Below are positions 1 through 57,340 of a stretch of 57,340 nt of DNA, piece by piece. Each line of letters opens with the position of its first letter. Within the stretch, counting starts at the first letter, position 1. A program made the position numbers and the translations under genes. The notes under the pieces were generated by a model, which saw only the letters and a list, made by a program, of their open reading frames with translations, did no database searches and was not told the DNA's origin. Source of the stretch: a virus (Duplodnaviria > Caudoviricetes); the IMG/VR virus record IMGVR_UViG_3300030102_001647, positions 1 through 57,340 of that record. One strand, written 5' to 3'.

Positions 1-1
1 C

Positions 2-1075
2 AATGCAAATGCTTTGTTTGTTCAAGGCTCTGATGGTTTTGTTGGGGTTAACGAATCAGGACCGACTGTACCTCTTGAAATCAAAGGAGCGCAGGGATAT
101 GCCTCAAGTGCATCAAATCTTTTAACATCCACAACAAAAGCGGCGGCTAAGATAAGAGGCTCAAACGATGCATCAGCGTCACTATTCTTTGGCTCACTGA
201 CAAATGATGCAGAACAATATATTCAATCTTGTAATGGTGCTGGAGATGGCGCAGATGATATAGCTTTGAATCCTTTTGGGGGCAAGGTCGGCATTGGCAC
301 GACATTTGGTGAAAATATTGCAGGTTCAATAAATAAATTAGGTGTGCGCTCTGATATTGGTAGCACCCACTACAACATTCTAAATATTTGGGAACATGAA
401 AATACAAGCTCAAGTATAGAACAGCGTATCGGCTGGGCATTTGGCGATGACGGAGGTGGTGAGGCTAGTTTTGGAATAGCTGGTTGGATTGGTATGAATA
501 AATCTAATGCGTGGAATATTGATAGTACAAGGTCATCCGAAATGACATTTGCTACCACAGGAGCAAGCTCTGCAACAGAAAAAATGCGTCTTTCTGCAAC
601 ATCACCTGCTTTATCAATAGGCAAAACTACATTTGGAACAGCAGGTACGGGATTTACAGTATACGGAAATACTGCACCGCAATGTTATTTTAATAAAACA
701 AACTCTGGTACTATAAATGGCGTTTTATTTTATCACGCAGATTCTTATGTTGGCGGTCTTAATTACAGCAATTCAAGCACATCTTTAGCCACAAGTTCTG
801 ATGAACGTCTAAAAGACAATATAGAAAACTCTGATGATGCAGGTGCTAAAATTGATGCTATGCAAGTTCGTCAGTTTGATTGGAAGTCAACAGGCAAGCA
901 TCAGGAGTATGGTTTTGTAGCACAAGAGTTAGAACCTGTGTTTGCTCATGCAGTGCATACGGACAAGGAAGGTGACTATAAGAGTGTGGACTATGCTTGT
1001 CTTGTGCCGATGCTCGTTAAAGAAATTCAATCTCTCAGACAGCGTATTGCAACTATGGAGAACAGCAATGGCTAA
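2..1075 (+). CDS. Tail fibre protein, 5' partial, with C-terminal intramolecular chaperone (peptidase S74-like)
   Basis: Frame open from the window start; VGIGT and EKMRL fibre repeats; S|SDERLKDNI cleavage motif, GFVAQEL and a terminal coiled coil. Confidence 0.85.
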   Translation, partial: NANALFVQGSDGFVGVNESGPTVPLEIKGAQGYASSASNLLTSTTKAAAKIRGSNDASASLFFGSLTNDAEQYIQSCNGAGDGADDIALNPFGGKVGIGTTFGENIAGSINKLGVRSDIGSTHYNILNIWEHENTSSSIEQRIGWAFGDDGGGEASFGIAGWIGMNKSNAWNIDSTRSSEMTFATTGASSATEKMRLSATSPALSIGKTTFGTAGTGFTVYGNTAPQCYFNKTNSGTINGVLFYHADSYVGGLNYSNSSTSLATSSDERLKDNIENSDDAGAKIDAMQVRQFDWKSTGKHQEYGFVAQELEPVFAHAVHTDKEGDYKSVDYACLVPMLVKEIQSLRQRIATMENSNG

Positions 1076-1412
1076 CACTTATACTTGGAACTTTCCAGTC
1101 CTAGAACGCAAAGTAACTGAAGGCGACTTGTCTGACGTTGTGAAGACTATTCACTATTGTTACACAGCCACCTCTGACCAGAACAATGCTGATGGCAATC
1201 CTTATTCTGCTACACTATATGGCGCAGTTGGTCTGGGTAGTGCAGACAGTGGTTCATTCATTGCATTTGACAGCATCACAACTGACCAAGCGATTGCGTG
1301 GGTGCTGGCTGGCCTTGATAAGACTGAAGAAGAATTACAGACTGTTTTGGATAACACAATTACAAATGAAATTACACCTCCGTTAATTAGTGGTATACCT
1401 AGTGGTTGGTGA
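1068..1412 (+). CDS. Small tail-associated protein (MANTYTW...), possible fibre assembly factor
   Basis: ATG at 1068 overlaps the end of the fibre gene, GGAG upstream; this protein type commonly follows marine phage fibres. Confidence 0.6.
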   Translation: MANTYTWNFPVLERKVTEGDLSDVVKTIHYCYTATSDQNNADGNPYSATLYGAVGLGSADSGSFIAFDSITTDQAIAWVLAGLDKTEEELQTVLDNTITNEITPPLISGIPSGW

Positions 1413-1415
1413 TTA

Positions 1416-1444
1416 TTGCAAAACTACTAACTATATGTTAAAAT
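1416..1444 (+). promoter_or_regulatory. sigma70-type promoter
   Basis: TTGCAA-17 bp-TAAAAT in an intergenic gap. Confidence 0.55.
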
Positions 1445-1456
1445 AAAGGAACTATT

Positions 1457-1636
1457 ATGATGACAGAAGAAGCAAAACAAGTAGCCGATGTTGCAGCTGG
1501 TGGTGTAACCATTAGTGCATTTATGGCATGGATACCAGAAGCTACGGCTCTTTTGTCGTTAGTTTGGGTTTGTATTCGTATTTATGAAACAAATACAGTT
1601 AGAACAATATTAGGAAAAGAAGAAGATGCCGAGTAG
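1457..1636 (+). CDS. 59-aa membrane protein, holin-like
   Basis: Not in the ORF track; AAGGA RBS; MMTEEAKQVADVAAGGVTISAFMAWIPEATALLSLVWVCIRIYETNTV..., with two hydrophobic segments. Confidence 0.6.
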   Translation: MMTEEAKQVADVAAGGVTISAFMAWIPEATALLSLVWVCIRIYETNTVRTILGKEEDAE

Positions 1637-2729
1637 TTATACAACAAGAATTAGATTAGAAAAACAAGCTGATGGTGAAAACGCTAACACTTGGGGATTA
1701 AAACTTAATAACAATGTTATTGACCTTGTAGATGAAGCTGTTGCAGGGTTTGAACAAATAGATGTTTCTGCTGCTACCTCTGTTTCTCTAACAGGTATTA
1801 ATGGTACTACTGACCAATCTCGTAATTTTGGTTTAAAATTTATAGGTGCTATTGATGCTGATGTTACAGTAGTAATGCCAGCAGTAGAAAAAATTTATTT
1901 TGTAAGAAACGATACATCAGGTGATTACAATCTAATGTTTAAAAATGCAGGTGGTACTGCTGTTACTGGTGTGGGTCAAGGACGTAGTATGATGTTGGCT
2001 ACAGACGGTACAAACATTACAACTATGGAAGAACCTGACTCAACTGTGTTTGCTAGTGCTGGTACATCTGCTACGCTTCAAACAGAAATTAATGCTAATA
2101 GTACAGCTATTGCTACAGTGTCTTCTACTATGGCAACAAGTATTTCAAATTCTAATACAGCTATTGCTACAGTTTCTGCAACGATGGCTACTAGTATTAA
2201 CAATGCTAATGTTACACGGGCAGCTACATCTGCTACATTAAATACTAGAATAACAAATGTAAATGCAGCTATCCCTACAAATAATAATCAGCTTACTAAT
2301 GGTGCTGGCTACACAACATATACAGCAAACCAAACACTAAATAATAATAGTAATGTTCACTTTGAAGGTTTAATGGTTGGTCAAACATCAGGTGCAACAG
2401 CTAATACTATTCGTTGTGTAGGAGATGTTGTAGCATTTTATTCATCAGACGAAAGACTTAAAAATAATATTGAGCCTATTAAAAATAGTTTAGATATTGT
2501 TGGTGAGTTAACTGGCTATGAATTTGATTGGGATGAAGAGGCGCAGGATGTATATACAGGACATGATGTTGGTGTGATAGCTCAAGAAGTAGAAAGAGTA
2601 TTGCCTGACCTTGTTGAAACCCGTGACTATAATGGATACAAAGCTGTTAAGTACGAAAAACTTATAGCTGTATTAATTAATGCAATAAATGAATTAGCAC
2701 AAGAAGTAAAAGAATTGAAAGGTAAATAG
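1626..2729 (+). CDS. Tail fibre/spike with Ala/Ser/Thr repeat and C-terminal S74-like chaperone
   Basis: N-terminal GEN-TWG tail-anchor-like motif; Y-SSDERLKNNI and VGVIAQEVE motifs. Confidence 0.8.
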   Translation: MPSSYTTRIRLEKQADGENANTWGLKLNNNVIDLVDEAVAGFEQIDVSAATSVSLTGINGTTDQSRNFGLKFIGAIDADVTVVMPAVEKIYFVRNDTSGDYNLMFKNAGGTAVTGVGQGRSMMLATDGTNITTMEEPDSTVFASAGTSATLQTEINANSTAIATVSSTMATSISNSNTAIATVSATMATSINNANVTRAATSATLNTRITNVNAAIPTNNNQLTNGAGYTTYTANQTLNNNSNVHFEGLMVGQTSGATANTIRCVGDVVAFYSSDERLKNNIEPIKNSLDIVGELTGYEFDWDEEAQDVYTGHDVGVIAQEVERVLPDLVETRDYNGYKAVKYEKLIAVLINAINELAQEVKELKGK

Positions 2730-2733
2730 CTAA

Positions 2734-3279
2734 ATGGCTTTACCAAGTTCAGGACAATTAAGTATCAATGATATAGTGGGTGAGTTTGGCGGCTCTGCTC
2801 CACATTCTTTAAGTGAATACTATCGTGGTGGTAGTCTTGTTCCTAATTCTTCTACTAACTCTAGTGTACCTACTAGCGGTCAAATAAAAATAACAGATTT
2901 TTACGGTGCTGCTGATTCAGTATGGACAACAAACCTTACTGTAGGTGTTCTATCTGGTAAATTTAATACTTTAACTGGTTTTTCTGAAGGAAGTTTCGGA
3001 AGTTTAAGTGATAACACAGTAGATTTTAAAAGTGGTGCTATTTGTCGAAGTATATCTTGGGGTTCTGCAACTCAAACTATTGGTCTTTCTATTGATGGAA
3101 ACCTTACAAATGCAGGTTTCACAACAATGACTTTTAATGGTAATAGTTTTAATAGAGCAGATGCATCATACCAATATGTTCCTAATGGAAACCCACAACC
3201 TTTTACATCATGGAGTTGGTCACAATCAACTAATCCCTTTAGTTCTACAGGTAGTGTTGATACAGTAACTTTTACATAA
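2734..3279 (+). CDS. Putative tail-associated structural protein
   Basis: MALPSSGQLSINDI...SLSEYYRGG N-terminus typical of genes following S74 fibres. Confidence 0.55.
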   Translation: MALPSSGQLSINDIVGEFGGSAPHSLSEYYRGGSLVPNSSTNSSVPTSGQIKITDFYGAADSVWTTNLTVGVLSGKFNTLTGFSEGSFGSLSDNTVDFKSGAICRSISWGSATQTIGLSIDGNLTNAGFTTMTFNGNSFNRADASYQYVPNGNPQPFTSWSWSQSTNPFSSTGSVDTVTFT

Positions 3280-3280
3280 T

Positions 3281-3775
3281 ATGACTTACACTGTTCAAAA
3301 CATAGATTTTATAACTCAGTTAGCTTTTGATAGTCTTTGGGAAGATTGTAAAACTGTTGTTGAAAATGAAACATTTCCATATGCCCAAAAAGGATATACT
3401 AAAGAAACTGTTTTTTCTTTAATTAATTCTTTAGATATTAAATTTAAAGTACAAAAAGATAACATAGATATAGCTGTTTTAGCTGGAAATAAAGACAACA
3501 ATAAACTTAGTATTGGTCCAGCATTATTTGGTAATGATTCCCAAGGAAGTAAGTCTTGGTTGTATGATGTAGATTACTGGTCTGCTATAAAAGAATATAC
3601 AACATCTCAATCTTGTTTAGGATATGGTGGAGAGGTTGTAAAAAATTTAAGTGCTTATAATATGTTAATAAGAATATATAATAATTCTTTGTATCCTAAT
3701 TCAACATTAGAAGAAACTAATACACGAACTCAAGGTAATATAACGACAACAACTATTTGGTTTAATCATAATTAA
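3281..3775 (+). CDS. Hypothetical protein
   Basis: 164-aa ORF tightly packed in the operon, AT-rich. Confidence 0.6.
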   Translation: MTYTVQNIDFITQLAFDSLWEDCKTVVENETFPYAQKGYTKETVFSLINSLDIKFKVQKDNIDIAVLAGNKDNNKLSIGPALFGNDSQGSKSWLYDVDYWSAIKEYTTSQSCLGYGGEVVKNLSAYNMLIRIYNNSLYPNSTLEETNTRTQGNITTTTIWFNHN

Positions 3776-3776
3776 T

Positions 3777-5624
3777 ATGACATCACAATTAATAAAATTA
3801 GATTTTGCTCCCGGTTTTCATAGGGAGTCTACCCAATACTCTGAAGAGGGTAAATGGTATGACGGTAATCGTGTACGTTTTCGGGAAGGCAGACCAGAAA
3901 ATCTTAGAGGATATCAAAAGTTTAGTGATACAGATATTAATGGTATTGCTCGTGATTTACTAACTTGGACAGATAATAACTCAAGACCTTATCAAGCTTT
4001 TGGAACTAACATACAACTGTATACTGTTCAAAATGAAACCTTTTATGATGTAACACCTATTGTATCTATAGTTAGTGTTAATGGTAACTTTCAAACATTT
4101 ACTAATAGCACGTTAGTTAAAGTTAGCTCTAACGCTCACTCTGTATCTGTTAATGATAGAATATTATTTACTGATGTTAATGTAAGTCTTGGCGGTAACA
4201 TTAATATTAATGGAACTAAAACTGCTGTAAGTGTAGAAGGCTCTAATCATTTTTTTGTTGATGTGAGTGTTACCGCTGAAAGCGCAAGTTCTAATCAAGG
4301 TACTACAGGGTCTATTAATTTTCTTTTAGATACGCAACAATCAGATGATATTCAAGGATTAGGTTATGGGGCAGGTGTTTTTAATGCGGGTGTTTCTGTT
4401 AGTGGAGCAAGGGGATGGAATGACCCTGCATCTGAATCTGCTATTACATTTTTAGCAAATCAATGGTCACTAGATACTTGGGGTGAAGACCTTCTTGCTT
4501 TACGTAGAGGTGATAATCTTTTACATCTTGATATTAGTTTATCTGTGATTCCAACTAGGGCTGTTGTTGTAACCGCTTCTCCATCAGCTAATACATTCCT
4601 TGTATCACCTAATGATAGACATGTAGTATGTTATGGTACTAAATCTTTTGCTGCTTCTGCTGCTGCACCTATTGATAATATGGTTGTTCGTTGGTCTGAC
4701 CAAGAAGACTTTGCAAACTGGACACCATCTATTAATACTACTTCTGGTGAGGTTGTTCTTACTGAAGGTGCTAAGATTGTAGGTGCTATTCGTTCTAGGA
4801 ATGCTATTAACATATGGACAGACAATGCAATGTATATTCAACAATTTGTTGGTCCACCTTTTATATTTAGTTTTACACAGGTAGGTTCTAACTGTGGTTT
4901 GATTGGTCCACATGCTGCTATTGATTATGATGGTGTGTCTTATTGGATGGGGCAAAATAATTTCTTTGCTTATGATGGTCGTGTTCAAACAATGCCTTGT
5001 ACAATAAGAAGAAAACTATTTGAAGATTTTAACACAACTAACCAAGAGAAAGTTTATGCAGGTATTAATTCAGAATTTAAAGAAATCATTTGGCTCTATC
5101 CCTTGGCAGCTAGTCCAGAGCCTAATGCGTATGTAATTTATAATACAGAAGAACGTACATGGGTTTATGGTAAATTATTTGAAGATGGTTTTACATCTAC
5201 ATTCCAAGATAGAAATGTATATAGAACAACTTTAATGACAGGTCAAACTTCTGCTACAGGTGATATGTATGTATGGAGTAATGAGCCTGAAAATGTTTAT
5301 ACAGGGGATGGACAAGAGCTTACATCATTCTTAGAGTCTTCAGAGTTTGATTTAGACACAGGTAAACAACTTATGTTTATAGATAAACTTATACCAGATT
5401 ATACATTTGATGCAGGTCAACAAGTAAATTTATTTGTAACAGTACGTGATTATCCTGCTGGTACTAAAAAAGAAAAAGGACCATTTATTATAGGACAAAA
5501 TACAAACAAAGTTAATATGAGAGCTAGAGGAAGGGCAGCAACTGTAAAAGTATCTGGCACTAATACTGGTGGCTGGCGTTGGGGCGGTGTTCGTATGTCA
5601 ATGCAAGCTGATGGAGAAAGATAG
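3777..5624 (+). CDS. Tail nozzle / DNA stabilisation protein (P22 gp10 / T7 gp12-like)
   Basis: 615 aa, beta-propeller-like; RWSDQED, GSNCGLIG and C-terminal RARGR motifs; position in tail module. Confidence 0.7.
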   Translation: MTSQLIKLDFAPGFHRESTQYSEEGKWYDGNRVRFREGRPENLRGYQKFSDTDINGIARDLLTWTDNNSRPYQAFGTNIQLYTVQNETFYDVTPIVSIVSVNGNFQTFTNSTLVKVSSNAHSVSVNDRILFTDVNVSLGGNININGTKTAVSVEGSNHFFVDVSVTAESASSNQGTTGSINFLLDTQQSDDIQGLGYGAGVFNAGVSVSGARGWNDPASESAITFLANQWSLDTWGEDLLALRRGDNLLHLDISLSVIPTRAVVVTASPSANTFLVSPNDRHVVCYGTKSFAASAAAPIDNMVVRWSDQEDFANWTPSINTTSGEVVLTEGAKIVGAIRSRNAINIWTDNAMYIQQFVGPPFIFSFTQVGSNCGLIGPHAAIDYDGVSYWMGQNNFFAYDGRVQTMPCTIRRKLFEDFNTTNQEKVYAGINSEFKEIIWLYPLAASPEPNAYVIYNTEERTWVYGKLFEDGFTSTFQDRNVYRTTLMTGQTSATGDMYVWSNEPENVYTGDGQELTSFLESSEFDLDTGKQLMFIDKLIPDYTFDAGQQVNLFVTVRDYPAGTKKEKGPFIIGQNTNKVNMRARGRAATVKVSGTNTGGWRWGGVRMSMQADGER

Positions 5625-5891
5625 ATGGCTAACTATCCTAGATTTTCTACATACTTTACACCAAAAAGTATTATAGATTTGTATGATAGTTTGCGTAGTT
5701 GGGGTAATGAGCTTGCTCGTGAACTAGATACAAGAGATGCACAAGTAGATGGAAAGCCTTCTACAAAGATATACACAGTAGTATCTGTAAGTGAAATAGG
5801 TCGTCCTGCTAATGGTGATGTAGCTTTTGCAGCTAGTGCTGGTAAGTATAGAGGGTATGTAAGCGGCACAGGCTGGGTAGATTTTAATTAA
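5625..5891 (+). CDS. Small tail protein
   Basis: Abuts nozzle gene; C-terminal YVSGTGWVDF fibre-like end. Confidence 0.5.
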   Translation: MANYPRFSTYFTPKSIIDLYDSLRSWGNELARELDTRDAQVDGKPSTKIYTVVSVSEIGRPANGDVAFAASAGKYRGYVSGTGWVDFN

Positions 5892-5950
5892 CGGGCTGGT
5901 ATATTTCAATAATATATTGTATAATAAGATAATTAACAAGGAAAAATAGT

Positions 5951-7153
5951 ATGGCTTATGGACAAAATATGAACGCACCAATGTCAGGGCTAATGGGATT
6001 AGCTGCTATGAAGGGACGTATGGGTGATAATACGTTAGTGCATGTTAATCCTATGGAACTTAAAACACTGGATGCACTAGCAGGACCGGGAGGTTTAACA
6101 CAGAATCCTGTTACTGGTTTGCCAGAAGCTTTTAAAATTAAAGACTTACTTCCTGCTCTTCTTGCTGTTGCTGCTCCATTTGCTGTACCTGTTGCTTTAG
6201 GTGGTGCAGGTTTAGGGGCTGCTACAACTGGTGGAATAGGTGCGCTTGCTGCTGGTGCTGGTGCTGCTACTGGCACAGCTTTAATTGGTGGTAATAGAGA
6301 AGAAATATTAATGTCTGGTCTTGCTAGTGGATTAACTGCTGGTTTAACAGGAGGTTTAGATAAGGCTGCTTCAGGTGCTGTAACAACAGGTGTTAAAGAA
6401 GGTGCAATAGGGGCTGGTACAGCAAATGTGGGAGCAAGCGGTCTTAGTCAACAAGCAGGTTCTAGGCTTATAGGTGATGCATCTTCTGACGCATTAGCAA
6501 AAACTATTACAGATGCAGGGCTTACAGGCGCAGCAGAAACAGCAGCAACACAACTTGGTCAAGAAGCTTTTGCAAACCAAGCATTAAAAAGAGGTGTTGC
6601 TACAGGATTAGCTGCAGCCGCAACATCACCTGCAATGTTTGATGTTCCTGCTGGTCCAAAAGGTGTTGCTCCACCTACTACAGTTCCAGCTACACAAATG
6701 ACACAGACAGCTTCTAAAGAAGATATAGATAGATACATTAGACAAGGAGGTGCTACACCTCAGTTCTTTAGCTATTCACCTGTACAAATACCTGCACAGT
6801 TTGGCGGCATGGCTGCTGAAGGTGGAAGTATGGGAGATGTACCTGCAACTTATATGGCACAAGGTGGTGATACAGGAATGTTTTCTGGAATGGTAGAAGC
6901 ACCAGAAGGTGATGGTATGTCAGACAATGTATCATTTGAAGTTGTGGGCGACCCACAAATTAAACAAGCAATGTTAAGTCCTGACGAATATGTTATGGAT
7001 GCATTTACAGTAGCAGCATTAGGCAATGGTTCTTCTGATGCTGGTGCAGAAAAACTAGATGAATTTAGATTAGCTTTGAGAGAGAAAGTATATGGTAAGG
7101 AGGCACAGCCCAAACAGGTTGATGGGGCTAAAGAACTTAGCCGACTTACTTAA
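5951..7153 (+). CDS. Internal virion / DNA ejection protein
   Basis: GRMGDNTLVHVNP...NPVTGLPE N-domain, Gly/Ala-rich hydrophobic middle, GDGMSD...LSPDEYV...LGNGSSDAGA C-domain. Confidence 0.6.
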   Translation: MAYGQNMNAPMSGLMGLAAMKGRMGDNTLVHVNPMELKTLDALAGPGGLTQNPVTGLPEAFKIKDLLPALLAVAAPFAVPVALGGAGLGAATTGGIGALAAGAGAATGTALIGGNREEILMSGLASGLTAGLTGGLDKAASGAVTTGVKEGAIGAGTANVGASGLSQQAGSRLIGDASSDALAKTITDAGLTGAAETAATQLGQEAFANQALKRGVATGLAAAATSPAMFDVPAGPKGVAPPTTVPATQMTQTASKEDIDRYIRQGGATPQFFSYSPVQIPAQFGGMAAEGGSMGDVPATYMAQGGDTGMFSGMVEAPEGDGMSDNVSFEVVGDPQIKQAMLSPDEYVMDAFTVAALGNGSSDAGAEKLDEFRLALREKVYGKEAQPKQVDGAKELSRLT

Positions 7154-7575
7154 TGGCAAAAGAATATTTTCAAATACCACATACTGATATAGATAAGCAT
7201 TGGGATTTATTCGCTGTATTAATACAACAAGCTATAGATAAAGTAGATGATAATGACTACAATATTTTTGGAACATATCATAGACTAAAAACTAATCAGT
7301 GGCAGTTATTTTGTGTATTAGAAGATAATGAATTAAATTCTATTTTTATTACATGTGTGACACCTTTTGATTTAAATTGTTATTTACATGTGTGTATAAC
7401 AACAGGAATGAAAGGTAAGAAAGTAGACTATCAATATATGTTAGACTGCTACAAAGAAATAGCAAAAAACTTTAACTGTAATAAGATTAGTGCTATGGGC
7501 AGAAAAGGTTGGAAAAAAATAATGCCTAAATATGGTTGCAATGAACAGACACTGTTTACAATAACAATGGAATAA
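7153..7575 (+). CDS. GNAT-like virion assembly protein (P22 gp14 / T7 gp13-like position)
   Basis: 140 aa with GRKGWKK motif, directly upstream of an ejection gene. Confidence 0.45.
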   Translation: MAKEYFQIPHTDIDKHWDLFAVLIQQAIDKVDDNDYNIFGTYHRLKTNQWQLFCVLEDNELNSIFITCVTPFDLNCYLHVCITTGMKGKKVDYQYMLDCYKEIAKNFNCNKISAMGRKGWKKIMPKYGCNEQTLFTITME

Positions 7576-7581
7576 TATATT

Positions 7582-10101
7582 ATGATTATAATAGAAAATA
7601 AAAATACTTTTGAAGATTTGTTAGGTTTAGAAATAGAAACAGAAGATAAGTTTCTAAATAAAAAACTTAACTCTCATGTTTGTTATAGTGGCGGCGGTGG
7701 AGGCGGCAGTAAACAACAGGATATTGCACCTACATTACAACCATATGTTAGAGATGTTCTTAGTCGTGCTAAAGGACAAGTAGATGCTCCTTATCAAGCA
7801 TATCCGGGCGAGCGTATTGTAGGATTTACACCACAAGAATTAGCTGCACAACAAGGTATTCAACAAATGGCTGGGCAATATGGTCTTGCTGCAACAGCCC
7901 CCGGTCTTACATCTTCTGCTGCTTATTATTCGCCAGCTTATAGTTATCTTGGGCAAACAGGTCAAGCTCTTGGTCAACAAGCTGGTGCATTAGCCGAAGC
8001 TCCTCGTTTATTTGGTACACAAGAAGCTTTGTATGGTGAAGCTTTACGTCCTATTTCTGGTATACAAGAGCAACTTACAGGTGCTGGTCGTTTATTAGGT
8101 GAGTCTGGTTTGCGTCAACGTGCTGCTGCTCGTGATATTGGCAGAGATGAGATAGGTAGATTTGCTTTAACAGGTGAAGATATACAAGAGTATATGGACC
8201 CATATCAACAGGCTGTAGTTGATATTGAAAAAGCTCAAGCAAGACAAGATGCTTTACAAACTGCACAAGCTATCGCAGCTAAGTCTGCTGGCATGGGTGC
8301 ATTTGGTGGTTCTCGTCAAGCTATTCTTGAGTCACAAGCTGCTTCTGATTTAGCTAAAAGATTATCAGATATACAAACTCGTGGGTCACAAGCTGCTTAT
8401 CAACAAGCATTACAAACTGCAGCACAACAACAACAGATAGGTTTAACTCAAGCTGAAAGACAAAGAGCAAGAGAGCAACAACTTGGTGCTGGTCTTGCAG
8501 GACTTGCTAGTGCTAGACAACAACTTGGTGTTGGTGGTTATGGTAGCATGGCTGAACAACTACGTCAAGCTGGTGCTGGTTTTGGTAGTTTAGGTGGGCA
8601 GTATGGTTCACTTGCAGGACAATTTGGTCAACTAGGTGGTGGACTAGGTGCGTTGTCTGGACAATATGGTTCACTTGGTCAACAGGCTCTTGGTCAAGGT
8701 TATCGTGAGCTTGGATATTTATCTGGTGTTGGTGAGGCACAACGTGGTCTTGGACAAGAACGTGCCGATGTAGCTTATGGTGATTTTAGAGAAGCTAGAG
8801 AATACCCAATGCAGCAGCTAGAAAGATATGCTGGTATGGCTTTTGGTGTTCCATCTGGTTATATACAAGGAATGCAAGCACAACCTTCAAGATTCCAACA
8901 AGCCGTGGGTGGTGTTACTACTGCAGCTGGTCTTGGTCGTGGTCTTGGTTTCTTTAATCAAGGTGGTAATATAGGTAATAGAGGTTTAAATGGTGCTATC
9001 CAAGCTTTATCAGGCGGTCAAATACAAGCACTATTAGAAGAAAAGAAAAAATTAGAGGCTGAAATAAAAACATTAAACGCCAGTACAAAAAGAAATAGAG
9101 TCCCTGCGGGTTCGATACAGCTAAAAAATAAATTAGATAAAATTAATGCTACACTACAAGCAGAAAGTCAAAACTTAGCTAAACCTCCGTCTTCATTTGG
9201 AGGTCGCCCCTCACCCGGTTCACAAAAAGTAAAACCTGCTCCGTTTCAGTTACCTCCTTCTGGATTAGTTCAAACTGGTGGTAGTGGTCAACAACCGCCT
9301 TCCGGTGGTCAACAACCGCCTTCCGGTGGTCAACAGCCTCCACAATTATCGCCATATGAAACTGTTATTCAAGATTTAGGTGAACGTTTCGGGGGATTAG
9401 GAACAACCGAAGCACAGAAACAAGGTCTTGCAGCATATGCAGAACTTGCTAAACTTATTGGTGAGGATAAATTCGATAAAGAAGCTAGAGAAGCAGAAAT
9501 ACAAGAACAGATAAAAGCTGCTCGTTCACAAGGTGGTTTTGATGTAGCTGCATTAGGTGTTGAGATTATGTCAAAACCTCTTGCAGAAATTGATAATGAT
9601 TTAATTAGAAACTTAGGCACATCTAAAAAAGAAATAGCTGCGCTTAAAGCTGAAATTAATAAACTACCTGCCGAAGAAAGAGCGCAAGGTATTAAAAATG
9701 CTTTAACAAAAATTACTGCACTTGGTAGTATTCAAGATTTAATACCAGATGTTTTAGAAGCTCCTGATGCAAGTCCTACAGTTGTGTTAGGTGCGCTTGA
9801 ATTAGCAACACAAGGCATGGGCAAAAGTTTCTCACAAAATCAATTAGAAAAAGAAGGAATAAAAGTAGGTAAACTTGCTACAGATGTATTAGAGGATATT
9901 GACGCACTTCAAATTAAAGATGATAATACTCGTAATCAAGCTTACGTTGAAGCATTAGCTCAAAAACTTAGAGATGAGATGAGAAAAAAAGGTTTATTGC
10001 CTAATGTAGTTACTGGTGGCGGCAGCGGTACTGGTGGTGGCGGTGGTGCTGGTAGCAATCAAGGCAATCAAGGTCAGTTTATCCCACCTCCTGTTTCGTA
10101 A
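7582..10101 (+). CDS. DNA ejection (transfer) protein
   Basis: Gln/Ala/Gly-rich; YMDPYQQAVVD and GAFGGSRQAI motifs typical of podoviral ejection proteins. Confidence 0.65.
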   Translation: MIIIENKNTFEDLLGLEIETEDKFLNKKLNSHVCYSGGGGGGSKQQDIAPTLQPYVRDVLSRAKGQVDAPYQAYPGERIVGFTPQELAAQQGIQQMAGQYGLAATAPGLTSSAAYYSPAYSYLGQTGQALGQQAGALAEAPRLFGTQEALYGEALRPISGIQEQLTGAGRLLGESGLRQRAAARDIGRDEIGRFALTGEDIQEYMDPYQQAVVDIEKAQARQDALQTAQAIAAKSAGMGAFGGSRQAILESQAASDLAKRLSDIQTRGSQAAYQQALQTAAQQQQIGLTQAERQRAREQQLGAGLAGLASARQQLGVGGYGSMAEQLRQAGAGFGSLGGQYGSLAGQFGQLGGGLGALSGQYGSLGQQALGQGYRELGYLSGVGEAQRGLGQERADVAYGDFREAREYPMQQLERYAGMAFGVPSGYIQGMQAQPSRFQQAVGGVTTAAGLGRGLGFFNQGGNIGNRGLNGAIQALSGGQIQALLEEKKKLEAEIKTLNASTKRNRVPAGSIQLKNKLDKINATLQAESQNLAKPPSSFGGRPSPGSQKVKPAPFQLPPSGLVQTGGSGQQPPSGGQQPPSGGQQPPQLSPYETVIQDLGERFGGLGTTEAQKQGLAAYAELAKLIGEDKFDKEAREAEIQEQIKAARSQGGFDVAALGVEIMSKPLAEIDNDLIRNLGTSKKEIAALKAEINKLPAEERAQGIKNALTKITALGSIQDLIPDVLEAPDASPTVVLGALELATQGMGKSFSQNQLEKEGIKVGKLATDVLEDIDALQIKDDNTRNQAYVEALAQKLRDEMRKKGLLPNVVTGGGSGTGGGGGAGSNQGNQGQFIPPPVS
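9284..9341 (+). repeat. 21-bp tandem repeat (2 exact units plus a degenerate partial) encoding GGQQPPS
   Basis: GTGGTCAACAACCGCCTTCCG at 9284-9304 and 9305-9325, then a partial copy. Confidence 0.9.
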
Positions 10102-10119
10102 AATGTAAAAGGTTTATAA

Positions 10120-13100
10120 ATGGTAGTAAGTTATAGGTCACAGACATTTCAAGATGCCTTTAAAGAAGCTGAAGATTTAATAGAGCTTGGTAATATTGCA
10201 TCACAAGATGATATGGAAGATTTTGTAAAGTCTAAAGGAATGGACTTGCAAGATTATGCTGACGCTTATTATAAATTTGAAGATGCTAAAAAAGCAGGTG
10301 AAACAGATTTTAGAGCTATAGGAGATTTTACACCTGTTGCTGCTCCTATACGTACAGTAGGTAGATTTGTAGGTGAGGTTGGTGAAGGTGTAGGTACTTT
10401 AGCAGATTTAGTTACTGGAGGATATGCGTCAGATGTAGGAGAAACTGTAGCTGAGTTATTGCCTGAAAGACTTCAAGAGTTTGGTAATGAAATATTTGAC
10501 CCTTATCATGGTGATAGCTATTTAGGAGCAGCAGAAGACATTACAGGTACTATAGGTTCTTATATTGCAGGTGGTGGTTTACTTCTTAAGGGAGCAGGTT
10601 TTGCAGCAAAAACTGTTCGAGGTTTGACTAGTGCTAAAAAAGTTACAAAGCCGGGAAGTAAATCTTTAATAACACAAAAATATAAAAACCTAAATAGAGA
10701 GGCTAGACGAAAAGCTGTTTCTAAAGCTAGGGCAAAACAAAAAGTAACTGAAGCAGGAAAAAAAGGTGTTGCTCTGGCAGGAGCTACTACTCTTATAGAC
10801 AGACCTGAAGACGGTATTGTTAATATGCTAGTAGATATGTTCCCAGAATCTACAGAGTATCTTGAGAGATTGTATGTTAATCCTGATGACAGCGAAGCCG
10901 AAGCTCTTCTTAAATCTTTTATAGGTAATCTTGGGATTGCTGTTCCTTTTGGAATGTTTACTTTAGCAGCAGCTTATAAAAAACCTATAGCCGCTGCTGC
11001 ATCTACTGGATTTAAACCTATAAAAGAGGCTGTAAAAGAATTACCTTACTTAAATAAACTACCTAGTTTAGGTGCTTACTTTAGTTCACGTTTAGGAACT
11101 GATGATACTATGCTTTCTCTTTTAGTTAAAGTTTCAAAAGGGACTGAAGCAGGTATTATACGTGCTGAAGGTTTAGCAGCTGATTTAGGCAGAGTTGCTC
11201 GTGAAGAGTATGGTGGTAAAAGTATTCCTAACAAAATAATGGATAAAGCTCTTAAAGGAGACACTGCTGCCTTAAACTCTTTAAAGCCTAAAACAAAAGA
11301 AATTATTTCTGAAATGCGTGACAACATTGATTCTTTAAGTAAAGAGGCTCGTTCAAGTGGAATTAAAGGTAAGTTTGGTGCTACTATTGATAAAGGTTTA
11401 GGAACTTATGTAACACGTAGTTATGATTTTTTTGATGATGCTTCTTTTAAAAAAGATATATTAGGAAAGTTTAAATCTTTTGTTAAGGATGGTAAAGATG
11501 AACAAGGAGTGTTTGGTGCAGCCTTAAATGATATTGTTAAAATGACAGGTCAGTCTTCTGATGAAGCTCTTATAACTCTTAGAAAAATGTTACGTGCTGA
11601 GTCTGATGATGCTATGGCTGAAAGTTTAGAAAACATTACTAAGTTTGGAAACTTTACTACTGTTAAAAGTGGACGAGAACGTAGCGAACTTCTTACAGAG
11701 TCTGGTAATATTAGGGCATTGTTAGGTGAGGTTAAAGACCCTTTTAAAAATTATGTTAAAACTGTAGGTAATTTATCACGCATTACTGCAGAACAAAAGT
11801 TCTTAGCAGGTACAGCTAAACATCTAAAGAGTAAGTTTGGTAATGAAACTGTTGAGGGTTTGTCTGACCTTACTCAAGTAGGAAGTAATAGATTATCTAA
11901 AATATTTGGGGCTAAGACGGGGTCAGTAACTAATCCTCTTGAAAATGTTTATGCTACTAAGGCTTATAAAAATGCTATTGAAGAGGGATTAAATGTAATT
12001 CAGTCTGATTCTTTTTTAGGTCAAGCATTTGCTAAATCAAAAGGTGTATCTCAAGCAATGAAAACAATTGCTAATCCTTCTACACATGGTAGAAATATAA
12101 TGGGTAACGCTATTCTTATGGCTGCTAATGGTATGATTCCTTTTATAGGAAAAGGAGGTATGAAAAGTTTAAGCACTACTTTTAATATGTTAGCAAATAA
12201 AACTAATAAAGAACTAGGTGAAAGGCTTGCTGAGTATACTGAGTTAGGTATTATTGGTAGTGGTGTTCAACAAAATGTTATTAAGAATAACTTAAAGAAA
12301 TATGCCAAAGACCCTGATGCAGCTTTGTTGTCTAGTATTTCAAAAGATGAGAATAAAGTATTAGGAGCAGCTAAAGTCATACCTAAAAAAGTTACCGAAC
12401 TTTATCAAGCTGAAGATGATATTTTTAAAATTGCTCACTATGAAAAAACTTTAGCTGCATTAAAGAAAAGTCCTAAATATAAAGACCAGCCTATTGAAGT
12501 GATTAAAGATGCTGCTGCTCAACGAACACGGGACATGATGCCTAATTATAATTTAGTTCCTAAAGCATTTAAAAATTTACGTGCTATGCCTGTGGGTGAC
12601 TTTATGGCTTTCCCTGCAGAAATGACTCGTGTCACTAAAAATTTAGTTAAGTATAGTGTGCAAGACCTTGCCAGTGGTGATGCTACTCTTATGAAAGAAG
12701 GGGCAAAGCGTTTAGCTGGCTTTACCACTATGGGTTATGCTCCATTATACTTCTCAGAAAAATCAAGAATTGCTAATGGTATAACTGATGACCAAGCAGA
12801 AGCTTTAGAAAATATAGGTAAAGATTGGGAGTTTAATCAAGATAAAATTTATTTATCTCCTATTACTAAAGATAAAAATAATCATCTAGGTGTTAAGTAT
12901 TTTAATTTAGGTCCGATTGACCCTTTTAGTTATTTAAAAACAGGCGCACAAACAGCACATGCTTTAATTGCTAATGGTATTATGGATGATGATGCTATTG
13001 CATATGAAACAGATAAGTTAGCACTAAGTACACTTGACCAAGTGTTTGGTCCTTTCTTAGCACCTTCTATGGTTACTGAAGCTTTAGTTACAGCGATTGC

Positions 13101-13785
13101 CCCCGGTCAGTATGGGGATAGCTTAGTTGAAGGAGCGTTAAACGATGGACTAGCAGACAGACTAGCACCTCTTGCTAAAACATTTACACCAGGATTTGTA
13201 GATTATATTATAAGAAGAAATGATTTTTATGAAAGTCAGGCTAAACAAGAGGGCATAGGTAGAGAAGCACTTAAAAAATTTGGAGCTACTTACAAAGAAT
13301 ATGAAATAGACATGCCAGCAGCAATGGGTCTTAAAAGAGATTACTTAGATATTACTGCTGGTCTAGCTTTTAATGTAGCACCTATTGTTAAAGAAACTAA
13401 AAATTCTATAGGTAAATTTAGAAGCACTTTAATGAAAGACCCTAATCTAAATGACCCTGATGAACTTACGATGATGTACTACGATTCACAGAAAAGAAAG
13501 TTTGAAACAATGCAACGTCTAAATAGTATTATTCAAGATTATAGAACAATTTTTGGGGAAAGAGATTTTTACGAAGAATTTGATAATGGTTTAACTACTG
13601 GTAGGAGGATGCCTAAAGACGAGGGAACTTATGCAATAATAAATCAAGCTAATGAAAATAAATTTAGCCCTGACCCTATACCTTTTGGGGATTACTTAGA
13701 TGTTACTAGACCAGCTTTAGATTTTAGAACATTAGAAAAATTAAGAAGAGACATGATAGGTCTTTCTTTAATGCCTACAGAATAA
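10120..13785 (+). CDS. Large internal virion/ejection protein (gp16-like position)
   Basis: 1221 aa, largely helical; last of the ejection genes. Confidence 0.6.
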   Translation: MVVSYRSQTFQDAFKEAEDLIELGNIASQDDMEDFVKSKGMDLQDYADAYYKFEDAKKAGETDFRAIGDFTPVAAPIRTVGRFVGEVGEGVGTLADLVTGGYASDVGETVAELLPERLQEFGNEIFDPYHGDSYLGAAEDITGTIGSYIAGGGLLLKGAGFAAKTVRGLTSAKKVTKPGSKSLITQKYKNLNREARRKAVSKARAKQKVTEAGKKGVALAGATTLIDRPEDGIVNMLVDMFPESTEYLERLYVNPDDSEAEALLKSFIGNLGIAVPFGMFTLAAAYKKPIAAAASTGFKPIKEAVKELPYLNKLPSLGAYFSSRLGTDDTMLSLLVKVSKGTEAGIIRAEGLAADLGRVAREEYGGKSIPNKIMDKALKGDTAALNSLKPKTKEIISEMRDNIDSLSKEARSSGIKGKFGATIDKGLGTYVTRSYDFFDDASFKKDILGKFKSFVKDGKDEQGVFGAALNDIVKMTGQSSDEALITLRKMLRAESDDAMAESLENITKFGNFTTVKSGRERSELLTESGNIRALLGEVKDPFKNYVKTVGNLSRITAEQKFLAGTAKHLKSKFGNETVEGLSDLTQVGSNRLSKIFGAKTGSVTNPLENVYATKAYKNAIEEGLNVIQSDSFLGQAFAKSKGVSQAMKTIANPSTHGRNIMGNAILMAANGMIPFIGKGGMKSLSTTFNMLANKTNKELGERLAEYTELGIIGSGVQQNVIKNNLKKYAKDPDAALLSSISKDENKVLGAAKVIPKKVTELYQAEDDIFKIAHYEKTLAALKKSPKYKDQPIEVIKDAAAQRTRDMMPNYNLVPKAFKNLRAMPVGDFMAFPAEMTRVTKNLVKYSVQDLASGDATLMKEGAKRLAGFTTMGYAPLYFSEKSRIANGITDDQAEALENIGKDWEFNQDKIYLSPITKDKNNHLGVKYFNLGPIDPFSYLKTGAQTAHALIANGIMDDDAIAYETDKLALSTLDQVFGPFLAPSMVTEALVTAIAPGQYGDSLVEGALNDGLADRLAPLAKTFTPGFVDYIIRRNDFYESQAKQEGIGREALKKFGATYKEYEIDMPAAMGLKRDYLDITAGLAFNVAPIVKETKNSIGKFRSTLMKDPNLNDPDELTMMYYDSQKRKFETMQRLNSIIQDYRTIFGERDFYEEFDNGLTTGRRMPKDEGTYAIINQANENKFSPDPIPFGDYLDVTRPALDFRTLEKLRRDMIGLSLMPTE

Positions 13786-13795
13786 AGGATTTAAC

Positions 13796-14221
13796 ATGGA
13801 GTATAACAAGGAGAAACTAATTGACCTTATCATCTATCACGAAGGGTTGGAACTTAAACCTTACAGATGTACAGCTGGGCATCTCACGATTGGAATTGGG
13901 CGTAATCTTGATGACCGTGGTATTACTGAAGACGAAGCCCGTTTTCTATGTAAGAACGATATTGAGATTGTTGAGCGAGAGCTTGTTAGAAAGTTTCCTT
14001 TTGTTGTGGGGCTTAGTGAGGTACGCATTAGGGTTCTTCTTGATATGGCTTTTAATCTTGGGATACCTCGTCTATCTGCCTTTTCAAATATGTGGGGAGC
14101 TTTGGAAGATGGAGACTACAAAAAAGCAGCGATGGAAATGCTCGACTCAAGATGGGCAAGCCAAGTCAAACGAAGAGCCTACAAGCTTGCACAAATGATG
14201 GAGACAGGAGAAGACGAATAA
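13796..14221 (+). CDS. Endolysin, T4-type lysozyme (GH24)
   Basis: HEGLELKPYRCTAGHLTIGIGRNL, DMAFNLG and EMLDSRWASQV motifs. Confidence 0.9.
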   Translation: MEYNKEKLIDLIIYHEGLELKPYRCTAGHLTIGIGRNLDDRGITEDEARFLCKNDIEIVERELVRKFPFVVGLSEVRIRVLLDMAFNLGIPRLSAFSNMWGALEDGDYKKAAMEMLDSRWASQVKRRAYKLAQMMETGEDE

Positions 14222-14589
14222 TGTTACAAGGATTACTAGGACCAATCGCAGGACTAGCTGGTACGTGGTTAGAAGGTAGACAAAAGAAAGCAGAAGCAAA
14301 GCAAAGACTAGAGCTTGCAAAGCTAGAGGGCGCAGCTAAACATGCAGCCAGTGAATCAGCTTGGGAAGAGAAAGCTATGACTGCTTCAGCAGACTCGTGG
14401 AAAGACGAGTTGTGGACGATTTTTTTCGTCGGGATGCTATGTGCATGTTTCTATCCACCAGCACAGCCATACATAGCAGAAGGTTTTAGATTTTTAAGAG
14501 AGGATTGTCCAGAGTGGTTAAGCTGGGGAATCCTTGTATCAATCGGCGCAAGCTTTGGTGTTAAATCAATAGGTGCTTTTAGAAAGTAG
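14221..14589 (+). CDS. Putative holin
   Basis: Start at TAATG overlap with the lysin stop; SWKDE motif and two to three hydrophobic segments; basic C-terminus. Confidence 0.6.
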   Translation: MLQGLLGPIAGLAGTWLEGRQKKAEAKQRLELAKLEGAAKHAASESAWEEKAMTASADSWKDELWTIFFVGMLCACFYPPAQPYIAEGFRFLREDCPEWLSWGILVSIGASFGVKSIGAFRK

Positions 14590-14600
14590 GAGTAGGTACA

Positions 14601-15293
14601 ATGGGAAGAGCAATGATGGGTGCATCAACAAATGTTATGACACCGGAACAAGCAAAGCAAATGAGCATGACAAAGAATGTTAAGCCTCCTGCACTTCAAA
14701 ATGCAATTGACCAAGCAATTTCAACAGGACAGAATGTTCAATATACTCCAGATTTTAGTTCTACGGGTGGGTTAAGTACATCTTTTTCTAAAGCACCTGA
14801 ACCATATGTGCCTGAGTCTGCTAAAGCAGCAGGTGCATTGTATGAGGCAGGTGTAGCACCGTCAATTATTAGAACAATGACTAATGAGTCTTCTTCTTTT
14901 GACCCTGTTGCATACAGGAATCAGTTTAAATCTGACAGCAGTGGGTTGGCTAGTGTTGCTCAACCTACTCCACCACCTCAAGAAGCCGCTACATTTAATC
15001 CTTCACGAGGTAAGGGTGAGTTTTCTCCTAGACAACAGATGCCTAGCTTTTATCAACAACCTATGGGTATGATGGCACAACCTTTTAATCCTATGGGGTA
15101 TGGTCCTATGGGTATGTTTATGAATCCTTATGGTGGATTAGGAGGCATATCTTACAACTTTATGAATAGACAAATGCCTAACTTTAGTATGGGTACTCCA
15201 TTTACTGCAGGTCAATACCAAGCACCAGAACCAATTAAAAATCCAATGGTAAACGCAGCTAGTAGTTTTTTCGGTGGGTTTGGTTTTTACTAA
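14601..15293 (+). CDS. Low-complexity Pro/Gln/Met/Gly-rich hypothetical protein
   Basis: AGGAG RBS; last gene of the plus arm. Confidence 0.6.
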
Positions 15294-16309
15294 ACAGCAT
15301 CAATCATTTCTTGAATCATAGTCTCAAAGGTGTATTTGGGTTTCCATCCAAGCACCTTTTTTGCTTTTGAGGCATCGCCTAATAGTTGGTCAACTTCTGA
15401 TGGTCTGTAAAACTCAGGGTTAATATCTACAACAAGGTTATCGTAGTGGTCATAACCTTTCTCATCAACTCCTTCACCTTCCCAACGTATATTTATAAAG
15501 TCTATCTTTTTAAAACATAGTTCTACTAACTCACGAACAGAGTGCATCTCACCTGTAGCTAATACATAGTCATCGCCATGTTCATGCTGCACCATTTTAT
15601 ACATACCTTCTACATAATCTTTTGCATGTCCCCAATCACGTTGAGCATCTAAGTTACCTAAACTAATCTTATCTTTCTTTCCTGATATAACATCTGCTAC
15701 GCCCTTAACAATCTTTTGTGTAACAAACTCATCACCACGCCAAGGTGACTCGTGGTTAAATAATATACCATTAGAACCATGTAGACCATAGGCTTCACGA
15801 TAATTCCTAACTGTCCAGTAAGAGAACAACTTAGCAACGCCATAAGGTGAGCGAGGATAGAATGGTGTTGTCTCTGTCTGTGGAACTTCTTGTACTTTGC
15901 CGTATAGTTCAGAAGTAGATGCCTGATAGAATCGTGTTGTCTCTAACATGTCTAGTGTACGCATACATTCTAACAGCCTGAGAGTACCAAGACCATCAAC
16001 ATCGGCTGTATATTCTGGTATATCAAACGATACACGGACATGTGACTGTGCGCCTAAGTTATATACCTCGTCAAATTGATAGGTTGCGAACAGCTTCATA
16101 AGACATCCTGTGTCTGTCAAATCACCATAATGTAGGGAAAGGTTAGGATGATTTAGAATATGCTCTATACGCCTCATATTTGCCCCAGCAGAGCGTCTTC
16201 TCAATGCGTGTACATCATATCCCATATCAAGCAAAAGCTCTGCTAGGTAGCCTCCATCTTGTCCTGTGATGCCTGTTACAAATGCAGTCTTATTTGTCTT
16301 TATCTTCAT
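15290..16309 (-). CDS. gmd: GDP-mannose 4,6-dehydratase
   Basis: [36 protein letters not shown] and RDWGHAKDY motifs; start placed at MKIKTNK. Confidence 0.95.
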
Positions 16310-16409
16310 TAATCCATGCCTGTATTTGTTTTCTGAATGAACGTACATCATATAACAGCCAGCATAGAGGTACAAGACACAAAGCTAATAGTATAATTTC
16401 AATCTTCAT
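16290..16409 (-). CDS. 39-aa membrane peptide
   Basis: [39 protein letters not shown] bridges terS and gmd, overlapping both. Confidence 0.45.
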
Positions 16410-16845
16410 CTTCTATTTCCTCGTCTTGAAAATCCTCTGGAAAGGTTTCCATAAGTAGTTCGTAAATCTTTTCTTTTCCGATAACCTGCATTGCTCCTCG
16501 TATCTCTCCTTCAAGAGAATCAATGTCATCTGAGCTTTCATCTTCGGCGTTATTACCCCTAACTCTTGACAATAGTTCAAGTGCTTTAAGCGCAGTCTGC
16601 CCGTGTCCCTGAGACTTGGCTGCCTCATATTGTTTCTCCAGTTCCTCAATGACATCAACGTCCGTAGTAAACTCACCTTCTAACTCCTTAATTCTTTCCT
16701 TGACATCCTCACGTTGTAGTAAGTTGTATCCTTGATTGTAAGCAGAGCGTTCACTGTATCCTGCTGCCTCTGCTGATTTAGTAGCATTACGACTAACAAC
16801 ATAATGCTGACAAAACTTTTCTTGCTTCTCCTTTAACTCTGGCAT
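16399..16845 (-). CDS. terS: Terminase small subunit
   Basis: LKEKQEKFCQHY...NATKSAEAAGYSERSAYNQGYNLL HTH signature. Confidence 0.8.
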   Translation of the reverse strand: MPELKEKQEKFCQHYVVSRNATKSAEAAGYSERSAYNQGYNLLQREDVKERIKELEGEFTTDVDVIEELEKQYEAAKSQGHGQTALKALELLSRVRGNNAEDESSDDIDSLEGEIRGAMQVIGKEKIYELLMETFPEDFQDEEIEDED

Positions 16846-19124
16846 TCTTCCTCCGCAAAAGTTCTATATTTATTTTTGTAGAAAGATTGTTCCCATAGTT
16901 GAGCAACTAAACTGTCTTTACCATAATATCTAATGTTTAATTGTAGTGCGTGTTCTTCCCACATTTTTTCTAAGTCTTGAGCAAGTGCTAATAGTTCACC
17001 AGTTGTAAAGAATTTTTTACCACCTGTTTCTACATGTATATATTTAGGATTACCTGCCTCGTCTTTCAATTCCTTTTGTTCCTCTGTTACATTAGGTATA
17101 CTACAATCAAAACCAAATAGGTGAATATTATGATACCCTAAAGTATCCAGCATTCCTATTGTTCTTGTTGCTGCTGCCGTGCCGCCAGATATTAAAACTG
17201 CTCCGTCTTTTATACCAGACTTTTTATCAATAACTACTTTATCTGTAATTGATTCATCACGAATACCATTTGTAAAAGCATGGAAGCCACGTATCTTATC
17301 TGTCTTACTCATAATGTGACGAGTAACAGAAGGGTCTGTCATTGATGCAATATAGAATACAGTTTCTTCTGGTATTGTTTCAAACAGTTCGGTTCTTTTT
17401 ACACCGTGTGTACTTATACCTTCAATAGGTCTAGGGTCAAGGACAAGACAAGCATCAGGAATAATATCCTTCTCTATAAGTTTAGGAAGTGCGTGTTTAA
17501 CACACCATATTTTTGCATTATACTTTTTCTTTACACGTTTTAAATTTTTAAAATCTATTACACCTCCAGACACAACAGCCACATGTTCGTCTGTAGGTTT
17601 ATATTTTTTTACTAAATCATAGTTACTAATAAGCTCTAGGTTTTCTTTTATATTAGCACGTATGTAATCGCTAGGAACGCAGTCTTTAGGCTTAACAACT
17701 ATTGGAGTTCTAATTAGTTGTTGTGGTAATTCCTTTACTTCTTTTTTAAGCAGCACCGCTAGATGAACATGAGAACCAAAAGCTGTCATGTCGCTAGAAG
17801 GTAAAACATATTTGTTTCTTTCTGTAGCTTCTTCAAATGTTTTAATAATACCTGAGTGTTCCTCTGGAACTTCTTTATCATCATCGTGAAAGCTGTAGTA
17901 ATCATCAAACACAACTATAGGTACTTGTCTAAGATACTTGTAGTCACTAGACACTGTGTCATAAGAATGACCGCCATCAATATATGCAAGGTCTACATCA
18001 TTAAACTGATGTGAGTCCATAGTAATTTTGGTATCGCCTTTGTATAGAGTAAATGTAAATCCCTTGCCGTTCTCTTTCATCTTCTGAGAGAATTCTCTTA
18101 GCCTATTACTAACTGCATTGTATGCGTTATGCTGTTTAATGTTTAACTCAATTCTATCTGTTTCTTCTGTAGCATCTTCAAACAAATCAAAGCCACGATA
18201 ATGTACACTATCTACATTCTCGAAAGCAGCTAGAGCCATTTCAATAGCCCTGCCACCATTCCAAGTTCCTGTCTCAACAATAGAGAAAGAGGACAGTCCT
18301 TCACTGTAACTACGAACTATATCTGCTAGTTGTTTATATCTTTTTGGTCCTTGAATATCTTTAGATACTGTGTCTAACTTAGGCTTATCGTATTTTAAAT
18401 TTCCTTTGTTATGTATAAAGTAATCTTTTAGAGCAGAGTTTTCAAAGACTGCTAGTCCACGAACACCTTCTGATAGGTTGTGTGTTTTAGTTCCATGTGC
18501 TTTGTAAATATTTAACAAGCGTTCAAATACAAAAGAGTCTGTCCATTCACGATAAGCCAACACCTCGTTGGTATCATATGCACCTCTAATATCTACAAGC
18601 ATAGACACTGCGTTGTGCATACCCATATTCCATCCGACAAAACCTGTTTCACTGTAGTCAATATCAATACGTCCAAGGTGAACCACATCACTATCATCTG
18701 GTAATATTTTAGCGGCATCTTCTGCTGTAAATTTTGTAGTTGTAATTGTATCTGCGTCTAACCAAACCAACCAGCTTGAGTATTCTTGGTCTATAAGTTC
18801 GTAGGCTAAGTCTGTATAAGCATATACTTTATGGCAGAATCTTATAGCATCCATTCGATAGTTATAAGGTGCTTCTGCGTAACGCCCATTCTTATCTTTG
18901 TTACGAGTTATAAAATCTTGTCTAGCTTTTAGTTTGTCTAAATCTCTGTATTCAATAAAGCTTGCCTCTGGTACGTCTGGTTTCTCAGAACCAAAGCCAT
19001 CATAATACACAACCAATCTAAAGTCGTCTGGATTCCAGTTATCTACAACTGACTCTAGCATTTGCTTTGCATACAAATCAAAATGCTCTTTGTTAAAAGC
19101 TGTTACAAAAGTATATTTACTCAT
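16833..19124 (-). CDS. Three-domain enzyme: GT-A glycosyltransferase + class I SAM methyltransferase + MAF_flag10/DUF115-like domain
   Basis: WLDAD (DxD) and RFCHKVYA; IVETGTWNG, IDGGHS, VFDDY; VVSGG, LVLDPR, IHLFGFDCS. Confidence 0.7.
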   Translation of the reverse strand: MSKYTFVTAFNKEHFDLYAKQMLESVVDNWNPDDFRLVVYYDGFGSEKPDVPEASFIEYRDLDKLKARQDFITRNKDKNGRYAEAPYNYRMDAIRFCHKVYAYTDLAYELIDQEYSSWLVWLDADTITTTKFTAEDAAKILPDDSDVVHLGRIDIDYSETGFVGWNMGMHNAVSMLVDIRGAYDTNEVLAYREWTDSFVFERLLNIYKAHGTKTHNLSEGVRGLAVFENSALKDYFIHNKGNLKYDKPKLDTVSKDIQGPKRYKQLADIVRSYSEGLSSFSIVETGTWNGGRAIEMALAAFENVDSVHYRGFDLFEDATEETDRIELNIKQHNAYNAVSNRLREFSQKMKENGKGFTFTLYKGDTKITMDSHQFNDVDLAYIDGGHSYDTVSSDYKYLRQVPIVVFDDYYSFHDDDKEVPEEHSGIIKTFEEATERNKYVLPSSDMTAFGSHVHLAVLLKKEVKELPQQLIRTPIVVKPKDCVPSDYIRANIKENLELISNYDLVKKYKPTDEHVAVVSGGVIDFKNLKRVKKKYNAKIWCVKHALPKLIEKDIIPDACLVLDPRPIEGISTHGVKRTELFETIPEETVFYIASMTDPSVTRHIMSKTDKIRGFHAFTNGIRDESITDKVVIDKKSGIKDGAVLISGGTAAATRTIGMLDTLGYHNIHLFGFDCSIPNVTEEQKELKDEAGNPKYIHVETGGKKFFTTGELLALAQDLEKMWEEHALQLNIRYYGKDSLVAQLWEQSFYKNKYRTFAEEECQS

Positions 19125-19891
19125 CCAAGTGACTCCATTAATTTTTCTGTATATATTTTATCTTGGAATAGTTTCCATTCAAAGGAATACTCCTCGTCTA
19201 TTTTTCTTTTAGCTTCCCATTTATCAAACCAAGGACCACCTGTGGTGAAGTGTACGTTCTTTGCTTCTATGTTTGCAGGGCTGTGTCCGTCTAGCCAGTT
19301 CCATTCTTCGTGTATATCGCCTATCTCATCGTCTTGTAGCCAAGACAATCTATGTAACCAACCACCAGACTTTAGGTTAACATCGTCAACAGTAAGCTCT
19401 TTTGTTTTTTCATGGTCACAATTAAATAACATAAAGCTAGACCAGTTCTTTCTATGGTATTGTGTCTGGACAACTCCATCCATCTTCTTACCTACATCAG
19501 GAGTATACTTGTGTTTAACACAAGAGACTGCATACTCTTTCCTGCTACCATACTGGTCAAAGATTTGTTCGATGTCAGCACGTACAAACATATCAGAGTC
19601 CATAAATAATGCAAGACCTGTGTATTGATTTAAAGCAGGTACTAAAAATCTTGTGAATGTAAAGTCAGTGCTGAATGGCTTCCTGTCAAAGTAGTCTATC
19701 TTCTGTCGAGGATTACTCTCATCAACAAAAATAGTTCTACGGAATAGTCCTGCACGACGCAGCGCAGGTTCTATCAGAGGTACGATAGGAAACTTATCGC
19801 AATACTTTCTTATTGAACACATCAAAACCTCGTAAGCCTGATGGTCACGAGGGTCATAACCTATATAGATTGTAGGTTTTTTATTAAACAT
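19121..19891 (-). CDS. Glycosyltransferase (GT-A, GT8-like)
   Basis: IYIGYDPR, STDFTFTRFLVP, FMDSDM, RKNWSS, EWNWL and HFTTGGPW motifs. Confidence 0.85.
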   Translation of the reverse strand: MFNKKPTIYIGYDPRDHQAYEVLMCSIRKYCDKFPIVPLIEPALRRAGLFRRTIFVDESNPRQKIDYFDRKPFSTDFTFTRFLVPALNQYTGLALFMDSDMFVRADIEQIFDQYGSRKEYAVSCVKHKYTPDVGKKMDGVVQTQYHRKNWSSFMLFNCDHEKTKELTVDDVNLKSGGWLHRLSWLQDDEIGDIHEEWNWLDGHSPANIEAKNVHFTTGGPWFDKWEAKRKIDEEYSFEWKLFQDKIYTEKLMESLG

Positions 19892-20054
19892 CGTCAGGTA
19901 AATCTATAGATTCCAAATCTTCTGGTGTCGTTGTTTGTGCTACGCTTTGTATTTTTTTAATAACATCAATAGATACTTTAGCTGGCAACTCTCCCAGACC
20001 TGCTAAAATAACGTTAAGTTCTTCTGTAGTAAATGTTAATGTCCATGTTTTCAT
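19884..20054 (-). CDS. 56-aa hypothetical protein
   Basis: AGGAG RBS; MKTWTLTFTTEELNVILAGLGELPAKVSIDVIKKIQ...; overlaps the GT start. Confidence 0.65.
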   Translation of the reverse strand: MKTWTLTFTTEELNVILAGLGELPAKVSIDVIKKIQSVAQTTTPEDLESIDLPDDV

Positions 20055-20065
20055 TGTGTTCTCCT

Positions 20066-20127
20066 AAAAAAAAATAAAGCGGTAGCTGACCTAGAGAGAG
20101 AGGAAAGGAGGCACAGCCAGCTACCAC
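20066..20127 (-). ncRNA. Candidate small RNA / attenuator hairpin with anti-SD loop and U tail
   Basis: GUGGUAGCUGGCU...GGUCAGCUACCGC stem (wobble pairs work only on the minus strand), loop containing CCUCCUUUCCUCUCUCUCU, followed by UUUAUUUUUUUUU. Confidence 0.6.
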
Positions 20128-20131
20128 AATA

Positions 20132-20160
20132 ATTATACTAAATTTAATTTAGTATGTCAA
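20132..20160 (-). promoter_or_regulatory. Perfect-consensus sigma70 promoter with palindromic spacer
   Basis: TTGACA-17 bp-TATAAT; ATACTAAAT-TAA-ATTTAGTAT inverted repeat spans the spacer. Confidence 0.85.
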
Positions 20161-20348
20161 CCAAAATAATTTTCTATAGTTTTTATTTTCTCATCTGCAG
20201 ACGCAATCTTTTCAATCTCTCCTTCGATAGCCCCAATAATATCAGGGTGTTCTCCGATGCCAACAGATTGGTCTAAGTATACGTTTATGTTTGCTTTGGC
20301 AACAGCAATGTCACCTTCTAGTTTTTTTGTAAGTGCTTCTAGTAACAT
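20157..20348 (-). CDS. Small hypothetical protein
   Basis: AGGAG RBS; 63 aa with VGIGEHPD motif, follows RNR. Confidence 0.7.
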   Translation of the reverse strand: MLLEALTKKLEGDIAVAKANINVYLDQSVGIGEHPDIIGAIEGEIEKIASADEKIKTIENYFG

Positions 20349-20357
20349 GTAATCTCC

Positions 20358-22271
20358 TTAACTATTAATATCCACAACCTCACAAGAGTCACCAGAACAC
20401 GCTAACGTCTGTGACCCTGCTGTGTTATCCTCTACTTCGTAGGACGCAAGCTTTGTCCAATCAATAGACTCAGGCATCTTAGACAAGGCTTCTTTGTATG
20501 TCTCTTCGTTGCAGTCCTGATACGGAGCTTGTGCATAGGTGTGGTCACTGTGTGGTAGAAACGATACGCCTGAACATATATCAAAGTTATCGTATACCCA
20601 AGAGCCTACCTTCAACCACTCTTCATCACGCACAGTAATCGTAACAGATGGTTTGTGTTCACACCAGTTTAGTGCATACGTCTTCCACAACTCAAGCTGT
20701 TCTATAGCACTCATGTCATTACGAGTAACTGCTCCATCAGGTGCTTTAACAGGGAAGCTAAAGACTGTTGTGCTATCTGGCTTCATCACGCAAGCCTCTG
20801 CAGGTATGCCTGAATCAGTTAGGAACTTCGTGAGAGGGTCTTTGTTATCACCTCTGACAGTGCGAATATAATAGTCACTATGACGAGCGTGGATGCCAGA
20901 GGCACTATCAACAAGCTGCGACACAGTGCCACTAGGCTTGACACAGGTGATTGCCGCAGATGGGTTAATTCCAAGACGCTCAGAAGTTTCGCTGTTTGTT
21001 TGTATAGCAACACTTCTAAGCGAGTTAAGAAGTTCTTTCGTAGGTTTAGATGTAATTTCATTATCCATAATACCTGTCAGGCTTACACCCAACAGCCTTT
21101 CTTCTTCGGTATTCTTACGCCACACAGGACGCAAGTAAGGTAAGTGTGTATACGTTGATTGTATTGTACCTAATATGGTAGCAAGTCGTATCTTCTTCGC
21201 TAAAGTTTTTTCTGTGTCTGTTGGTCGGACAACAACCTCAGTAAGATTACAGAACTGATAAGGTCTGAGAATAATCTCAGAGCATGGGTTAGTTCCCCAC
21301 TCCAATCCTGTCTTGCGTCTTTCGTTACGAGCCACATGCTTGTCTGCTGCATCACGGCTGAAGATGCCACGCTCACCAGACTTAGACTCTACGAGAGCAG
21401 TCCACTCACGCAGGAATGTTTCCATGTCAGGCTTTTCTGTGTAGGCTACAGAGTTATTGGCTAACGCACGTTGCTTCTCATTCTCCCACCACTGTCCTGA
21501 CTTAGCGTGGCGCATCCTATCATCAGACAGATTGGACAAACTAATCATAGCACTACGACGCACACCGCCGACAACTACAACCTCACCTATCTTACACATG
21601 ATGTCGTGACACTCTACGCTGTTAAGCTTACGTCCTGCCGCACCCTTGAACTTGGCAACAGTGAAGTTAAACAAATCGTTGAGAGGCTCTGGACCACTGG
21701 CTCTGCCACCAAATGTTTTTAGCCTTGCTCCTGCGGGACGTATCTTAGACAAATCCCACTTAGGTATCTCACCTGTGTATAATAAAGAGACAAGCTTTCG
21801 TAATCCTCTAGCCCATCCTTCTTTACTATCTTGCACTACAATAACATCTTCAACATCTTGTAAGTCCTCCGGCACAAGGGGAAGCTTTTGTATGGACTGT
21901 CTTTCGACAGAGAAGCCTACGCCTGTACCACACAACAGGATGAACATAGCCTCATCGAAAGAGCGAGGGTGGTCTACAGGTAGATAGCTACAGTTGTATA
22001 CACATGTGTTGTCCCTGTCTGACGCTGCACCTGCTGTCATCAATGCTCTCATGCTAGGCATAACCTGTAGCGTGAGGATAGCATCGTGTATATCTTGTTT
22101 GTCTTTCTTATCAATATCAACAAACTCAACGATGTTGTCCATAAATCTTTGGACTGTTTCACTCCATGTTTCTCTGCGTCCTTCTTCTTCCATCCATCGG
22201 GCGTAGCGTGAAGTCGCAATAAAGGTTTGGTAATCTGTTGGCAGGGCGGTGTTCACTGTTTTCTTTTCCAT
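20358..22271 (-). CDS. nrdJ: Class II (adenosylcobalamin-dependent, RTPR-type) ribonucleotide reductase
   Basis: MPSMRAL, GTGVGFS, GTNPCSEI, TCVKPSGTVS and C-terminal ACSGDSCE; no beta-subunit gene present. Confidence 0.92.
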   Translation of the reverse strand: MEKKTVNTALPTDYQTFIATSRYARWMEEEGRRETWSETVQRFMDNIVEFVDIDKKDKQDIHDAILTLQVMPSMRALMTAGAASDRDNTCVYNCSYLPVDHPRSFDEAMFILLCGTGVGFSVERQSIQKLPLVPEDLQDVEDVIVVQDSKEGWARGLRKLVSLLYTGEIPKWDLSKIRPAGARLKTFGGRASGPEPLNDLFNFTVAKFKGAAGRKLNSVECHDIMCKIGEVVVVGGVRRSAMISLSNLSDDRMRHAKSGQWWENEKQRALANNSVAYTEKPDMETFLREWTALVESKSGERGIFSRDAADKHVARNERRKTGLEWGTNPCSEIILRPYQFCNLTEVVVRPTDTEKTLAKKIRLATILGTIQSTYTHLPYLRPVWRKNTEEERLLGVSLTGIMDNEITSKPTKELLNSLRSVAIQTNSETSERLGINPSAAITCVKPSGTVSQLVDSASGIHARHSDYYIRTVRGDNKDPLTKFLTDSGIPAEACVMKPDSTTVFSFPVKAPDGAVTRNDMSAIEQLELWKTYALNWCEHKPSVTITVRDEEWLKVGSWVYDNFDICSGVSFLPHSDHTYAQAPYQDCNEETYKEALSKMPESIDWTKLASYEVEDNTAGSQTLACSGDSCEVVDINS

Positions 22272-22588
22272 AGGGGTATCTTTCCTCTCACAATATCTAC
22301 ATAATCTTTGTCGTCTATCGACGAAACAGAACTCGAATTATAGCATGGCTCTTCTACAGAAGCAATAAGCTTTTTCAAATACCACTCAGCTTTTTTCAAG
22401 TCTTCCACAGGTTTACCCTTGTAGTTGTAACGCCACATATATTTCATCACGTTACCCTTCAGGTATCCCTTGAACTCGTCCTTAGACATAGACGCTTCGA
22501 TAGCATCTATACACTCTACACCTTTTGCATTGTAGTGCGTCGGGTTATTTACCATGTCCGAGGACTGCATTGATTCTCTTTCTGACAT
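22253..22588 (-). CDS. DUF3310 / T7 gp1.7-like nucleotide kinase domain protein
   Basis: DMVNNPTHY...ECIDAI...GNVMKYMWR...KG...EDLKKAEWYL. Confidence 0.85.
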   Translation of the reverse strand: MSERESMQSSDMVNNPTHYNAKGVECIDAIEASMSKDEFKGYLKGNVMKYMWRYNYKGKPVEDLKKAEWYLKKLIASVEEPCYNSSSVSSIDDKDYVDIVRGKIPLWKRKQ

Positions 22589-22883
22589 ATTCTACCTCTC
22601 CTGATTTCAATACTTTGTAAGCAAAGTCTCTCATGTATTCGGGGTCTACCCCTGCATGGTCGCACACTTCTTCAAAGTCCTGCGCTGTTGTACCATACGA
22701 TGCAAAGAACCAAGCCTTTGCTCTGTCACGTTCTATCATAACATTTTTAGGCTCACCTGCATACTCAGGTTTTGTTGCATCAAGCAACGCCTGTAGTATC
22801 ACACACAAGAAGAGAGACTTCTCTGGCGATGATACATCTGGTCTAAACTCGTCTGTAATTACATTTATATTAGTCGGTTTCAT
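22545..22883 (-). CDS. Conserved phage hypothetical protein
   Basis: LFLCVILQALLDA...AKAWF...DFEEVCDHAGVDP. Confidence 0.65.
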   Translation of the reverse strand: MKPTNINVITDEFRPDVSSPEKSLFLCVILQALLDATKPEYAGEPKNVMIERDRAKAWFFASYGTTAQDFEEVCDHAGVDPEYMRDFAYKVLKSGEVEYVRKRINAVLGHGK

Positions 22884-23292
22884 ATTGATTGTCAAGCCAT
22901 TCTTCTGGGATGCCATCAGATAACTTGCAATACCTAAAGCCGTAACGCTCACACCAATCGGCGTGGGTCATCTTCCCATTTTTTCTAAGTTTCTTATTAG
23001 GGTTGTCGAACACAAACCGAATATCTAGTTCTGGATACTGGTGTTTAATGAACAGGTGTTTCTTTCTATGCTCAATAAACAGTACGCCCTTTACCTCTAA
23101 CATAACCCCATTAGGAAGAACAAAGTCAGGCGTGTAACTCTTTTCTTCTCTCCACTCGTAATCAATCTTCATAGGCTCGTATTGGAACACCACACGATTA
23201 TCGTTTAGCATATCTGCTACCTTACATTCTGAGATTGACTTGTATCCGTTTTTGTATTTTCTATTATAGAAGTTTTTCCTAGCCAACTGCAA
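22870..23292 (-). CDS. Endonuclease I (T7 gp3-like Holliday junction resolvase)
   Basis: YKSISE...YTPDFVLPNG..LEVKG...YPELDIRFVF...WCERYGF. Confidence 0.88.
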   Translation of the reverse strand: MQLARKNFYNRKYKNGYKSISECKVADMLNDNRVVFQYEPMKIDYEWREEKSYTPDFVLPNGVMLEVKGVLFIEHRKKHLFIKHQYPELDIRFVFDNPNKKLRKNGKMTHADWCERYGFRYCKLSDGIPEEWLDNQYETD

Positions 23293-24121
23293 CCTCCTCT
23301 ACGTCAGGGGTCTTGGCTACATGTGTTAATATACGGACACCATTTGAATACTTAAATGCACGTAGGTTATCCCAACACCTTGTCTTATACCCACAATACG
23401 TGCAGCCTGTGGTTAGTTTGCGGTTGCCTGACTTACCATCAGGTACGTCATTGTAACATCTAGGTGGTGGTGTGTCTGTGTCTATGATACCTTTTAGATA
23501 ATTGACACGAGCGTTAGCGTCTATCATTTCTAAATCATGTACCTTAGTGATAGCTAACTCCCCACTGTTCTTATCGATAGCAAAGAAGGCGGCTTCCTTG
23601 TCGCCTCTGCGTGTAGCGTATGCACTAATCTGTGCTATATAACCAAAGGGGTCATCTTCAGCAAGTTTGTTGTCTCTAAACTTTTTGAAGGCAAAAGACG
23701 ATGCAGACTTTATGTCTGTAAGAACACCATCAATGATACAGTCCTGATGTCCTAACACACCTTCGACTGTAACCTCTTCCTGTTCAGCTTCGACTGAATG
23801 TCCTGCAGCTTTGGTTAGCATAATTAGAACAGCCTCTAGTAGATGCCCCATTAAAAATTTAATTCTGGTTTGTCCACTGAGAGGCTGTCCTTCGACACCC
23901 TTTACTCCGTACCATATTTGACGGTCTGGTTTACCGATTTGAGATAAGCGTAAGTTCGTCTTACCTTCACGCTTTCCCTCTTGAAGTATTATGGACGCAG
24001 CTTCACGCACCTGTGATGCAAAGTCATCTAAGAACTTATCCATCTCAGCATTGTCTGTATCCACACCCTGCTCTAGCATATTGTAGATGTCGGGTATAAG
24101 GGTATCTATATTCTTTGTCAT
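23279..24121 (-). CDS. PD-(D/E)XK exonuclease (Cas4/RecB-like)
   Basis: LRLSQIGKP, GHLLE, GHQD, DIKSAS, GYIAQISAY and CTYCGYKTRCW. Confidence 0.8.
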   Translation of the reverse strand: MTKNIDTLIPDIYNMLEQGVDTDNAEMDKFLDDFASQVREAASIILQEGKREGKTNLRLSQIGKPDRQIWYGVKGVEGQPLSGQTRIKFLMGHLLEAVLIMLTKAAGHSVEAEQEEVTVEGVLGHQDCIIDGVLTDIKSASSFAFKKFRDNKLAEDDPFGYIAQISAYATRRGDKEAAFFAIDKNSGELAITKVHDLEMIDANARVNYLKGIIDTDTPPPRCYNDVPDGKSGNRKLTTGCTYCGYKTRCWDNLRAFKYSNGVRILTHVAKTPDVEEVAVG

Positions 24122-24201
24122 TTTATATTATCCCAATAAACTACGAGTGCTATTAAAAATAACACAACGCAGGTAAGAATCATGGTATGTATATCATTCA
24201 T
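24118..24201 (-). CDS. 27-aa membrane peptide
   Basis: MNDIHTMILTCVVLFLIALVVYWDNIK; ATGA overlap with the exonuclease start. Confidence 0.4.
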   Translation of the reverse strand: MNDIHTMILTCVVLFLIALVVYWDNIK

Positions 24202-24202
24202 C

Positions 24203-24349
24203 TTATCTAATAAAATATTTGTGCATCAAGTTAATAAATCTTGCTTGCATTTCTTTCAGCCATTCTGCACGAGGAAAGCCGTAGCCTAAAATAAATCCTA
24301 GCACACCCACTGAAATTAATTCTGCAACACCTGAAGTATATATTGACAT
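24203..24349 (-). CDS. 48-aa membrane peptide
   Basis: AGGAG RBS; MSIYTSGVAELISVGVLGFILGYGFPRAEWLKEMQARF... Confidence 0.5.
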   Translation of the reverse strand: MSIYTSGVAELISVGVLGFILGYGFPRAEWLKEMQARFINLMHKYFIR

Positions 24350-24439
24350 GTAATAATCTCCTAAGAAGTGATAGCATCCCCGTCCTCGTAGCTATCGTTC
24401 AGAGCCAACTCAGATACTCTGTCCCGTGATACCTAATAT

Positions 24440-24892
24440 TTAGAAGGGAACTTCGTCACTAGGTACATGATTAGAGGATGCTTCGGTATAACCTTCTACC
24501 GCATCAAAGTCCTCGCCATAAGATACAAGGTCAACAACCTGAACTTTCTTCAGGATAGGTGTAACACCTGCCTTGCCGTTCATCTCCCAAGAATAAGGAG
24601 AGTACAGAACATTAACAATGCTGCCATTACCAACGAGTTTGTCGGTAGGATTCTTCTGTGCGTCTACAACTATAGGGGCATCATTCTGTGTGCCATCACG
24701 CCTTGCGACACGTTGACGGATGTGGACAAAATCTCCACGCTCGTCGCCTTTGTTCTTGATAGTCAATCCATCAGCTTCAATAGCTGCACGATTGTTGTCA
24801 TCAACACAAATGTCGATTGAGTATTCAGGCTCAAATGATGTGTTAGGGTTCTGGACATGCGCCCAGTATGCTTTACCAGTAATAACTGTCAT
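24440..24892 (-). CDS. Single-stranded DNA-binding protein (T7 gp2.5-like)
   Basis: GKAYWA..., VGNGS.VNV, VQVVDLV, and an acidic tail ending DEVPF. Confidence 0.85.
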   Translation of the reverse strand: MTVITGKAYWAHVQNPNTSFEPEYSIDICVDDNNRAAIEADGLTIKNKGDERGDFVHIRQRVARRDGTQNDAPIVVDAQKNPTDKLVGNGSIVNVLYSPYSWEMNGKAGVTPILKKVQVVDLVSYGEDFDAVEGYTEASSNHVPSDEVPF

Positions 24893-24947
24893 TTCGTTTT
24901 ATCTCCGTTTTGGATTCAATGTTGTCAGCACCATGCCAACAACTACT

Positions 24948-24976
24948 ATAGTAACTCAACTCAAATAATAAGTCAA
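24948..24976 (-). promoter_or_regulatory. sigma70-type promoter for ssb
   Basis: TTGACT-17 bp-TACTAT, followed by a 10-bp leader hairpin (GTTGTTGGCA-TGG-TGCTGACAAC). Confidence 0.6.
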
Positions 24977-24986
24977 GCATTTTTTT

Positions 24987-26639
24987 CTAGTGTGTCTCTG
25001 CCCAAGTTTTACCAAGCTTATACTCACTATCAAGTGGGCATCTTACACCTAGAGATTTTTCTGTAAGCTTCATTGCAAGTCCTGTGACTGTTCCTAGTTC
25101 TTCTGCGTGTTCTTTACACACATCAAACTGGTATTCATCATGTATGCTTGCAACAAGTTTATAGTTAAGCTTACGTTTCGTGGCTTCGATTGTAATAAAT
25201 TTCAACCACTCTTTACACACAATAGCACCTGCACCTTGCAATAACAGGTTCATTGCAGCGTGGGCTTGGCGAACACGTAGTATGCGTCCATCAAGTCCTG
25301 TTATATACCCTCGTGAGGCAAGCTTGTCAACCTTGTGACGTAGCGTCCTTAACGCTGGCATATTATGTAGGAAGTTGTTAATCAGTGTCTGTCCATCTCT
25401 GGCTGTGCCATTAACAATCTGTCCAATCTTTGCAGCACCTGCCCCATAGATAAACGCATATATAAAAGTCTTTGCGTTGTCTCTAGTTGGTAGTCCTGCC
25501 GCACGTTGGTTGGCGGTGTGAACATCACCCTCTACAACCTCTCGTGTGAAGTCTCTGTCATTCATGTAGTGAGCAAGCATCCGCAACTCTAACGAGCTTG
25601 CATCGCTACCCAAAAGAATATTAGAATCATTGCTACTAGTCCAGACATCTCTACATTCCTTTCCATATGGTGAGTACACAGCAGGTACTTGTGCCATGTT
25701 AGGTGATGTGTGAGCCATTCGCCCTGTAATAGTGCGTAATGTTAACACCTTGCCATGCACCTTACCATCTTCCCCTACAGCATTTAGCCAAGAGGTAATC
25801 TGTGATGCTCGTTTCTCCAACAACAAATACCTAGCAATTAACTTTGCTTCTGGTATGTCTAGTTTCTCAAGGACATCTTCCGCAACTATCGGCTGTCCTT
25901 TTTCTGTGTGTTTGTCAGGCTTCCATCCTAAATCCATCAGGCGTTCTGCAATCTGTTTACGTGACGCAGGATTAAATATAGTAACCTTATCCTTTAATTT
26001 TTTACCTGTCTTTTCAGAATATCTATGTTCAACTATAGGTTTAAATACTTCCTGTAAGTCATTCTTAATATTCTCAGATTCGTCTTTCAACTTAGACAAC
26101 AACTGCATAGCCTTCGGCTCATCAAGTGTGAAGCCGTTAGCTTCTTGTCTATCTATGATAGCCCTGATTTGGTGTTCTAGTTTAATAGAACGTGCGCTAA
26201 ACTTTTTAAGTTCAGGCACAAGTGTCTTGTAAACTTTCTCTGTAAGTTCTACATCTCGTATGCAATACTTTAACATCTCGTCTGAGTATGCACTAAAGTT
26301 ATTAAACTCAATCTTATTAAATCCTAGCTTAGTTCCCCAAGCATCTAGCGAGTGACCATTCTCACGCATGGGGTCAGCCATCTGTGATAGTAGTAATGTG
26401 TCACGTATCTTTGCAAGCGGTATATCAATACCTAGTATGCGCTTGAGAGTAGGAGCATCAAAAGAAACGCCGTTGTGCATAATAATAATATCAGCCTCTT
26501 CGATGACAACCTTACAGTGTTGAATGTTTGTCGGACTGTATGTATAAATTCTTCCATCATCTATATCCTTTGCTACGACACAAAAGATTTCTTTTGCATC
26601 TAAACTATCTGTTTCAATATCAACTACTAGTCGCTTCAT
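24987..26639 (-). CDS. polA: DNA polymerase family A with 3'-5' exonuclease
   Basis: DIETD, HNGVSFD, DASSLELR, AKTFIYAFIYG and IHDE motifs. Confidence 0.95.
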   Translation of the reverse strand: MKRLVVDIETDSLDAKEIFCVVAKDIDDGRIYTYSPTNIQHCKVVIEEADIIIMHNGVSFDAPTLKRILGIDIPLAKIRDTLLLSQMADPMRENGHSLDAWGTKLGFNKIEFNNFSAYSDEMLKYCIRDVELTEKVYKTLVPELKKFSARSIKLEHQIRAIIDRQEANGFTLDEPKAMQLLSKLKDESENIKNDLQEVFKPIVEHRYSEKTGKKLKDKVTIFNPASRKQIAERLMDLGWKPDKHTEKGQPIVAEDVLEKLDIPEAKLIARYLLLEKRASQITSWLNAVGEDGKVHGKVLTLRTITGRMAHTSPNMAQVPAVYSPYGKECRDVWTSSNDSNILLGSDASSLELRMLAHYMNDRDFTREVVEGDVHTANQRAAGLPTRDNAKTFIYAFIYGAGAAKIGQIVNGTARDGQTLINNFLHNMPALRTLRHKVDKLASRGYITGLDGRILRVRQAHAAMNLLLQGAGAIVCKEWLKFITIEATKRKLNYKLVASIHDEYQFDVCKEHAEELGTVTGLAMKLTEKSLGVRCPLDSEYKLGKTWAETH

Positions 26640-27042
26640 CCTTGTACACTTTCAAAAAATCTTTGGCGAATAACTTCTGTATATTCAGAAGCCACATACG
26701 AGAGGCGTTGTGGTCGCCGCCTGATACGCTTCGTTTACTGTCAAGATTATCTATGATTTTCTTTAGATTGTCAACCTTAAAAACAAGCGTGGCAAAAATA
26801 TCTTCGTTGATGCACAGGTTATGAAACCAGTAGTCGGCTTCTGTTGTAGTAATACCTGATGGTCTACCATAACATTGATACTCAATACATATGTTACCTG
26901 TATCCATCCACATGCCTCGCTCAGATTTTACTTCAATCTTTTTGTTCTGAAGCATGTCGGATACGATGTCTTCCCGAACCTGTCCGTATTGTAGGTCAAG
27001 GTCAAACTTCTTTCTGTCTGCTGTCGCAGGTTTTAGTGTCAT
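26620..27042 (-). CDS. Hypothetical protein, restriction-endonuclease-like fold
   Basis: FDLDL, IEVKSE, TGNICIEY and SGITTTEADYW. Confidence 0.6.
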   Translation of the reverse strand: MTLKPATADRKKFDLDLQYGQVREDIVSDMLQNKKIEVKSERGMWMDTGNICIEYQCYGRPSGITTTEADYWFHNLCINEDIFATLVFKVDNLKKIIDNLDSKRSVSGGDHNASRMWLLNIQKLFAKDFLKVYKDEATSS

Positions 27043-28679
27043 TATAAATACTCCTCTACGTCAATGGTTTCAAAGTCTTCTGCATTAGGGTCGTCAATCT
27101 CAGTCATACGTCCTGTCTCTCTATCGTATAGTAAGTATGTTCCAATACCTGTCTCACCTGCATACCTGTTCTTCAGAACACGGATGGTCGTAGTGTTGGA
27201 TACGATAGGGTCAGATGCCTGTTGGTCACGCTCCATTGCAATCACAGCATCACTCAACTGTGCAATACTGTGTGAGCCACGTAGCATGGACAGACTAATC
27301 TGCACACCCTGCTCCTGTCCCTTGTCACCATTGGCACGACGCAAGTGTGACACAAGAAGCATACAGCACTGTGTCTCTTCGACTAGTGAACGTAGCTGTG
27401 TCATCATCTTGTCGATGTTCCTACGCTCGTCGTCACCTTCAAGACCTGATACAAGTATAGAGAGGTGGTCAATGATAATGTAGCGACAGTCAAGTGCCTT
27501 AATCATGTAACGAACACGAGCCAGTATCTCATCAGTCTGGATAGAACCAAAGTGGTCAAAGGCGAACACACGCCCTGTACCTACAGTTGCCCTCTCATAT
27601 TCTCGCAGCAGTTCTTCTGGAACTGTATCCCGAACCTCGTCAATGTATAGACGTTTGCTTGCTTGCACAGACATGAGGTGGAAGATGGTCTGCTTGATGT
27701 TCTCTTCGAGACTGATGATACCAATGTTGGAATCAGTGCTGTTTAGTAGGTGGTGTTCTAGTTCACGAATGATACTAGACTTACCTGCTCCTGTCCCTGC
27801 AGTGAAGGTAACGAGTTCACCTGTCCTCATGCCATACAACATGTCATTCAATCCTTTGTAAGGATATGGAACAGTCTCTCTGTTGTCCTTGTCGTAAAGA
27901 CCTTCAAAGTCCTTGAGGTTTACAATACCTGCAGGAGTATATGGCTTGGCTTCCCACCACGCCTTAGTAAATAGTTCACGTTGGTTAGCTTTCAGATACT
28001 CGTTAGCGTCCTTCATAGCAAGGTGCATGATGCGACACTTGTTAGGCTCAAAGATTTGGGCTACAGCATTTGCTGCCTTCTGTCCATGCTCGTCTGCATC
28101 AAAACACAATACGATGTTCTCAAACCTATTGAGGTATTCAAACTGAGCCTTGACATCCTTGACTGCAGATTGTGCGCCATTCTTGATAGACACCACTGCC
28201 CATCGACTTCCAAGCATTTCATATGCTGACATGGCATCAATCTCGCCTTCGGTAATCGTAATGTATTTCCCTGACTGTTGGAACAGTTGTTGTCCGAACA
28301 ATCCTGCAGGTGGTAGCTGTCCTTCCGAATGGAAGTTCTTGTCAGGATGTCTGACCTTGTTAGCTACATGCTTACCACTCTGGTCGTAGTAAGGATAAAT
28401 CTGTTTGTTGTTTTGAATGGTAACACCATAGGTGCGGCAAGTATCTTCGCTGATACTTCGCTCACTCAACGCCTCTGTAATACCTATCGACAACATCTGT
28501 GTTTGTCTTGGCTGTTGTTGTATCACAACACTATTCCTTTCCTTGTCGGGGTGGCTGTAAGTCTCGCATGAGAAACACCACTGACTTCCATCTTCGTATA
28601 ACGCATTAGCATCTGATGAACCACACCTGTCACATGAAGTATGTCTAATCAGTTTGCTTTTGATTTCGTCTAAATGCAT
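27042..28679 (-). CDS. Primase-helicase (T7 gp4-like)
   Basis: CDRCGSSD/CFSC zinc finger; TOPRIM TEGEIDA and FDADEHG; Walker A AGTGAGKS; IIDHL; LKNRY. Confidence 0.95.
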   Translation of the reverse strand: MHLDEIKSKLIRHTSCDRCGSSDANALYEDGSQWCFSCETYSHPDKERNSVVIQQQPRQTQMLSIGITEALSERSISEDTCRTYGVTIQNNKQIYPYYDQSGKHVANKVRHPDKNFHSEGQLPPAGLFGQQLFQQSGKYITITEGEIDAMSAYEMLGSRWAVVSIKNGAQSAVKDVKAQFEYLNRFENIVLCFDADEHGQKAANAVAQIFEPNKCRIMHLAMKDANEYLKANQRELFTKAWWEAKPYTPAGIVNLKDFEGLYDKDNRETVPYPYKGLNDMLYGMRTGELVTFTAGTGAGKSSIIRELEHHLLNSTDSNIGIISLEENIKQTIFHLMSVQASKRLYIDEVRDTVPEELLREYERATVGTGRVFAFDHFGSIQTDEILARVRYMIKALDCRYIIIDHLSILVSGLEGDDERRNIDKMMTQLRSLVEETQCCMLLVSHLRRANGDKGQEQGVQISLSMLRGSHSIAQLSDAVIAMERDQQASDPIVSNTTTIRVLKNRYAGETGIGTYLLYDRETGRMTEIDDPNAEDFETIDVEEYL

Positions 28680-28818
28680 TTAATCTCTCCGTCATTGTTT
28701 GGTTCGCCCTAATTGTATCAGCTTTTTCGTCATTGTCAACCTCTTCTGGAAATTCTTTCTCCAAAAGTTTGGTTAATATTTCGTATCGCTGTCTGATATA
28801 CTCGACTGACCTAGCCAT
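28645..28818 (-). CDS. 57-aa hypothetical protein
   Basis: MARSVEYIRQRYEILTKLLEKEF..., fills the gap and overlaps its neighbours. Confidence 0.45.
   Translation of the reverse strand: MARSVEYIRQRYEILTKLLEKEFPEEVDNDEKADTIRANQTMTERLNAFRRNQKQTD
28712..28739 (-). promoter_or_regulatory. sigma70-type promoter for the replication operon
   Basis: TTGACA-16 bp-TACAAT with an extended TG. Confidence 0.6.
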
Positions 28819-29020
28819 TCTTTGCTGCCTTATGGTAGTGCGGTATGTATTCCCCTACAAACTCGTCACCTAGATACACACGCAGCGTATCCTTTACAAC
28901 CTTTGTACTGAAGCCCATAGCTGTAGCTACAGTGCTACGTCTGTCCATAAATTCAGACAGCGTTCCTTCGTCAGACAGAGGCTTAACTCCGTCCTTGCCT
29001 TTGAAAAAATACTTTGTCAT
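28811..29020 (-). CDS. Hypothetical protein
   Basis: GAGG RBS; packed in the early operon. Confidence 0.6.
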   Translation of the reverse strand: MTKYFFKGKDGVKPLSDEGTLSEFMDRRSTVATAMGFSTKVVKDTLRVYLGDEFVGEYIPHYHKAAKNG

Positions 29021-29185
29021 TTAATACCTCGTAAAGTTTTCGGTTGGATTTCTTTTGGCTTGTTGTGTCTCTCTGATTTTTTTCATAGCCTCTTTGAAGG
29101 GCATCCTCTTGAAGCCACTTGTAGTTTCATTCTGCAACTTGATTGCTTTCTTACGCATCTTACGCTCCTCTGGGTCTTTAATCAT
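29021..29185 (-). CDS. Small basic hypothetical protein
   Basis: Start placed at MIKDPEERK, overlapping the upstream gene end. Confidence 0.5.
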   Translation of the reverse strand: MIKDPEERKMRKKAIKLQNETTSGFKRMPFKEAMKKIRETQQAKRNPTENFTRY

Positions 29186-29495
29186 GCCACACACTTCCGT
29201 CTTTCTTGCTACGCATACATCCGAATCCGTCATAGAACCACGGACGTTCATCAGGGTCAGCGTCTAGCAACGGCTTGTTAAACTTCTCTTTGATTTCATC
29301 TAAGAGTTCTGTGCCATACACACCATACACTACATGCTCTATCGCCTGTAGTAGTTGTAGGTTAGCTACCCTGTCGTCGCCCTCTATATCATCACCCAAG
29401 TTTTCTAGGTCATCTTTGATTGCTTCCCACAATCTACATAGATTCTCGTGCGTTACTTCGTCTGATTGCAATATACTTAATTCTAGTTTAGTCAT
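29178..29495 (-). CDS. Hypothetical protein
   Basis: GGAG RBS before MTKLELS. Confidence 0.6.
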   Translation of the reverse strand: MTKLELSILQSDEVTHENLCRLWEAIKDDLENLGDDIEGDDRVANLQLLQAIEHVVYGVYGTELLDEIKEKFNKPLLDADPDERPWFYDGFGCMRSKKDGSVWHD

Positions 29496-29682
29496 AGTTA
29501 TGCTCCGCATCTGCTACCTCAAAGGCAAACTCCACAGCCTCGCCGTATAACTCATCTGCCTCTTCTTTAGCAAGTTTCTTTGCTTCCTTGTGGCTGTATC
29601 CCTCATCCAAGTATTGATGATAAAACTCACGGAACACAACCTTCCTGTCTTTCTCCCATAGATTTTTCATTCTGTCTTCCAT
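29488..29682 (-). CDS. Small conserved phage protein
   Basis: MKNLWEKDRK...YLDEGYSHKEAKKLA. Confidence 0.65.
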   Translation of the reverse strand: MEDRMKNLWEKDRKVVFREFYHQYLDEGYSHKEAKKLAKEEADELYGEAVEFAFEVADAEHNYD

Positions 29683-29684
29683 AA

Positions 29685-29918
29685 CTAGTGAACGATAAGG
29701 TTATCGTCAAACTCTTTTTCAAAGGAAGCAATGTCTGCGTCCTCGTGTGGCACGATGCCACTAACGATAAACCTTTTCTCCTCAAAACTTAAATCAGGAA
29801 AACAAACTTCTGGGTCTGTGCCAGACTGCCATCTTTTTAACTGCTCGTATGTAACAGGTAATAACATGGCATAGATTTCTCCTGTCAGCATAGACCGCCT
29901 TAGTATTTTTAAACCCAT
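29685..29918 (-). CDS. Hypothetical protein
   Basis: SMLTGE...FPDLS.EEKRFIVSGI motif. Confidence 0.6.
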   Translation of the reverse strand: MGLKILRRSMLTGEIYAMLLPVTYEQLKRWQSGTDPEVCFPDLSFEEKRFIVSGIVPHEDADIASFEKEFDDNLIVH

Positions 29919-30172
29919 TGTATATTCCTTTCCAACAAGTAGGCATTGCCGTATATAAATCCAAGAGCATTGTATTTACCCTCGTTATATACGTGTGTTG
30001 CCTCCTCGTTTATAGACATACCATCACCATTGTCAGCTACCAGTAGCGTCCTGTTACCTGCAACACTTACAGCTATCACAGGTCTGCGAACAAAAGCTTC
30101 CGCAACTAATCTAGTTGGTATGTCTTTTTCTTCTTCGCAAATAATTAATAAGGCTGATGATTTCTCAAACAT
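29909..30172 (-). CDS. Hypothetical protein (DUF3846-like remnant possible)
   Basis: INEEAT...IYGNAYLL. Confidence 0.5.
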   Translation of the reverse strand: MFEKSSALLIICEEEKDIPTRLVAEAFVRRPVIAVSVAGNRTLLVADNGDGMSINEEATHVYNEGKYNALGFIYGNAYLLERNIQWV

Positions 30173-30586
30173 TTAATCCCACCTGTAAAAAATATGGTCA
30201 TTTATTCTGACGATAAACTTCTTACCAGAAGCCCATGAAGGGGCTACATCTATCGTGTGATAATGTGTCGCACCATCTAGGTATCCAAAGCTATCGCCCA
30301 TGATAACATTCTTGGCTATCTTCATAGAGTATTGGTATGCTTCTTCGTCCTCTGGTTTGTCAGACTTGCCATCACAATACCAACTGAACTGACACTTATG
30401 TATTATAGGATGTCCACTCTCATAATGCAAGCCCTGATACACAACATCGCATATATTATTTGGGTATCTGCTATCATTAACTCTGTTAACAACAACCTGC
30501 GCCACGGCTATCTGCCCTAGCGTAGGCTGGTTTCTTGCCTCGTGGTAGATGTTCAGTGCGAGACACACTAATGCCTCTGCTATCAT
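30173..30586 (-). CDS. Cell wall hydrolase (SleB / Hydrolase_2)
   Basis: CLALNIYHEAR, VVVNRV, CQFSWYCDG, GATHYH and HIFY. Confidence 0.92.
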   Translation of the reverse strand: MIAEALVCLALNIYHEARNQPTLGQIAVAQVVVNRVNDSRYPNNICDVVYQGLHYESGHPIIHKCQFSWYCDGKSDKPEDEEAYQYSMKIAKNVIMGDSFGYLDGATHYHTIDVAPSWASGKKFIVRINDHIFYRWD

Positions 30587-30651
30587 CCCTGCCCCACTAA
30601 ATAAATAATAATAAATATGGTTACAAAAACTATCATTCCTAAGTTGCTCAT
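30583..30651 (-). CDS. 22-aa membrane peptide
   Basis: MSNLGMIVFVTIFIIIYLVGQG with ATGA coupling on both sides. Confidence 0.4.
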   Translation of the reverse strand: MSNLGMIVFVTIFIIIYLVGQG

Positions 30652-30824
30652 GTGTTCCAAATCTCCTCGTGTTCCCACTCTTTACCTAGTCTTTTATTTC
30701 TCCAGAATATATTCTGTTTGCTGTTGGTGGCGTAGTGGTAGCTACCTTTTGTTTGGTAATACCAATCACTGCCAATCCAATCTTCATGCCATTTCTTAGC
30801 CATTCTCTTGTGTTTGTTTGCCAT
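30648..30824 (-). CDS. Trp-rich hypothetical protein
   Basis: Start placed at MANKHKR. Confidence 0.5.
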   Translation of the reverse strand: MANKHKRMAKKWHEDWIGSDWYYQTKGSYHYATNSKQNIFWRNKRLGKEWEHEEIWNT

Positions 30825-31032
30825 GTTTTGTAATCCTTTCACTCTCAGGCACATCACGTATCACTTGAAATACAGGTTCGTATCCTGATATTTCTTTCCA
30901 GTTCCAATGGACTGGATGTGGGTTCTCACTAACAGGCACATCAATCCACATCTCTATGTGCATCTGTCTTGTTTTCTTTCTGCCTGTCGTAAGAGCCTTT
31001 TCCTTTTTTGGGGTGGACTTTCTTCGGGGCAT
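30796..31032 (-). CDS. Hypothetical protein
   Basis: GGAG RBS; basic N-terminus. Confidence 0.55.
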   Translation of the reverse strand: MPRRKSTPKKEKALTTGRKKTRQMHIEMWIDVPVSENPHPVHWNWKEISGYEPVFQVIRDVPESERITKHGKQTQENG

Positions 31033-31037
31033 ACCGA

Positions 31038-31349
31038 TTACTCCGCAGGGTCTTTGCTATCGGGTTTATCTTCGGTATCTTGTCTGTCATTGTCTACCAC
31101 CAGTTTGATGTAATCAACAGGCTTGTCTTCTTTGGTAGCCTGATATGTCATGTCAATCATAGTGATGCTATCTTCGGGTGTTAAATCTTTTAGATTCATC
31201 TCCGTGTCTGCAAGCTGTCGAACTCTTATGTATTCAAGCCAATCGACAGGCATGACATCATCACCTATGATGGGATACCACGGCAATCGCCCGACATCCT
31301 CTGCATCTGTTTCGATTACAAAAGTTACTTCGTATCTGTTTTTAGTCAT
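31038..31349 (-). CDS. Hypothetical protein
   Basis: Packed early ORF. Confidence 0.6.
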   Translation of the reverse strand: MTKNRYEVTFVIETDAEDVGRLPWYPIIGDDVMPVDWLEYIRVRQLADTEMNLKDLTPEDSITMIDMTYQATKEDKPVDYIKLVVDNDRQDTEDKPDSKDPAE

Positions 31350-31350
31350 A

Positions 31351-31458
31351 TCACTTCTTTCTGTTAGTGAAATTGTATAAGTTAATCAATGCGTTAAGCC
31401 ACACACCGACCATGATTACTATCTCAGTATAAGAGATACTGAAGGGTATGTCAACCAT
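31351..31458 (-). CDS. 35-aa membrane peptide
   Basis: GAGGAG RBS; MVDIPFSISYTEIVIMVGVWLNALINLYNFTNRKK. Confidence 0.5.
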   Translation of the reverse strand: MVDIPFSISYTEIVIMVGVWLNALINLYNFTNRKK

Positions 31459-31461
31459 TTT

Positions 31462-31677
31462 TTACTCCTCGATTTTATCCACTGAGGTAACACGAAAATC
31501 ACCTGACACTGGCTCTTCTTCGTGCCACTTCCCCATGTCTGCAAGGTGACGAGCATACTCATACTCGTCCATCCCTGCAGGTATCTCGCTGGCATCGAAC
31601 TCGACCCACATGTCGTATTCTAGGACACCCTTGGCTAGGTATTTTTTTCTAGGCGATAGCCGCACAAAGGTTATCAT
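31462..31677 (-). CDS. Hypothetical protein
   Basis: Acidic early ORF. Confidence 0.5.
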   Translation of the reverse strand: MITFVRLSPRKKYLAKGVLEYDMWVEFDASEIPAGMDEYEYARHLADMGKWHEEEPVSGDFRVTSVDKIEE

Positions 31678-31816
31678 CCTCTGCCTCCTCAACTTCTACT
31701 TCTGCGTCGTGTAAATCACCATACTCAAATAAATGTTTGGCTTCTTCGACAGCATCATCTTCATCATGCGCTTCCACCCATTGTGAAATCGTCATCGTTA
31801 CTATGTATTTACGCAT
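31649..31816 (-). CDS. 55-aa acidic protein (Y-x-V...VEA-x-DE-x-x-A type)
   Basis: MRKYIVTMTISQWVEAHDEDDAVEEAK...; AGGAG RBS. Confidence 0.55.
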   Translation of the reverse strand: MRKYIVTMTISQWVEAHDEDDAVEEAKHLFEYGDLHDAEVEVEEAEDDNLCAAIA

Positions 31817-32351
31817 CTTCTAACTCCTTTTTCTCAGCTAAGTAGTATTCGTAGTCTTCTTCGATACAGGGAAACTCATACAGCAGATAGTCTGGAACTT
31901 CATTCTCAGGATGTTTTTCGTAGGTGTAGCTGTGACAATCATCCTTGTCTTCAGTTGCATGTCCCACAAACATCACGCCGCCCTCGTGATACAGCAAAGA
32001 GAACTCAAATTTATTTCTCTCCGCAGCATACTGCAATGCTTCAACAGGCGGCGACCATGCGCTATCAAACGACAACTCTAGCACGTTATCAACAAGAGTC
32101 GCATCGTGGCACTGTATGTCCCACTTAGTTCCCCAGTGGGTGACGCACCAATCCCAATCCCACTCGCCATCAAGTGTCTTGGTTACTTCGCCTTTACCTG
32201 TCCAGTTAGACCAAGTTGTTTCACCTGCAGGAACTGGTCTTAGCACCTGCAAAAACTCTGGCTCATCTTTACGCAGGTTGTTATACAACATCTGCAAGTA
32301 GCCTTTGTCTTCAGTTTTAATTGTTAAATAATTTTCACACCAGTTTGGCAT
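31809..32351 (-). CDS. DUF1281 / YubB ferredoxin-like domain protein
   Basis: MPNWCEN, W-W-C-x-x-HWGTKWD and FDSAWSPP. Confidence 0.8.
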   Translation of the reverse strand: MPNWCENYLTIKTEDKGYLQMLYNNLRKDEPEFLQVLRPVPAGETTWSNWTGKGEVTKTLDGEWDWDWCVTHWGTKWDIQCHDATLVDNVLELSFDSAWSPPVEALQYAAERNKFEFSLLYHEGGVMFVGHATEDKDDCHSYTYEKHPENEVPDYLLYEFPCIEEDYEYYLAEKKELEDA

Positions 32352-32364
32352 AGTCTCTCTCCTT

Positions 32365-32730
32365 TTACCAATCAAATCCTATAACTGTAAAGCCAGCTTC
32401 GGGAGCATTGGCAGGATTAGTTCCTAAGAACTGCACCATAGCTTTAGCTTCCTCAAGCGTAGTCTTACAATCTGTACTGTCGCCTTCTTCATCTGTGCCA
32501 AGCAGAAGACCACGCCCTGCTAGTGGCTGTGGGCAATCTCCGATTGTGAAGAACGCTTGGTTCTCTACATACAGTCCCTCGTCGTCTACATATACACTGT
32601 CATCAGTGTCATCAAAGTAGGCAACAGTAAACATGTCACACTCTATCAAGGAAGATATGTCTCTCCAATCTCCAGAGTATTCTATTTCTTCGATAGTCTT
32701 ATCGAATGGGTTAATCAATATTGCTTGCAT
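32365..32730 (-). CDS. DUF3846-family protein
   Basis: AILINPF, VYVDDEGL and LAGRGLLLGTDEEGD. Confidence 0.7.
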   Translation of the reverse strand: MQAILINPFDKTIEEIEYSGDWRDISSLIECDMFTVAYFDDTDDSVYVDDEGLYVENQAFFTIGDCPQPLAGRGLLLGTDEEGDSTDCKTTLEEAKAMVQFLGTNPANAPEAGFTVIGFDW

Positions 32731-32732
32731 AA

Positions 32733-33014
32733 TTATGCGTCCTCTCTTTTCCATAAAAAATATCTGTGGTCTGGGTTAACTGTCCAATGGTCGTGGTCTA
32801 TTTCTGCCTTGTAACACTCATATACAGAGCAATACACAATGTCCTCAGACTCGTCACGCCACAGGTTCAGGTCAAACATTCTGTCGCCTACCTGTATGCC
32901 ATACCATGTGTCCTCTGGCTCTCTGTTATAGTTACACCAATCATCGTAACTCTGATGACTAAACGCTGTCAAGTATCCTAGTTCGTAGTCACTTAGTTTT
33001 AGTGTGTCTGTCAT
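32733..33014 (-). CDS. Hypothetical protein
   Basis: ATGA-coupled early ORF. Confidence 0.6.
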   Translation of the reverse strand: MTDTLKLSDYELGYLTAFSHQSYDDWCNYNREPEDTWYGIQVGDRMFDLNLWRDESEDIVYCSVYECYKAEIDHDHWTVNPDHRYFLWKREDA

Positions 33015-33334
33015 TCATGCTCTCCATCTATACGTCTGCCTAAGTTAGGTTGTGGATTGTATCCCCACTCCATGAATATCTGCGGTTTTTTCTCCGCAAC
33101 TTTGTATGTAGCTACTGTGACTGCCAAGGCACACAGCAAGGCTATGTGTCCTAGCATTGACCACAGGAAGCCCGACCAAGAACCGACTGCCACAAAGAAG
33201 GCAATCACCCACATGTAAGCAAGCACTTGTAGTATCATGTGTCTTACATATACATCTGGAATATTCTTTAGTGGGCTGAACCTATGGTCAAACACAGTAT
33301 TCCATGAGTCATAAATAAATTTATGTAGTCTCAT
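33011..33334 (-). CDS. Membrane protein, conserved in marine phages
   Basis: SPLKNIPD.YVRHMILQVLAYMW, two TM segments, C-terminal GEHE. Confidence 0.65.
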   Translation of the reverse strand: MRLHKFIYDSWNTVFDHRFSPLKNIPDVYVRHMILQVLAYMWVIAFFVAVGSWSGFLWSMLGHIALLCALAVTVATYKVAEKKPQIFMEWGYNPQPNLGRRIDGEHE

Positions 33335-33567
33335 CTGATGCGCTCCCTGTTATGCAAAGCATCTTGGGCTAGGAATGTCATCATGTCGAACAAATGGGCT
33401 GGGTCAAAGTATTCATAGTCCTCGCACACATGCTCTTCAATGAACGCATAGATTTCCTCGTCAGTCCAGTTCAGCCAATCGTCAGGCAATTCATTGGTCA
33501 GGTAGTGACCGCTTGCCCAGCATACTGTTGTGTCTTCACACAACTCTCTTTGTTTAAGCATCGTCAT
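33331..33567 (-). CDS. Hypothetical protein
   Basis: Packed early ORF. Confidence 0.6.
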   Translation of the reverse strand: MTMLKQRELCEDTTVCWASGHYLTNELPDDWLNWTDEEIYAFIEEHVCEDYEYFDPAHLFDMMTFLAQDALHNRERIR

Positions 33568-33889
33568 CCTCTTCTACGTCTTCCATTTCTATCTCTAGGT
33601 CAGAGATTTCATAGTCTAATATGTCAGTGCCTGTAGCACATACAACCTCTGGTTCTCCAGAGCAATAGCCTAATCTTTCCATAGCACACTCTATCTCATG
33701 CGCTAGATACTGCTCTATCTCAGCATTAAGCTGGTCTTCAAGGTCTTCTGCAGTATCGTCGATTTCTCCATAAAAATTTAGTCCACTCACTTCGTCCAGT
33801 TCATAGTCGTATCGTATCTCTACAGTTACGACAGCGTGACCAGACACGTTGCCTCCATATATTACAGGTCTTTGTTTCATTTCTGGCAT
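33554..33889 (-). CDS. Acidic hypothetical protein
   Basis: GAGGAG RBS before MPEMKQ. Confidence 0.6.
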   Translation of the reverse strand: MPEMKQRPVIYGGNVSGHAVVTVEIRYDYELDEVSGLNFYGEIDDTAEDLEDQLNAEIEQYLAHEIECAMERLGYCSGEPEVVCATGTDILDYEISDLEIEMEDVEEDDDA

Positions 33890-33893
33890 GGTA

Positions 33894-34091
33894 TTACTCC
33901 TCTTTGCCCCAATATCCGCAATCGAAAATAGCTTCTCTTGCAGTGTGTTGCGCTCCCATAATCTTACGAGCAGAATCAGGATAATCAAAGTCTATCCCCT
34001 CATAAGACGCAAGCAAAAGTTCTACTAGGTCAGTTACACTAACTGACACCTCAACATTTTCCCAATCGGTAAGTTCATTTAATACTTTCAT
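33894..34091 (-). CDS. Hypothetical protein
   Basis: GGAG RBS. Confidence 0.6.
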   Translation of the reverse strand: MKVLNELTDWENVEVSVSVTDLVELLLASYEGIDFDYPDSARKIMGAQHTAREAIFDCGYWGKEE

Positions 34092-34100
34092 TTTACACTC

Positions 34101-34382
34101 CTATTCTAAGCAAAGAAAGTCTACGATAAATTCTTTTGTCAAGTCAATCTGAACACCTGATAACACACTAACAACTTTTAGTTGCTGTTCTGTTAGCACC
34201 TGTTCTTCTGCGTCATCGTCTAGGTAGAACACATCACCGCAATCATATATCCATGTATCAGCATTTGTTACTATTGCCAATGCGTTATGCACTTCCTCGA
34301 CCAGTTCCCAATTAGGTTGGGTAGCATAGCTATCATTGTATTCTTCCTGATAGCCTGAGTTATATTGAAAAAATCTACTCAT
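34101..34382 (-). CDS. Hypothetical protein
   Basis: ATGA-coupled. Confidence 0.6.
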   Translation of the reverse strand: MSRFFQYNSGYQEEYNDSYATQPNWELVEEVHNALAIVTNADTWIYDCGDVFYLDDDAEEQVLTEQQLKVVSVLSGVQIDLTKEFIVDFLCLE

Positions 34383-34606
34383 GTATTACTCACAAATCCT
34401 CTTTCTTGTAGAAAGTTTATCAGTTCTTCTGTATCTTCCACTAGGCTTCTAGCATAGTCGTTAACTTCTTTAACACTATCAAGGTCAGCGTTAGTTTCAA
34501 AGTTACCCATTCTATTTCTTAGAATGTCAAATACAAACTCTATATTCATAACAAGGTCGTCATATTCGTCTTCAATCTGTGATTGATATGCCGCATCTCT
34601 ACTCAT
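34379..34606 (-). CDS. Hypothetical protein
   Basis: ATGA-coupled. Confidence 0.6.
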   Translation of the reverse strand: MSRDAAYQSQIEDEYDDLVMNIEFVFDILRNRMGNFETNADLDSVKEVNDYARSLVEDTEELINFLQERGFVSNT

Positions 34607-34818
34607 TTCTTACTCGCTTTCTTTACTAAATCTCCATCGTGCTTAATCTTTTTCACAGTAGGTGGATGATGTATCCTGTTACCTGCTACAGGTTTAAGCG
34701 TCCCGTCAAGCAAAAGATAATCCATTGCCTGTTCTTCATCAAAAGCTTCTATCTCATAAATTTCAGTCGTGGTTCTTTTACATACAATTCTGTATGTCGA
34801 AAGTGTCATCACACTCAT
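34603..34818 (-). CDS. Hypothetical protein (Y-x-I...IEA-x-DEE-x-A type)
   Basis: STYRIVCKRTTTEIYEIEAFDEEQA. Confidence 0.55.
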   Translation of the reverse strand: MSVMTLSTYRIVCKRTTTEIYEIEAFDEEQAMDYLLLDGTLKPVAGNRIHHPPTVKKIKHDGDLVKKASKK

Positions 34819-35083
34819 AATCTACTCCATATACATAGGCTTTAGCCATTCCAAGTAAGTCCAATACGTCAAAACCATTGACCATACGGACTACATCGTC
34901 GTCATAGTCGTCACCTACATACAGGTTACACCACTCTTTGCAAGGCACAAAGCGAGGATTGAATCCTGATGTGTCGAACAAAGCCACTTCCACAAGATGT
35001 GGATAGCTTCTCTCCTGTGTTATAGAGAAACTATAACCTTGGTCTTGCATCACTGTAAGCGACATCCTAACATTCATGTTCAT
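34778..35083 (-). CDS. Hypothetical protein
   Basis: GGAG RBS; VEVAL...DDVVR motif. Confidence 0.55.
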   Translation of the reverse strand: MNMNVRMSLTVMQDQGYSFSITQERSYPHLVEVALFDTSGFNPRFVPCKEWCNLYVGDDYDDDVVRMVNGFDVLDLLGMAKAYVYGVDYECDDTFDIQNCM

Positions 35084-35106
35084 ATCAAACTCCATAAGTA
35101 ATTATG

Positions 35107-35134
35107 TAGGCAGTTTTAACACATGCCTAGGTGC
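35107..35134 (-). other. Candidate H-type RNA pseudoknot in an intergenic leader
   Basis: GCAC-C-UAGGCA-U-GUGU-UAAAAC-UGCCUA: S1 GCAC/GUGU, S2 UAGGCA/UGCCUA. Confidence 0.45.
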
Positions 35135-35151
35135 TTGTCAAGCCGAAAGGT

Positions 35152-35382
35152 TTAGGCGGCTGTTAAGTTCCAGAAGCTACGCTTTGGTTTACGCTTCTCA
35201 ATGTACAAGCTAAACTTGCCGAAGTGAACACCATTGGTAGTCTTACCTTTGGTAATTCCGAATAGTTTTCCGTTCAAGCATCTAGCATTTTCACGCCCAC
35301 GCTTGCGGCAAATACCCTCTGTGTTACCAATACGAAAACGAAAGCCTCTTGTGCCATCGTTAAGTGAATTAAATTTAACCAT
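35152..35382 (-). CDS. Basic hypothetical protein
   Basis: GGAG RBS; LNDGTRGFRFR. Confidence 0.6.
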   Translation of the reverse strand: MVKFNSLNDGTRGFRFRIGNTEGICRKRGRENARCLNGKLFGITKGKTTNGVHFGKFSLYIEKRKPKRSFWNLTAA

Positions 35383-35426
35383 TTGAAAACTCCATTCGTT
35401 GTGGTTACATTTACTAATATATTTAT

Positions 35427-35457
35427 ATAAGTTATTCGTAAGAACTTTATAACTTAT
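35427..35457. repeat. Divergent copy of the early-gene stem-loop element
   Basis: ATAAGTTAT...ATAACTTAT inverted repeat, sharing TATAA(G/T)TTATTC(G/A)TAA with the 36398 and 36732 copies. Confidence 0.6.
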
Positions 35458-35464
35458 TAAATTA

Positions 35465-36196
35465 TTAGGCTACTTCAAGGTTTATGTGTTTACCTTGTAA
35501 TACAAATCCTGTTGTGTCTTTCTTGGCTTCACCTTTAGCATACAATGCTACAATGTGTCTAGGTGCATCCAGAAAGCGTAAATCATCCTTGTCTCCATCA
35601 AGCACAGGCAAGCCTCTCCAGTTCACAAGTTCTGAGGCAGGATGTCTAAAGACAACAGCAATGTTACATCCTGTAACATTATATGCTCTCAGTACTTCAT
35701 CAGCATATCTTGGGTTGGCTTCACTGTATGACAGTGTAAGGTGATAGTTTTTAGGGAGTGTCTTATAGACACGTTTGACTATCTTTGTGTAGTCGTAGAA
35801 TTGAACATCTGGAAACTCATTCTCAAAATCTATATGATTTTCCCACATGATGTCTGATGTGCCGTTCAGTCTTACGACTGGTTGAATATCACGTTTCTCA
35901 CAGTATCGCTGGAACTTTGCAATATCCTCTCTTAACTGTTGCAAAAATGCAACACGATTGTCTCGCCATAGGATAGTCTTGCGGATACGTCCTGCTTGGA
36001 CATTGGACATCTTGCCACGTCCTGCAGTGTATAGACATGCTTTCTTGCATCCTGCAAGTTCGGCAGTTGGGCATAGGTTAACACCTTCCACGTTATCGGC
36101 AGGTGCTAGGTACAGGATAGCAGTCAGGTACTCTGAGCCGTCACCCTTTACAGTCTTGGCATTATTGCCAACAGATAGCAGATTGTAGTTAGACAT
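35465..36196 (-). CDS. GP88-like Cys-rich protein (radical-SAM-like fold inferred)
   Basis: NLCP...GCKKACL, VRLNGTSD, FYDYTK, YHLTLSYSE and GDKDDLRF. Confidence 0.7.
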   Translation of the reverse strand: MSNYNLLSVGNNAKTVKGDGSEYLTAILYLAPADNVEGVNLCPTAELAGCKKACLYTAGRGKMSNVQAGRIRKTILWRDNRVAFLQQLREDIAKFQRYCEKRDIQPVVRLNGTSDIMWENHIDFENEFPDVQFYDYTKIVKRVYKTLPKNYHLTLSYSEANPRYADEVLRAYNVTGCNIAVVFRHPASELVNWRGLPVLDGDKDDLRFLDAPRHIVALYAKGEAKKDTTGFVLQGKHINLEVA

Positions 36197-36210
36197 GTTA
36201 ATACTCCGTA

Positions 36211-36372
36211 TTAGTTGCTGAGTTCCAAATCTTCACAGATTTGATAGGCAAAGTCTTTGTCGTCCCATATAGACACAGTGCCTTCGTATACACTAGAGAC
36301 AGCGTAAGCTGTTTCACCATTACCAATATAATTTTCAAGTTCTTCTACAAAGTAGATTTTCGTAGTATCCAT
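36211..36372 (-). CDS. 53-aa acidic protein
   Basis: GAGGAG RBS; MDTTKIYFVEELENYIGNGETAYAV... Confidence 0.6.
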   Translation of the reverse strand: MDTTKIYFVEELENYIGNGETAYAVSSVYEGTVSIWDDKDFAYQICEDLELSN

Positions 36373-36397
36373 AACTAACTCCTCTCAAGTTAATATA

Positions 36398-36434
36398 AAT
36401 ATATAATTTATTCATAAATAAATAAATTATTATT
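36398..36434. repeat. 37-bp direct repeat copy A with internal inverted repeat
   Basis: AATATATAATTTATTCATAAATAAATAAATTATTATT, identical to 36732-36768. Confidence 0.9.
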
Positions 36435-36437
36435 TTA

Positions 36438-36704
36438 TTAAGCGTTTTTGCTTTCAATCTCGTGTTTCAATTCGTCAAGTTGCTTTAGCAAACTGTCTAG
36501 CTTGCGTTGCTCACCTTCAGTGAGTGGTGGATGCTTACGCTTGAGTGATGCAGCATGAAGCATTGTAAATGCTCCGAACAATGCACACAAGCCAATGACC
36601 AATAACAGCATGGTAATGACAACGTCATTATGTGTTGCTCCTAACAACATAGTGCATACTGACATAACCAAAATAAATCCAGCATATAACTTCATAAAAT
36701 TCAT
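36438..36704 (-). CDS. Two-TM membrane protein, first early gene
   Basis: GAGGAG RBS before MNFMKLY; two hydrophobic helices plus a coiled tail. Confidence 0.65.
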   Translation of the reverse strand: MNFMKLYAGFILVMSVCTMLLGATHNDVVITMLLLVIGLCALFGAFTMLHAASLKRKHPPLTEGEQRKLDSLLKQLDELKHEIESKNA

Positions 36705-36731
36705 AACCAACTCCTCATCAATGTTAATAAT

Positions 36732-36768
36732 AATATATAATTTATTCATAAATAAATAAATTATTATT
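36732..36768. repeat. 37-bp direct repeat copy B
   Basis: Identical to 36398-36434. Confidence 0.9.
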
Positions 36769-36798
36769 ATATTAAACTTTTTCTCCAACACATGTCAA
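36769..36798 (-). promoter_or_regulatory. Probable early sigma70 promoter
   Basis: TTGACA-18 bp-TAATAT. Confidence 0.45.
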
Positions 36799-37222
36799 CA
36801 CATATATGAAATTATTTTATAAATCATTGTATTTATTAAATAATATATGTAGATAGGGGGTATACTGTCTGTTTTATAAACAGGGGGTGATGTTGCATTT
36901 AAGACACACAAAGTGTGAATGTTGTAATTTCATCACATATTCTATGTGTTATATTCGCAACACTTATCAAATCACTGTAAAAACTGTTGTAATTTTGTCA
37001 CTAAAAAGTATTCTTTCCCATTTTCTTCAGAAAATCTGTGACACATATGACACATACCCGCACACAAAAACGTACGAGCATACATATATATAAAATACCC
37101 CTGCCATATATTGAGTAAATTTAGGAGCTTTCTCACAAAGTATATTTCTAAAGTAGTTCTACATTTAAAAACTGTAATACGGGGTGTTAGTAGCGGAATA
37201 AAATTAGGAGCTTTCTCACAAT

Positions 37223-37253
37223 AAAAAAAAAACTCCGGCGGGGTAGCCGAAGT
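37223..37253 (-). terminator. Intrinsic terminator (minus strand)
   Basis: ACUUCGGC-UACCCC-GCCGGAGU followed by a long U run. Confidence 0.6.
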
Positions 37254-37279
37254 TCTTATTAATATATAAATATTATAAC

Positions 37280-37308
37280 TTGTATAAAAAAGATAATGTA
37301 AGTATAAT
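37280..37308 (+). promoter_or_regulatory. sigma70-type promoter upstream of terL
   Basis: TTGTAT-17 bp-TATAAT. Confidence 0.55.
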
Positions 37309-37431
37309 AGAATAATGTTAGCGGGTGTTGTATTAAGCTCCCCTTTAAATTAAAGTAAGAATATTTTAGCATGTTTTTTTTAGACACACAATAGGCTTAC
37401 ATACATCATTTATGCAATACGAGTATTATTT

Positions 37432-38964
37432 ATGCAAGACAGTGACATTCTTACTACACATGTAAATTTCAACAATACACTTAATAGATATATACAGAAG
37501 AAAGCTAAACAAGACTTCTTAACTTACGTTAGACTTGTAGCCCCAACTCTTGTAACAGACTTCAAGATGGGTAGACACATAGAGTTATTGTGTGATAGAC
37601 TACAGAAGGTAGCAGAGGGTAACTTAAAAAGGTTAATGATATTCTTGCCACCCCGTTCTAGTAAATCTTTAATAACAAGTAAACTATTTCCATCATGGTA
37701 TATAGGACACTTTAGTAATCACGAGATTATGTCTATCTCACACAGTGACCAATTAGCTAGTGACTTTGGGCGTAGTGTTAGGGATATAGTTAATGATGAA
37801 CAGTTTCAACGTATCTTCAAGGGTGTGTCTCTACGAAGTGATGTGAAGGCTGCAGGTAAATGGAAGACTAACCACAATGGTTCTTACTATGCTGCAGGTG
37901 TTAGGTCACAGATTGCTGGTCGTGGTGCGCACCTAGCATTACTAGATGATGTTATGTCTGAGGAAGATTCATTCTCAGAAGCAGGACGTAGATATATCAA
38001 AGAGTGGTGGCCTAGTGGTTTACGTACACGCTTAATGCCTAATGGTTCTATTATTATTATTAACACAAGATACCACTATGATGATTTGTGTGGTTGGTTA
38101 TTAAAACAAGAAAACGAATTAACAGAAAACAAATGGGAAGTAATTAGTATACCAGCATGGCTTGACGAGACAGCTGCAGACCTGTTAGGTTTAGAAGAAG
38201 GTAGTAGTTATTTTCCTGAGTGGAAACCAGATGAGGTATTAAAAACAGATGAACAAGAAATACGGGCTAGTAATGGGTCTAGGTATTGGGACGCTTTGTA
38301 CATGCAAAATCCGTCACCAGATGAAGGTGGGATTATCAAGAAGACGTGGTTTGAGTGGTGGGAGTATGAAGACCCACCGCAATGCGAGCTTGTTATCCAG
38401 ACTTATGACACAGCCTTCTCGACGAGGAAGACAGCAGACTATAGTGTCATCCAAACGTGGGGCATCTTTCACCAAGTCGAAGAAGACGAATACGGATACG
38501 AAAGCATCGTACCAAACCTCATTCTTCTTGGGAATGTCAAAGACCGCTTCGAGTATCCTGACCTTCGCAGAACGGCGCAGGTTCTCTACCAGAAACATAA
38601 GCCAGATATCTGCATTATTGAGAAGAAAGCTTCTGGTCAATCGTTGCTACAAGATATGCGCAAAGCAGGACTACCTGTTCTGGACTACCTGCCGGATAGA
38701 GACAAAGTATCGCGTGTCTATGCCGCTACGCCTATTATGGAGTCGGGCCGCTTATATATCCCGAAAGGAAAAGAATGGGCGAAGGATTTATTCGACGAGT
38801 GTTTGGCCTTTCCGAATGGCGCACATGATGACCAAGTAGATGCAATGACTATGGCAATACACTATATGAAGGATAGTTGGAATGTAACACACCCTGAAGA
38901 CCCTAGCTGGGAAGATGATTATAATCCTCGTAGACAAAAGAGGGTTGGATACTGGAGGACTTAG
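37432..38964 (+). CDS. terL: Terminase large subunit
   Basis: PPRSSKS Walker A, GRGAHLALLDD, NTRYHYDDL, YDTAFS, IEKKASG and FPNGAHDDQVDA. Confidence 0.95.
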   Translation: MQDSDILTTHVNFNNTLNRYIQKKAKQDFLTYVRLVAPTLVTDFKMGRHIELLCDRLQKVAEGNLKRLMIFLPPRSSKSLITSKLFPSWYIGHFSNHEIMSISHSDQLASDFGRSVRDIVNDEQFQRIFKGVSLRSDVKAAGKWKTNHNGSYYAAGVRSQIAGRGAHLALLDDVMSEEDSFSEAGRRYIKEWWPSGLRTRLMPNGSIIIINTRYHYDDLCGWLLKQENELTENKWEVISIPAWLDETAADLLGLEEGSSYFPEWKPDEVLKTDEQEIRASNGSRYWDALYMQNPSPDEGGIIKKTWFEWWEYEDPPQCELVIQTYDTAFSTRKTADYSVIQTWGIFHQVEEDEYGYESIVPNLILLGNVKDRFEYPDLRRTAQVLYQKHKPDICIIEKKASGQSLLQDMRKAGLPVLDYLPDRDKVSRVYAATPIMESGRLYIPKGKEWAKDLFDECLAFPNGAHDDQVDAMTMAIHYMKDSWNVTHPEDPSWEDDYNPRRQKRVGYWRT

Positions 38965-38973
38965 TGTTATAAT
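38945..38973 (+). promoter_or_regulatory. sigma70-type promoter
   Basis: TTGGAT-17 bp-TATAAT with extended TG. Confidence 0.55.
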
Positions 38974-39007
38974 AAGGGCATCCGTAATTTACTAATAGGA
39001 GAGTAAA

Positions 39008-39211
39008 ATGGTTTTAGGTATAATATCCGCAGGAAAAGCTTTAGGTAAAATAAAAGAAGATAAAGAAAAAAAGAAAAAAGAAAAACTAAAGCGTATGCAG
39101 CAACAACAAGCACCGCAAAGAAAAAAAGATTCTATGTTACTAAAAAAAGGCGGTAAAGTTTCTAAAGCTAAAAAGAAAAAAGGCGGCGCACCTCATAATA
39201 GATTATATTAA
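39008..39211 (+). CDS. Small Lys-rich protein with KKGG motifs, ending HNRLY
   Basis: AGGAG RBS; composition. Confidence 0.7.
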   Translation: MVLGIISAGKALGKIKEDKEKKKKEKLKRMQQQQAPQRKKDSMLLKKGGKVSKAKKKKGGAPHNRLY

Positions 39212-39225
39212 CAGGAGTAAATTAA

Positions 39226-39408
39226 ATGGTTATGAAAAAGAAAAGCAAGGGCTATCGTGCTGGCGGCAAGATGAAAAGCAAAGGCTATCGTGCTGGTGGT
39301 AAAATGAAAACTAAAATGATGCGTAAGGGAGGCAAAGCTTCAGGAATGTCAGTAGCAAAACTACGGGCTGAAGCTAAGAAAAAGGGGTACAAGCTGGTTA
39401 AGTCTTAA
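39226..39408 (+). CDS. Small Lys-rich protein with tandem KSKGYRAGGKM
   Basis: AGGAG RBS; 33-bp imperfect tandem duplication at 39241-39306. Confidence 0.7.
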   Translation: MVMKKKSKGYRAGGKMKSKGYRAGGKMKTKMMRKGGKASGMSVAKLRAEAKKKGYKLVKS

Positions 39409-40079
39409 TGGCTTACCTGCAAAGCAACATCCCGCATTTTAAATGTTGGGTGCGTCGTGAGTATACCCATAACCACGAAGCTTATCATGGAGAGTTTTTA
39501 CATGCTATGGCAATCGCTGTTACAACGATGCCAAATAGATGTTTAAGTTTTCAAGTTATTTTTACTGGTATAGCACCAGAAGGAGAAAAGGACGATACAG
39601 TACACGGTGGAGCTATGTGGGCTAGGATGCCTATTACGGCTCTGGTAGGAGATATTCCTTTAGACGAGTGGCCTGAACCTATGGATGTTCACAATGCTCA
39701 ACCTTGGGACTGTTCTTCAAACCATCATGCGGTGTATGTATTAGATAGAGCAACACCTTGTCCGTGGTTAGCTAAGATAGATGGTAACATGTATCCTGCT
39801 AAATATTTATTTACTGTTGACTATACAGAAAGTGAAATAGCAGATGACCCTGCACAACATAAACAAAGTCATGTTATGTGTTTATTAGATGCAGGAGAAT
39901 GGACAGGTAATATTGTAGCATTGCCTAATAATCGAGTAAGGGTAACACACCCTGCTTGGTTTGAAACAGGAGAAGGCGCACCAGACTTTAAACCTTCTGC
40001 TCACATACACTATAGTAAAAGTGATTTAGATTACACACTAGATACAAATAGAATATTCGATAATTTATATAATGAATAA
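39408..40079 (+). CDS. Conserved marine phage hypothetical protein
   Basis: MAYLQSNIPHFKCWVRREY, HGGAMWARMPI, AQPWDC and ALPNNRVR. Confidence 0.75.
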   Translation: MAYLQSNIPHFKCWVRREYTHNHEAYHGEFLHAMAIAVTTMPNRCLSFQVIFTGIAPEGEKDDTVHGGAMWARMPITALVGDIPLDEWPEPMDVHNAQPWDCSSNHHAVYVLDRATPCPWLAKIDGNMYPAKYLFTVDYTESEIADDPAQHKQSHVMCLLDAGEWTGNIVALPNNRVRVTHPAWFETGEGAPDFKPSAHIHYSKSDLDYTLDTNRIFDNLYNE

Positions 40080-40374
40080 ACCACGTATACCAAGAAAGAA
40101 GGGACAACCTGCAGGGAGTAAGAAACACTCTGACCTGTATACTGATGAGAATCCAAAGGGTACTATTCGTGGTTTAAAGTTTGACACACCTGCTAATGCT
40201 AAGTCTAGTATTACTAAGATAAAGCGTAGTGGTAGAACACACGCACATAAAATACAAGCTGCTATTGCAATGGAACAGAGAGCAAAGGTTGCTGGTAAAA
40301 AACAGTCTGCTTCAGTTTATAGAAAGTATATAAATGAGATGAAACAGAAAACCAAACAACGTAGGAAAGCATAA
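40072..40374 (+). CDS. Basic protein (DLYTDENPKGTI motif)
   Basis: K/R-rich; coupled to the portal start. Confidence 0.7.
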   Translation: MNKPRIPRKKGQPAGSKKHSDLYTDENPKGTIRGLKFDTPANAKSSITKIKRSGRTHAHKIQAAIAMEQRAKVAGKKQSASVYRKYINEMKQKTKQRRKA

Positions 40375-42878
40375 TGGCTACAGAAAAAAATCCATACGAC
40401 CAAATACCAACTGATAATGTAATACAAATAAAAGCAGAAGAACCTATGTCTGCTAATGTATCTTATCAGGTTGACCCTGAAACAGGAGAGGTTGAAGTAG
40501 ACTTCCAAGCAGAAGGTGCTGAGATAGAAGTTGAGATTGAAATTGAAACAGAGTTTTATGAAAACCTAGTAGATAAACTAGATGAAGAAACTTTACAAGA
40601 AATAGGTCGAGGTGTTATTGATAGATACGAAGTAGACAAAGATTCTCGTGCTGAGTGGGAGTCTATGTTTGAAAGGGGTTTTGACCTTCTTGGTTTAAAA
40701 CTAGAAGATACTACTGAGCCATTTGAGGGAGCAGCTACTGCTGTACACCCACTACTAATTGAATCAGCAGTTAAGTTTCAATCTAAAGCATCACAAGAAT
40801 TATTTCCATCTAAAGGACCAGTGAAAGCACAAGTCTTAGGTGATGCCACAATACAAAAACAACAACAAGCTAATCGTGTTCAAAACTTTATGAACTATCA
40901 GGTTACAACACAGATGCCTGAATACTTTGATGAGTTTGAGCGTATGTTGTTTCATCTACCTTTGATTGGTTCTTCAATTAAGAAAATTTATTATGATTCT
41001 AGTCTTGGTCGTCCTGTTTCTGAGTTTGTTCCTATTGACCAGTTTTATGTATCTTACTTTGCAACTGACCTTAGAAGAGCAGACCGTTATACTCATGTTA
41101 TATATCGCAGCCCTGTCGATATGGCTAGGTGCATAGATTCTGGAATGTATGCTGATGTAGAATTACCTAATGCAGGTATTCCACAATTATCAGGTATGGC
41201 AGAAAAGATGGATACTGTTCTTGGTCTTTCTCCTGCTGGAGATAATGACCCACAGTATGTATTACTTGAACAACATTGTTATCTTGAAATGCCTGAAGAC
41301 AAAATGCATGATGGTAAACGAGCATGTCCTTATATTGTAACAGTAGAAGAATCTACTGGAGCCGTTTTATCAATTCGTCGTAATTGGAAAGAAGAGGATG
41401 AACGATATGAGAAGAAGATGCACTTCACCCATTACAGGTATGTCCCTGGTTTTGGTTTCTATGGGCTGGGGCTTATTCACTTCCTTGGCAATCTTACTAT
41501 GTCTGCCACTGCTGCTATGCGCAGTCTTTTGGACGCAGGGCAGTTTGCTAACCTACCGGGTGGCTTTAAAGCTAAAGGAGTACGAATCGTGGGTGACAAT
41601 GACCCGATTGCTCCGGGTGAGTTTAAAGAGGTCGAGGCTACGGGTGTTGATTTATCTAAGGCTATTGTTCCTCTTCCCTTTAAAGAGCCTTCTGGCACTT
41701 TGTTTAACATGCTCAGTTTTGTTACAGGGGCTGGTCAAAAATTTGCAGACTCCACCGAACAAGTAATTGCAGATAGTAAAGGTTATGGTCCTGTTGGTAC
41801 AACTATGGCACTACTTGAGGCTTCAAGTAAATTCTTTAGTGCTATTCATAAAAGACTACACAAGGCACAAGGAGATGAGTTTAAAATTCTTGCTCGTGTT
41901 GATTATGAGTATTTACCAAATGAATATCCTTACAAACTTCCGGGGTGTCTTGAAAAAGTATTTAAAAGAGACTTTAATGGTGATGTAGATATTGTTCCAG
42001 TATCTGACCCTAACATTCCTTCTAATGCTCAACGTATGTTGTTAATTCAAATGGTACAACAGATTGCAGCACAATCTCCTCCTGATATGTTTGATATGGA
42101 AGCAATTAATCGTATGCTTCTTACAACTGCAAATGTACCAGATGTAGATAAACTTATGCCTTATAAAGAGGAGGCACAGCCACAAGACCCACTATCAGAT
42201 ATTAAGTCTGCTAATAAAGGTAATCCTATTAAAGCGTTTAAAGGACAGAATCATGATGCGCATATGCAAGTTAAGGGTGCTTACATACAAGACCCAATGA
42301 ATCAACAAACAAATCCTGCATTTGCTAAAGTTGCTGGTGCATTACAAGCTAATATATCAGAACATGCAATGTTAAAATATGAAGAACAAATTGAAGGTCT
42401 AACAATGCAAGCAATGCAAGACCCGCAGGTTGCTGCTATGTTAGCACAAATGCCTGACCCTGTTGCTGCAATGCAAGCACAAGCTGCGCAACAAATTATG
42501 CAAGCAGGTATGGCTATGGCACAACAAAGACAAGCAGGTACACCTGAAGCTCAAATGGTACAACTTGAAGCACAACGTCTTGGTATTGAACAAGATAAAT
42601 TACAAGCTGGTCTTGCTAAAGAACAAATTGAAGCTTCACTTAAACAGCGTGACCTTGATTTAAAAGAACAAAAAATTATTCTTGATGCGCAAAAAGCTGG
42701 TGCTAGTGATGCACTAAAAGATGCTCAGAAAGAAGAGGACAGAAATAATAAACGTGTTCTCAAAGCTATGGACTTGATTGGTGACTTAATGAAGGCACAG
42801 GAGGCTAATGAATTAGAGGAGTCAAAAGCAGTTGCAAATCTTTTAATGCAATTTATTAAAGAAGGTAAAAATATTTGA
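40374..42878 (+). CDS. Portal protein
   Basis: 834 aa after terL; EPFEGA...HPLL, FYGLGLIH, PVGTTMALLE and a Gln-rich C-terminal barrel. Confidence 0.88.
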   Translation: MATEKNPYDQIPTDNVIQIKAEEPMSANVSYQVDPETGEVEVDFQAEGAEIEVEIEIETEFYENLVDKLDEETLQEIGRGVIDRYEVDKDSRAEWESMFERGFDLLGLKLEDTTEPFEGAATAVHPLLIESAVKFQSKASQELFPSKGPVKAQVLGDATIQKQQQANRVQNFMNYQVTTQMPEYFDEFERMLFHLPLIGSSIKKIYYDSSLGRPVSEFVPIDQFYVSYFATDLRRADRYTHVIYRSPVDMARCIDSGMYADVELPNAGIPQLSGMAEKMDTVLGLSPAGDNDPQYVLLEQHCYLEMPEDKMHDGKRACPYIVTVEESTGAVLSIRRNWKEEDERYEKKMHFTHYRYVPGFGFYGLGLIHFLGNLTMSATAAMRSLLDAGQFANLPGGFKAKGVRIVGDNDPIAPGEFKEVEATGVDLSKAIVPLPFKEPSGTLFNMLSFVTGAGQKFADSTEQVIADSKGYGPVGTTMALLEASSKFFSAIHKRLHKAQGDEFKILARVDYEYLPNEYPYKLPGCLEKVFKRDFNGDVDIVPVSDPNIPSNAQRMLLIQMVQQIAAQSPPDMFDMEAINRMLLTTANVPDVDKLMPYKEEAQPQDPLSDIKSANKGNPIKAFKGQNHDAHMQVKGAYIQDPMNQQTNPAFAKVAGALQANISEHAMLKYEEQIEGLTMQAMQDPQVAAMLAQMPDPVAAMQAQAAQQIMQAGMAMAQQRQAGTPEAQMVQLEAQRLGIEQDKLQAGLAKEQIEASLKQRDLDLKEQKIILDAQKAGASDALKDAQKEEDRNNKRVLKAMDLIGDLMKAQEANELEESKAVANLLMQFIKEGKNI

Positions 42879-43060
42879 CACTCTACGAAAATTTAGTTAT
42901 AGAACTTCAAAAAGAAATTGATGAAGTAAAAAATTCGCTTGCATATGGAAGTGTTTCGGATTATCCTAGTTATCGTGAAGCTGTTGGAAAAATTAACGGC
43001 TTTGAGATTTCAATTAGTATAATTAAAGATACTACCAATAGATATATTGAAGAGGATTAA
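42875..43060 (+). CDS. Small conserved protein between portal and GroES
   Basis: LAYG...YREAVGKING motif; TTGA overlap with the portal stop. Confidence 0.65.
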   Translation: MTLYENLVIELQKEIDEVKNSLAYGSVSDYPSYREAVGKINGFEISISIIKDTTNRYIEED

Positions 43061-43061
43061 T

Positions 43062-43469
43062 ATGCAAGCAATTTCTAATGCAATAAAAAATGATGAATGG
43101 ATTACAGATGCTGAAGTTCCTGACCCAGAAGTTTTACCGGAAATACCGGGTTACAATGTTTTGGTTCGCCCTGTATCTGTTAAATCTGAGACTAAAGGTG
43201 GAATTATTCTACCAGACTCTATCAAATCGGATATGGCTTACCTTACTACAGTGGGCAGGGTCTTACGAGTGGGTAATCTTGCTTATGCTGATGATAAATT
43301 TAAAGGTCGCCCGTGGTGTAAGGAAGGTGACTACATATGTTATGGAAAGCATAGCGGAACTAAGTTCTTTTATAAAGGTATTCAGCTATTGCTTATTTTC
43401 GATGACGATGTTAAAATGGTAGTTGAAGATTCAAAAGATTTAGACCCCACCTACAATTTATCTAACTAA
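43062..43469 (+). CDS. groES: Co-chaperonin GroES-like protein
   Basis: PGYNVLVRP...TKGGIILP...VGRVLRVG...WCKEGD...KHSG...DDDV. Confidence 0.88.
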   Translation: MQAISNAIKNDEWITDAEVPDPEVLPEIPGYNVLVRPVSVKSETKGGIILPDSIKSDMAYLTTVGRVLRVGNLAYADDKFKGRPWCKEGDYICYGKHSGTKFFYKGIQLLLIFDDDVKMVVEDSKDLDPTYNLSN

Positions 43470-43475
43470 GCACTA

Positions 43476-43504
43476 TTGCGAAATAATAATACATAATATA
43501 TAAT
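43476..43504 (+). promoter_or_regulatory. sigma70-type promoter for the head operon
   Basis: TTGCGA-17 bp-TATAAT. Confidence 0.6.
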
Positions 43505-43560
43505 ATATAGGAACAGCGTAATTCGTCTTTTTCGCTGTGGACGTTAAAAGGAGTAAAAAC

Positions 43561-44556
43561 ATGTCACAGACTGAATGGTCTACAATTGAGCCTACAAAGG
43601 CTGAACAAGAAAAAATAGAATATGAAATAGAAGGAGAAGAGCCAGAGCAACAAATAGAAGCTGCTGCTCCAGAAGAAAAAGAAGAAGCTCCTCCACAAGA
43701 AGAACAACCTCAAGCCGCTGTTGAGGAATCTACTAAACCAGAAGAACCAAAAGAACTTGATGGTATAGAAACTTCCGGCGCACAAAAAAGAATTAGGCAA
43801 CTCGTAAAACAAAAAAAAGAACGAGAAGAAGAAATAGAAAAACTAGTTGCCGCTAATAAAGAAATGCAGGTAAAGCTGCAATCTCAAGAAGATGAATATA
43901 AAAAAGCATTATTAGAAAATGCAACATCTTCTGAAAGCCAAGTTAAAGAAAGACTTGAATTAGCTAGAGATGCTTATAAACGTGCTGTAGACAGTGGAGA
44001 CTCTGATTTAATTCTACGAGCGCAAGAAGCTTTAAATTCTGCACAACAAGATACTACTCGTTTTGCTGACTATAAAAAAGAACTAGATTCTTACACAGTA
44101 CAACAAGAACAACCACAACCTGAAGCTATTCAACAAGCCTCCACTTATCAAGGATATGATGAAAAAGCTATTATGTGGGCGCATAAAAACGAATGGTTTA
44201 ATACAGACCAAGTTATGACAGCTGCTGCTCTTGCAATTGATGCGCAGCTAAAAGAAGAGGGATATGACCCTTCTGAAGATGAATTTTATCTGGAAGTAGA
44301 TAAGCGTATTGCTAATACATTTCCACATAAATTTGGTGGCAATGCTGCCAACCCCGTACCGCAGGAAACGTCACAACCTGCTCAAGTGGTCGCTGGAGCT
44401 TCACGCACTCCGTCAACCTCATCAAGCAAGAAAGTAAAACTCACACAAGAGGATGTACGTCTTGCTAATAAGTGGGGTATATCACTTGAACAGTATGCAG
44501 CCGAGAAACTCAAAGTTGAAAACTCTGATGGCGAGTATACTACAATTAACCGATAG
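43561..44556 (+). CDS. Capsid scaffolding protein
   Basis: Acidic coiled coil; AQKRIRQL, W..KNEWF and C-terminal VKLT...LANKWGISLEQYA; upstream of MCP. Confidence 0.75.
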   Translation: MSQTEWSTIEPTKAEQEKIEYEIEGEEPEQQIEAAAPEEKEEAPPQEEQPQAAVEESTKPEEPKELDGIETSGAQKRIRQLVKQKKEREEEIEKLVAANKEMQVKLQSQEDEYKKALLENATSSESQVKERLELARDAYKRAVDSGDSDLILRAQEALNSAQQDTTRFADYKKELDSYTVQQEQPQPEAIQQASTYQGYDEKAIMWAHKNEWFNTDQVMTAAALAIDAQLKEEGYDPSEDEFYLEVDKRIANTFPHKFGGNAANPVPQETSQPAQVVAGASRTPSTSSSKKVKLTQEDVRLANKWGISLEQYAAEKLKVENSDGEYTTINR

Positions 44557-44571
44557 CGTGGAGGAAACCCA

Positions 44572-45060
44572 ATGACAAGTAAAAAAACACGAGAAACCCA
44601 GAGTCGTGAACTGGAAACCAGAGAACAAGAAACATACGAATATCGTGAACCAAATCTTTTAGATATTCCTGAATCTGTAGTTAATAGATTTACAAATGAT
44701 GGAATGACACTTCGTTGGATACGTATAACCCTAAAAGGAAATGATGATTATACAAATGTGGGTAAACGACTAGCTGAAGGCTGGGAGTTTGTTAATCTGG
44801 ATGAAGTACCTGAAATGGCACATACTTCAATGGTGAAGGATGATGGTCGTTACAAAGGTACAATTTGTCGAGGAGATTTAGCCCTTGTCAAAATGCCGAA
44901 AGGTAAAGCTATGGCTCGACAAAAACATTTTGAAAACGCATCTGCGGAAATGGTACATGCTGTAAATTCACAACTTGAAAATGCTAGTGACCGCCGTATG
45001 CCTATTTCAAACTCAAGTAAAACCAATGTAACTAAGGGTCGTTCTCCACAGTTCGATTAA
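44572..45060 (+). CDS. Head-module protein
   Basis: LRWIR, EGWEFV and GDLALVKMP. Confidence 0.65.
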   Translation: MTSKKTRETQSRELETREQETYEYREPNLLDIPESVVNRFTNDGMTLRWIRITLKGNDDYTNVGKRLAEGWEFVNLDEVPEMAHTSMVKDDGRYKGTICRGDLALVKMPKGKAMARQKHFENASAEMVHAVNSQLENASDRRMPISNSSKTNVTKGRSPQFD

Positions 45061-45100
45061 AATATTTAGCCTTGGTTACACAGATTAGGAGAAAAATAAG

Positions 45101-45688
45101 ATGACTGCAACTTATGCACCTAATGGTTTAACTCCTACCCGTATTCGTGGTGGCGCACCAAATTCAAATGGTACTAATGAGTACCCAATTAAATCTGGTG
45201 ATGCTAACACAATATTCACTGGACAACCTGTCCGTGTATCCGCTGGGCATATTACTGCTGTTATTTCAGTGGGACTATCGCCTGTTGGTGTTTTCCAAGG
45301 CTGTCGGTATGTAGAAGACGGGGAACAGAAGTTTAAATCATATTGGCCCGGTGGCACATCAGCCACTAACGCTGTAGGTCTTGTAGTAGATAATCCTGCT
45401 CAAGTCTACGAAATTCAATGCGACTCATCAGTCACTGCTGCGGCTGTCGGCGCAACTATGTCGTTCAACGCAGTTACCTCTGGTTCTACCTTTACAGGTC
45501 GTTCCGGCGCAGGTGCTGATGGTTCAACAGTTGCTACAACAGGACTAGACCTCAAGGTCATTCGTGTTGTTGATGAACCCGGTAATGTAACTGGTGACGC
45601 TAAAACTAAAATTGAAGTACTACTGAATCTGCATGAAGACAACTTCCGTAACGTCTTTGTGACTGCTCCAGTAACAACAACTAACTAG
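45101..45688 (+). CDS. Putative capsid decoration/minor capsid protein
   Basis: APNGLTP, IFTGQPV and GVFQGCRY; immediately upstream of MCP. Confidence 0.6.
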   Translation: MTATYAPNGLTPTRIRGGAPNSNGTNEYPIKSGDANTIFTGQPVRVSAGHITAVISVGLSPVGVFQGCRYVEDGEQKFKSYWPGGTSATNAVGLVVDNPAQVYEIQCDSSVTAAAVGATMSFNAVTSGSTFTGRSGAGADGSTVATTGLDLKVIRVVDEPGNVTGDAKTKIEVLLNLHEDNFRNVFVTAPVTTTN

Positions 45689-45703
45689 GGGAGATAAATA
45701 ACA

Positions 45704-46648
45704 ATGGCTATAAATAGAGCATCTATTGCTAAAGAGCTTCTCCCCGGTCTTAATGCCGTATTCGGTCTTGAGTATGGGGAAGTCTCTGATGAACACGCTC
45801 CACTGTTTGAAACTGAGAACAGTGACCGTGCTTTCGAGGAAGAGGTTCTTTTCACTGGCTTCGGTACTGCACCTGTAAAAGGTGAAGGTGCTGCTGTTTC
45901 TTACGACGACGCTTCTGAAAGCTTTACATCTCGTTACACACACGAGACTATTGCTCTTGGATTTGCTGTCACAGAAGAAGCTATGGAAGATAATCTTTAT
46001 GACACATTCGCCAAGTTACGTGCCAAAGGTTTGGCTCGTGCAATGGCTAACACAAAACAAGTTAAAGCTGCTGACGTATTTAACAACGGTTTTAACTCAA
46101 GCTTTGCTGGTGGTGATGGACAACCGTTCTTCTCCAACGCACACCCGACTATTGGGGATGGCAACCAAAGTAACTTGCTTACTGCTGCTGACCTGTCGGA
46201 AGCTTCGCTGGAAACTGCTCTTATCAGCATTTCCAAAATCAAAGATGACCGTGGTATCTTAATTGGCGCACAAGCCGAAAGCCTCCACATTCCATCTGAC
46301 TTGGCGTTTGTTGCTGACCAAGTTCTAAACAGCACAATGTCAACAACTATTGGGGTTAACCCAACAACTGCAGCTAATGGTGCAACAAATGTAAACGATA
46401 TTAACTCTATCAGAAACCAAGGACTTATTCCCGGTGGTTTCTTTGTGAACCGTCGCTTTACAGATACAAACGCATTCTTCATCAAAACTGATGTTCCGAA
46501 TGGCGCAAAAATGTTTGTACGTTCACCATTGCAAACCAAAATGGAACCAGATTTCGATACAGGAAACCTTCGCTTTAAAGCTCGTGAGCGTTATAGCTTT
46601 GGCTTCTCTGATTGGAGAGGTTACTTTGGTAATGCTGGTTCTTCCTAA
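45704..46648 (+). CDS. Major capsid protein
   Basis: MAINRASIAKELLPGLNAVFGLEY...SDRAFEE...DFDTGNLRFKARERYSFG; followed by a strong terminator. Confidence 0.9.
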   Translation: MAINRASIAKELLPGLNAVFGLEYGEVSDEHAPLFETENSDRAFEEEVLFTGFGTAPVKGEGAAVSYDDASESFTSRYTHETIALGFAVTEEAMEDNLYDTFAKLRAKGLARAMANTKQVKAADVFNNGFNSSFAGGDGQPFFSNAHPTIGDGNQSNLLTAADLSEASLETALISISKIKDDRGILIGAQAESLHIPSDLAFVADQVLNSTMSTTIGVNPTTAANGATNVNDINSIRNQGLIPGGFFVNRRFTDTNAFFIKTDVPNGAKMFVRSPLQTKMEPDFDTGNLRFKARERYSFGFSDWRGYFGNAGSS

Positions 46649-46685
46649 GAACTAGTGTAACACAAAAACTTAATTAAAGTTTTAT

Positions 46686-46717
46686 GGGGAAAGGTCGTTG
46701 TATCTTTCCCCTTTTTT
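46686..46717 (+). terminator. Intrinsic terminator after MCP
   Basis: GGGGAAAGGT/ATCTTTCCCC stem followed by TTTTTT. Confidence 0.85.
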
Positions 46718-46726
46718 GTGTATAAT
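46698..46726 (+). promoter_or_regulatory. sigma70-type promoter nested in the MCP terminator
   Basis: TTGTAT-17 bp-TATAAT. Confidence 0.6.
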
Positions 46727-46758
46727 AGGTGTATCTGATTATAACTAGGAGTATTAAT

Positions 46759-47064
46759 ATGACAACAAATCTTAGAGTATCTTTTGTATCTACATCAGGA
46801 GATGCAGTTGATGCAGCAAGCGGAAAAGCTGTAAAGGATACACGGATACGTGCTATTCATGCTACTGGTGTTGGTGATTTTATAATTGCTGGAACATCTA
46901 CAGACCCTTTTGGAACTGTAACAGGAAACATTATTAAATTTACTAATACTACAGCAAATGATAGCACAGACCAATATTATAGTGATAATGGTATTAGAAT
47001 GACAGGAACTGTTTCTGTAGCTTTACCAGTTAGTGCAGCAACTGTGACTCTTTACTATGGCTAA
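46759..47064 (+). CDS. Small structural protein
   Basis: AGGAG RBS; beta-rich, ends VTLYYG. Confidence 0.6.
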   Translation: MTTNLRVSFVSTSGDAVDAASGKAVKDTRIRAIHATGVGDFIIAGTSTDPFGTVTGNIIKFTNTTANDSTDQYYSDNGIRMTGTVSVALPVSAATVTLYYG

Positions 47065-47710
47065 TTATACATTCCTTGTAAATGATATTATTGAAACTAC
47101 TGAAAATGATGGCACAGAGTTTGTCAATCATATTCCTAAACTTGTTAATCGTGCAGAAGAAAGACTAACAAAATCTCTTGATGATTATGGTCTTGTAACT
47201 ATAACATCTATTACACTTTCAGCTGGAACAAATGATTATACATTACCGACAGGAACAAGACTAGTTAAAAATATTAATATTACTGAAAGCGGAACTAAAA
47301 TTAATTTATTACAAAGAACGGATGAATTTATAAATGATTACTGGCCTGTATCAGCAAGCACTGGAACTCCAAAATACTATTCAAAAAGAACAAATACACA
47401 AGTTCGTTTTGCCCCTACAGCTAGTGCTACTTACAGCGGAGAGCTTGTCTACATTACTAGACCTGTAACTTTAACTAGTGCAACAGATAGTAATTACTTT
47501 AGTGAGTTTTGTTATGATGCTTTGTATGCGGCTTGTATGTCAGAAGCTTTGGGATTTATGAAAAACTATACAGCTAAACAAGTATATGAACAACAATATC
47601 AAAATGCAGTAGGTTTACTACGTAACCAATCAAGAAGAACACGCCGTGATGATATGCAAACTCCTGCTTCAACAGGTGGTGGTGATAACACAATTGAAGG
47701 AGGATTGTAA
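47057..47710 (+). CDS. Head-tail adaptor (tail tubular protein A-like)
   Basis: AEERL, GTPKYY, FAPT and DALYAAC. Confidence 0.7.
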   Translation: MANYTFLVNDIIETTENDGTEFVNHIPKLVNRAEERLTKSLDDYGLVTITSITLSAGTNDYTLPTGTRLVKNINITESGTKINLLQRTDEFINDYWPVSASTGTPKYYSKRTNTQVRFAPTASATYSGELVYITRPVTLTSATDSNYFSEFCYDALYAACMSEALGFMKNYTAKQVYEQQYQNAVGLLRNQSRRTRRDDMQTPASTGGGDNTIEGGL

Positions 47711-48483
47711 TGGCTGGTAAAACAGAAATAATAAAAGCAATAGCAAACATTGGTAAAGCAGCTGCTAATAAACAATTTGGTAAAAAAGCTGTTGACTCTG
47801 CAGTTAAGTCTGAAAAAGCTAAAGAGCGTTTTGCAAAAGCTCAACTACGTGCAAAAAAGAAAACAGATGCAGAAAAAAAAGCAAAAGATAAAAAAATAGA
47901 AAGTAAAGGCGCAGGGGCTACAGGAGTTCGTCGTCGTAAAAAAATGAGAGCAGAAGATAAAGCGAGGGCAGCATATGAAAAATTTCAAAAGGCTACTAGT
48001 AAAATTAAAAAAACTGAATCTATTGAAGACTTTCTCAAACGTGGTGGAGAGATTAGTGAACTTCCTCGTTCAATGCAAGCATTTTATAGAAAAGAAGTTG
48101 AAAAAGAATTAAAAGGTCAAACATCTCGTCCACTACGTGAGCTTCGTCAATCACAAACTGATAGGAAAAAAAGAAGACAAGCTCGTAAACTTACAGAAGG
48201 TAGAGAAACTACAGAAGCTTTTGAAAGACGTATGGCTAGAGAGGCAGAATCTGGTGGCGTAGAAGATGTAGGTCCAAGACGTTCTCAACGTGGTTCACAG
48301 CGTGACCCATTGTATGAATATGAGCGTAGTCAGGCTGCTGCTTTTCTTAGAGGTAAAGATTCACCTCAGTCAGAATCAGATATTCAAGATTTAGTAGAAA
48401 TGTTTACAACCAAAAAGAAGGGCGGTACTTTAGGTCGTGGTATGGGTAAAGCTCTTCGAGGTGGTGGAAAGGTAATAAGATAA
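47710..48483 (+). CDS. K/R-rich protein ending KKGG..RGMGKALRGGGKV
   Basis: TAATG-coupled; composition. Confidence 0.7.
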   Translation: MAGKTEIIKAIANIGKAAANKQFGKKAVDSAVKSEKAKERFAKAQLRAKKKTDAEKKAKDKKIESKGAGATGVRRRKKMRAEDKARAAYEKFQKATSKIKKTESIEDFLKRGGEISELPRSMQAFYRKEVEKELKGQTSRPLRELRQSQTDRKKRRQARKLTEGRETTEAFERRMAREAESGGVEDVGPRRSQRGSQRDPLYEYERSQAAAFLRGKDSPQSESDIQDLVEMFTTKKKGGTLGRGMGKALRGGGKVIR

Positions 48484-49025
48484 TGGTAGCTTCAAAACTA
48501 GCAAAAGAAATAGGAAAAAGAGTTGTTAAGAAAAAAAGAAAACCAACTCAACCTCTTTTTTCTAATAAACCTAAAGATAGAACACCTACACAAGCAAATG
48601 TAGGAACTCGTGTTGACCCTGATACAGGAACTAAAAATAGATTTAGTCCTAAACCTAATGAGAAAGTAACTAAAGGTAAAAAATCTGTTGAGGCTGAACA
48701 AGGAATAGCAGCTAATGCTACTCAAAACCAAAGAGACAGAGCAAAAAAATATACAAAATTAATAGCTAAAGAAAGAAAAGGTGAGTCTTTAACTAAACAA
48801 GAAAAAAAGTTTATTAAAGATTATGAATCTAAAGAAGAAACAAGAGCAGTTTCTGCTACTATAAAATCAGAACAAACCAAAAGAAGAGGTAAAGCTGTTT
48901 CAGTATCTCCTGTAGGAGGGGTTGATAAAGTTACTCCACCTAAAGCACCAAGATTTAAAAAGGGAGGTAAACTTCGTGGAATGGGTGTGGCTCTCCGTGG
49001 TGGTGGAAAGGTAATGAAAACATAA
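48483..49025 (+). CDS. K-rich protein ending FKKGG.LRGMGVALRGGGKV
   Basis: TAATG-coupled; C-terminus paralogous to the previous gene. Confidence 0.7.
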   Translation: MVASKLAKEIGKRVVKKKRKPTQPLFSNKPKDRTPTQANVGTRVDPDTGTKNRFSPKPNEKVTKGKKSVEAEQGIAANATQNQRDRAKKYTKLIAKERKGESLTKQEKKFIKDYESKEETRAVSATIKSEQTKRRGKAVSVSPVGGVDKVTPPKAPRFKKGGKLRGMGVALRGGGKVMKT

Positions 49026-49243
49026 TGGAAAAGAAAAAGAAAACTGTAGACCAAGATGCTATGGATACCACAAAACTTTTTAAAGAAAAAGGTGTTCAAA
49101 ATGTTATGGAAAAACTAGGTGGAAAAAAACAACCAGATGGTTCTTATACTTTTAATAATAAAGAAACCGTAAAGAAAAGTACTGGTGGTTTAATTAATGG
49201 TCGTCCTACAGGTAAAGGCAAAGGAGCAGCGAGGTCAATATAA
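49025..49243 (+). CDS. Small K-rich protein
   Basis: TAATG-coupled; STGG..GKGKGAAR end. Confidence 0.65.
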   Translation: MEKKKKTVDQDAMDTTKLFKEKGVQNVMEKLGGKKQPDGSYTFNNKETVKKSTGGLINGRPTGKGKGAARSI

Positions 49244-49635
49244 TGGCAAAAAAATTTCCTGATTTAACTGGTGATGGTAAAGTTACTCAAAAAGATATTC
49301 TTATGGGTAGGGGTGTTTCTTTAGCTAAAGGTGGTCAAATTGTTTATTCAGATGAAGATAAGAAGAAAATTAAAAAAGTAACTAAAGGTTTAAAAAAAGC
49401 TAGTTCAACACATGCTAAACAAGCTAAGATGTTATCTAGTATAAAACTAAAAAAAGGCGGTAAACCTAAAAGCCGTGTTAATGAAGCAGGTAACTATACA
49501 AAACCAGAAATGAGAAAACGTCAGTTTAATCGTATTAAAGCTGGTAGTAAAGGCGGTAAACCCGGTCAGTGGTCTGCTCGTAAAGCACAGATGCTTGCTA
49601 AAGCTTATAAAGATGCAGGTGGAGGCTACAAATAG
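49243..49635 (+). CDS. K-rich protein with N-terminal EF-hand-like DLTGDGKVTQKD motif
   Basis: FPDLTGDGKVTQKDIL; GGKPGQWSARKAQ. Confidence 0.7.
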   Translation: MAKKFPDLTGDGKVTQKDILMGRGVSLAKGGQIVYSDEDKKKIKKVTKGLKKASSTHAKQAKMLSSIKLKKGGKPKSRVNEAGNYTKPEMRKRQFNRIKAGSKGGKPGQWSARKAQMLAKAYKDAGGGYK

Positions 49636-49646
49636 TAGAATGATAT

Positions 49647-49931
49647 ATGGCAAAATCAAAGTCACAACAATCTCTTACCAACTGGACAAAACAAAAGTGG
49701 AGAACAAAGAGTGGTAAGAAGTCAAGCAAGACGGGCGAAAGATACTTACCAGAGGCGGCTATTAAGGCACTCACCCCACAGGAATATGCGGCGACTTCGA
49801 GAGCTAAAAGAAAAGGAACAAAGGCAGGAAAGCAATTTGTTAAGCAGCCTAAAGCTATAGCAAAGAAAACAGCTAAATATCGTAAGGCAAAAACAGGCGG
49901 TAAAATTTCAGGACATAATAGGTTATATTAA
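49647..49931 (+). CDS. K/R-rich protein ending HNRLY
   Basis: WTKQKW...GERYLP motif. Confidence 0.7.
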   Translation: MAKSKSQQSLTNWTKQKWRTKSGKKSSKTGERYLPEAAIKALTPQEYAATSRAKRKGTKAGKQFVKQPKAIAKKTAKYRKAKTGGKISGHNRLY

Positions 49932-50218
49932 TGGCAAAGAAGAAAGACCCAAGATTAGCAAAAGCAGGAGTGTCTGGTTATAACAAACCAAAACGCACTC
50001 CAAATCACAAAACTAAGTCTCACGTTGTTGTGGCTAAAGAAGGTGATAAGGTAAAGACTATTCGTTTTGGTCAGCAAGGTGTTAGAGGTGCTGGCAAAAA
50101 TCCAAAGACTGCTAAAGATAAAGCACGTAAGCGGTCTTACTATGCACGACATAATGCACAAGGTAAACCCACAACAAAACTAAGTGCAAAATATTGGAGT
50201 CATAAAGTTAAATGGTAA
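49931..50218 (+). CDS. K/R-rich protein
   Basis: IRFGQQG...SYYARH...SAKYWS..VKW. Confidence 0.7.
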   Translation: MAKKKDPRLAKAGVSGYNKPKRTPNHKTKSHVVVAKEGDKVKTIRFGQQGVRGAGKNPKTAKDKARKRSYYARHNAQGKPTTKLSAKYWSHKVKW

Positions 50219-50243
50219 TCAAAGAGAAAGAGAGGATGATTAC

Positions 50244-50711
50244 GTGGACCCCATCAGTACAGGACTTGCAGGTATTGCATTAGTACAGAAGTCTGTTGAC
50301 TTTATTAAATCTAACATACAAACTGCAAATGATATAAGAGATATTGCTGGGGCTATTGATGGAATGTTTCTAGGTGAGAAACAAATTCAGAAAGATAGGT
50401 TTGGCAATAAATCTATTATAGGACAAACAAAAGATGCAGCATCTACTGTTATTGATGCAAAGCTTGCTAAAGAACAAATGGATGAGATGCGTCAATTAGT
50501 TGACCACAGGTTTGGACACGGAACATGGCAAGAAATTATTAATGAACGAGCCAAACGTATTCAAGAAGAAAAAGAAGCTGAAAAAGAAAGAGCTAGAATA
50601 GCAAGACAGAAACGTCAAGAAACGATAGACAACTTTCAAACAGCTGGTATAGTTGCTGCTATTATAGGTGTTGTTATATTAACAGTATTAGTATATTTTA
50701 AACTAGGATAA
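50244..50711 (+). CDS. Coiled-coil protein with C-terminal TM segment
   Basis: GAGG RBS before GTG (VDPIS); FGHGTW; hydrophobic C-terminus. Confidence 0.65.
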   Translation: MDPISTGLAGIALVQKSVDFIKSNIQTANDIRDIAGAIDGMFLGEKQIQKDRFGNKSIIGQTKDAASTVIDAKLAKEQMDEMRQLVDHRFGHGTWQEIINERAKRIQEEKEAEKERARIARQKRQETIDNFQTAGIVAAIIGVVILTVLVYFKLG

Positions 50712-50713
50712 TT

Positions 50714-50809
50714 ATGGTTGTATCAAGAAGCTCTATATCACAACAAATAAAACGTCCTCCTTCTAAAAAGAAAAAGAAGAGGAATAAAAAGAAAGCAAGG
50801 AGACCATAA
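50714..50809 (+). CDS. 31-aa basic peptide
   Basis: MVVSRSSISQQIKRPPSKKKKKRNKKKARRP; AGGA RBS; fills the gap exactly. Confidence 0.5.
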   Translation: MVVSRSSISQQIKRPPSKKKKKRNKKKARRP

Positions 50810-51481
50810 ATGGCAACATCAGGTACATATAGTTTTTCAATGGACATTGATGAGGTAATCCAAGAAGCTATGGAAATGATAGGGGGCGAAGCTACACTTG
50901 GTGAAGAGCCTCGTTCTGCTCGTAGGTCTATTAATTTGCTTTTACAAGATTGGCAAAATCGTGGTATTCAACTCTGGACAATTGGCACTACTGCTGTAAC
51001 TGTAACAACAAGCACAACTAGCTATGACCTTGGTTCAGAAAACATTGATGTACTTGAAGCTGTAGTAAATAGAAGTAATATTGACTTACAGCTTGAACGT
51101 ATTAGTATGGAGGAGTATTTAAAAGTTCCTCGTAAAGGACAGACAGGCAGACCAACACAGTTTGCTGTTAGAAGAGAACGTGATAAATCTGTTGTATTCT
51201 TATGGCCTGTCCCTGAAAATAGTACAGATGTTGTTAAGTTTGAAACTGTAAAATATATACAAGATGTAACAAGGTCAAACCAAAATGCAGATGTATCTCG
51301 TAGATTCCTACCTTGTCTTACTGCTGGTACAGCTTACTTTATGTCTATGAAACGACCCGGAGTAGAAGCAGGACGTATTCAAATGTTAAAACAAGAATAT
51401 GAAGAAAGGCTAATGAGGGCGCAAGAAGAAGATAAAGAACGTGCAAGTATGCATATTACACCTCGTCTGAACTATGTATAA
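50810..51481 (+). CDS. Second adaptor/tail tubular-like protein
   Basis: MATSGT, SARRSINLL..WQNRG..LW, GRPTQF, LWPVP and RFLPCL. Confidence 0.7.
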   Translation: MATSGTYSFSMDIDEVIQEAMEMIGGEATLGEEPRSARRSINLLLQDWQNRGIQLWTIGTTAVTVTTSTTSYDLGSENIDVLEAVVNRSNIDLQLERISMEEYLKVPRKGQTGRPTQFAVRRERDKSVVFLWPVPENSTDVVKFETVKYIQDVTRSNQNADVSRRFLPCLTAGTAYFMSMKRPGVEAGRIQMLKQEYEERLMRAQEEDKERASMHITPRLNYV

Positions 51482-51726
51482 TGGCAAGAAAAACATTAGG
51501 CATTTGTGATATTTGCGGCTTTCGTTATGAATTACGTGAGTTAAAAAAGAATAGCTATGGTATGATGGTTTGTCCTGCAGATTACGAAGGTAAATATGAT
51601 TTAAGCAATCATCCTCAAAATAGAATAGCTTCTGTTAAAGATGATGAAAATATAAAGGATGCTAGACCACAAAGACCTGCTTTAGTTTCGGCTGTTCCAG
51701 TATCTGCGTGGCTACCAAGTATTTAG
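51481..51726 (+). CDS. Small zinc-ribbon protein
   Basis: CDICGF...VCP...HPQN...ARP. Confidence 0.65.
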   Translation: MARKTLGICDICGFRYELRELKKNSYGMMVCPADYEGKYDLSNHPQNRIASVKDDENIKDARPQRPALVSAVPVSAWLPSI

Positions 51727-52026
51727 ATGGCTCGTGGTAAATATACAAAAGCAGAATGTGATATTTGTGGATTTTCTTTTCCAAGAAGTAGATTACGCAA
51801 AAATAGTTTTGGACTTTGGGTTTGTCCTAATGATTGGGATGGGTCATACGATAGAGTAATACATCCACAAAATAAATCTCCTGACTTACGTGATAATAGT
51901 CAGTATGTAATGAATGCAAGACCAGAACCTAATTTTGACCGTAATGTAAATTGGGAAGATGCAGACCAAATTCACACAACTATTTATCAATGGGACATTC
52001 TTGATAAGTTTTGGAATACAGTATAA
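51727..52026 (+). CDS. Small zinc-ribbon protein, paralog of the previous gene
   Basis: CDICGF...VCP...HPQN...ARP. Confidence 0.65.
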   Translation: MARGKYTKAECDICGFSFPRSRLRKNSFGLWVCPNDWDGSYDRVIHPQNKSPDLRDNSQYVMNARPEPNFDRNVNWEDADQIHTTIYQWDILDKFWNTV

Positions 52027-53501
52027 TGAGTACATTTACAGGTAAAAAAATTGCAAATACTTATAAAGACTTGTTAAAGATAAATACAAGTGTTGATAAT
52101 GCAGGTATTGATGGAACATTAAGAAACATTCAAGATGGAAATGGAGTTAACACTGCTCTTTCTCTTTCTCAAAATAAAACAAAAATCAATGGTGATTTAA
52201 CTGTAACAGGTACTGTTTCTGCGGCAGGGTTTGCTATAGACGGTATTGATGTATCTGTATTAAATGCTGTTGAAGTATCAACTACTAGGCTTACAGCTAC
52301 TAGTATTACAACTGATTCTTTAAATGCTGGTACACTTGTATTTCAAGATGTAAGTGTAAGTAGTCTTAGAACTGGTAATTTATTTGCTACAACTGTTAGT
52401 GCTGGCACAATAAGTGCAACAACAGTAGATGCGACAAATATACTGGTTGGTGGTGAACCTGCTGCTACATCTTCTACAGTTGCTGCACTTTCTGCTACAT
52501 TAGAAACACGTATTGCAGGAGTATCCTCTACTTTTGCTTCAACATCTGCGACACTTAATACACGCATTGATGCTGTATCTGTTCTTACTAAAACTAACTT
52601 AGATGCTATATCATCTGTTAATACAATTGCATTAGCAGCTGCAAGTGCTGGCACATCAGCTACTTTAGAAACACGTATAGCTGCGGTTAGCTCTACTATG
52701 GCTACTAGTATTGCTACTGTATCTGCTGCTCTTGAAACACGTATAGCTGCTGTAAGTGCAGAAGTATCTGCTGTAAAAGCTTTAGTAACGGCTACTAATG
52801 CTTCTGCTATTGCTGCTAACACTTCAGCTATAACAGTAGCTCAAACATCTATTGCTGCTAATACAAGTCTTATTACAGCTTTATCAGCTACCTTAGAATC
52901 ACGTATTGCTACAGTTAGTTCTACTATGGCTACTAGTATTGCTACTGTATCTGCAACACTAGAATCAAGAATAGCTGCAGTATCTTCTACCTTTGCATCT
53001 ACATCAGCAACTTTAAATACAAGAATAGATGCTGTATCGGTATTAACTAAAACTAACCTAGATGCTATTGCATCAGTAAATACTATAGCAGTAGCTGCCG
53101 CAAGTGCTGGTACATCTGCGTCGTTAGAAACTAGAATAGCTGCAGTATCCGCATTAGTACCTGCACTATCTGCTACTATGGCAACTAGTATTAATAATTC
53201 TAATACAGCTATTGCTGCAGTATCAGTATTGACAAAAACTAATTTAGATGCTATAGCGTCTGTTAATACTATTGCTCTTGCAGCAGCTAGTGCAACAACA
53301 TCAGCTACACTTGAAACTAGAATAGCTGCAGTATCTGCCTTAGTTCCAGCTTTGTCAGCTACAATGGCTACAAGTATTAATAATAGTAACACACAAATAG
53401 CTACAGTATCTGCTTTAGTTCCTTCACTATCAGCTACAATGGCTACATCTATATCTAATGCAAACGCTGCGGCTGTGGCATTTGCCATTGCATTAGGATA
53501 A
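52026..53501 (+). CDS. Ala/Ser/Thr-repeat fibre/stalk protein
   Basis: IANTYKDLL N-domain; repeated SATLETRIAAVS / MATSI / LTKTNLDAI; ends AFAIALG. Confidence 0.7.
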   Translation: MSTFTGKKIANTYKDLLKINTSVDNAGIDGTLRNIQDGNGVNTALSLSQNKTKINGDLTVTGTVSAAGFAIDGIDVSVLNAVEVSTTRLTATSITTDSLNAGTLVFQDVSVSSLRTGNLFATTVSAGTISATTVDATNILVGGEPAATSSTVAALSATLETRIAGVSSTFASTSATLNTRIDAVSVLTKTNLDAISSVNTIALAAASAGTSATLETRIAAVSSTMATSIATVSAALETRIAAVSAEVSAVKALVTATNASAIAANTSAITVAQTSIAANTSLITALSATLESRIATVSSTMATSIATVSATLESRIAAVSSTFASTSATLNTRIDAVSVLTKTNLDAIASVNTIAVAAASAGTSASLETRIAAVSALVPALSATMATSINNSNTAIAAVSVLTKTNLDAIASVNTIALAAASATTSATLETRIAAVSALVPALSATMATSINNSNTQIATVSALVPSLSATMATSISNANAAAVAFAIALG

Positions 53502-53516
53502 CTTTTGGAGTATAAT
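53488..53516 (+). promoter_or_regulatory. sigma70-type promoter
   Basis: TTGCAT-17 bp-TATAAT. Confidence 0.55.
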
Positions 53517-53521
53517 AAGCT

Positions 53522-53851
53522 ATGGCTAATTCATTTAAAATAAAAACAGATACAGCTGTTGGAACAAGTCCAGCTACTATTTATACTTGTCCTAGTTCAA
53601 CTGAAACAACTATTATAGGTTTGTCTATTGCAAACATTGTTGCTTCACAAATTACTGCTGATGTACAATTAGAAAATAATGATGGCGATAATATTTATTT
53701 AATTAAAGCTGCTCCTATTCCTGTAGGTAGTACATTAGTTGTTGTGGGTGGCGACCAAAAGGTTGTCATGGAGGCATCAGACGTATTAAAGGTAACAACA
53801 AACACAGCATCTTCTGGTGATGTTGCGTTGTCTATACTGGAGATTACCTAA
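53522..53851 (+). CDS. Small structural protein
   Basis: MANSFK...IYTCP...GGDQKVV...SILEIT; this type usually follows AIALG-ending fibres. Confidence 0.65.
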   Translation: MANSFKIKTDTAVGTSPATIYTCPSSTETTIIGLSIANIVASQITADVQLENNDGDNIYLIKAAPIPVGSTLVVVGGDQKVVMEASDVLKVTTNTASSGDVALSILEIT

Positions 53852-54750
53852 TGGCGATTAGTAAAATTACATCAGATGCTATAGATGCAACTGGTTTTAC
53901 GCTCAAGGCGGCATCTGGCAATACATCACTAAACATTCAAGACGCATCAGGAAGTCCTAATGTGTCTTGGTTGGATAGTGCTGGCACAGTGCAATGGCAG
54001 ATATATTCTACAATGGATGGTGCGGCTGGTTTAGACCCTCTTGTTTTTAATAGTTCTGCTGGTGAACGTATGCGTATCGACAGTTCAGGCAATGTCGGCA
54101 TCGGCACGAGTTCGCCTGATACCTCCTTGCACTTATCAACAAGTTCTCCTGTTATTAAGTTGCAGCGTTCTGGATTTACACCATACGCTCAGATTGCTTC
54201 CAATAATACTGGTGATTTATGGCTTTATGCTGATGAAGGCAATGTAGGTTCAAACACCAGCATGGCTTTCAGGGTAGACGGTTCAGAACGCCTCCGTATC
54301 CTTTCAGGCGGCGGCATAACCTTTAACGGCGATACTGCGACGGCTAATGCCCTTGATGATTATGAGGAGGGGACTTTTACCGTAACACTTTTTACTACAG
54401 GTAGCCCCGACCCAACATATACTATAACTAATACGACTGGATATTACACAAAAGTTGGTAGGCTTGTCACAGCTAATTTCTATTCAGGCGGCATAAATAT
54501 GACTAGTGCTGGCACTGGGCAAGCAAGAATTTCAGGTCTTCCTTTTAATGCTACCACTACTACTTATGGACAATATAGTGTTGTGAACCTTACTCACACT
54601 ACAGCTTTTGCATCTAATGTAGAAGGCGGCATTACTTTAGGAGGCACTAATGACATGGCTTTTTATTCTGAAGGAACTGTAAGCTCAATGAACTTTACTA
54701 CAGGAAATCCAGTTTACATAATGTTTACTGTGACATATTGGACTGATTAA
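53851..54750 (+). CDS. Tail fibre / receptor-binding protein 1
   Basis: ERMRIDSSGNVGIGT repeats; ANALDDYEEGT plus a YTKVGRLV C-domain. Confidence 0.8.
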   Translation: MAISKITSDAIDATGFTLKAASGNTSLNIQDASGSPNVSWLDSAGTVQWQIYSTMDGAAGLDPLVFNSSAGERMRIDSSGNVGIGTSSPDTSLHLSTSSPVIKLQRSGFTPYAQIASNNTGDLWLYADEGNVGSNTSMAFRVDGSERLRILSGGGITFNGDTATANALDDYEEGTFTVTLFTTGSPDPTYTITNTTGYYTKVGRLVTANFYSGGINMTSAGTGQARISGLPFNATTTTYGQYSVVNLTHTTAFASNVEGGITLGGTNDMAFYSEGTVSSMNFTTGNPVYIMFTVTYWTD

Positions 54751-54767
54751 CCCGTCTGGAAGTCGGG
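54748..54767 (+). repeat. Post-stop hairpin element, copy 1
   Basis: TAACCCGTCTGGAAGTCGGG. Confidence 0.9.
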
Positions 54768-54782
54768 CAGGAGAAATAATAA

Positions 54783-56021
54783 ATGGCATATATAGGACAA
54801 AACGCTGACGGAAACTTCACCACATCGGTATCAAAAGATACCTTTAGTGGCAATGGTTCTACTACGGCATTTACTTTGTCTGAAGCCGCAACGACAAACA
54901 CTGTTGATGTCTTTGTGGAAAATATACGTCAAGAGCCAACAACAGCATACACAGTAGACGGCACAACTCTTACATTCACAGCCGCACCTGTAACAGGCAC
55001 AAACAATATCTATGTCGTAAATCGTGGACCGATACAGCTTTCTGCAAGTCATCCTGCGGCACAGTCTTTGTCTGCTTTTAGTGCAACAATAACTAATGAT
55101 TTGACTGTTGACACAAATACACTGTTTGTTGATGCGTCAGAAAATGCGGTTGGCATTGGCACGAGTTCACCAAACGGCAAATTACACGTTAAAGACCAAA
55201 CTGACATCGCTATGTCAAACAATGCGGATGGTCAAATTACTATTGAGGGCAACGGTTATAGTGGAGCGATTGCCTTAAATGCCACTGGCATGCAAATTTA
55301 CCAAAATTCGAACGTAAGAGGTTTGATTTTTGGCAACAATGAAACTGAGCAGATGCGTATCGACAGTTCGGGCAATTTGCTTGTCGGGGGGACTACTTTT
55401 GACAACGGCAATTTAACATCAAGTGCCAATGGTATAAATGTTTTTGATGCAACAGCACCTATTGTTAATTTAATAGAAACCAGTGGTAATACTTCTTTTT
55501 TCTTAGGTAAAACAGCAAGCGATTGTTTTATTGCAACCGCAGATGCACAGCCAATTAGATTCCATACAAACGATACAGAGCGTATGCGTATCCTATCAGG
55601 CGGTGGCTTAACATTTAACGGCGACACTGCTGATGCTAATGCGCTGGATGATTATGAAGAGGGGACTTGGACGCCTACTGTTACTATAGGAACAGTTGGT
55701 AGTACAACCGCAAACTATACAAAAATAGGTAGGTTAGTTCATGTAACAGGTATCCTAAGTACTTTTTCAAATAGAACTTCGTCAAATGCTATTGTACTTC
55801 AAGGTATGCCTTTTAATATAGGTCAAACAGATAGAGGATATCCAAGCGGTCAGCTTGGAGTTGGATTGAATAGCAGACCTGATACAGCCTATGCTTTAGA
55901 CTCTACTAGCGTAAGGTTTTATGATAGTGCTTCAACTGGTAGCTCGTATGACTTTATCAAACATTCTGATTTACTTTTATCAGGTTCAGCATTTTATTTT
56001 TCATTTACTTATATTTCATAA
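54783..56021 (+). CDS. Tail fibre / receptor-binding protein 2
   Basis: MAYIG N-domain (FSGNGSTTAFTL, RQEPTTAY); fibre repeats; ANALDDYEEGTWTP C-domain. Confidence 0.8.
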   Translation: MAYIGQNADGNFTTSVSKDTFSGNGSTTAFTLSEAATTNTVDVFVENIRQEPTTAYTVDGTTLTFTAAPVTGTNNIYVVNRGPIQLSASHPAAQSLSAFSATITNDLTVDTNTLFVDASENAVGIGTSSPNGKLHVKDQTDIAMSNNADGQITIEGNGYSGAIALNATGMQIYQNSNVRGLIFGNNETEQMRIDSSGNLLVGGTTFDNGNLTSSANGINVFDATAPIVNLIETSGNTSFFLGKTASDCFIATADAQPIRFHTNDTERMRILSGGGLTFNGDTADANALDDYEEGTWTPTVTIGTVGSTTANYTKIGRLVHVTGILSTFSNRTSSNAIVLQGMPFNIGQTDRGYPSGQLGVGLNSRPDTAYALDSTSVRFYDSASTGSSYDFIKHSDLLLSGSAFYFSFTYIS

Positions 56022-56045
56022 CCCGTCTGGAAGTCGGGTCGGACA
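56019..56045 (+). repeat. Post-stop hairpin element, copy 2
   Basis: TAACCCGTCTGGAAGTCGGGTCGGACA, followed by a GTGGC-AATCCC-GCCAC hairpin at 56047-56062. Confidence 0.9.
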
Positions 56046-56081
56046 GGTGGCAATCCCGCCACGATAACACAGGAGACTAAA

Positions 56082-56360
56082 ATGAGTTTAACAAAAGAAT
56101 TTCAATATGACTGCGAAGTAAGGGGCGAACACAAGAACGTCCAGGTTCGTAAGGCAACAATCGTGAAAGATGATGGTGTAGAAATCAGCCGCACCTATCA
56201 CAGACACGTTTTGCATTGCCGCACAAAGACTGATGGCACTTGGGGTGACACAGACATTTCAGGTGAAGACGCATCAGTACAGGCGGTATGTAACGCCGTG
56301 TGGACAGACGATATAAAATCAGCCTACGAAACATTTGTAGATAATCAAGAGACACTTTAA
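56082..56360 (+). CDS. Small fibre-associated protein (possible chaperone)
   Basis: VQVRKAT..DDGVEISR.YHRHV...VQAVCNAVWT; AGGAG RBS. Confidence 0.7.
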   Translation: MSLTKEFQYDCEVRGEHKNVQVRKATIVKDDGVEISRTYHRHVLHCRTKTDGTWGDTDISGEDASVQAVCNAVWTDDIKSAYETFVDNQETL

Positions 56361-57109
56361 TGACTAGACCAAGAGACATAGCCGATAGCATTAACCGCAT
56401 TAACAGCAGTGCGGCTGACGCTACGGCTATGACTATTGATAGTAGTGAGAATGTCGGTATCGGCACGAGCAGCATATCATCACTTGGCACAGGAATAACC
56501 ACGCTTGAATTAAAGGGTAATTCTGCTTCTCAATCAGACAGGTCAGGTGGGATACGCTTCACCCGTTACGACGGAAGCGATGGAATGTATATCTACAATG
56601 CCGATGGCGCAAGTTATATTGAAAGCAGGTCAACATACCCGCTTTTGATTACAACCAACGGTTCAGAACGTATGCGTATTCTTTCAGGCGGCGGTCTTAC
56701 CTTTAACGGCGACACTGCGGCGGCTAATGCGCTGGATGATTATGAAGAGGGGACTTGGACGCCTTCTGCTGCAACTGGCACACTGAGTGCAGGTTGGGCA
56801 ACCTATACAAAAATTGGTAATTTAGTAACAGTTTACACTCAATTGGGTAGTTTTTCTGATAGAACCAGCACTAATGGTGTAGGAATAAACGGGTTGCCTT
56901 TTACATCTGGTGGACACGGTTCTGTAGGTTCTGTTTTGCATCAATATGCAAATGCAGGTGGCGACCAAGTTGTAGCTTACATTACTAGCGGAACATCACA
57001 GATGAAACTGTATCAATTGACAGCAAACAATCAGTTTAATGAAATTCGCCACGCAGATTTAAGTTCAACTCTTTCTCAATTTTATATTACAATAACTTAC
57101 AGAGTATAA
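56360..57109 (+). CDS. Tail fibre / receptor-binding protein 3
   Basis: MTRPRDIAD N-terminus; ANALDDYEEGTWTP C-domain. Confidence 0.8.
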   Translation: MTRPRDIADSINRINSSAADATAMTIDSSENVGIGTSSISSLGTGITTLELKGNSASQSDRSGGIRFTRYDGSDGMYIYNADGASYIESRSTYPLLITTNGSERMRILSGGGLTFNGDTAAANALDDYEEGTWTPSAATGTLSAGWATYTKIGNLVTVYTQLGSFSDRTSTNGVGINGLPFTSGGHGSVGSVLHQYANAGGDQVVAYITSGTSQMKLYQLTANNQFNEIRHADLSSTLSQFYITITYRV

Positions 57110-57133
57110 CCCGTCTGGAAGTCGGGTCGGACA
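57107..57133 (+). repeat. Post-stop hairpin element, copy 3
   Basis: Identical 27 bp to copy 2. Confidence 0.9.
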
Positions 57134-57148
57134 ACAGGAAAACAATTA

Positions 57149-57340
57149 ATGGCATATATCGGTAGAGAAAATAATGGTTTCGGGGTTCGTAGTAGGTTTA
57201 TCTACACTGCTACGGGTGGGCAAACCACGTTTAATACTGATGACAGTGGCAATGCACTATCATATTCAGACGGTGCTTATGTAGATGTTTATCTTAACGG
57301 TGTGCTTCTTGACCCTGCTGATTACACAGACACAAGTCTT
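57149..57340 (+). CDS. Tail fibre protein, 3' partial
   Basis: MAYIGRE...YTATGGQTTF...VDVYLNGVLLDPADY, open to the window end. Confidence 0.75.
   Translation, partial: MAYIGRENNGFGVRSRFIYTATGGQTTFNTDDSGNALSYSDGAYVDVYLNGVLLDPADYTDTSL

Follow-up and report, generated by a model that had tools for sequence, protein, structure and literature searches.

The window, i.e., the whole stretch of 57,340 nucleotides from a virus of the Caudoviricetes that was analyzed here, harbors on its minus strand a compact array of transcription and translation signals. Read directly from the sequence in the order 20160 to 20052, a promoter is followed by a hairpin, a U-run, the Shine-Dalgarno (SD) sequence AGGAG and an ATG (Table 1). 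This promoter-leader module is the single-copy head of the last operon in the leftward transcription block of the phage, an operon that encodes a glycosyltransferase, a methyltransferase and, 3.2 kb downstream of the hairpin, the small terminase subunit.

Table 1. Features of the promoter-leader module and its surroundings in the window
Feature	Position	Strand	Basis or remark
Class II-like ribonucleotide reductase (RNR)	20358-22271	-	upstream of the module
63-aa phrog_1811 protein	20157-20348	-	upstream of the module
Sigma-70 consensus promoter with AT-rich 17-nt spacer	20132..20160	-	sequence, promoter scan, shuffles
-35 hexamer TTGACA	20160-20155	-	followed by the 17-nt spacer
-10 hexamer TATAAT	20137-20132	-	followed by tatt
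Predicted transcription start, G	20125	-	promoter geometry only; 7th nt past the -10 hexamer, inside the stem base
Hairpin, 13-bp stem with three G-U pairs	20079..20127	-	fold, covariation, covariance model R1
Stem 5' arm GTGGTAGCTGGCT	20127-20115	-	
Hairpin loop, 23 nt, GTGCCTCCTTTCCTCTCTCTCTA	20114-20092	-	87% pyrimidine, GUGCCUCCUUUCCUCUCUCUCUA
Stem 3' arm GGTCAGCTACCGC	20091-20079	-	
Segment 3' of the stem TTTATTTTTTTTT, U-rich linker/tail UUUAUUUUUUUUU	20078-20066	-	terminator-like in the window's variant, unconserved among relatives
Shine-Dalgarno AGGAG	20065-20061	-	for the first operon ORF
ATG of the 56-aa ORF	20054-20052	-	
56-aa ORF, first gene past the leader	19884..20054	-	absent or replaced in other variants
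Operon remainder past the 56-aa ORF	15290..19891	-	
Glycosyltransferase	19121-19891	-	
Methyltransferase and MptE-like protein	16833-19124	-	
Small terminase subunit	16399-16845	-	
GDP-mannose 4,6-dehydratase	15290-16375	-	

A perfect TTGACA-N17-TATAAT promoter had been proposed by an earlier, sequence-only reading of this DNA, and the scans agree: among four promoter scans this site alone reaches a score of 12/12, with runners-up at 11/12, and a perfect TTGACA-N16-18-TATAAT occurs once in the 57,340 bases. Shuffled windows contain on average 0.08 perfect promoters, and 8 out of 100 shuffles yield at least one. The upstream 63-aa ORF ends with a TGA that falls within the -35 hexamer. Throughout the 15 distinct relatives the elements TTGAC(A/T) and TATAAT and their 17-nt spacing are invariant, while the letters of the spacer vary. 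A G occupies the seventh position past the -10 hexamer in 11 of these 15 sequences; in 10 of them (types A, A', C and D) this G is the second-register base of the stem, and in type F it is a stem base further out. From this geometry we infer a transcription start at approximately G20125, which would put the hairpin at the very beginning of the RNA.

The minus-strand RNA folds with -21.2 kcal/mol (z = -2.63) into a 13-bp stem closed by a 23-nt loop, a stability equaled by 2 of 200 shuffles, whereas the plus-strand fold reaches -13.9 kcal/mol (z = -0.89) and is equaled by 34 of 200. Since the fold is stable on the minus and weak on the plus strand, the three G-U pairs are usable on the minus strand only, and the earlier claim of an approximately 13-bp stem with strand-specific G-U wobbles is thus borne out. 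Among relatives, a MAFFT alignment that was not structure-fitted keeps 95.4% of 194 cells paired over the 13 pairs, compared to 27-65% in slid controls. Eight pairs are changed on both sides (26 cells), a level reached in none of 500 shuffles, and type C carries an additional compensatory stem change from C-G to U-A. These counts derive from the alignments A2 and A4, trimmed in register; a whole-leader MAFFT alignment with misaligned 3' arms (A1) and a model-fitted alignment containing two reverse-strand matches (A3) were left out. G-U pairs are retained at two stem positions, where the other strand would have C-A mismatches. A covariance model of the hairpin, R1, scores 51.4 bits at the hairpin of the window, its sole match there, and 62-73 bits on the coding strand of the relatives' sites versus 19-26 bits on the opposite strand. 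Judged by its covariation and strand asymmetry, the hairpin is a selected RNA structure of the minus strand.

The module is found in contigs of related uncultured marine podophages, where it always heads the glycosyltransferase/methyltransferase/small-terminase operon. Upon anchoring at the RNR gene, 33 of 80 loci comprise a glycosyltransferase homologue, which in all 33 is preceded by the promoter and the hairpin, 0-2 small genes separating the hairpin from the glycosyltransferase. Upon anchoring at the glycosyltransferase gene, R1 matches the coding strand ahead of this gene in 60 of 80 loci; the two sets have contigs in common. R1 matched none of the 47 RNR loci lacking a glycosyltransferase match, several of which end soon after the RNR gene, so that a missing match counts for little there. 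Of the 20 glycosyltransferase loci without the hairpin, 14 retain a TTGAC-N17-19-TAnnnT promoter and a short unstructured leader before the gene; in these more distant relatives, the consensus promoter precedes the glycosyltransferase gene without a hairpin. Because hairpin-less loci keep the promoter, the promoter serves the operon and the hairpin constitutes an added leader module. The hairpin occurs once in the window and once in each of five related records, four of which are at least 90% complete.

Pattern scans complemented these anchored sets. A first scan returned the window's own type and four unrelated chance matches (L087, L088, L089 and L094). A second scan yielded at least 120 stretches, with 114 matches examined in new loci; among the matches listed, 36 satisfied a permissive criterion of 8 or more stem base pairs, and most of these were spurious. 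Applied to 100 new loci (L098-L197, with L198-L210 outside the search), R1 gave 20 matches up to E = 1, namely 14 coding-strand sites of the family, five opposite-strand echoes and one match with E = 0.35 in L170. A megablast of positions 19000-21500 against cultured phage records produced no match. The closest cultured relatives by DNA polymerase are HTVC103P-type pelagiphages, at 46-47% identity, and relatives this distant are classed in the literature as host-unknown “group IV” genomes (PMC8528129).

What follows the stem is less uniform than the stem itself. The first 8 nt past the stem contain six U in types A and A', five in type F and two or three in types B, B2, C, D3 and E, such that 5 of the 15 distinct sequences have at most three; in type E, the linker between the stem and AGGAGG measures 2 nt. 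As U counts drop across the types and the type E linker is this short, the U-tail does not represent a conserved terminator. A GGAG located 3-15 nt past the stem and then an ATG are present in 15 of 15 distinct sequences, and the phage's own genes use GGAG SDs. With regard to intrinsic termination, the hairpin has the GC-rich stem, and it lacks the short loop, the conserved U-tract and the location at the end of a transcription unit. The two clear intrinsic terminators of the window (46686-46711, plus strand; 37257-37228, minus strand) have 6-nt loops as compared to the 23-nt loop of the hairpin, and a terminator scan that defines loops as 3-8 nt leaves the hairpin uncalled. In the window's own type, the stem together with UUUAUUUUUUUUU nevertheless makes a respectable terminator, and the main product of this type could be a short, stable RNA.

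Transcript evidence comes from assembled Logan contigs, from which starts, ends and strand are not readable; uncovered parts, depths and contig ends were accordingly given no weight. A contig of 281 nt from an RNA library (depth 155, L011-like relative; DNA carry-over is possible) covers the equivalent of positions 20069-20144 and extends 204 nt into the next ORF. In run X15, a 151-nt contig ends at 20069, a length that is simply the read length and hence does not prove a 3' end.

The string CCTCCTTTCCTCTCTCTCT, which the sequence-only reading had placed in the loop, was located at 20093-20111. The loop contains CCUCCUUUC, nine letters in common with the 3' tail of 16S rRNA, and also carries a (CU)5 run. 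Among relatives the loop is 21-30 nt long; all 15 distinct loops include 7-10 nt of (CU)n, and 11 of them include CCUCC, which is lost in types B, C and F. Most of the 15 keep (A)CCUCCUU(UCU), with the same letters as the 16S rRNA 3' tail, and types A' and D have ACCUCCUUUCU in the loop, identical to the final 11 letters of the motif at the end of the 16S gene, whose position was checked in three marine alphaproteobacterial rRNA operons. The 5' half of the loop is conserved to the same degree as the stem, and the CU-rich, anti-SD-like character persists although the stem letters change. A covarying stem with a conserved CU loop, to be sought in related phages, was thus found, the opposite of the pattern that the earlier reading had reserved for an ordinary terminator, i.e., a conserved stem with an unconserved loop. 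Specific support for pairing of the loop with the operon's own start region is lacking: in 10 variants, a fraction of 0.11-0.58 of segments drawn at random from the locus form duplexes just as good. A cis loop-SD pseudoknot is accordingly not supported, the energies being at random level and the 2-nt linker of type E rendering it sterically implausible.

We lean toward the view that the hairpin is a cis-acting, 5'-terminal leader of the operon mRNA, which in the variant of the window may be a leaky terminator as well. Host sigma-70 RNA polymerase would start at about G20125, such that the first nucleotides of the RNA belong to the basal part of a 12-13-bp hairpin, followed by a short A/U-rich linker and the SD and start codon of the operon mRNA. 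The paired 5' end may shield the message from 5'-end-dependent decay of the RppH/RNase E type; promoter use and decay enzymes are assumed here from general bacterial knowledge and may not be those of the host. The large, unstructured pyrimidine loop with its anti-SD/16S-tail letters might provide a single-stranded platform that tunes translation, either by docking 30S/S1 in a standby fashion or by pairing with SD-like purine tracts. In the window's variant, the 13-nt U-run past the stem would act as a leaky intrinsic terminator, and an RNA of approximately 55-60 nt would likely arise as a by-product or attenuation product, with the remaining polymerases reading on. Part of the hairpin's function is left unexplained by this scheme, because a plain 5' stabilizer needs no conserved loop of 21-30 nt.

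The loop invites a second reading, in which the hairpin is released as a trans-acting RNA of about 50-60 nt. In types A and F the U-run would terminate it, and in the other types an RNase E-type enzyme would cut within the A/U-rich linker; its 16S-tail-like loop would then pair with SD regions of mRNAs from the host or the phage and block 30S binding or compete with it. Loop-exposed, C/U-rich anti-SD motifs are the means by which sRNAs like CcsR and AbcR act, and the phage hairpin exposes a motif of this kind. The conserved CCUCC and (CU)n letters and the conserved 5' half of the loop fit this proposal, as do the strongest promoter of the genome and the good U-run in the window's type; moreover, the window's loop has a perfect 10-nt complement, GAGAGGAAAG, in the start region of the RNR gene. 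From the predicted start (~20125) to the end of the U-run (20066) the RNA would indeed measure approximately 60 nt, the length given by the sequence-only reading. Its proposal of a discrete sRNA as the conserved product is not supported, however, since the U-tail is unconserved, GGAG and ATG follow the hairpin in every distinct sequence, relatives devoid of the hairpin retain the promoter for the operon, and the RNA-library contig bridges into the next ORF. Furthermore, the complementarity to the RNR start region is low-complexity purine/pyrimidine, does not follow the loop changes in types B and D and is thus no more than a lead, CCUCC is lost in three types, and the phage genome contains no extended target for the 19-nt loop string at up to three mismatches. 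Given the GGAG SDs of the phage genes, a global SD competitor would also strike phage mRNAs, and no sRNA family of Rfam matches the site. Taken together, we regard a released sRNA as unlikely.

The same 16S-like letters might alternatively mark the hairpin as a phage-made mimic of the 16S rRNA 3' tail, i.e., as a free or attached “anti-SD” that competes with ribosomes for SDs, or as a decoy for a host factor or nuclease that recognizes the 16S tail, an idea to which we assign a low probability.

There is a similarly slim chance that the hairpin is a promoter-proximal attenuator or antitermination RNA, which times the expression of the glycosylation and small-terminase genes. In the case of the phage lambda PR'-tR' “6S” RNA, transcription from a strong promoter stops early, and read-through occurs only once a phage factor has modified RNA polymerase; the HK022 put RNA acts on the very polymerase that made it. 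A stable hairpin right behind a consensus promoter and upstream of a late-type gene (small terminase) is reminiscent of such an arrangement, types A and F have the U-run, and the conserved loop could contact a protein or the polymerase. Yet, most variants are devoid of a terminator tail and therefore offer nothing to antiterminate at the site itself, and large loops are poorly suited to intrinsic termination. Pfam searches with 40 ORFs returned matches for 11 and none for 29, and no antiterminator, sigma factor or RNA-binding family was among them, although novel proteins might fulfill such a role.

That the hairpin is the ordinary intrinsic terminator of the RNR operon with an unrelated promoter adjoining is contradicted by the comparative data and very improbable: the GC-rich stem and the U-run do lie downstream of the RNR and 63-aa genes in the window, but the promoter precedes the hairpin, so that every transcript from it carries the hairpin, the loop is conserved while stem letters change (and is thus not that of an ordinary terminator), the spacing to the -10 hexamer is fixed, the tail is not conserved, and the hairpin stays with the glycosyltransferase operon in relatives where other genes separate it from the 63-aa gene. 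Equally improbable is a role of the DNA itself, for example as a packaging (pac) or replication-origin element that consists of an inverted repeat and a polypurine/polypyrimidine tract, for which the single copy per genome, the nearby small-terminase gene and the adjoining strong promoter could be invoked, since G-U pairs at two positions, the strong strand asymmetry of the R1 scores and the fixed register to the -10 hexamer and the SD speak against it.

As a structured RNA motif, the hairpin is well supported, absent from Rfam and confined to one copy in each genome of a lineage of uncultured marine podophages. Approximately 100 nt unite the strongest possible host-type promoter, a hairpin predicted to be 5'-terminal and a loop that copies the anti-SD tail of the ribosome. 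The 5' leader that we favor would thereby offer a compact model of how phages without an RNA polymerase of their own boost or gate a late operon devoted to virion or host glycosylation and to the small terminase. If the loop acts on SDs or on factors that bind the 16S tail, the module would represent a novel way of taking over translation; otherwise, it still is of use as a natural expression-leader part and as a marker for the phage lineage. Were the 16S-tail mimic to hold true, mRNA translation could be re-ranked during infection, and a new takeover or counter-defense RNA would operate in some of the most abundant phage groups of the ocean.

Compared with known RNAs, the window yields no Rfam match at the gathering score, and around the site, matches at E up to 10 are sub-threshold and at chance level (Alpha_RBS, 17.6 bits; freshwater-2, 16.8 bits); four other hairpin variants gave nothing relevant. 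The Alpha operon ribosome binding site (RF00140) is a pseudoknot operator bound by S4. The phage leader shares with it the order of a hairpin of about 10 bp, a loop of about 30 nt, a linker, AGGAG and a start codon; on the other hand, the score of 17.6 bits compares to a gathering score of 38 (E = 0.026 in a 151-nt search), the match is absent in four other variants, loop pairing is at chance level and no ribosomal-protein operon follows.

The alphaproteobacterial anti-SD sRNAs CcsR/cuckoo, with CCUCCUCCC loops, and AbcR have in common with the phage hairpin the C/U-rich, anti-SD-like motif in a hairpin loop. They differ in that the phage encodes a single hairpin rather than two or tandem copies, that SD and ATG follow it, and that a terminator tail exists in some variants only. 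Their covariance models did not match at the site (E up to 10) or in four other variants, and no other Rfam family reached the gathering score in the window. With a Rho-independent terminator or the lambda “6S” arrangement, the window shares the GC-rich stem and U-run behind a strong promoter and before a late-type gene, and it departs from both by the 23-nt loop, the absence of the U-run in most relatives and the lack of a recognized antiterminator gene.

The PeSLs of T4-type phages are depicted as terminator/promoter composites that stand in series in hyperplastic regions and mediate gene shuffling (PMC4122927). Like the module of the window, they compactly couple a sigma-70-type promoter to a stem-loop within phage DNA, and the phage hairpin differs by its single copy, its large conserved loop and its tie to one operon. 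The tisB mRNA comprises an S1-dependent ribosome standby site at about 100 nt from a sequestered ribosome binding site (PMC6690012). The phage leader likewise combines a 5' structure element with a single-stranded stretch ahead of the ribosome binding site; its SD, in contrast, appears open at 3-15 nt from the stem, and S1 binding is hypothetical.

The leaders of Escherichia coli ompA and of phage T7 gene 10 are 5'-terminal stem-loops that stabilize mRNA or promote expression. Unlike these leaders, which have small loops and no conserved sequence, the phage hairpin displays a conserved pyrimidine loop of 21-30 nt. The remaining layout is the same, comprising a strong promoter, a transcript predicted to begin in a stable hairpin with few or no unpaired 5' nucleotides, an A/U-rich linker, an SD and an ATG; and as expected of a 5' leader, the hairpin is followed by an SD and an ORF, which holds for all 15 distinct sequences as well as, with the proviso of DNA carry-over, for the RNA-library contig.

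As read from the sequences, the conserved unit is a promoter followed by a 5'-terminal hairpin with a pyrimidine loop, a short linker and the SD/ATG of a glycosyltransferase operon. The sequence-only reading had described the promoter, stem, loop and tail accurately, as confirmed by reading the sequence and by folding both strands: the minus-strand RNA forms the 13-bp stem at -21.2 kcal/mol (z = -2.63), whereas the plus-strand fold of the same site reaches just -13.9 kcal/mol (z = -0.89). Four promoter scans of the window returned the element's promoter as the sole 12/12 site (sigma-70 consensus). This perfect consensus occurs once in the window, compared with a mean of 0.08 in shuffles and at least one instance in 8 of 100 shuffles. 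R1, a covariance model of the hairpin, likewise matches once when the whole window is searched.

Parts of the element and clear intrinsic terminators in the window
Feature	Position	Strand	Basis or setting
Promoter TTGACA-17-nt spacer-TATAAT	20160-20132	minus	sequence
Four bases between TATAAT and stem 5' arm		minus	sequence
Stem 5' arm, 13 nt	20127-20115	minus	sequence
Loop GUGCCUCCUUUCCUCUCUCUCUA, 23 nt	20114-20092	minus	sequence
Stem 3' arm, 13 nt	20091-20079	minus	sequence
Linker/tail UUUAUUUUUUUUU	20078-20066	minus	sequence
AGGAG	20065-20061	minus	sequence
ATG of 56-aa ORF	20054-20052	minus	sequence
Strong terminator-like hairpin, 12 bp, 6-nt loop, T-run	37257-37228	minus	upstream of large terminase gene
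Intrinsic terminator, 10-bp stem, 6-nt loop, T6	46686-46711	plus	directly after ORF 45704-46648, then TATAAT-containing stretch

The viral record of the window is rated 98% complete and consists of two divergent gene blocks. The leftward block starts with small early ORFs, a primase-helicase and a DNA polymerase, continues with a Cas4-like nuclease, a DUF3310 protein, the ribonucleotide reductase and a 63-aa phrog_1811 protein up to the element, and then harbours the 56-aa ORF, the glycosyltransferase, a methyltransferase plus MptE-like protein, the small terminase subunit and a GDP-mannose 4,6-dehydratase. The rightward block comprises the genes for the large terminase, the portal and the virion, and no phage RNA polymerase was recognised among the ORFs scanned. 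The small terminase gene (16399-16845, minus) lies inside the sugar-modification cluster (15290-19891; glycosyltransferase, methyltransferase plus MptE-like protein, GDP-mannose 4,6-dehydratase), about 20 kb from the large terminase gene (37432-38964, plus) and on the opposite strand. Judged by DNA polymerase, the closest cultured phages are the Pelagibacter phages HTVC103P, HTVC104P and HTVC115P (46-47% identity). PMC8528129 gives 31.9-44.4% G+C for host-unknown metagenomic genomes distantly related to the HTVC103P-type group, and the G+C content of the window (~33-44%) fits that group as described there.

Related contigs yielded 15 distinct hairpin sequences, which fall into types A (the window), A', B, B2, C, D, D2, D3, E and F. 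These were trimmed in register and aligned with MAFFT, structure not being used. Of the 194 cells across the 13 proposed pairs, 95.4% are paired, with both-sided changes at 8 pairs (26 cells); none of 500 shuffles reached these pairing and covariation values, and a 12-sequence alignment gave the same picture. Kinship alone can let related sequences outscore shuffles without any structure, yet two observations argue for a real constraint: sliding the 3' partner by 1-3 columns lowers pairing to 27-65%, and single positions show several independent pair types, for example U-A, C-G and U-G at one and G-C, A-U, U-A and G-U at another. Within type C, locus L411 shows an additional compensatory change from C-G to U-A. 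The alignments thus indicate a conserved, strongly covarying feature whose stem is under selection as RNA. That it is instead a DNA-level site is very improbable; G-U pairs are kept at two stem positions, and R1 scores the same sites at 62-73 bits on the coding strand versus 19-26 bits on the opposite strand.

Among 80 IMG/VR loci retrieved via the reductase, 33 possess a glycosyltransferase homologue, and in the same 33 the perfect promoter is present with a hairpin behind it whose loop is C/T-rich. The other 47 loci, lacking a glycosyltransferase match, gave no R1 match, an absence that weighs little because several of these loci are cut short. A pattern scan for the promoter plus CTCTCTC added types D3, E and F among the matches listed. 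In 80 further loci retrieved via the glycosyltransferase, a set that shares contigs with the first and is not independent of it, R1 matches upstream of the gene on the coding strand in 60. In 14 of the other 20, the glycosyltransferase is immediately preceded by a TTGAC-N17-19-TAnnnT promoter and a short leader that is unstructured and has no hairpin; the remaining six have neither promoter nor hairpin there. In L400, L402, L404, L405 and L406, roughly 100 nt ahead of the glycosyltransferase match, an A-run precedes the (near-)consensus promoter (AAAAAAAGATTGACA...TATAAT), and the same hairpin-less pattern is found in L395-L397, L403, L408-L410, L412 and L413. These distant relatives, with a ~30-nt unstructured leader ahead of the glycosyltransferase, represent natural controls. 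Relatives that keep the promoter without the hairpin indicate that the promoter's task is to drive the operon, with the hairpin as an added leader module. The element is present in a single copy in the window and in 5/5 related whole records (four at least 90% complete).

Downstream of the stem, GGAG follows within 3-15 nt and then an ATG in 15/15 sequences, while the first gene varies by type (in some the glycosyltransferase itself, in others the 56-aa ORF, a 61-aa ORF unrelated to it or a different gene). The seventh base after the -10 is a stem-base G in 11/15 (register position 2 in ten, of types A, A', C and D; further out in F), and therefore the RNA is predicted to start paired. The RNA feature proposed earlier is real, conserved and covarying, but its interpretation as a free small RNA gives way to a leader of the operon mRNA, as SD and ATG invariably follow and hairpin-less relatives retain the promoter. 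On balance, we consider it probable that the element is a cis-acting leader, whose paired 5' end would protect the mRNA and whose loop would provide a single-stranded platform tuning translation. The U-run of the window's type probably renders the hairpin a leaky terminator, and hence a ~55-60-nt RNA may also be made. Two Logan contigs, which carry neither RNA ends nor strand and may stem from DNA carry-over, weakly support RNA reading through the hairpin site: a 281-nt metatranscriptome contig (depth 155) covers 20069-20144 and extends 204 nt into the first ORF of a relative resembling locus L011, spanning hairpin, U-run and next gene together, and a 151-nt contig from another library (20069-20219) spans the promoter. 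A cis pseudoknot between loop and SD is not supported. When the loop is paired with its own start region, the best duplexes (-6.4 to -10.9 kcal/mol) are no better than those with random same-locus segments (fraction as good 0.11-0.58, 10 variants), and the short linker of type E (2 nt) would not let such a fold span a 14-bp helix.

The 16S-tail-like loop of the leader measures 21-30 nt, is 76-90% pyrimidine, and includes a (CU)n run of 7-10 nt in all 15 distinct sequences and CCUCC in 11 (types B, B2, C and F lack it). Its sequence is ACCUCCUUUCU in types A' and D and CCUCCUUUC in the window. Most bacteria have this motif as the 3' tail of their 16S rRNA. GGATCACCTCCTTTCT matched at least 120 genome contigs, and at three marine alphaproteobacterial loci checked (a SAR116 MAG, an Amylibacter MAG and an uncultured alphaproteobacterium) its start lies 13 nt short of the final base matched by the Rfam SSU rRNA model and its end 2 nt beyond that base. 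By this position, the loop copies the anti-SD tail and not the CCUCC core alone. The identity would be equally expected from selection for pairing with SD regions, and by itself does not prove ribosome mimicry for some other reader.

A mere stabiliser would not need a loop of this size and conservation, so trans-acting and attenuator roles retain some weight. A loop acting as an anti-SD in trans is rather unlikely; no long loop target was found in the phage genome at up to 3 mismatches of 19. In the reductase start region, GAGAGGAAAG at 20372-20381 (minus), given as lying upstream of the ATG of the reductase gene (20358-22271), is a perfect 10-nt complement of the loop segment CUUUCCUCUC. This region is a generic purine-rich SD, to which the loops of types B and D are less complementary, and relatives' reductase starts have similar purine-rich SD regions with no clear co-variation with the loop. 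A polymerase-directed or attenuator role is less likely still: Pfam matched 11 of 40 phage ORFs, none an antiterminator, sigma factor or RNA-binding protein (29 unmatched). We give hardly any credence to an ordinary terminator of the reductase operon. The tail was described as U-rich in the window's type and type F, not elsewhere; the first 8 nt after the stem contain six U in types A, A' and D, five in D2, F and the type D locus L039, three in B, B2, C and D3, and two in E, where AGGAGG starts after 2 nt. Two intrinsic terminators are clear in the window, each with a 6-nt loop, and the one at 46686-46711 is a useful yardstick of the phage's own terminator form. The other overlaps a 26-nt direct repeat (37113-37138 and 37196-37221, plus strand; 92% identical, containing TTAGGAGCTTTCTCACAA) in the 338 nt of intergenic DNA that precede the large terminase gene.

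A second sigma-70-like promoter (24893-24986, minus; TTGACT-N17-TACTAT, 9/12) also has a hairpin only a few bases behind it, with 10 bp of stem and a loop of 3 nt, and the GGAG and ATG of ORF 24440-24892 come next. This phage may use promoter-then-5'-hairpin as a general layout, in this instance with no large loop. On an unrelated viral contig (L172:12949-13042), TTGACA-N17-TATAAT precedes a hairpin of 11 bp (8-nt CUCUCUCC loop), after which come AAAGGAGG and the start codon ATG of a 73-aa ORF; R1 does not match this site, which may represent a similar arrangement or a match that the search pattern picked up by chance. In L013, L014, L015, L019, L023 and other relatives, a promoter-like TTGACA-N17-TAGAAT/TAAAAT and a 9-bp hairpin lie ~1.3 kb upstream of the reductase match, conserved in the same place in several relatives and unrelated in sequence to the element.

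The element has no match among Rfam families, and a 17.6-bit match to Alpha_RBS reflects likeness of architecture only. No description of the motif was found among the open-access papers searched. The ompA and T7 gene 10 leaders are 5' stem-loop expression leaders, and the element may work alike. The CcsR and AbcR small RNAs present anti-SD motifs in loops, as the element does, but their covariance models fail on it and it lacks the layout of an independent transcript. The element differs from PeSL cassettes (PMC4122927) in being single-copy, and from the tisB standby site (PMC6690012) in its seemingly open SD beside the stem.
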